This document shows, one piece after another, positions 1 through 29,106 of a DNA stretch of 29,106 bases. This DNA comes from Pseudomonadales bacterium (lineage in GTDB: Bacteria > Pseudomonadota > Gammaproteobacteria > Pseudomonadales > JAXHSS01): contig JBPEWS010000130.1 of assembly GCA_052032465.1 (NCBI GenBank), positions 1 through 29,106 on the forward strand, written 5' to 3'. Every line of letters begins with the position of its first letter. Within the stretch, counting starts at the first letter, position 1. Both the position numbers and the translations under genes were made by a program. The notes under the pieces are model-generated. The model was given only the letters and a program-made list of their open reading frames with translations. It was not told the DNA's origin and searched no databases.

Positions 1-511
1 GCCTCCAGCTGACAGGTGCAGGTTTTTGCCAAGCGCCCTCCCGATGGTTGATCGCCCATAGCTGAACCATCGCCCACATCAAGAAACCGCCAAACAAGAC
101 GATAGAAGCTAGCTCCAAGTATAAGAAAATATGTGCCAACGCCCAGAGCATAGCGGCCAGTAATTGTGGATGACGAAACTGACGACTCAAACGAGTTGTT
201 ATCAACGAGCTAACCAACAATCCGCTGGCCATAAACAGCATAATGAATGCCGATACCCAACGTATTATTTCCACACCATTCATCATGGCCCAAGCCTTTT
301 GGCCAAGACCAAACTCGCGGCTTATGCCCTGCGAGGCCGATTGCCAACCCATCACCATTAAGGCAATAGATGAAAAAATAACCAACGAGAATAAGCCTCG
401 ATACGGCTGGCGACCTAAAGCGTCAATAAGCCTTGCTCGGATATTCGGACAAAAGCTGGGGAAAAGATGCGCCAATGACCAAAGCAAAATCCCTGTAATG
501 AGTAACAGCAT
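1..511 (-). CDS. NnrU family membrane protein (3' end runs off the window start)
   Basis: Not in the ORF track because no stop lies in the window. Manual translation from ATG at 511 gives MLLLITGILLWSLAHLFPS...RARLIDALGRQPYRGLFSLV...RHPQLLAAMLWALAHIFL...SIVLFGGFLMWA...INHREG. The HLF, Y-x-GLFS and RHPQL...WALAH motifs are typical of NnrU. An in-frame TAA lies 6 codons upstream of the ATG. Confidence 0.85.
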   Translation of the reverse strand, partial: MLLLITGILLWSLAHLFPSFCPNIRARLIDALGRQPYRGLFSLVIFSSIALMVMGWQSASQGISREFGLGQKAWAMMNGVEIIRWVSAFIMLFMASGLLVSSLITTRLSRQFRHPQLLAAMLWALAHIFLYLELASIVLFGGFLMWAMVQLWAINHREGAWQKPAPVSWR

Positions 512-578
512 GGGTTTATCGATTTGTTATGACCAGGTAGAAAAGCAACTCAGGCTAAGCATGATCATTGAGTCATTA

Positions 579-968
579 TTAGCTTTCAGCTTTTTCAGCA
601 AGACGGTAGATGGTGGCATTAACCTGAGCCACAAGCGTCTGCTTCGCATCACGCAACTGCACTTGATAATGGCCAATTTTTCTTGATGCAGAAACCAAGC
701 TAGCTTGCGCAAGTAGTTGGCCGCCTTGGGGTTTGCTGAAATAACGCACTTCGGCTTGCATACCAATTGAGACATTACGCGTATTGCAAGCCGCAGCTAG
801 TGCGACATCAGCGATAGCGAAGATCACAGCGCCATGCGGCGTACCTAGGCCATTAAGGTGATCGTCGGTCAGTTGCATCTCGCAGATCGCGAAGTCATCT
901 CGAGATTCAACAAGTCGGATCCCTAAAAGTCGGGCAAAGGCGTCGTTTTCAATATAAGACTGGCTCAT
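579..968 (-). CDS. PaaI family (hotdog-fold) acyl-CoA thioesterase
   Basis: Motifs D-x-FARLLGI and HLNGLGTPHGAVIFAIADVA; about 130 aa. The ORF track starts at GTG 974; ATG 968 is preferred. Confidence 0.88.
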   Translation of the reverse strand: MSQSYIENDAFARLLGIRLVESRDDFAICEMQLTDDHLNGLGTPHGAVIFAIADVALAAACNTRNVSIGMQAEVRYFSKPQGGQLLAQASLVSASRKIGHYQVQLRDAKQTLVAQVNATIYRLAEKAES

Positions 969-1006
969 GAGCACTTCTACTTGGTTTTACAGCTTGATGG
1001 TAGATA

Positions 1007-2029
1007 TTACAGGTCGCGATTCAATAATGCTTTTGCATCCGACACAATGGTTTGCACGATCTCTTCAACGCTAGGTGCGGTGTTGATCAAGCCCTGAGTT
1101 TGGCCGATAAACTGCATGCCCTCGGTTAGATCGCCCTGCTCCGTGGCGGCCTTGAGCTTAGGTGTTGCCGCGCCAAAATAAGCCAATAGCTTAACTTTTG
1201 CTGGCATCACCACCAAACCCATCAATATCTTCCACACAGGTTGATTGACCAGTTTTGCTGCCTTAGTGGCCTCTAGCGCCGCCAGTGGGAAAGGCATGGG
1301 TTTTTTGGTGCGCTTAACCGCGTTCGGCGTTTTCATGTATCGCGCTGGAATGCCGTCGAAGTTCTTTGAGTAAATGGTTTCATGCTGAGATTTGCTGATC
1401 GCTGCCTGCTTGATGTTTTCATGCAAGGGGCTGTCTTTGGACACCGCAAAACGCGAGCCCATTGCGACACCCTCAGCGCCCAAACATAGCGCGGCGGCTA
1501 ATCCACGTCCATCGCCAAAGCCCCCTGCAGCAATTACGGGGATATCTACCGCATCTGCAATACTGGGCACCAACACCAATGAAGTTACTTCACCACCGTG
1601 AGCCGCAGCTTCATGACCTGTAACGATCAGGCCATCGACGCCAACCGCCTGAGCAGAAAGCGCGTGTTTTTGAGTTGTCACAGTTGCCAGCACTTTGCCT
1701 CCATAGGCATGCACTTGCTCCGTGAGTTTTTCGCCTTTTCCCAGAGAGAAATTAACCACAGGCACCTGCTCTTCAACCGCCACTTGCGCATTTTCCTTGG
1801 CACCAGGCATCAGCAAGGTACAGCCGATCCCAAAAGGCTTGTCAGTCAGTTGGCGAATCTCACGAATAGCAGCGCGAGTTTCTTCAGGACTTAATGGCCC
1901 TGAGGCCAGAATGCCTAAGCCGCCCGCATTGGAGACTGCCGCGACTAATTTTGGGGTTGAAATCCAGCTCATGCCAGAAAGAATCAGTGGATATTCAATG
2001 CCAAGAAGCTCTGTAATTTGGGTTTTCAT
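1007..2029 (-). CDS. FMN-dependent oxidoreductase, nitronate monooxygenase / FabK-like enoyl reductase family
   Basis: N-terminal T-x-ITELLGIEYPLILSGM, AVSNAGGLG, GHEAAAHGG (catalytic His) and IPVIAAGGFGDGRGLAAALCLGAEGVAMGSRF. Confidence 0.88.
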   Translation of the reverse strand: MKTQITELLGIEYPLILSGMSWISTPKLVAAVSNAGGLGILASGPLSPEETRAAIREIRQLTDKPFGIGCTLLMPGAKENAQVAVEEQVPVVNFSLGKGEKLTEQVHAYGGKVLATVTTQKHALSAQAVGVDGLIVTGHEAAAHGGEVTSLVLVPSIADAVDIPVIAAGGFGDGRGLAAALCLGAEGVAMGSRFAVSKDSPLHENIKQAAISKSQHETIYSKNFDGIPARYMKTPNAVKRTKKPMPFPLAALEATKAAKLVNQPVWKILMGLVVMPAKVKLLAYFGAATPKLKAATEQGDLTEGMQFIGQTQGLINTAPSVEEIVQTIVSDAKALLNRDL

Positions 2030-2038
2030 TGTTATTCT

Positions 2039-3211
2039 TTACTCTTTATTAGGTTGTCGTTTCATCCACAAAGCGCCGAAAATCGCGATGATCAATGCCG
2101 CGAAGGCTTGGGCTGAGGCGATAAGATAACTCGCCATTGAGCCTTGTTGCTCCATCAATACCCCAGCCAAGAAAATACCTAGACCCGTGCCCAGGCCATA
2201 GCAAAACGCGGTATTAAAACTCTGCGCTCGAGCCTGCTGACGCTTGGCAAATTGCCCGTGGATAAAAATCATCATTAAACTATGGAATCCGCCAAACGTA
2301 AAGGCATGGAACAATTGAGCAAACCAGACCATCGGCCAACTCTCTATGCAATAGGCCATGATCAACCAGCGCACTACGGCAAACGCTAAACAACTCAGCC
2401 AAATGGTGGTGTCGCTTAGATAACATCGCAGGTGCTTAAACGTCATGAACACGATAATTTCAACCACCACGCCAATGGCCCACAGTGCACCAATATGCGT
2501 GCTGCTATAGCCCGCCTCTTCGAGGCTTAGCGTAAAAAATCCATAAAACTGCCCATGGGACATATGCATCAAAAAAGCGGTCAAGAAAAAGACCACCACT
2601 GCAGGCCGGCCCAGCGAGCGTAAAAAGTTTTCCGCCGTAGCCCCGAGCTTAGCCGCAGGCATCCCAGCTTGTAAGTCAGGCATTCGATAAGTAGAAATAA
2701 ACAACAAAGCTAAAGAGCCGAGCAACAAGCCGTAGATCAAAGATTCTGGAAGAATGTCAAGCAGCGCGCCCGTAGCAAAAACCGCGATAATAAAGCTGAT
2801 GGAGCCCCATAAACGAATGAGGTTATATCGGTGATTGTCTCCATCTAAATAGTTTAATGTTGTGGTTTCATACAATGGCAACAAGCCATGAAGGAAAAAA
2901 CCAAACAGCGCCGTGCTAGCCAGCAGAGCAACATAATGATCAATGCTGATAAAAATCAGCGCCATACTTAATAATGAGGCAAAGGCTTTGATCAGCAGCA
3001 GTGTTTTATGGTTTTGGTGCGTGTCAGCCAAATGCCCCCAAAAGCCAGGAGCAATGACGCGCAACAAGACAAAGACAGCGCCTATAACGCCAATATGGTA
3101 ATCACTGTAGCCATGCTGAGCCAAAATTTTTGGCCAATAGGCAACATGTATTCCCGCGAAAAGGAAGAAGAAGAAATAATTCGCTGCAAAGCGCGAATGC
3201 GCCGACGGCAT
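2039..3211 (-). CDS. MFS transporter (HcaT/PPP, MFS_1-like family)
   Basis: About 12 hydrophobic segments, the YNLIRLWGSISF motif and LFHAFTFGGFH. Its start overlaps the aroC stop (TAATG). Confidence 0.85.
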   Translation of the reverse strand: MPSAHSRFAANYFFFFLFAGIHVAYWPKILAQHGYSDYHIGVIGAVFVLLRVIAPGFWGHLADTHQNHKTLLLIKAFASLLSMALIFISIDHYVALLASTALFGFFLHGLLPLYETTTLNYLDGDNHRYNLIRLWGSISFIIAVFATGALLDILPESLIYGLLLGSLALLFISTYRMPDLQAGMPAAKLGATAENFLRSLGRPAVVVFFLTAFLMHMSHGQFYGFFTLSLEEAGYSSTHIGALWAIGVVVEIIVFMTFKHLRCYLSDTTIWLSCLAFAVVRWLIMAYCIESWPMVWFAQLFHAFTFGGFHSLMMIFIHGQFAKRQQARAQSFNTAFCYGLGTGLGIFLAGVLMEQQGSMASYLIASAQAFAALIIAIFGALWMKRQPNKE

Positions 3212-4296
3212 TAGAAAGTCGGCGCTGGTGGTGTCACGTTATAGTTTTGACCTTGATGGCGTAACAAATGATCCATTAACACGATCGCTAACATCGACTC
3301 GGCAATCGGAACCGCACGAATACCAACGCAAGGATCATGACGACCTTTTGTCACCACTTCTGTTGGCTCACCATCAATCGTAATGGTTTTGCCCGGAATT
3401 TGGATGCTCGATGTCGGTTTTAGCGCAATTTCTGCAATGATGTCCTGACCTGTTGAAATGCCACCCAAAACGCCACCTGCATGGTTTGAAGTGAAACCTT
3501 CTGGGGTCATCTCATCGCGGTGGTCTACACCCGTTTGCTCAACCACATCAAAACCATCACCAATACCAACGGCTCGCACCGCGTTAATTGACATCAATGC
3601 CTTGGCAATATCCGCATCTAATCGGTCAAATACTGGCTCACCCAGACCAACAGGAACGCCCGTGGCAACGACCTTCACCTTAGCGCCGATTGAGCTTAAG
3701 TCCTTGCGCGTTTTGGTCATTAAGGCATCTAGGGCATCAATTTTGCTTGCATCAGGAAAGAAAAAGTCATTTTCTCGCACTTGTGACCAGTCATATTGCT
3801 CGGCTTTGACCGCGCCGATTTGATTACAACACGCTTTAATCTCAACACCGAAGGCTTGTTTTAAGTACGCTTTAGCGATACCACCAGCGGCCACACGCAT
3901 TGCCGTTTCACGGGCAGAAGATCGACCTCCACCACGGTAATCACGAAAACCATATTTTTGCGTATAGGTATAATCGGCATGTCCCGGACGGAACAAATCT
4001 TTGATATTGCTGTAATCCTTTGATTTTTGATCGGTATTCTCAATCAATAAACCAATGGGAGTGCCCGTTGTTTTGCCTTCAAACACACCTGAAAGAATCT
4101 TCACTTGGTCAGGCTCTTTACGCTGAGTGGTGTGCTTAGATTGACCAGGCTTGCGGCGATCCAGATCCGTTTGCAATAACGCTTCGTTAATTTCTAAACC
4201 TGGAGGACAACCATCAACGATAGCACCTAATGCAAGACCGTGGCTTTCGCCAAAGGTGGTCACTCGAAACGCCTGACCTAAAGTATTACCTGACAT
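3211..4296 (-). CDS. aroC: chorismate synthase
   Basis: Signatures [33 protein letters not shown] and [11 protein letters not shown]. Confidence 0.98.
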
Positions 4297-4308
4297 TGCT
4301 ATTACAAC

Positions 4309-5217
4309 CTATTGAAAATATTTGATTAATTCTGCTTTGCTAAACACGCAAACCCCATGTCCACCCTGCTCAAACTCAACCCAAACAAAAGGAATATTCG
4401 GGAAAGCTTGCTCCAGTGCATCATCAGAATTACCGACTTCTAATACCAACAACCCGCCATCATTTAAGTAATTCGCGCTTTGTTGCAGAATCTTTTTGGC
4501 CAACGCCAAGCCATTATCTGGCGCTTCAAGGGCATCAACTGGCTCATGCTGATACTCCACGGGCAAAGTCGCCATTTCCTCAGCGCCCACATACGGTGGG
4601 TTGGAAATAATGACATCAAAGCGCCCTTCAATTTGCTCAAAAACATCACTTTGAACAAACTCTACATTAGGAACGCCAAGCTCCTGCTTATTTTGGTTGG
4701 CGATTTCTAGCGCCTCTGGGGAAATATCACTACCCACCACTTCGGCGTCAAAATGATGAGCCGCCATTAAAATGGCTAAGCAACCAGAACCTGTACATAA
4801 ATCCAAGAAACGATGATGACCTGCATTAGCCGGTAGCTCTATCCATGGATAAAAATCTTGCTCAATCAGCTGAAAAATGGGCGAGCGTGGAATCAACGTT
4901 GCTTCAGAAACCTGAAACTCAAGCCCTGCATAAAGCGCTTTACCGCTGATATACGCTAAAGGTAGGCGTGAGGCTACGCGCTTTTTTAACCACTTAGCGA
5001 GCTTCTTGCGCTCAGCTTTGGTAAGGCGTGTTTCCCAAACACGAGGATTGGTATCCCAAGGTAGGTGCAGTGCTTGATAGACTAAGCTTACCGCTTCATC
5101 CCAGCGATTATCCGTACCGTGGCCACAGACAATCTTAGCTTCATTCATGCAAGAAAAACTGTAGCGAACCCAGTCGCCAATCGTTTTTAAGCCGCTTAAA
5201 TCCTCAGACTTAGCCAT
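4309..5217 (-). CDS. prmB: 50S ribosomal protein L3 N5-glutamine methyltransferase
   Basis: GHGTDN-x-WDEA, PLAYISG, LIPRSPI, LDLCTGSGCLAI and SNPPYV; sits directly upstream of aroC as in many gammaproteobacteria. Confidence 0.96.
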   Translation of the reverse strand: MAKSEDLSGLKTIGDWVRYSFSCMNEAKIVCGHGTDNRWDEAVSLVYQALHLPWDTNPRVWETRLTKAERKKLAKWLKKRVASRLPLAYISGKALYAGLEFQVSEATLIPRSPIFQLIEQDFYPWIELPANAGHHRFLDLCTGSGCLAILMAAHHFDAEVVGSDISPEALEIANQNKQELGVPNVEFVQSDVFEQIEGRFDVIISNPPYVGAEEMATLPVEYQHEPVDALEAPDNGLALAKKILQQSANYLNDGGLLVLEVGNSDDALEQAFPNIPFVWVEFEQGGHGVCVFSKAELIKYFQ

Positions 5218-5731
5218 TAACCGCTTCCACTTGAGAAAGGTAAACCAGGATGGCTTTGCGGTCTTTTTCTAGCGCTTTGATGAAGTACTTAGCCATCATA
5301 TCTTCAACCTTACCGCCGACGAAGGGAATTGAGCTTTCAACTTCAACCGAAACCAAGTTCTGACAACCTTCATCAGTATTGGTTAGCACCATTTTGCCAT
5401 TAATCTCAACCGGCAGTTTATCGATTTCAATTTCATAGCTTGCGGTATACGGCTCATCTTCAGAGAGCTTCCAGCGCGTGGTGATCAGTGACTCAAGCTG
5501 CTCGCCCAAGAATGAACGAGCGATTTTAGGCAATTTATCACTAGGGATATCAACATCCGACTGCAGCTTAACCACAAATTGGTTATTTTGTGGCTCGCAT
5601 TGCTTTAATTTGTAATTATCAATATTGAGCAGTTCACAGCGTGTTTCATAAAACTTCGGCTCTTGAAATACACTAAACAGCTTCTCTGCAGAAACACCCG
5701 GATAATACTGGATATCAGATTCTTGTTTCAT
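5210..5731 (-). CDS. DUF2505 family protein (SRPBCC/START-like fold)
   Basis: About 170 aa with the LPKIARSFLG segment and C-terminal V-x-SSIPFVGGKVE motif. Overlaps the prmB start by 8 nt. Confidence 0.72.
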   Translation of the reverse strand: MKQESDIQYYPGVSAEKLFSVFQEPKFYETRCELLNIDNYKLKQCEPQNNQFVVKLQSDVDIPSDKLPKIARSFLGEQLESLITTRWKLSEDEPYTASYEIEIDKLPVEINGKMVLTNTDEGCQNLVSVEVESSIPFVGGKVEDMMAKYFIKALEKDRKAILVYLSQVEAVNG

Positions 5732-5746
5732 TCATTATCTCTTGAT

Positions 5747-6148
5747 CTAAGTCTTTGGCTCTTCAGGATTCTGCGCCTGCCACACACGAAAATCATCAAG
5801 ATGTGTTCGCAAACGAGCGATGCCCCAGCCCAAAACGGCTAGATCATCCACAAAACCAAGACCCACTAAAAAGTCAGGTATTATATCGAATGGCATGATG
5901 AAATACAGCACGACAGCGATCAAGGTAACATACATTTTCGTATCCAGCTTAAATCGACCGCTGGACACCGCCTTAATCATCTCGATCATGGTGTTGATCT
6001 CATCCCAGAGTTCATGAATGCGCCCTTTTTCTTTATCGGCCTTGGCTTGTGCCTTGTCAGCCAAGCGCTTGACCTCGTCTTGACGCCCATCTTGAGCTAG
6101 GCGCTGCGCCTCAGCCTTTGCTTTACGAAAGCTTCCTGAATTTTCCAT
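5747..6148 (-). CDS. YkvA / DUF1232 family membrane protein
   Basis: LYFIMPFDIIPDFLVGLGFVDD motif. Start placed at ATG 6148 because GAGGTG (SD) precedes it; the track start at 6187 is a TTG overlapping the ligA stop. Confidence 0.9.
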   Translation of the reverse strand: MENSGSFRKAKAEAQRLAQDGRQDEVKRLADKAQAKADKEKGRIHELWDEINTMIEMIKAVSSGRFKLDTKMYVTLIAVVLYFIMPFDIIPDFLVGLGFVDDLAVLGWGIARLRTHLDDFRVWQAQNPEEPKT

Positions 6149-6183
6149 AAATACACCTCTCTTGTGGTTTGACGCCAAGTGAA

Positions 6184-9296
<3,113 letters not shown>

Positions 9297-9310
9297 AAAA
9301 CGTTGGGATC

Positions 9311-12300
9311 CTATACAGCTTGGGTCATATCGATGGCTTTTTCGAGATCCACCGAGACAATCGCAGAAACGCCCGGCTCTTTCATGGTCACTCCCATTAA
9401 AGCATTGGCCATTTGCATGGTTATTTTATTATGCGTAATAAAAATAAACTGCACTTTTTTGGACATTTCTTTCACTAAATTATTATACCGCTCTACATTA
9501 ACATCATCTAATGGTGCGTCAACCTCATCCAGTAGACAAAACGGTGCGGGGTTCAGTTCAAAAATAGCAAAAACCAAAGCAAGCGCCGTTAGCGCTTTTT
9601 CACCACCTGAAAGCAGATGAATGGTGCTATTTTGCTTGCCCGGTGGGCGAGCCATAATGGCGATTCCGGTGCTCAACAAATCTTGATCAATCAGCTCAAG
9701 ATAGGCTTTCCCTCCACCAAACACCTTGGGAAACAACGTTTTGAAACCTTCGTTAACAAAATCAAAGGTCTGCTTGAACCGCTGTTTGGTCTCGCGATCG
9801 ATTTTTTGAATGGCCGATTCTAAGATCTGCGATGCCTGAATCAGATCATCGTATTGCTGAGTAATAAAGTTTAACCGCTCGCGTTGCTCTTCTAGCTCTT
9901 CGATGGCAGCAAGGTTCACGGCGCCAATTTTACCAATTTGCCCTGATAAACTTTCCAAACTGGTTTTCAACACCTGAGCAGACTGTTGCTCATCAAGGGC
10001 ATCCACCCAAGACTGCACCTCCACTAAACTGGACGGTAAGCCCATGATTTTCTCAACAGTGGCATTGACTTGCTGCTTGATGCCTTCTTGGTCAATCCTA
10101 GCCGTTTCAAGTTGCTGTTTGATCTGGTCAATCGCCTGCATCTGCGCTTGAGCCTGCTGAAGCAGCTCACGATTTTCATTTTCACGCGCTTGCAGGCGCT
10201 CACGAGCATCAGCTAGATCATCTTTGGCTTGTTCATGTGCTTCGATCGCGACTTCCAATAAGGCTTGCTGGGCGTCATCATCACTCATCAAGCTAAGTGC
10301 TTGTTCTAGTTCTTGGCGCTTATCCTCGCTACCTGCCATCACCTGCTCAGCTCGTGTAATGGCCGACTGCAAAGACTGCACCTGCAATTGCAATCGTTCA
10401 GTCTGAAAACCCAGTTGAGATTTTTGCTCCTTAACGGCCTGAAGCTGTAATTGCGCTTCGCTGAGCGCCTCTTGATACTCTCGCTTGGTCTGCGCGCTAA
10501 CGCCAACCTGACTTTCCTGAAGTGCCAGACGCTCCTTATTCAGCTCTAGCTCCTCCATCACAGTCGTTAACGCATCCTCTGATTGAGCGCGCTTGGTTTC
10601 AAGCTCACCAAGCTCAGTAGCCAGTTGCTCACGTTGTCTTTGCTGCTGCTCTTGCTGGCTGTGCAGCACTGCAAGCTTTCGCTGCGTCTCATGGTAATGT
10701 TGCTCGACTTGCTTAAGCTCAGATTGAGCTCCCCGCCTAGACTCGTTTATGGCGCTAAGCGCTTGTTTTCCTTGATCGATTTCGGCTTGCAGCTTTTCAA
10801 CACTCTCATTAAGAACGGCGATTCGCTGCTCCAGTTCGCGAATGTTTTGCGCTCGTTCAATAACGCCCGTGGCGGGGTCTTTATCACTGAACTGCATCAG
10901 CCAGTCTTGCCCAACCCAAGCCCCACTTGGTGTAATCCATGACTGGCCCGGTTGTAGCTGCGCTCTTTGCGCAATCGCGGTATCCAAGTCCTCACAACAA
11001 CGAATAGGCGCAAGCCATGAAAGCGAAGCTGGACACATCATCACCTGATGAATTAGGCTGTCTTTAAGCTTGCTGCTAATTTTTTGATCGCTACTAGCGC
11101 CAGAGGCAGCCGCTTGATCCATTGCTTTTTGTGTTTCAATTAGGGCAATAAACTCGCGCTTGGGCAAATCATCCGAAAGTAGGCTCAAATCTTTAACAAG
11201 GTGGCTTTTTAACCATAAACCCAGCACGGACTCCACAGCAAATCGCCAATCATTTTCGACTTCCAGTTGCTCAATAAGCTCACCGTCCAGCTGCTCATTT
11301 TGAGAGTCCTGCCATTGCTTAAGTGTCGGGCTATCTTCTCGAGCCGCCTTTTGAAGCGCCACCAAAGAGGCCAGCTCACCTTCGGCTTTTCTGAGCTCAC
11401 TTTGCTGTTCATTTTGTTGTTTGCGGTTATTATCCAGCTGCTCTTGGCGTAAAATGAGTGCCTGTTGCTCCTCATCTAATGCCGCATTTAAGCAAGTAAT
11501 CTGCTCCTCAAGTTGCGCTAGTTCGAGATCAAAAGTCGAGCTATCTTCGAAAGTATCCGTTTTGAGCTCGTCCTCTCTTTGTTTAAGCTGCGCTTCTCGT
11601 TGAGTTAAGTTGCTCAGTGTTTGCTGCTCAAATTGCTGCTTTTGGCTTAGCTGATCAACCTGCCTTTGCGCATCACTTAATTGCTGTTGCGAAGTTTGCC
11701 ATTGATCATCAACAGCGAGCAATTGCTCTTGACGCTCCTGCACATGCTCTGCCAGTTGCTCTAAACGCTCATCCTGAATGTCAATTTCAGGCGCTAAATG
11801 CGCTTGCTGTTCGACCAGCTGTTCGAGTTGCTGCTGATCTTCCATATACTGACTCTTAGCCGCCGAGGCAGAGCTTAAAAGCTCATCTAGGTCGCGTTTT
11901 AATGTCAGCTTTCGTTCTGTGTCAAAACGAATCCGCTCTTGTAACTGGCTAACATCTGCACCCTTTTGATAAAACGCCGCCTGAGCCTGCTCCACGCGAT
12001 CCGCTAAGCTTTGATAGACTTGCTGTTGGACGTCTAATTGTGATTTCAAAGCCGCGTCACTGGCTTGTTGGTCGGCGAGTTGTTGCTCTAACTGCTCGAT
12101 TAATTCTGCGCTTGAGCTCAAAGAAAGTAGTTGCTGCTGGTAAGTTAAGCCTAATATTTCGCCTTTAACACGGCGCTCATCTTGTTTGAGTCGTTGATAG
12201 CGTTTTGCAGCCTCCGCTTGTCGTTCTAGCTTGGCGACTTGACGCGTTAGCTCATCCTTTAAGTCATTAACTCGGTCCAAGTTTTCACGTGTACGACGGA

Positions 12301-12850
12301 TACGGTTTTCTGTTTCACGGCGTCGGTCTTTATAGCGCGAAATCCCAGCGGCTTCTTCGATAAAGGTGCGAAGCTCTTCAGGTTTGGATTCGATCAGACG
12401 CGAAATCGTCCCTTGCTCAATGATCGCGTAGCTTCTTGGGCTAATGCCTGTGCCCAAAAAGATATCGGTGATATCACGTTTACGACAGGCTGTGCCGTTT
12501 AGAAAGTAACTAGATTTACTGTCTCGGTCTAACTCACGACGGACTGAGATTTCTTGATAACCAGCGGCACTTCCGCGAGCTTTGCCTTCGTGATTATCAA
12601 ATACCAGCTCAACCGCTGCGCGATTCACAGGCTTACGAACTTGAGAGCCATTAAAGATTACATCGGTCATGGACTCGCCGCGCAAATGCTTGGCTCCGCT
12701 TTCGCCCATAACCCAGCGAATGGCATCGATGATATTGGATTTCCCGCAACCGTTGGGACCAACGATTGCGGTTAGATTTTCTTTGAAGCCGAGTTTAGTA
12801 GGATCAACAAATGATTTAAACCCAGCAAGTTTTACGTGTTTGAGCCGCAT
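9311..12850 (-). CDS. smc: chromosome segregation protein SMC
   Basis: Walker A GPNGCGKSN, long coiled coils with a central hinge, LSGGE signature and Walker B LLDEVD; 1179 aa. Confidence 0.98.
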   Translation of the reverse strand: MRLKHVKLAGFKSFVDPTKLGFKENLTAIVGPNGCGKSNIIDAIRWVMGESGAKHLRGESMTDVIFNGSQVRKPVNRAAVELVFDNHEGKARGSAAGYQEISVRRELDRDSKSSYFLNGTACRKRDITDIFLGTGISPRSYAIIEQGTISRLIESKPEELRTFIEEAAGISRYKDRRRETENRIRRTRENLDRVNDLKDELTRQVAKLERQAEAAKRYQRLKQDERRVKGEILGLTYQQQLLSLSSSAELIEQLEQQLADQQASDAALKSQLDVQQQVYQSLADRVEQAQAAFYQKGADVSQLQERIRFDTERKLTLKRDLDELLSSASAAKSQYMEDQQQLEQLVEQQAHLAPEIDIQDERLEQLAEHVQERQEQLLAVDDQWQTSQQQLSDAQRQVDQLSQKQQFEQQTLSNLTQREAQLKQREDELKTDTFEDSSTFDLELAQLEEQITCLNAALDEEQQALILRQEQLDNNRKQQNEQQSELRKAEGELASLVALQKAAREDSPTLKQWQDSQNEQLDGELIEQLEVENDWRFAVESVLGLWLKSHLVKDLSLLSDDLPKREFIALIETQKAMDQAAASGASSDQKISSKLKDSLIHQVMMCPASLSWLAPIRCCEDLDTAIAQRAQLQPGQSWITPSGAWVGQDWLMQFSDKDPATGVIERAQNIRELEQRIAVLNESVEKLQAEIDQGKQALSAINESRRGAQSELKQVEQHYHETQRKLAVLHSQQEQQQRQREQLATELGELETKRAQSEDALTTVMEELELNKERLALQESQVGVSAQTKREYQEALSEAQLQLQAVKEQKSQLGFQTERLQLQVQSLQSAITRAEQVMAGSEDKRQELEQALSLMSDDDAQQALLEVAIEAHEQAKDDLADARERLQARENENRELLQQAQAQMQAIDQIKQQLETARIDQEGIKQQVNATVEKIMGLPSSLVEVQSWVDALDEQQSAQVLKTSLESLSGQIGKIGAVNLAAIEELEEQRERLNFITQQYDDLIQASQILESAIQKIDRETKQRFKQTFDFVNEGFKTLFPKVFGGGKAYLELIDQDLLSTGIAIMARPPGKQNSTIHLLSGGEKALTALALVFAIFELNPAPFCLLDEVDAPLDDVNVERYNNLVKEMSKKVQFIFITHNKITMQMANALMGVTMKEPGVSAIVSVDLEKAIDMTQAV

Positions 12851-12883
12851 AGGAATCCAAAACCCTTTGCGCTCAAAAGAGGA

Positions 12884-14266
12884 TTAGCCCTCTTTTAAGC
12901 TTTGTGTCACTTCAACGATAGCTTGCTTACCATCGCCAAAGAGCATAAGGGTATTGTCCTTAATAAACAAGGGGTTAGGCAAACCAGCAAAGCCTGGGCT
13001 TAGCGATCGCTTAACTACGACCACGGTTCTTGCTTTATCGACATTCAAGATCGGCATACCATAAATCGGGCTGCCTTTATCTTCACGAGCCATTGGGTTG
13101 GTAACATCGTTTGCACCAATAACAATTGCTACGTCAGTTTGTTCAAATGTTGGGTTAACCGTATCCATGTCTAGCATGCGATCATAAGGCACTTCAGCTT
13201 CAGCAAGAAGAACGTTCATATGACCTGGCATACGACCCGCAACAGGGTGAATACCGTAGTAAACTTCTGCACCACGCTCTTCTAGTGTGTTCGCTAAGTC
13301 ACGAACCGCGTGCTGCGCCTGCGCCATCGCCATACCAAAACCTGGAACAACGACCACACGCTGAGCATCTTCAAGCAACATGGCTAGCTCTTCAGCCGAA
13401 GTCGAGCGCACTTTACCTTCGTAAATTTCGCTTCCCGCTTGCTTTTCGCCCGATGATTCAGCCATCACACCGAATAAGACATTAAACAGTGAGCGATTCA
13501 TCGCCGTGCACATGATTTGAGTCAGGATAATACCCGAAGCACCAACCAGTGCACCCGTGATGATCAACGCACTATTGTTCATCACAAAACCCGCTGCAGC
13601 GGCGGCAATACCTGAATACGAGTTAAGCAAAGCAATAACAACAGGCATATCAGCACCACCAATTGGAAGCACCAAGAACAAGCCAAGGATCAAAGCGGCA
13701 ACGAGCAATACCGCAAGCGGCGCAAGTGAGAAGCCACATACAATCATCCATACTACTGAGCCAAGCGCCGCAGCAAGTAAGATCGCATTCACCACTTTCA
13801 TACCTGGGAAGCCGATTGACTGGCCTGAAATCAGCTCTTGAAGCTTAGCAAAAGCGACAAATGAGCCAGTCAATGTCACCGCACCAATTAAAATCGCTGC
13901 GCCAGAGGCAAACAGTCCAAACTCGCCCAAGGCATTTTGCGAGTGTAAAAGCTCAGCCAGCGCCACGCCTAAAGACGCGCCACCACCAAAACCGTTAAGC
14001 AAAGCAACCAATTGCGGCATGGCCGTCATTTGAATACGCGTCGCTAATACAGCACCAATCGCACCACCGATCAGCATACCCGCAATGATCCAAATATAGT
14101 CAATGACTTGGTGGCTCAATAACGTCGCTACAATAGCGATCAACATACCAAGAGCCGCCAGCTGGTTACCACGCACCGCTGTTCTTGGCTTGCTCAAGCC
14201 CTTAATGCCGTAAATAAATAGAACGGCCGCTACTAAGTAAGCAATATTCAATGCAACTTCTGACAT
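12884..14266 (-). CDS. pntB: NAD(P) transhydrogenase subunit beta
   Basis: MTAMPQLVALLNGFGG, GGADMPVVIALLNSYSG, GIHPVAGRMPGHMNVLLAEA and IGANDVTNP. Confidence 0.97.
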   Translation of the reverse strand: MSEVALNIAYLVAAVLFIYGIKGLSKPRTAVRGNQLAALGMLIAIVATLLSHQVIDYIWIIAGMLIGGAIGAVLATRIQMTAMPQLVALLNGFGGGASLGVALAELLHSQNALGEFGLFASGAAILIGAVTLTGSFVAFAKLQELISGQSIGFPGMKVVNAILLAAALGSVVWMIVCGFSLAPLAVLLVAALILGLFLVLPIGGADMPVVIALLNSYSGIAAAAAGFVMNNSALIITGALVGASGIILTQIMCTAMNRSLFNVLFGVMAESSGEKQAGSEIYEGKVRSTSAEELAMLLEDAQRVVVVPGFGMAMAQAQHAVRDLANTLEERGAEVYYGIHPVAGRMPGHMNVLLAEAEVPYDRMLDMDTVNPTFEQTDVAIVIGANDVTNPMAREDKGSPIYGMPILNVDKARTVVVVKRSLSPGFAGLPNPLFIKDNTLMLFGDGKQAIVEVTQSLKEG

Positions 14267-14269
14267 TTC

Positions 14270-14551
14270 TTACTTCCTCTTAAACATACTAAGCATGCGG
14301 TTGGTCACCATAAAACCGCCAACCACGTTAATTGTCGCCAGCACAACTGCAGCAAAACCAAGGATTTTCACCCATAACATATCGCCATCTTGACCAGCGG
14401 CGATAATCGCGCCCACGATGGTAATAGCTGAAATCGCATTGGTACCCGACATAAGCGGTGTATGCAAAGTCGGTGGGACTTTGGTGATCAACTCAACGCC
14501 AAGGAAAATGGCGAGCACAAAAATAGTGATTTGAATAACGATCAATTCCAT
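14270..14551 (-). CDS. pntA: NAD(P) transhydrogenase subunit alpha, part 2 (membrane part, PntAb)
   Basis: VPPTLHTPLMSGTNAISAI and INVVGGFMVTNRML-x-MF. Confidence 0.96.
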   Translation of the reverse strand: MELIVIQITIFVLAIFLGVELITKVPPTLHTPLMSGTNAISAITIVGAIIAAGQDGDMLWVKILGFAAVVLATINVVGGFMVTNRMLSMFKRK

Positions 14552-14562
14552 GCGGATCTCTC

Positions 14563-15726
14563 TTAAGCTTCGTTAACAGGAAGGTTTAGTAAACCGCGAA
14601 TGCGGTTATTGACGACTTCACCTTGATAAGTCATCACGGTGTCTTTGATAATTTCATCGTCAAAATCAAAGTTTAAGCTACCGTCTTCAGCGACTAGTAG
14701 TTTCAGGAAGTTTTCCATGTTTTTGCCATACATCTGGCTACCGTGAGCTGGCAAACAAGCCGGTACGTTCGCTGGTCCAACAATGGTCACACCATGCTCA
14801 ACAACGGTTTCACCCAAACGAGTCAACGCGCAGTTACCGCCTCGCTCAGCTGCTAAGTCAACAATAACCGAACCAGGTTTCATCGCTTTGACCTGCTCTT
14901 CTGTCACCAAGATTGGCGACGGACGACCCGGGATTGCCGCCGTGGTGATAATCACGTCTTGTTGAACCATGACTTCTGTCATCAATTCTTGCTGACGCTT
15001 AATAAATTCAGCTGACTGCTCTTTCGCATAGCCGCCCTCACCTTTTTCAGCGGTAAGATCAAGCTGAATAGGCTTAGCACCGACAGAAAGAATCTGTTCC
15101 TGAGCTTCTGGACGAATATCATAAGCGCTAACAACTGCGCCCAAACGTTTTGCCGTAGCACAAGCCTGAAGACCCGCAACACCTGCACCCATAACAAACA
15201 CTTTCGCTGGGCTCAACGTGCCAGCGGCTGTCATATTCATAGGGAACATTTGCTTAGATTCACTTGCTGCCATCAAAACGGCTTTATAGCCGGCTAGCAT
15301 GGCATTTGACGATAATACGTCCATAGATTGCGCACGTGTGATACGAGGAACCAGCTCTAGCGCAATTGCTGTAGCGCCCTTCTCAGCCACTTGCTGAGCA
15401 AAGGCAGGGTTTGCTAACGGATCAGCCATGCCAATAACGACTTGGTCTGGGCGCAAATTAGCAATATCGTGTTCACTTAATGTCGCGTTTGAACCGCCAG
15501 AGTGGACTTGGCAAATAACATTCGCCTCTGCCCAAATCGTTTCGCGGCTTGTGATGGTTGCACCAACAGCTTGGTATTCTTCATCCAAAAGACCAGAGGC
15601 AACACCTGCACTTTCTTGTACGTAGAAAGTTAGGTTGTCATTCTTCGCCATTGCTTTGATATTCGCGGGCGAAAATGCAACGCGCTGCTCACCTGGGAAC
15701 GTTTCTTTTAAAATTCCAATAATCAA
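14563..15726 (-). CDS. pntA: NAD(P) transhydrogenase subunit alpha, part 1 (NAD(H)-binding domain I, PntAa)
   Basis: GEQRVA, RITRAQSMDVLSS, GAGVAGLQA and TTAAIPG. Start placed at TTG 15726 (MIIGILKE), with GGAG 9 nt upstream; the track starts at TTG 15741. Confidence 0.95.
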   Translation of the reverse strand: MIIGILKETFPGEQRVAFSPANIKAMAKNDNLTFYVQESAGVASGLLDEEYQAVGATITSRETIWAEANVICQVHSGGSNATLSEHDIANLRPDQVVIGMADPLANPAFAQQVAEKGATAIALELVPRITRAQSMDVLSSNAMLAGYKAVLMAASESKQMFPMNMTAAGTLSPAKVFVMGAGVAGLQACATAKRLGAVVSAYDIRPEAQEQILSVGAKPIQLDLTAEKGEGGYAKEQSAEFIKRQQELMTEVMVQQDVIITTAAIPGRPSPILVTEEQVKAMKPGSVIVDLAAERGGNCALTRLGETVVEHGVTIVGPANVPACLPAHGSQMYGKNMENFLKLLVAEDGSLNFDFDDEIIKDTVMTYQGEVVNNRIRGLLNLPVNEA

Positions 15727-15779
15727 CTTCGATGTCTCCAAATTAATCGGTCGGCTTTACGTAGATCGAAAAGCTCGAT

Positions 15780-15808
15780 ACTTTAACGTATTTGAAGACG
15801 TATTTGAA
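15780..15808 (-). promoter_or_regulatory. candidate sigma70 promoter for the pnt operon
   Basis: Minus strand TTCAAA-17 nt-TAAAGT, about 55 nt upstream of the pntAa TTG. Confidence 0.4.
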
Positions 15809-15809
15809 G
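15786..15809. repeat. perfect 12-bp tandem duplication (ACGTATTTGAAG x2)
   Basis: Read directly from the sequence: 15786-15797 and 15798-15809 are identical. Confidence 0.95.
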
Positions 15810-15831
15810 GAATCTTTAGGATTTCTGCTTT

Positions 15832-16797
15832 TTAGACTTTTCGCTCCTTTTCATCTTGGATTTGAATCCGATCTGCCGCATACCCGATCAGTTTTCGAAG
15901 CCATCGGTGCGCGGGATTATGTTGAAGAATTGGGCTCCAAGCCATTTTTAACTCAAAGCTTGGGATAAAGAACGGTGGATCCATGACGACGATATCATCG
16001 GCATAGATTTGCAGTTCAGCCATTCGTCTTGGCAATGTGGCGACTAAGTCATTGTTTTTAGTCATCAAAGAAGGCATCTGATAATGACGGGTGAAAACCG
16101 AAATATCGCGTTTTTTACCAATACGCATCAACGCTTGATCCACCCAGCCCAACCCCGAAGGCTTGCTTGGATGAACGCCCTTACCAGCGCCCCAACCCGT
16201 TTTGCTCACCCAAATATGACGGGAATCCAGATAGTTTTTTAGATTAAAACGATCAGCAATCGCATTGTTTTTGTTCATCAGGCAGGCAAAGTCATCCGTC
16301 CATAATACCTTTTGATGAAACGCATTAGGAATATCATCAAAGCGATTAATCGCCATATCCACTCGCCCATCTTCCATATCCGAAAAGCTCACATCCGATG
16401 GAGTTAGCAGATCTAAAACGACATTGGGCGCTTCTTTTCGAACATTATTCACCACGGTTGGCATCAACGTAGCTTCGGCATAATCAGACACCATGATTCT
16501 AAAAATCCGCTGACTCGTAAAGGGTTTAAAGGCCTGAACTGGCTGAACCAAATGCTGTACTTTAGATAACACCTCATTGAGCTCTGGCTGAATTCTCAAT
16601 GCGCGCTCAGTAGGAATCATGCCATCGCTTGAGCGAATTAACAGAGGATCATCGAATAAATCTCTTAGCCGCCTGAGACTGTTGGACAGTGCTGGCTGGG
16701 TAATACCAATTTGTGCGGCCGCGTTGGTCACACTTCTTTCCTTGAGCAAGACTTCCAAATAGACGAGTAAGTTCAGATCAATTTTATTCAGATTCAT
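15832..16797 (-). CDS. LysR family transcriptional regulator (NodD/PBP2-type effector domain)
   Basis: DLNLL...SVTNAA...ITQPALSNSLRRLRDLFDDPLL-x-R helix-turn-helix; C-terminal WSP-x-x-QHNPAHRWLR. Confidence 0.95.
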   Translation of the reverse strand: MNLNKIDLNLLVYLEVLLKERSVTNAAAQIGITQPALSNSLRRLRDLFDDPLLIRSSDGMIPTERALRIQPELNEVLSKVQHLVQPVQAFKPFTSQRIFRIMVSDYAEATLMPTVVNNVRKEAPNVVLDLLTPSDVSFSDMEDGRVDMAINRFDDIPNAFHQKVLWTDDFACLMNKNNAIADRFNLKNYLDSRHIWVSKTGWGAGKGVHPSKPSGLGWVDQALMRIGKKRDISVFTRHYQMPSLMTKNNDLVATLPRRMAELQIYADDIVVMDPPFFIPSFELKMAWSPILQHNPAHRWLRKLIGYAADRIQIQDEKERKV

Positions 16798-16856
16798 GCG
16801 ATTTATCAGGCTCCTGCGTTGGGGCTTCTGCGATTATTATTATGTTTTTGTCGCAG

Positions 16857-16885
16857 TTCACAGCATCAAAAATAAATGCTATGAA
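16857..16885. promoter_or_regulatory. 29-bp inverted repeat upstream of lysR, candidate autoregulatory LysR operator
   Basis: TTCACAGCAT-N9-ATGCTATGAA (arms match 9/10). Each half contains a T-N11-A box. Lies 60-88 nt upstream of the lysR ATG. Confidence 0.5.
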
Positions 16886-17001
16886 TACTGCGCTCAATTA
16901 CATATTAGCTTGCTTTATAGCCCAGTCCCTGCTAGGGACACAAAAAGACAACTGTCTACAGCAAGAGCTTGCATTTTGCTTCCACCAGTTACAAAAAGCG
17001 A

Positions 17002-17490
17002 CTACTTGAGCAACACTCTCGCAAAGAAAATCAGCAAAATTTCCAGTAAAAGGGAGAAAAACAAGGCTAGTAATAGCCCAACAACAATAGACTCGATATT
17101 TAGCGTCACCGCGTAATTATATGAGCTTTGTACTTCCTTGCGAATATCTGAAAGGGGTTGAAGTAGCGCCATGCGATAGCGCCAGTAGGTTGACCGATCT
17201 AAATCCTTTCGGTGCAACATGAGGGCCTGATAACGATCTTTTAATCCAGAGATACTTTCGCCGCCTGCAATAAAAACAGGGTCATTACTGTTATCGTAGT
17301 AACGAATTAAGGCGGTCAGACTGCCATCAAAATAGCGATTCGCCTCATCCTGAAACTCAGATATAGCCTGCTTGGCCTCCTGATAATGCGCCTCAACAGT
17401 TTGTACATACCGATCAACATAGCTTGGCAACTGTATGCCCATCAGCAATATGGCCGAGAACACAATCATTCGTAAATAACTACGCAGCAT
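17002..17490 (-). CDS. DUF2937 family protein
   Basis: N-terminal TM with G-x-QLP-x-YVDRY-x-Q, A-x-RYFDGSL-x-ALI-x-YY-x-x-S-x-DPVF, and a C-terminal TM. Confidence 0.8.
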   Translation of the reverse strand: MLRSYLRMIVFSAILLMGIQLPSYVDRYVQTVEAHYQEAKQAISEFQDEANRYFDGSLTALIRYYDNSNDPVFIAGGESISGLKDRYQALMLHRKDLDRSTYWRYRMALLQPLSDIRKEVQSSYNYAVTLNIESIVVGLLLALFFSLLLEILLIFFARVLLK

Positions 17491-17588
17491 GATGCACGGC
17501 CTTAATCAGTAATTGGTTCATGCTTTTCGTGGCATATGACGTTAAAGGTCTTAGCATAGCAGCTGTCCTCCATGACATGATCTCAGAA

Positions 17589-18068
17589 TCACGGCTCATT
17601 TCGCGTCGAATAGCGACGACCTTGGTGAGTAAATTCTTTTGATTTTGAAAAAATTGACATAATAAATAGCGGAATCGTGATCGCTAACCAAATAACCAGC
17701 GCGGTAATAAAGTAGGCAATTTGTATGCGCTCAAAAATATGAGACTGAAAAACAATTTGAAAAACTGTAAACAACGCCATACCGCCAAAATAGAAAATCC
17801 CAAAAACCAACCAGTTAGGCAACGCGCTGGCTTGCGATAGAATGATTCGTCGCGCCATTTTGATGGACTGATCTAAGAAAAAGTACAGCGAAATAACCGT
17901 CACCGCGATCGCGATCGCGTGTTGTAGATAACCATCCCAATACCCAGGCTCTGCTGCACTGCTACCAAATGCATTACCCATATACAGTGAATAGATCCCC
18001 CCTGCCAAAGTCGACAAACCCGTGAAAATCGTCACGTAGTCCGCAAGGGCTGTTCGGTATGGAAGCAT
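17589..18068 (-). CDS. hypothetical membrane protein (about 4 TM)
   Basis: 159-aa ORF with four hydrophobic segments and GAGGT (SD) upstream of the ATG. No family recognised. Confidence 0.65.
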   Translation of the reverse strand: MLPYRTALADYVTIFTGLSTLAGGIYSLYMGNAFGSSAAEPGYWDGYLQHAIAIAVTVISLYFFLDQSIKMARRIILSQASALPNWLVFGIFYFGGMALFTVFQIVFQSHIFERIQIAYFITALVIWLAITIPLFIMSIFSKSKEFTHQGRRYSTRNEP

Positions 18069-18414
18069 TATTTACCTCATTTATAGTTATTATCAAAAAA
18101 TTGCTTGACGCCTTGGATATTCTAGCCTGCTTTATCGTAATGAAAACAGCACAATAGCAATAATTCGTGTATTTTTGATACGCATAGATTATAAATATAA
18201 GAAATGAAGCTTCGAGTCTTTTTTCAAAATTTGAGATAAAAACTTACGCTAATAACAAAACTCTATAACAACCCACCAGCTCATACACATCGAAGACATC
18301 ATCTCGATCTTCAGTTACGTTTACATCCGCAAAGGTAACGCGAAACCGCTGAAAAGCTCATATAAGCGAAGGTTATGAGCCGATAGTCTACGTGGAAAGA
18401 CACAAGGTGAATGT

Positions 18415-19830
18415 ATGAAACGAATTCAACAATTATTGATCGCCGCTACGATAGCAACTGCCACATTATTAACCACAGCCCACGCAGGACTTCGAGATAA
18501 TACACCCGATTACGAAAAAATAGCCGAAGAAGGTTTTGCCTACGGCTTCCCGTTAGTACTCATGGATGTGACCAAAGAAGGCTCAACCGGAGCTGAACCC
18601 ACCTGCGGTTTTGCTGCGCCTTTAAACAGCTTCTTACATGTTAAAGATATTCCGAATCATGAGTTCAGAGCGGTGGTTCGCCCTAATGTAGACACCCTCT
18701 ATTCAAGCGCTTTTTTAGACCTATCTGAAGGCCCATTAACTTTGGCGCTTCCCGGCGTTGCTGACCGCTATATTTTAATGGCCTTTCTTGATGCCTGGTC
18801 GAACAACTTCGCAGGCCTTGGAACACCAACAAATAATGAAGAGCCTGGCGCTTATTTTATTACAGGCCCAAATTGGAAAGGCAAAGTACCACGTGGTTAT
18901 AGTCACATCAGCTCTCCAACAAATACGGCTTGGATTATTGGACGAACAGAAATCAAACACGCCAATGATTTAGCAAACGTTAACCAACTTCAAGATCTCT
19001 ACCAGCTAGAGCCTTATGATCGCAGCCGCACGCTAGATACACTGCCCGACTGTGTTGATGTTGAAGACAAGATTGCACCACCTGATGAGGTGTTGTCGAT
19101 GAATTCAATCGCCTTTTTTAAGCGCTTATCTCGACTAATGATACAAAACCCGCCGCCTTCAGCAGATAAAGCGATTTTAGAAGAGTTAAAGCTAATTGGT
19201 GTTGGTGCATCCATTAAAAACCCGCTAGAAACACTTTCTCAAGAAATTCGCCAAGCTGTAGCAAACGGGGTTGAAAAAGCCATCAATAAAGCCAAGCTCA
19301 GCCTTTCACAACTGGGCCGCCGAGCGGATTGGTCTCCAAACCCTAGCCTTGTTCCACTAGGAGACTATGGCACGGACTATGGCATTCGCTACCTAGTTGC
19401 CCTTGAAGGCTTTGGCGCTAATCGCGGCGAATATGCGGTATATCAAAATGCAGGCCAAGACAGTAACCAAGAGGCATTATCTGGAGAGCACAGCTATTCA
19501 CTGACATTCAGTGCTGGTGAGCTTCCACCTGCTGATGCATTTTGGTCGGTGACGGTTTATGACAAAGAGGGTTATTTGGTTGAAAACACTGAGCAGCGCT
19601 ATGCCGCTGGCAGCAACTCATCCATGGCGCTAAACGCTGATGGCTCATTAACCATTTATTTTGCCAAGACCCAGCCTGAACAAGCGCCTGATAACAACTG
19701 GGTGCCAACACCCGAGGGCGAATTTGGCCTGACATTGCGCCTTTATTCACCACAAGAAAGCGTTTTAAACGGTGATTGGCAAGCGCCCGGCATTGAGAAA
19801 TTAGGAAGCGAAAAGCGCCGCTTCCGTTAG
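18415..19830 (+). CDS. exported DUF1254/DUF1214 domain protein
   Basis: Sec/SPI signal (MKRIQQLLIAATIATATLLTTAHA), VVRPNVDTLYSSAFLDLS-x-GP, Y-x-LMAFLDAWSNNFA, WIIGRT, LPPADAFWSVTVYD and F-x-LTLRLYSP. Confidence 0.92.
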   Translation: MKRIQQLLIAATIATATLLTTAHAGLRDNTPDYEKIAEEGFAYGFPLVLMDVTKEGSTGAEPTCGFAAPLNSFLHVKDIPNHEFRAVVRPNVDTLYSSAFLDLSEGPLTLALPGVADRYILMAFLDAWSNNFAGLGTPTNNEEPGAYFITGPNWKGKVPRGYSHISSPTNTAWIIGRTEIKHANDLANVNQLQDLYQLEPYDRSRTLDTLPDCVDVEDKIAPPDEVLSMNSIAFFKRLSRLMIQNPPPSADKAILEELKLIGVGASIKNPLETLSQEIRQAVANGVEKAINKAKLSLSQLGRRADWSPNPSLVPLGDYGTDYGIRYLVALEGFGANRGEYAVYQNAGQDSNQEALSGEHSYSLTFSAGELPPADAFWSVTVYDKEGYLVENTEQRYAAGSNSSMALNADGSLTIYFAKTQPEQAPDNNWVPTPEGEFGLTLRLYSPQESVLNGDWQAPGIEKLGSEKRRFR

Positions 19831-19848
19831 AAAGGTTAACCTCCTACT

Positions 19849-19894
19849 AGCCGCTGTCAGCTCATCTGAATTGGGCAAGCAGCGGCTTTTTTTT
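19849..19894 (+). terminator. intrinsic terminator of the DUF1254 gene
   Basis: AGCCGCTG...CAGCGGCT outer stem, inner GCTCA/TGGGC stem with a G-U pair, then a run of 8 T. Confidence 0.75.
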
Positions 19895-19904
19895 CAAGCT
19901 TTTA

Positions 19905-20016
19905 TTGCCTCTTCCTGACAACTAGGTGGCTAAGCCACTTATGGCTACAGAACATAGCTTTAACTATATCCCGGGAAGATGGCGAGTATCTAGGCGATAC
20001 TCGCCATTAGTTTTTT
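19905..20016 (+). ncRNA. candidate structured small RNA or intergenic repeat element
   Basis: Closing stem TCTTCCTG/CGGGAAGA encloses two hairpins and is followed by a 12-bp hairpin and a T tract. G-U pairs favour the plus strand. No Rfam family recognised. Confidence 0.3.
19979..20016 (+). terminator. strong hairpin with plus-strand T tract
   Basis: Perfect 12-bp stem ATGGCGAGTATC-TAGGC-GATACTCGCCAT followed by TAGTTTTTT. No U tract on the minus strand. Confidence 0.6.
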
Positions 20017-20020
20017 ATAA

Positions 20021-20938
20021 TTATTGAGGCAAGTACTGATATTGAGAATACCAATTCTCATTGACATGGTCTTGATGCTTATCGCCATTAAGATAAGCCT
20101 CGGCCTCAAAATCACTTTTCAGGTAAGTTTCCAGCACCGCTGTAACGATGGTTTTAAAGCGCGTTTTTTGATCTGCCGAGCCACCCAAATACCAGTCACC
20201 GTGACTTGCACCAGCAAACATGGCCAAGAGCTTAGTTTGTTCAGCTGGTAAACGGTTGTAATAACGCGTCACGTCTTGAGGATAAGCGAGATTGTCATTT
20301 TCACTGCCTAATACAAAGGTGGGTTTTTGAATATTCTCAAAAGCTACATTATTCTCAAGGTCGCCCAACCAAGGTGCTAAGGCAATCGCAGTGGCTTGTT
20401 GGTTTTGCAACTGTGCGGCTGCTAATAGTGTTCCGCCACCGCCCATTGAAAAGCCCATGATATTTCGCTTATCAAGGTCAACCAAACCATAAATAGGACT
20501 TGCCGCTCGAGCATGCTCACTGGCCAGCTTATTAAAGCCTGCCACATGTGCTTTTTGCCAAGTATCAGGCTGCGCATAAATATTGGTTGGCGTCATAGCA
20601 AAAACAATATATCCGTGGGATGTTAAATGATCTGCTAGCCAATACATATCTTCTTTGGTGTTGGTCCAACCGCCAGTCAATGTTGTAGCTGGCAAAGTCT
20701 CACCTGATAACTCACAAGGGTATGAAACACGCGCAGAGGCATAGCCCGAATCACGAAGGTTGTTACTATAAGTGCAAAGCGAATATTCTCCTTGAGCCCC
20801 TAGGCCTTCTGCTGAAGGATCAGGTTGATCGGGCTCATCACCACCACCGCAAGCCTGCAATAAAACCACTGCACTCAGCGCGATCAGCTGTTTAGCACGT
20901 TTGGCCAAGTGCTCAGACATCAAATTCATATTCATCAT
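20021..20938 (-). CDS. lipoprotein alpha/beta hydrolase of the polyesterase-lipase-cutinase (PETase-like) family
   Basis: Lipobox LQAC30; GGWT oxyanion loop; L-x-SHGY; SPIYGLVD...MGFSMGGGGTL; APW; PTFVLGSEND; GASH. Triad Ser164-Asp215-His246. The true start may be Met2 (20935), judging by the spacing from the GGGGG SD. Confidence 0.88.
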   Translation of the reverse strand: MMNMNLMSEHLAKRAKQLIALSAVVLLQACGGGDEPDQPDPSAEGLGAQGEYSLCTYSNNLRDSGYASARVSYPCELSGETLPATTLTGGWTNTKEDMYWLADHLTSHGYIVFAMTPTNIYAQPDTWQKAHVAGFNKLASEHARAASPIYGLVDLDKRNIMGFSMGGGGTLLAAAQLQNQQATAIALAPWLGDLENNVAFENIQKPTFVLGSENDNLAYPQDVTRYYNRLPAEQTKLLAMFAGASHGDWYLGGSADQKTRFKTIVTAVLETYLKSDFEAEAYLNGDKHQDHVNENWYSQYQYLPQ

Positions 20939-21071
20939 TTACCCCCTTAGTTCATTTTGTTATGCGATGCAGACTAACTGAAACAACTCGTTAACACTGT
21001 TTAGGTTTTGTGTAAAACCGCTGCCGAAAACTGACTAAGTACGAGCGACAAAACAAAAAGTGAGCACAAGG

Positions 21072-21088
21072 AAGTGGTAAGACCAACT
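21072..21088. promoter_or_regulatory. GntR/FadR-subfamily (PdhR/GlcC/LldR-type) operator candidate
   Basis: AAGTGGTAAGACCAACT matches the E. coli PdhR operator AATTGGTAAGACCAATT at 15/17 positions. Intergenic, 134-150 nt upstream of the hydrolase. Confidence 0.55.
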
Positions 21089-21133
21089 GAAACTTGGCGG
21101 TAATCCATCACCACCGTGTAAGGCTTTTTGAGG

Positions 21134-21541
21134 TTAAAGCTGAGTTCTTCTTGCTTGTTGAACCTGCTGCATCGTGATATCCACCCCTGATTTAATCGAA
21201 ACCGCCTCGGCAATTCGTTCATCGGTAAGCTCACCTTCTATTTGCACCCAATTGCCTTGAGCAGAGTGAGGCGTTGTACCATCATTATGCTGAATATCGG
21301 CCGAGCCACTCGGTAAATAAATGGTCCCATTGCTGAAATCTACCGCAAAGGCAATCACGCCAGGGATCAGGAAAAACAATAATCCAATAGCATCTAACAC
21401 AACCACACCAGCATCCAGCTCCCCATCAATTTGGCCTTTTCGCTCAGGATACAAGATCGTGCCGCAAGAGGCCGTATTCACAAGCAATGCAGCGATGACT
21501 AAGCGCACCGAAAGCGACTTTAAACGTTTAATTACCAACAT
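21134..21541 (-). CDS. conserved hypothetical lipoprotein
   Basis: Signal peptide with TASC lipobox, CGTILYPERKGQ and hydrophobic LDAIGLLFFLIPGVIAFAVDF-x-NGTIYLP; GAGGAG SD upstream. Confidence 0.75.
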   Translation of the reverse strand: MLVIKRLKSLSVRLVIAALLVNTASCGTILYPERKGQIDGELDAGVVVLDAIGLLFFLIPGVIAFAVDFSNGTIYLPSGSADIQHNDGTTPHSAQGNWVQIEGELTDERIAEAVSIKSGVDITMQQVQQARRTQL

Positions 21542-21561
21542 AGTCTTCTCTCCTCGTTAAG

Positions 21562-22215
21562 CTAAATTCTTGTCAATACTGAGTGCATTGGCAAGCGTGA
21601 TTTGGGCAGTGAAGCGTTATAATCCTCACCTGCTTTAGAATAACCCATAGCTAATAATACCTCACATCGATACTCACCCAGCTCGTCGGCAAATGCCTCA
21701 TTAATTTGCTCGGCATCCATACCCTCCATTGGCGTACTATCAATACCAAGGCGCGCTAGGGTATGTAAAACATTGCCCAAGGCAATATACAGCTGAGATT
21801 TTGTCCAAGCGCCGTTAAAACCTGTTTCGTCGGTGTTGAGCTCAGCAAAATGGAATTTTTTCATTTCCGATGCCATATCCTCAGGTTTGGCGCGGCCATC
21901 AGCAATATTTTGTTGCACAACACGCTCAAAATCTTCTTTTTGATAATACGGTTTATGCGCTAATAAAAGAATCTGCGAGGCTTCATAGGCATGCTTTTGG
22001 TTCATCTGAAAGTTTTGCTCAAAGGTCTTCGCCAATCGAGCACGAGCTTCATCAGACTCAATCACCACAAAACGCCAAGGCTGTGAATTGATTGATGATG
22101 CCGACAAGCGCAAGGATTCAAATATAACCTGCAAATCTTGTTCAGAAATGCGCTTATTTTTATCGTATTGCTTTGCCGTAAAGCGGCTCGCTAAATCATG
22201 AATAATTGGGTGCAT
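21562..22215 (-). CDS. nfsB: oxygen-insensitive NAD(P)H nitroreductase / flavin reductase (NfsB, FRase I-like)
   Basis: MHPIIHDL-x-x-R, LRLSASSINSQPW, Q-x-YIALGN-x-LHTLARL-x-IDSTPMEG and EDYNASLPKSR, closely resembling Vibrio fischeri FRase I as I recall it. Confidence 0.9.
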   Translation of the reverse strand: MHPIIHDLASRFTAKQYDKNKRISEQDLQVIFESLRLSASSINSQPWRFVVIESDEARARLAKTFEQNFQMNQKHAYEASQILLLAHKPYYQKEDFERVVQQNIADGRAKPEDMASEMKKFHFAELNTDETGFNGAWTKSQLYIALGNVLHTLARLGIDSTPMEGMDAEQINEAFADELGEYRCEVLLAMGYSKAGEDYNASLPKSRLPMHSVLTRI

Positions 22216-22307
22216 AAAAACTACCTATTAAGACACCTCTAGGATAAATGGAGGCCTGTGAAATTATCAGCAGAAAACTAAAACGATGGGTATAATCGAT
22301 CATTACA

Positions 22308-22688
22308 TCAAGATGTGCGAATAGCGGCCCACCAAATACAGAACAATAAGAAAACCTGGACCAATAAACGCAAACCCAACAATGGCTCTGGAAACTGAGA
22401 AAACTGCTCAGGGTTTAACCACATATAAATATTTGAAGGCGTAACACCCAGTGTCAACGCAAAAAGCCCAAGTCCGGCCCAACGACGAGTTACCTGCCAT
22501 AAAATGCCGAATGCACCCGCGAGCTCAAAAACACCCGTCACATAAACCACTTCTAAAGCCCAAAGAAACCAAGGCGGAACGATGCTAACAAAAAAATCCG
22601 TGATCAAAAAATGCCCTAACCCGCCGACAAAAAACCAGATAAAAACAAAGCCTAAAGCAAGCTTCTTTAGTAAATCAGCCTGTTTCAT
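22308..22688 (-). CDS. DoxX family membrane protein
   Basis: F-x-VGGLGHF...FFVSIVPP, TGVFELAGA-x-G, P-x-NIYM and LRLLVQ; GAGGAG SD. Confidence 0.85.
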   Translation of the reverse strand: MKQADLLKKLALGFVFIWFFVGGLGHFLITDFFVSIVPPWFLWALEVVYVTGVFELAGAFGILWQVTRRWAGLGLFALTLGVTPSNIYMWLNPEQFSQFPEPLLGLRLLVQVFLLFCIWWAAIRTS

Positions 22689-22730
22689 ACAAACTCCTCT
22701 AAAACTCGATGTCAGTTAAAATTTTTGCAT

Positions 22731-22760
22731 AAAAAAAGGCGGAGCCAAAGCCCCGCCCTT
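22731..22760 (-). terminator. intrinsic terminator of aceA
   Basis: Minus strand GGCGGGGC-TTTG-GCTCCGCC followed by 7 T, 24 nt after the aceA stop. Confidence 0.85.
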
Positions 22761-22783
22761 TTAGAGAATGATCTAAAACAGTC

Positions 22784-24349
22784 TTAGAACTGGTTAGATG
22801 TATTCTTCTCACCGCCAGCTGTAAGTGCTTGATCACCAGCAAAGAATGTCTTGTGATCGTCACCCAAGTCAGAACCCGCCATGCGTTGGTGCTTAACACA
22901 AGCAACACCTTCACGGATCTCTTTACGCTGAACGCCAGCAACATAAGCAAGCATACCTTCTTCACCGAAGTAACCTTCAGCAAGCTCGTGAACTGACAAT
23001 GCAGTTGTGTGGTATGTTGGAAGCGTAATCAAGTGGTGGAAAACACCTGCTTCACGTGAAATGTCCGCTTGGAACGTACGTACTTTCGCGTCTGCATCAG
23101 CAGAAAGCTCAGAATCGTCGTACTTAGCGTTCATTAGGTCAGCACGGTCGTATGCAGATACGTCCTTACCTTCTTCAACCCAACGGTCATACGCTTGTTG
23201 ACGGAAGTTCAATGTCCAGTTGAATGATGGAGAGTTGTTGTATACCAACTTAGCATCTGGAACTTGCTCTTTAACACGGTCAACCATTGCTTTAATACCA
23301 GCAACGTCTGGAGTTGGTGTTTCGATCCAAAGAAGGTCAGCACCTGCTTGAAGACTTGCAACACAGTCAAGAACAACACGGTCAATGTTAGTGCCTGGAG
23401 CAAACTCGTAAAGGCCACTAGCAAGACGCGCTGGACGGTGCAATTTACCATCTTTCTTGATAAGAACTTCGTCATCTTTAACGTCAGCGATATCAACTTC
23501 TTCAGTTTTCAAGAAGCTAATGTACTGAGAAGCCAAGTCGCCTGGCTCTTTAGATACAGGGATAGTCTGTGTAAGACCAGCACCTTCTGAGTCAGTACGT
23601 GCAACGATAACACCTTCGTCAACGCCAAGCTCAAGGAATGCATAACGCAATGCGTTGATTTTCGCGTGGAATTCTTCGTGTGGTACAGTTACTTTACCGT
23701 CTTGGTGACCACATTGCTTCACGTCAGATACTTGGTTTTCGATTTGAAGTGCACAAGCACCCGCTTCGATCATCTTCTTACCTAGAAGGTAAGTTGCTTC
23801 TGGGTTACCGAAACCAGCATCGATATCAGCAATAACTGGAACTACGTGAGTTTCGAAGTTATCGATTTCTGCTTGAACGTCTTCACCAGCGTCCAAACGA
23901 CGGAAAAGGTCGTTCAATACAACAGCGTCAGCTTGACGAAGGAAAGTGTAAAGCTCTTCGATCAATGCAGGAACAGAAGTCTTTTCATGCATAGATTGGT
24001 CAGGAAGAGGACCAAACTCAGAGCGAAGTGCCGCTACCATCCAACCTGAAAGGTAAAGATATGTCTTATTCGTAGTTTTGTGGTACTTTTTAACCGCAAG
24101 CATTTTTTGTTGCGCAACAAAACCGTGCCAGCAACCTAGAGACTGAGTGTACTTTGACTTATCAGCATCGTAGTCAGCCATGTCTTTACGCATGATAGCA
24201 GCGTTATACTTAGCGATGTCGATACCTGTTTTGAATTGGTTTTGAACAGCCATACGTGCAGCTGTTTCTGGGCTGATTGCCGCCCAAGTATCACCGTGCT
24301 TCGCTTTAATTTCGCGAACCCACTCAATAGCAGACTTATAAGTTGACAT
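22784..24349 (-). CDS. aceA: isocitrate lyase (long, Pseudomonas-type form)
   Basis: YLYLSGWMVAA, PVIADIDAGFGN, IENQVSDVKQCGHQDGK catalytic loop, ARTDS, WIET and YNNSPSFNW. Confidence 0.97.
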   Translation of the reverse strand: MSTYKSAIEWVREIKAKHGDTWAAISPETAARMAVQNQFKTGIDIAKYNAAIMRKDMADYDADKSKYTQSLGCWHGFVAQQKMLAVKKYHKTTNKTYLYLSGWMVAALRSEFGPLPDQSMHEKTSVPALIEELYTFLRQADAVVLNDLFRRLDAGEDVQAEIDNFETHVVPVIADIDAGFGNPEATYLLGKKMIEAGACALQIENQVSDVKQCGHQDGKVTVPHEEFHAKINALRYAFLELGVDEGVIVARTDSEGAGLTQTIPVSKEPGDLASQYISFLKTEEVDIADVKDDEVLIKKDGKLHRPARLASGLYEFAPGTNIDRVVLDCVASLQAGADLLWIETPTPDVAGIKAMVDRVKEQVPDAKLVYNNSPSFNWTLNFRQQAYDRWVEEGKDVSAYDRADLMNAKYDDSELSADADAKVRTFQADISREAGVFHHLITLPTYHTTALSVHELAEGYFGEEGMLAYVAGVQRKEIREGVACVKHQRMAGSDLGDDHKTFFAGDQALTAGGEKNTSNQF

Positions 24350-24428
24350 AATAAATTACCTTATATCTTATCTTTTAGAAAACAGTTAAAGCTTGTTAAA
24401 TTTCAAGCAGAAACCGGACTTGGTGGTC

Positions 24429-24437
24429 ATGATAACA
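24429..24437 (-). promoter_or_regulatory. candidate extended -10 promoter of aceA
   Basis: Minus strand TG-T-TATCAT about 80 nt upstream of the ATG, with TTTAAA 16 nt further upstream as a possible -35. Confidence 0.4.
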
Positions 24438-24595
24438 GCCAAGACAAATATTTAAAGTTTATTTTGTCTATAACGACTATAAATACAAAAAATGACGCGG
24501 CGAGCTAACAAAAGTTATAGAAATAACCAAAACGCATCCTGAGCAAAAACTAAGGTAATAGCCAACATAAAACCCTGCTCCCTGAATAAAAACCC

Positions 24596-24624
24596 ATGAA
24601 AACACGACCTTTTTTGGGTAAAAT
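24596..24624 (+). promoter_or_regulatory. candidate sigma70 promoter of the proA operon
   Basis: ATGAAA-17 nt-TAAAAT, ending 28 nt before ATG 24653. Confidence 0.35.
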
Positions 24625-24652
24625 CCTAGCTCGAACCAGAAGACGTGACACC

Positions 24653-25906
24653 ATGACTCGCACAGAAGAATACACTCTACAGCTGATTGACCAAGCCGTT
24701 GCAGCTAGCAACGCCATTCGATCGGCAAGCACTGATGATAAAAACAAAGCTCTTTTAGCAATTAAAAACGCACTAATTGCCAATAAGGCGGCCATCTTAG
24801 AAGCTAACCAAAAAGACTTAACGGCTGGCAAAGAAAAGCAGCTTGATAGCGCCCTAATGGATCGCTTAGAGCTGAATGAGGGACGCTTTCAAGGCATGAT
24901 TGATTCGCTTGAACAAGTTATCGCACTGCCCGACCCTGTTGGTCAAATTCGTGATATGCGCTATCTTCCAAGCGGCATTCAAGTCGGAAAAATGCGTGTT
25001 CCTTTGGGCGTTATCGGCATCATTTATGAGTCTCGCCCTAATGTAACGATCGAAGCAGCCAGCCTTTGCTTGAAGTCAGGTAATGCAGCTATCCTGCGCG
25101 GCGGCTCTGAAGCCATTCACTCTAATACTGCCATTGCTGCCTGCATTCATGAAGGCCTAAAAGCCAGCGGATTTAATGAGCGCGCCATTCAGGTGATTGA
25201 AACAACGGACCGCGCAGCCGTTGGTACCATGATTACCGCCAAAGATAAAGTTGATGTCATTATCCCGCGTGGTGGCAAAGGACTCATCGAGCGCATCTCT
25301 AACGAAGCGCGTGTTGCCGTGATCAAGCACCTTGACGGTATTTGCCACGTGTATATCGACGAGTTTGCCGACGCCGAAAAAGCCTATGCCATTGCAGTGA
25401 ATGCCAAGACTCAGCGCTATGGTACCTGTAATACAATGGAAACTCTGCTGGTTGACCAAACACAGCTTGAGCTTTTACCTAAATTAGCTGCCGCCTACCA
25501 AGACAAAGGCGTTGAGCTTCGAGGCTGCGAGCGTACGCAAGCAATCATCGATTGTAAGCCAGCAACAGCCGAAGACTGGGATACCGAGTATCTCGCGCCG
25601 ATTCTGAGCATTAAAGTCGTCGACTCCATCGATCAGGCGATTGCTCACATCAACCAGCACGGCAGTCATCATACCGATAGCATCGTGACTGAAAACTACA
25701 CGCGCAGTCAGCAGTTTCTACGTGAGGTGGACTCAAGCTCAGTGATGATTAATGCCTCGACACGCTTTGCAGACGGCTTTGAATATGGCCTAGGTGCCGA
25801 AATTGGCATCTCGACAGACAAACTTCATGCCCGAGGCCCCGTTGGTCTAGAAGGTCTGACCACCGAAAAATATATCGTATTAGGCAATGGCAACATCCGC
25901 CAATAA
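24653..25906 (+). CDS. proA: gamma-glutamyl phosphate reductase
   Basis: [23 protein letters not shown]-x-ILRGGSEA, [19 protein letters not shown] and [19 protein letters not shown]. Start moved from 24596 to ATG 24653 (417 aa). Confidence 0.97.
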
Positions 25907-25910
25907 TCCG

Positions 25911-26543
25911 ATGATCGTTTTCGGCGGCAGCTTTGACCCTGTCCATCTAGGGCATATTGCTGTAGCCGAACACATCGCCAAACAATGCGATTCAACAGTA
26001 CGATTGATGCCTTGCTATCAGTCGCCAACAAAGACGCAGCGAGCCAGTAGTAGTGAAGACCGATTACTGATGCTTCACCTTGCGACCTTAGCTTGCCCTA
26101 ACCTTGTGATCGACACCCGAGAGCTAGCCGCTGAGCGCCCAACCTATACCATCGACACCATGCAACAATTACGTGCTGAGATCACTGATGAGCAATCGCT
26201 GATTTTCGTGATGGGTATGGATAGCTTAGTGGGCTTAGATCAGTGGAAATCGTGGCAGGAGCTATTATCGTTATGCCATTTTTATGTGGTTAATCGACCC
26301 GGTTTTTCGCTTGAACAAAACCCTACCGTTCAAGCCTATATCGACGGCTATCTCACCCAAGACGAAAACGCCCTGCTTGAATCGCCTTCAGGAAAGGTTT
26401 TTCTGGATCCGAGCTTGGCGCTCAAAGTAAGTTCATCCGCCATTCGAGCAACAATCAAAGACCATCAAGCTATTGATCAATCTGTACTGCACCCTGAGGT
26501 GCTTCATTTTATCCAACAACAAAAACTCTATGAGGAGCAATAA
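25911..26543 (+). CDS. nadD: nicotinate-nucleotide adenylyltransferase
   Basis: FGGSFDPVHLGH (HxGH), PTYTIDT, FVMGMDSL...W-x-x-W and VSSSAIR. Start placed at ATG 25911, just after the proA stop. Confidence 0.95.
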   Translation: MIVFGGSFDPVHLGHIAVAEHIAKQCDSTVRLMPCYQSPTKTQRASSSEDRLLMLHLATLACPNLVIDTRELAAERPTYTIDTMQQLRAEITDEQSLIFVMGMDSLVGLDQWKSWQELLSLCHFYVVNRPGFSLEQNPTVQAYIDGYLTQDENALLESPSGKVFLDPSLALKVSSSAIRATIKDHQAIDQSVLHPEVLHFIQQQKLYEEQ

Positions 26544-26912
26544 ATGTCATTAGAGACATTGATTCCAATTATTACCGACGCCATTGAGGACATTAAAGGA
26601 CAAAACATCACCGTTATCGATGTCAAAGATCAAACCAATATTGCTGATGGCTTTATCATTGCAACAGCAACCTCTAATCGACAATTGAACGCAATTGCGA
26701 ATAATGTTGTCGAAAAAGTGAAAGAAGCTGGCTTTAAACCGCTAGGTATTGAGGCCGAACCCAATGCTGAGTGGGTACTGGTCGACTTGAACGACATTAT
26801 CGTGCATCTCATGCTGCCATCGGCGCGTGAGTTTTATGACCTTGAAAGCCTATGGCAGCACAGCTCAAAAGCACGCAGCCAAAACGAGGAAAAAGACCCA
26901 CTAGAGCCTTAA
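26544..26912 (+). CDS. rsfS: ribosome silencing factor RsfS (Iojap/YbeB)
   Basis: DIKGQNI-x-VIDV, EWVLVDL-x-DIIVH and REFYDLE-x-LW; GAGGAG SD. Confidence 0.95.
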   Translation: MSLETLIPIITDAIEDIKGQNITVIDVKDQTNIADGFIIATATSNRQLNAIANNVVEKVKEAGFKPLGIEAEPNAEWVLVDLNDIIVHLMLPSAREFYDLESLWQHSSKARSQNEEKDPLEP

Positions 26913-26960
26913 TCACTTCGATTAGTGGTTTTACTAAGCTATTAACAACGAGTCAAACGA

Positions 26961-27434
26961 GTGAGAATTACCGTTTATTCCATCGCAGGAAAAATGCCCA
27001 AATGGGTGGATGAGGCCGTCTCTGAATACCAGAAACGGCTCAAGGCCTATGCGACGGTTAAATGGGTCGAGCTGCCTATGGCCAAGCGAGGTAAAACGGG
27101 TCACGCTGAGCAATGGCGTGAAATCGAAGCGCAGACCCTGCGAAGTAGAATCCCTGAACACAGCTTTCGGCTGCTTCTGGATGAAAAAGGCCGCTCCTAC
27201 AGCACCACGGCATTCGCTGAGCAATTAGCGCAAATTCAGCAAATTCCACAAGATATTGCCATCATCATTGGCGGGCCTGATGGCGTGGATGATCAATACA
27301 AACGAGAATGCCAGCAAATGATGGCCTTATCAGAGCTCACCTTCCCTCACCCATTGGTTCGTGTCATTCTCGCCGAGCAGCTATACCGCGCATTGTCATG
27401 GCTCGCTGGCCACCCATATCACCGTGATGGCTAA
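26961..27434 (+). CDS. rlmH: 23S rRNA (pseudouridine1915-N3)-methyltransferase
   Basis: KMPKWV...EY-x-KRL, LDEKG, IIGGPDG and LSELTFPHPLVRVILAEQLYRA...GHPYHR; GTG start. Confidence 0.97.
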   Translation: MRITVYSIAGKMPKWVDEAVSEYQKRLKAYATVKWVELPMAKRGKTGHAEQWREIEAQTLRSRIPEHSFRLLLDEKGRSYSTTAFAEQLAQIQQIPQDIAIIIGGPDGVDDQYKRECQQMMALSELTFPHPLVRVILAEQLYRALSWLAGHPYHRDG

Positions 27435-27436
27435 CG

Positions 27437-29106
27437 ATGTCAAAAAGCCTCACCACTGAAACCCAACTGACCAAGCGCCGTATTATTGAAGCGTGCTTAG
27501 TGATTGTTTTGGTGTTTATTGGCCTGACAATTCGCATGGCTTTTTTACAAGTTGCAGAATATGAAACCTATCGAACGCAGTCAGATAACAACCGAATTCT
27601 AAGCCAAGCGCTACCGCCGATGCGCGGTGAAATCTTAGACCGAAATGGCGTTCCAATTGCCATTAACCGTCCTGTGAAAACCTTACAAGTGACCAAAGAT
27701 CGTTTCAAGGATGCTGACACCGTCTTGGCCACCTTAGCGCCAATTATTGATCTGAGTCCATCCGAGCAAGAGAGTTTTCGCCAAGAATTTAGCACCACTC
27801 GCCATCCCCATGAGCCGATAACCATTAAGTATGACTTAACTGAGGAAGAAGAGGCGCGCATTGCCAGCCACGCCTACTGGCTCAGTGAGTTTGATGTCGC
27901 CACCGAGCTGGTCCGCTACTATCCTTTTAGCGAGCTTACGGGGCATTTGATCGGCTATGTAAACCGTATCAACCGCAATGATTTAGAGCGCATTGATCCA
28001 CAGCGTTATAAAAACACCCAGCATATTGGCCGAATCGGTCTGGAACAATATTACGAGGAACACCTTCATGGCTTTCCGGGTTTTCGTCAGGTTGAAAAAG
28101 ATGCCAATAACTACATTCATCGAGAGCTAGAAAGTCAGCCAGCAGTAGCCGGCAAGCCGCTTAAAATCAGCATTGATATTAAGCTTCAACAACTGGCTCA
28201 TGAGGCCATGGGAGATCGTCGTGGCTCTGTGGTAGCCATTGATACCGAGACAGGCGGAATCCTGACTTTTGTCAGCACGCCTTCTTTTGATCCCAATGCC
28301 TTTGTGAATGGCATCTCGCAAACGCAATACAATGCCTATCGAGACGATATCGACACCCCATTATTCAACCGCGCATTACGAGGCCAGTATCCGCCGGCAT
28401 CAACGATAAAACCGATGGTGGGTTTAGCATTACTTGAACATAATATCGTCGACTGGAACACGTCGATCTTCGATAAAGGCTGGTATCAGGTCAATGAAAA
28501 AAGTCGCTTTTATCGCGACTGGAAGCGCACAGGCCACGGTACAGTAGATCTAGATCATGCAATTGCCCAATCCTGCGACACGTATTTTTATGAATTTGGC
28601 TACGAGCTGGGCATCAACCGCATGAGTGAATTTCTTGGCCAGTTTAATTTGGGCAAGCCAACAGGCATTGACCTGTATGGAGAAAAGCCTGGCGTGTTAG
28701 CCAGCCGAGACTATAAAAAGACCCGTTTCGGCCAGCCGTGGTATATCGGAGACACGATTATTAGCTCTATCGGCCAAGGCTACATGCTGGCAACGCCCAT
28801 TCAGCTAGCTCACTTCACACAACTGATCGCTAATTCTGGTCGCGCCATTACGCCGCACCTAGCCTTAAACCAACAATTTCAATCAAAGCAGCAGGTTCAA
28901 TATATCACCCTCAAAGATCCGAAAGACTGGGAGAAAATGCACATATCGATGAACCATGTGATTGATTCAAGCTACGGCACAGCGCGTGGGCTCAGACGTG
29001 ATGCCACCGTTCGCATGGCAGGCAAATCAGGTACGGCGCAGGTGAAGAGCCTGCCCCAACCTGATGAGCAATACAGCGAGGACGAGCTTGCTGAGCGTCA
29101 TAAAGA
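27437..29106 (+). CDS. mrdA: penicillin-binding protein 2 (partial, runs off the window end)
   Basis: Not in the ORF track because no stop lies in the window. Manual translation from ATG 27437 gives an N-terminal TM, LPPMRGEILDRNG, RYYP...GHLIGYV, YPPASTIKP (SxxK), QSCDTYFY (SxD) and GKSGTAQ. Follows rsfS-rlmH as in E. coli. Confidence 0.96.
   Translation, partial: MSKSLTTETQLTKRRIIEACLVIVLVFIGLTIRMAFLQVAEYETYRTQSDNNRILSQALPPMRGEILDRNGVPIAINRPVKTLQVTKDRFKDADTVLATLAPIIDLSPSEQESFRQEFSTTRHPHEPITIKYDLTEEEEARIASHAYWLSEFDVATELVRYYPFSELTGHLIGYVNRINRNDLERIDPQRYKNTQHIGRIGLEQYYEEHLHGFPGFRQVEKDANNYIHRELESQPAVAGKPLKISIDIKLQQLAHEAMGDRRGSVVAIDTETGGILTFVSTPSFDPNAFVNGISQTQYNAYRDDIDTPLFNRALRGQYPPASTIKPMVGLALLEHNIVDWNTSIFDKGWYQVNEKSRFYRDWKRTGHGTVDLDHAIAQSCDTYFYEFGYELGINRMSEFLGQFNLGKPTGIDLYGEKPGVLASRDYKKTRFGQPWYIGDTIISSIGQGYMLATPIQLAHFTQLIANSGRAITPHLALNQQFQSKQQVQYITLKDPKDWEKMHISMNHVIDSSYGTARGLRRDATVRMAGKSGTAQVKSLPQPDEQYSEDELAERHK

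What the first reader, a model, noticed from the sequence alone, without database searches (positions are those of the whole stretch)
20021..20938. Membrane-anchored PETase/cutinase-family hydrolase
Seen: motif-by-motif correspondence with Ideonella PETase (IsPETase sequence recalled from memory): GGWTNT vs PGYTAR, LTSHGYIV vs LASHGFVV, AQP vs DQP, SPIYGLVD vs SPIYGKVD, MGFSMGGGGTL vs MGWSMGGGGSL, APW vs APW, PTFVLGSEND vs PTLIFACEND, GASH vs GGSH. The triad is Ser164-Asp215-His246, and Met165 and Trp190 (IsPETase Met161 and Trp185) are retained. Unlike the typically secreted enzymes, it has a lipobox (LQAC30), Gly at +2 (outer-membrane sorting) and an acidic/Pro tether (GGGDEPDQPDP). Inference: a cell-surface-tethered polyester or lipid hydrolase from a probably marine, acetyl-CoA-oriented bacterium. 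The natural substrate is unknown; PET activity is not established.
Basis: partly seen in the sequence, partly recalled or inferred. Interest (0 to 1): 0.8.

Follow-up and report, generated by a model that had tools for sequence, protein, structure and literature searches.

The report
Lipid-anchored PETase-like esterase gene
This is an intact gene for a plastic-degrading-type (PETase/cutinase-family) esterase that, unlike the well-studied secreted enzymes, carries a lipoprotein signal that should tether it to the cell envelope; the enzyme family is well known, but the lipid anchor, which turns out to be common in this branch of the family, has hardly been discussed.

Summary
The ORF lies on the minus strand (20021-20938, 305 aa). 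It scores 115 bits on Pfam PF12740 (PETase; cut-off 28). Ser164, Asp215 and His246 are invariant in 35 relatives. The closest solved structure is GlacPETase (8x6v): 45% identity, TM 0.97 to a pLDDT-93 model. IsPETase and cutinases follow.

The protein fits none of PETase types I, IIa, IIb or III. It has no C-terminal or active-site disulfide, an invariant N-terminal Cys55/Cys75 pair, Phe163 and Gly247, and no M5 motif.

The lipobox LLQA|C30 is not chance. The protein sits in a well-supported clade where 44 of 47 members keep a lipobox. Of the 44 best 50%-identity clusters, 29 have one. The genome encodes LspA, Lgt, LolA, LolB and a type II secretin.

Strain variants are mostly synonymous (21:8). 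A sister species has lost about 0.7 kb of the gene.

Which face of which membrane the enzyme occupies, its substrate and any PET activity remain untested. Gly at +2 does not settle sorting.

Verdict: a new, divergent member of a known family, with an under-reported lipid-anchored form. Moderate interest.

The parts
20021..20938 (-). Complete CDS, 305 codons plus TAA stop: PETase-like (PF12740) serine hydrolase precursor
20942..20948 (-). Shine-Dalgarno-like AAGGGGG, 3 nt before ATG1 and 6 nt before ATG2 (Met2 is the likelier start)
   Evidence: The public gene call P0002 starts at Met2.
20852..20938 (-). Signal peptide, residues 1-29: n-region with K13, R14 and K16, h-region LIALSAVVLL, lipobox L-L-Q-A
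   Evidence: Read from the sequence. It fits the PROSITE PS51257-type pattern used.
20849..20851 (-). Cys30 codon: predicted lipidated N-terminal Cys of the mature protein
   Evidence: Cys kept in 44 of 47 clade members
20816..20848 (-). Short Gly/acidic/Pro tether, residues 31-41 (GGGDEPDQPDP), low model confidence
   Evidence: pLDDT below 50 at residues 31-33; blocks 21-40 score 64-69. In one search the common PETase N-terminus starts aligning at about residue 38.
20024..20815 (-). Catalytic alpha/beta-hydrolase domain, residues 42-305
20774..20776 (-). Cys55 codon: first half of the invariant N-terminal Cys pair (inferred disulfide with Cys75)
   Evidence: invariant; aligned with a GlacPETase Cys
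20714..20716 (-). Cys75 codon: second half of the invariant N-terminal Cys pair
20447..20449 (-). Ser164 codon: nucleophile in G-F-S-M-G
20294..20296 (-). Asp215 codon: catalytic acid
20201..20203 (-). His246 codon: catalytic base
19978..20008 (.). 13-bp-stem hairpin just past the stop codon, between the two convergent genes: terminator-like
   Evidence: consensus scan only

Best explanation
The ORF is a functional gene for a lipoprotein form of a PETase-like (cutinase-like, lid-less) Ser-Asp-His carboxylic-ester hydrolase of the GlacPETase branch of PF12740.

Proposed mechanism. The precursor is exported by Sec. Lgt adds a diacylglycerol to Cys30, or Cys29 if Met2 is the start. LspA cuts after LLQA. 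The acylated enzyme stays in the envelope on a tether of about 10 residues, most likely moved to the outer membrane by LolA/LolB and possibly displayed on the cell surface. There Ser164, activated by His246 and Asp215, attacks ester bonds of hydrophobic, polymeric or lipid substrates. The oxyanion hole uses Met165 and the Trp91 backbone, and the aromatic clamp is Trp91/Trp190. Products are released next to the cell's own uptake systems instead of diffusing away.

Shown here: family, fold, an intact triad, lipobox conservation, machinery present, purifying selection.

Inferred: acylation, outer-membrane or surface location, substrate class.
For: Family and fold:
- PF12740 scores 115 bits against a cut-off of 28.
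- GlacPETase 8x6v gives E=1.2e-71 and 45% identity over 262 aa.
- The AF2 model has pLDDT 93. Foldseek gives TM 0.97 to 8x6v and 0.85-0.88 to IsPETase and Rhizobacter PETase. The top Swiss-Prot fold hits are IsPETase, Thermobifida cutinases and LCC.
- The triad and GxSMGGGG are invariant, and the motifs are in register with 8d1d.

Real gene:
- It has an SD sequence.
- GC and GC3 are like the flanks.
- Strain variants from two other studies are 21 synonymous to 8 non-synonymous.

Lipoprotein:
- The lipobox fits the PROSITE-type pattern.
- 58 of 117 full-length homologues have one.
- On a tree built from the mature domain only, the window protein lies in a 97* clade with 33 of 34 lipobox rows, inside a 95* clade with 44 of 47. 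One of the three exceptions has a lipobox with Cys at -4. The trait needs only 5-6 changes on the tree, against a mean of 37 in shuffles.
- 29 of the 44 best 50%-identity representatives have a lipobox.
- Cultured Thalassolituus maritimus strains carry such genes.
- The genome has LspA, Lgt, LolA and LolB, plus a GspD secretin above cut-off.

Precedent for surface lipoprotein lipases that feed the cell: VolA of Vibrio cholerae (PMC3656444).
Against: No experiment exists on this protein or on any lipobox-clade member. The only characterised close relative, GlacPETase, belongs to the signal-peptidase-I clade. Surface exposure is not predictable from sequence. By my recollection of the E. coli +2-rule work (Seydel, Gounon and Pugsley 1999), Gly or Phe at +2 can even favour inner-membrane retention of model lipoproteins, and the sorting rules differ in Pseudomonas-like bacteria. 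The protein lacks the M5 motif that one study ties to PET activity, although PET-active GlacPETase lacks it too. It has GGW where that scheme's M4 motif needs [PG]-G-[YF]. No conserved partner genes hint at a substrate. The gene is dispensable: the sister species has deleted it.
Confidence: 0.6

Rival explanations
1. [quoted passage not shown] It would act on small imported esters or oligomers, or on envelope lipids and lysolipids, as proposed for the lipoprotein MHETase. It would not be a surface depolymerase.
For: The default location of proteobacterial lipoproteins is the periplasmic face (discussion in PMC13533575). MHETase is a predicted outer-membrane lipoprotein acting in the periplasm (PMC7686037). 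The tether is short, about 10 residues. In Thalassolituus-type loci the homologues sit next to an MFS-acyltransferase fusion, which by my reading resembles the LplT/Aas lysophospholipid recycling protein. No Slam-type translocon was found, though that search was uninformative.
Against: The family's characterised members act on insoluble polyesters outside the cell and have an open, lid-less cleft. A type II secretin is present. Type II systems are known, from my memory of PulA and Shewanella MtrC/OmcA, to put lipoproteins on the surface. The MFS-acyltransferase neighbour is absent from this window and is seen only in one group of related genomes.
Confidence: 0.28
2. The Cys is incidental. The signal is cut by signal peptidase I (after LQA or nearby) and the enzyme is freely secreted like IsPETase or GlacPETase.
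For: Ala at -1 is compatible with signal-peptidase-I cleavage. Gln at -2 is an uncommon lipobox residue. The sister clade with GlacPETase has plain AxA-type signals.
Against: Cys at +1 with [AGS] at -1 is kept in 44 of 47 clade members although the n- and h-regions have diverged. By my recollection the PROSITE lipobox pattern allows Gln at -2, and LLQGC or LLQAC is the commonest form in the clade.
Confidence: 0.07
3. The gene is a decaying remnant on its way out of a streamlined genome and no longer makes an active enzyme.
For: It sits on a long terminal branch (0.67). The sister species has lost about 0.7 kb of it. The genome is small, 1.27 Mb.
Against: The frame is intact and all invariant family residues are present. 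The model is confident. Variants are mainly synonymous across strains from independent studies. An SD sequence is present.
Confidence: 0.04

Closest known systems
GlacPETase (PDB 8x6v; glacier Pseudomonas; Qi et al. 2023/2024, papers not held in the library)
   Same: Best sequence hit (E=1.2e-71, 45% identity) and best fold hit (TM 0.97). Same N-terminal Cys pair, no C-terminal disulfide, no M5 motif, SH-x-DW after the catalytic His, and G-F-S-M-G-G-G-G.
   Different: GlacPETase and its Pseudomonas clade have signal-peptidase-I signals, while this protein has a lipobox and belongs to the lipoprotein clade. It has Trp91 where GlacPETase has Phe, APW instead of APF, and a 2-residue insert at 197-198.
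IsPETase (Ideonella/Piscinibacter sakaiensis, type IIb PETase)
   Same: Same fold (TM about 0.86, about 26% identity). Triad, Met after Ser, and Trp190 at the IsPETase Trp185 position.
   Different: Neither IsPETase disulfide is present. Phe163 replaces Trp159 and Gly247 replaces Ser238 (IsPETase numbering from memory). It is secreted rather than lipid-anchored.
Type III PETases (HaloPETase1, PDB 9hl5; Ag0826)
   Same: Marine gammaproteobacterial PF12740 enzymes outside types I and II that lack the M5 motif. One study reports that they group with GlacPETase (PMC13234336).
   Different: Their defining disulfides C64-C126 and C273-C276 (PMC12442448) cannot form here, because the only mature-domain Cys are 55 and 75. 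They have Sec/SPI signals.
VolA, outer-surface lipoprotein lysophospholipase of Vibrio cholerae (PMC3656444)
   Same: A works-like analogue: a lipid-anchored esterase of a marine gammaproteobacterium that frees fatty acids at the cell surface for uptake.
   Different: No evidence of shared family membership, and no fadL-type neighbour in this window.
LCPH1, predicted outer-membrane lipoprotein family-VIII polyesterase (PMC13533575)
   Same: A predicted lipoprotein polyester depolymerase. That paper argues that anchored 'ectoenzyme' depolymerases are under-recognised.
   Different: A different fold and catalytic type (Ser-Lys-Tyr, beta-lactamase-like) from a soil Acidobacteriales organism.

Membership tests
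Pfam PF12740 PETase-like / polyesterase-lipase-cutinase alpha/beta-hydrolases | HMM score above the curated cut-off | tested here: met
   115.2 bits against 28, E=4.6e-33, covering residues 39-286
Pfam PF12740 PETase-like / polyesterase-lipase-cutinase alpha/beta-hydrolases | Lid-less alpha/beta-hydrolase fold closest to PETases and cutinases | tested here: met
   Model pLDDT 93. The 50 PDB hits listed are PETases, cutinases or polyester hydrolases. The Swiss-Prot top 13 are IsPETase, cutinases, a BHET hydrolase and Moraxella lipase 1.
Pfam PF12740 PETase-like / polyesterase-lipase-cutinase alpha/beta-hydrolases | Ser (GxSxG)-Asp-His triad with Met after the Ser | tested here: met
   Ser164, Asp215 and His246 are invariant, and Met165 is present
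PETase types I / IIa / IIb (Joo et al. 2018 scheme as summarised in PMC12442448) | Conserved C-terminal disulfide (all types) and active-site disulfide (type II) | tested here: not met
   No Cys after residue 75, and no Cys in these alignment regions
PETase types I / IIa / IIb (Joo et al. 2018 scheme as summarised in PMC12442448) | Subsite II residues: Trp or His before the Ser, Ser or Phe after the His | tested here: not met
   Phe163 and Gly247. The reference residues are from memory.
Type III PETases (HaloPETase1 group) | Two disulfides at the HaloPETase1 positions C64-C126 and C273-C276 | tested here: not met
   The only mature-domain Cys are 55 and 75. Definition from PMC12442448.
M5-motif 'functional marine PETases' (Alam et al. 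2025, PMC12224614) | [PG]-G-[YF] clamp, Met after Ser, and C-terminal DxDxR(Y)xxFxC | tested here: not met
   GGW instead of [PG]-G-[YF]. Met165 is present. There is no C-terminal Cys and no such motif. GlacPETase also fails this test yet is reported PET-active.
GlacPETase-like branch of PF12740 | Invariant N-terminal Cys pair, no C-terminal disulfide, near-identical fold | tested here: met
   Cys55 and Cys75 invariant, TM 0.97, 45% identity
Bacterial lipoproteins (Sec/SPII) | Positively charged n-region, uncharged h-region, lipobox ending in [AGS]-Cys at position 15-35 | tested here: met
   K13, R14 and K16; LIALSAVVLL; LLQA|C30. The same pattern rule found this protein in a whole-genome scan.
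Bacterial lipoproteins (Sec/SPII) | Lipobox Cys conserved among orthologues | tested here: met
   44 of 47 in the clade, and 29 of 44 representative clusters
Bacterial lipoproteins (Sec/SPII) | Maturation and sorting machinery in the same genome | tested here: met
   LspA, Lgt, LolA and LolB all above cut-off
Bacterial lipoproteins (Sec/SPII) | Actual N-acyl-diacylglyceryl modification and membrane location | not testable with these tools
   Needs globomycin or palmitate labelling and cell fractionation. No SignalP or LipoP was available.
PET hydrolase, EC 3.1.1.101 | Release of MHET, BHET or TPA from PET | not testable with these tools
   Enzyme assay needed

The most novel reading that the evidence does not exclude
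The GlacPETase-like branch of the PETase family is, in nature, mainly a family of lipid-anchored cell-surface ectoenzymes. These would be put on the outer face by the type II system or a comparable route. This enzyme would then be a natural 'surface-displayed' polyesterase active on aliphatic polyesters and perhaps PET. It would follow that screens filtering for Sec/SPI signals have systematically missed a major natural mode of polyester depolymerisation in marine oil-degrading bacteria.
Probability: 0.25. Interest if true: 0.7.

Novelty: new variant of a known kind. Interest (0 to 1): 0.45.

Why it matters
PETase research and metagenome mining treat these enzymes as freely secreted. Several pipelines keep only Sec/SPI candidates or note Sec/SPII calls only in a supplementary table. 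A 2026 paper states that no extracellular plastic-depolymerising lipoprotein has been explicitly reported.

In the GlacPETase-like branch a lipobox is the majority state. It is also present in cultured Thalassolituus strains. If these enzymes are surface-tethered, this would be a natural counterpart of engineered PETase surface display. It would also bear on how free-living marine bacteria keep the products of polymer or lipid hydrolysis.

The enzyme itself is a divergent sequence, at most about 56% identical to anything in 5.8 billion proteins. It has an active-site make-up outside the current PETase types, so it has some value as a template for enzyme discovery.

Tried and rejected
- RNA evidence: no RNA holder was listed for the gene. 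One metatranscriptome run laid on the stretch gave nothing. This is not evidence either way.
- Conserved neighbourhood: clustering ORFs from 35 related loci found no neighbour shared with this window, so operon context gives no substrate clue.
- The upstream 135-aa ORF, the 126-aa and 159-aa membrane ORFs and the DUF1254/DUF1214 gene have no informative Pfam or NCBIfam family.
- Slam (PF04575) search of the genome: no hit, but the control genomes did not ring either, so it is uninformative.
- FadL (PF03349): only a short N-terminal match in a 131-codon open frame on contig C171, too weak to build on.
- Horizontal-transfer signal: GC and GC3 of the gene match the flanks, and the window is core chromosome with SMC, ZipA, LigA, PntAB and PBP2. 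I rejected the idea of a mobile island.
- A special CGGG class of lipoproteins in this genome: of 75 pattern hits in the genome-wide scan (candidates of mixed quality), only this protein has Cys followed by GGG.
- HaloPETase1/type III membership: rejected on the Cys positions.
- The GlacPETase papers could not be read because they are not held. What I say about its N-terminal disulfide rests on memory and on the aligned Cys.
- Papers on the +2 rule or on type II export of lipoproteins were not found in the library, so those points also rest on memory.
- Plastisphere-labelled metagenomes hold related strains at low depth. I do not count this as evidence of plastic degradation.

Full report
**1. 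Is it there?**

Yes. The ORF runs 20938 to 20021 on the minus strand: 305 codons plus TAA. An AAGGGGG Shine-Dalgarno sequence lies 3 nt before the first ATG and 6 nt before the second. Met2 is therefore probably the true start, as in the public gene call P0002.

Codon checks confirm Cys30, Ser164, Met165, Trp190, Asp215 and His246.

**2. What family?**

- Pfam PF12740 'PETase' scores 115 bits against a cut-off of 28. Other alpha/beta-hydrolase families score around or just above their cut-offs at most.
- Against the PDB, the best hit by far is GlacPETase 8x6v (E=1.2e-71). About 40 IsPETase variants and other PET hydrolases follow at 1e-26 to 1e-29.
- BLASTP identity to GlacPETase is 45% over 262 residues.
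- An AlphaFold2 model built on 35 homologues has mean pLDDT 93. Foldseek gives TM 0.97 (by target) to 8x6v and 0.85-0.88 to Rhizobacter PETase, IsPETase, Ple629 and PE-H.
- In Swiss-Prot models the order is IsPETase, Thermobifida cutinases, then LCC.

**3. Which kind of PETase-like enzyme?**

In the 35-sequence alignment the triad, the G-x-S-x-G-G-G-G block and two cysteines (Cys55, Cys75) are invariant. The mature protein has no other cysteine. It therefore cannot form:
- the C-terminal disulfide common to types I and II;
- the active-site disulfide of type II;
- the two disulfides that define type III (PMC12442448).

Before the nucleophile it has Phe163, where IsPETase has Trp. After the catalytic His it has Gly247. 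It has GGW where most PETases have [PG]-G-[YF]. It lacks the C-terminal DxDxR(Y)xxFxC part of the 'M5' motif (PMC12224614).

GlacPETase also lacks M5 and is reported PET-active (PMC13234336 and PMC12976661). M5 failure therefore lowers the odds of PET activity but does not exclude it. An earlier first-reader note on the same stretch (e1-5332715) made the same point about the active-site combination and the relocated Cys pair. My checks agree.

**4. The lipid anchor**

The N-terminus has basic residues (K13, R14, K16), an uncharged hydrophobic core and LLQA|C. This fits the PROSITE-type lipobox rule. By my recollection that rule allows Gln at -2.

The anchor is not a one-off:
- Among 117 full-length homologues from the 5.8-billion-protein search, 58 carry a lipobox. 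LLQGC|FGG and LLQAC|GGG are the commonest forms.
- I built a maximum-likelihood tree from the mature domain only, so the signal peptide could not influence it. The window protein sits on a long branch (0.67) inside a clade with 97% SH-aLRT support holding 33 lipobox rows of 34. That clade lies inside a 95% clade with 44 of 47.
- GlacPETase and the Pseudomonas sequences form the sister group with ordinary AxA signals.
- The trait needs only 5-6 changes on the tree, against about 37 in shuffles. Kin share labels, so this shows clustering and not independent origins.
- An exhaustive HMMER search of 1.84 billion 50%-identity representatives found only 41 clusters at E<=1e-30. Of the 44 best, 29 have a strict lipobox and several more have a relaxed one.

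So in this branch of the family the lipoprotein signal is the usual state.

Genomes that carry lipobox forms include cultured Thalassolituus maritimus strains and MAGs of Thalassolituus, Oceanobacter, Alcanivoracaceae, Moraxellaceae and Ketobacteraceae.

The window's own genome is 1.27 Mb in 275 contigs, 92% complete, 47% GC. It has a single PF12740 gene. It encodes LspA, Lgt, LolA and LolB, plus a GspD secretin above the curated cut-off.

**5. Is the gene alive?**

- Its GC and GC3 match its neighbours. The window is core chromosome, with SMC, ZipA, LigA, PntAB, chorismate synthase and PBP2.
- Contigs of related strains from two other studies cover the gene. The listed differences are 21 synonymous and 8 non-synonymous, which fits purifying selection.
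- The only other species of the genus in the genome set keeps the flanking genes in the same order. There, about 0.7 kb (roughly codons 6-240) is missing between two CAAA repeats, and an 8-bp deletion lies in what is left.

The gene was therefore in the common ancestor and is dispensable in at least one lineage.

**6. How it most likely works**

Shown: it is an intact, selected, PETase-fold serine esterase with a conserved lipobox, in a genome that can make and sort lipoproteins.

Inferred: Sec export, lipidation of the Cys, cleavage by LspA, and retention in the envelope on a tether of about 10 residues. Residues 31-41 have low model confidence, and the common PETase N-terminus starts aligning at about residue 38.

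Whether it ends up on the cell surface cannot be read from the sequence. From memory of the E. coli +2-rule work, Gly and Phe at +2 can favour inner-membrane retention of model lipoproteins. Such Lol avoidance is what lets the type II system take the lipoprotein PulA to the surface. The Shewanella surface cytochromes MtrC and OmcA, also type II dependent, begin Cys-Gly-Gly-Ser-Asp-Gly, which resembles Cys-Gly-Gly-Gly-Asp here. These are leads and not tests, and I could not find the papers in the library.

A surface lipoprotein lipase that feeds the cell has precedent in VolA of Vibrio cholerae (PMC3656444). The main rival is a periplasm-facing enzyme acting on small esters or envelope lipids, as proposed for the lipoprotein MHETase (PMC7686037).

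The substrate is unknown. Neighbours give no clue for this window. In relatives an AraC-type regulator is often adjacent. Thalassolituus-type loci have tandem paralogues followed by an MFS-acyltransferase fusion.

**7. Novelty**

The family is very well known, and the nearest characterised enzyme has a crystal structure. The sequence is divergent. No database protein is more than about 56% identical apart from its own record.

I found the lipid-anchored state noted only in passing. Two M5 PETases are listed as Sec/SPII in a supplementary table. Other screens selected Sec/SPI candidates only. A 2026 ISME J paper on an unrelated lipoprotein polyesterase states that no extracellular plastic-depolymerising lipoprotein had been explicitly reported, and that lipoboxes in PlasticDB enzymes had been overlooked (PMC13533575). 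My literature search covers open-access papers only.

I rate this a new variant of a known kind and of moderate interest. It would be higher if surface display and polyester activity were shown.

Noticed in passing
L083:1305-1895 (sister species G001), matching window 19831-21133: The congeneric genome keeps the flanking DUF1254/DUF1214, 135-aa lipoprotein-like and nitroreductase genes. The hydrolase gene there has lost about 0.7 kb (codons about 6-240) between CAAA microhomologies and carries a further 8-bp deletion: a clean pseudogene remnant.
   Followed up: yes
window 21134-21541 (-): A 135-aa ORF just upstream on the same strand has a lipobox-like NTAS|C and one hydrophobic segment, and no Pfam or NCBIfam family. 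It is conserved in the sister species even where the hydrolase is deleted.
   Followed up: partly
L002:5080-7974, L003:863-3747, L004:5090-7973: Thalassolituus/Oceanospirillaceae loci hold a tandem array of three PF12740 paralogues: one short SPI-type and two lipobox-type. In related loci an MFS_1+Acyltransferase fusion (LplT/Aas-like by my reading) lies downstream (L001:7381-9279).
   Followed up: partly
L008:4634-5758, L011:4959-5822 and about 17 other related loci: AraC-family regulators (two clusters, 11 and 8 loci) recur next to the hydrolase genes in relatives. None is next to the gene in this window.
   Followed up: partly
P0095-P0098, P0120, P0122, P0104: Long forms of 430-790 aa exist. 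Some have a lipobox, an N-terminal extra domain and the PETase-like domain at the C-terminus. One (P0104) carries ricin-type lectin domains (PF14200, PF00652).
   Followed up: no
P0108, P0109 (a Spirochaetes MAG is named for P0109): These homologues end in an odd Gly-rich tail with a C-terminal Cys (…GGGGCN / …GGGGGCSF). Its function is unknown.
   Followed up: no
L026, L028, L030, L033, L034; P0106, P0113, P0114: A second, deep-branching lipobox clade (Ketobacteraceae and unclassified Gammaproteobacteria) has a different conserved start of the mature protein, Cys-Lys-Asp-Ala-Pro-Pro-Glu-Gly-Pro.
   Followed up: no
window 20205 (codon 245): Related strains in two metagenome studies carry Ser245Asn, directly before the catalytic His246 (GASH to GANH).
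   Followed up: partly
whole genome G000: The genome is very small for a gammaproteobacterium-like organism with Lol and type II secretion: 1.27 Mb in 275 contigs at 92% estimated completeness, 47% GC. The sister species is about 1.9 Mb. The holders of the stretch are marine sediment metagenomes.
   Followed up: partly
window 18415-19830 (+): The convergent neighbour is a secreted DUF1254/DUF1214 protein of 471 aa with a signal peptide and unknown function. It is conserved next to the locus in the sister species.
   Followed up: no
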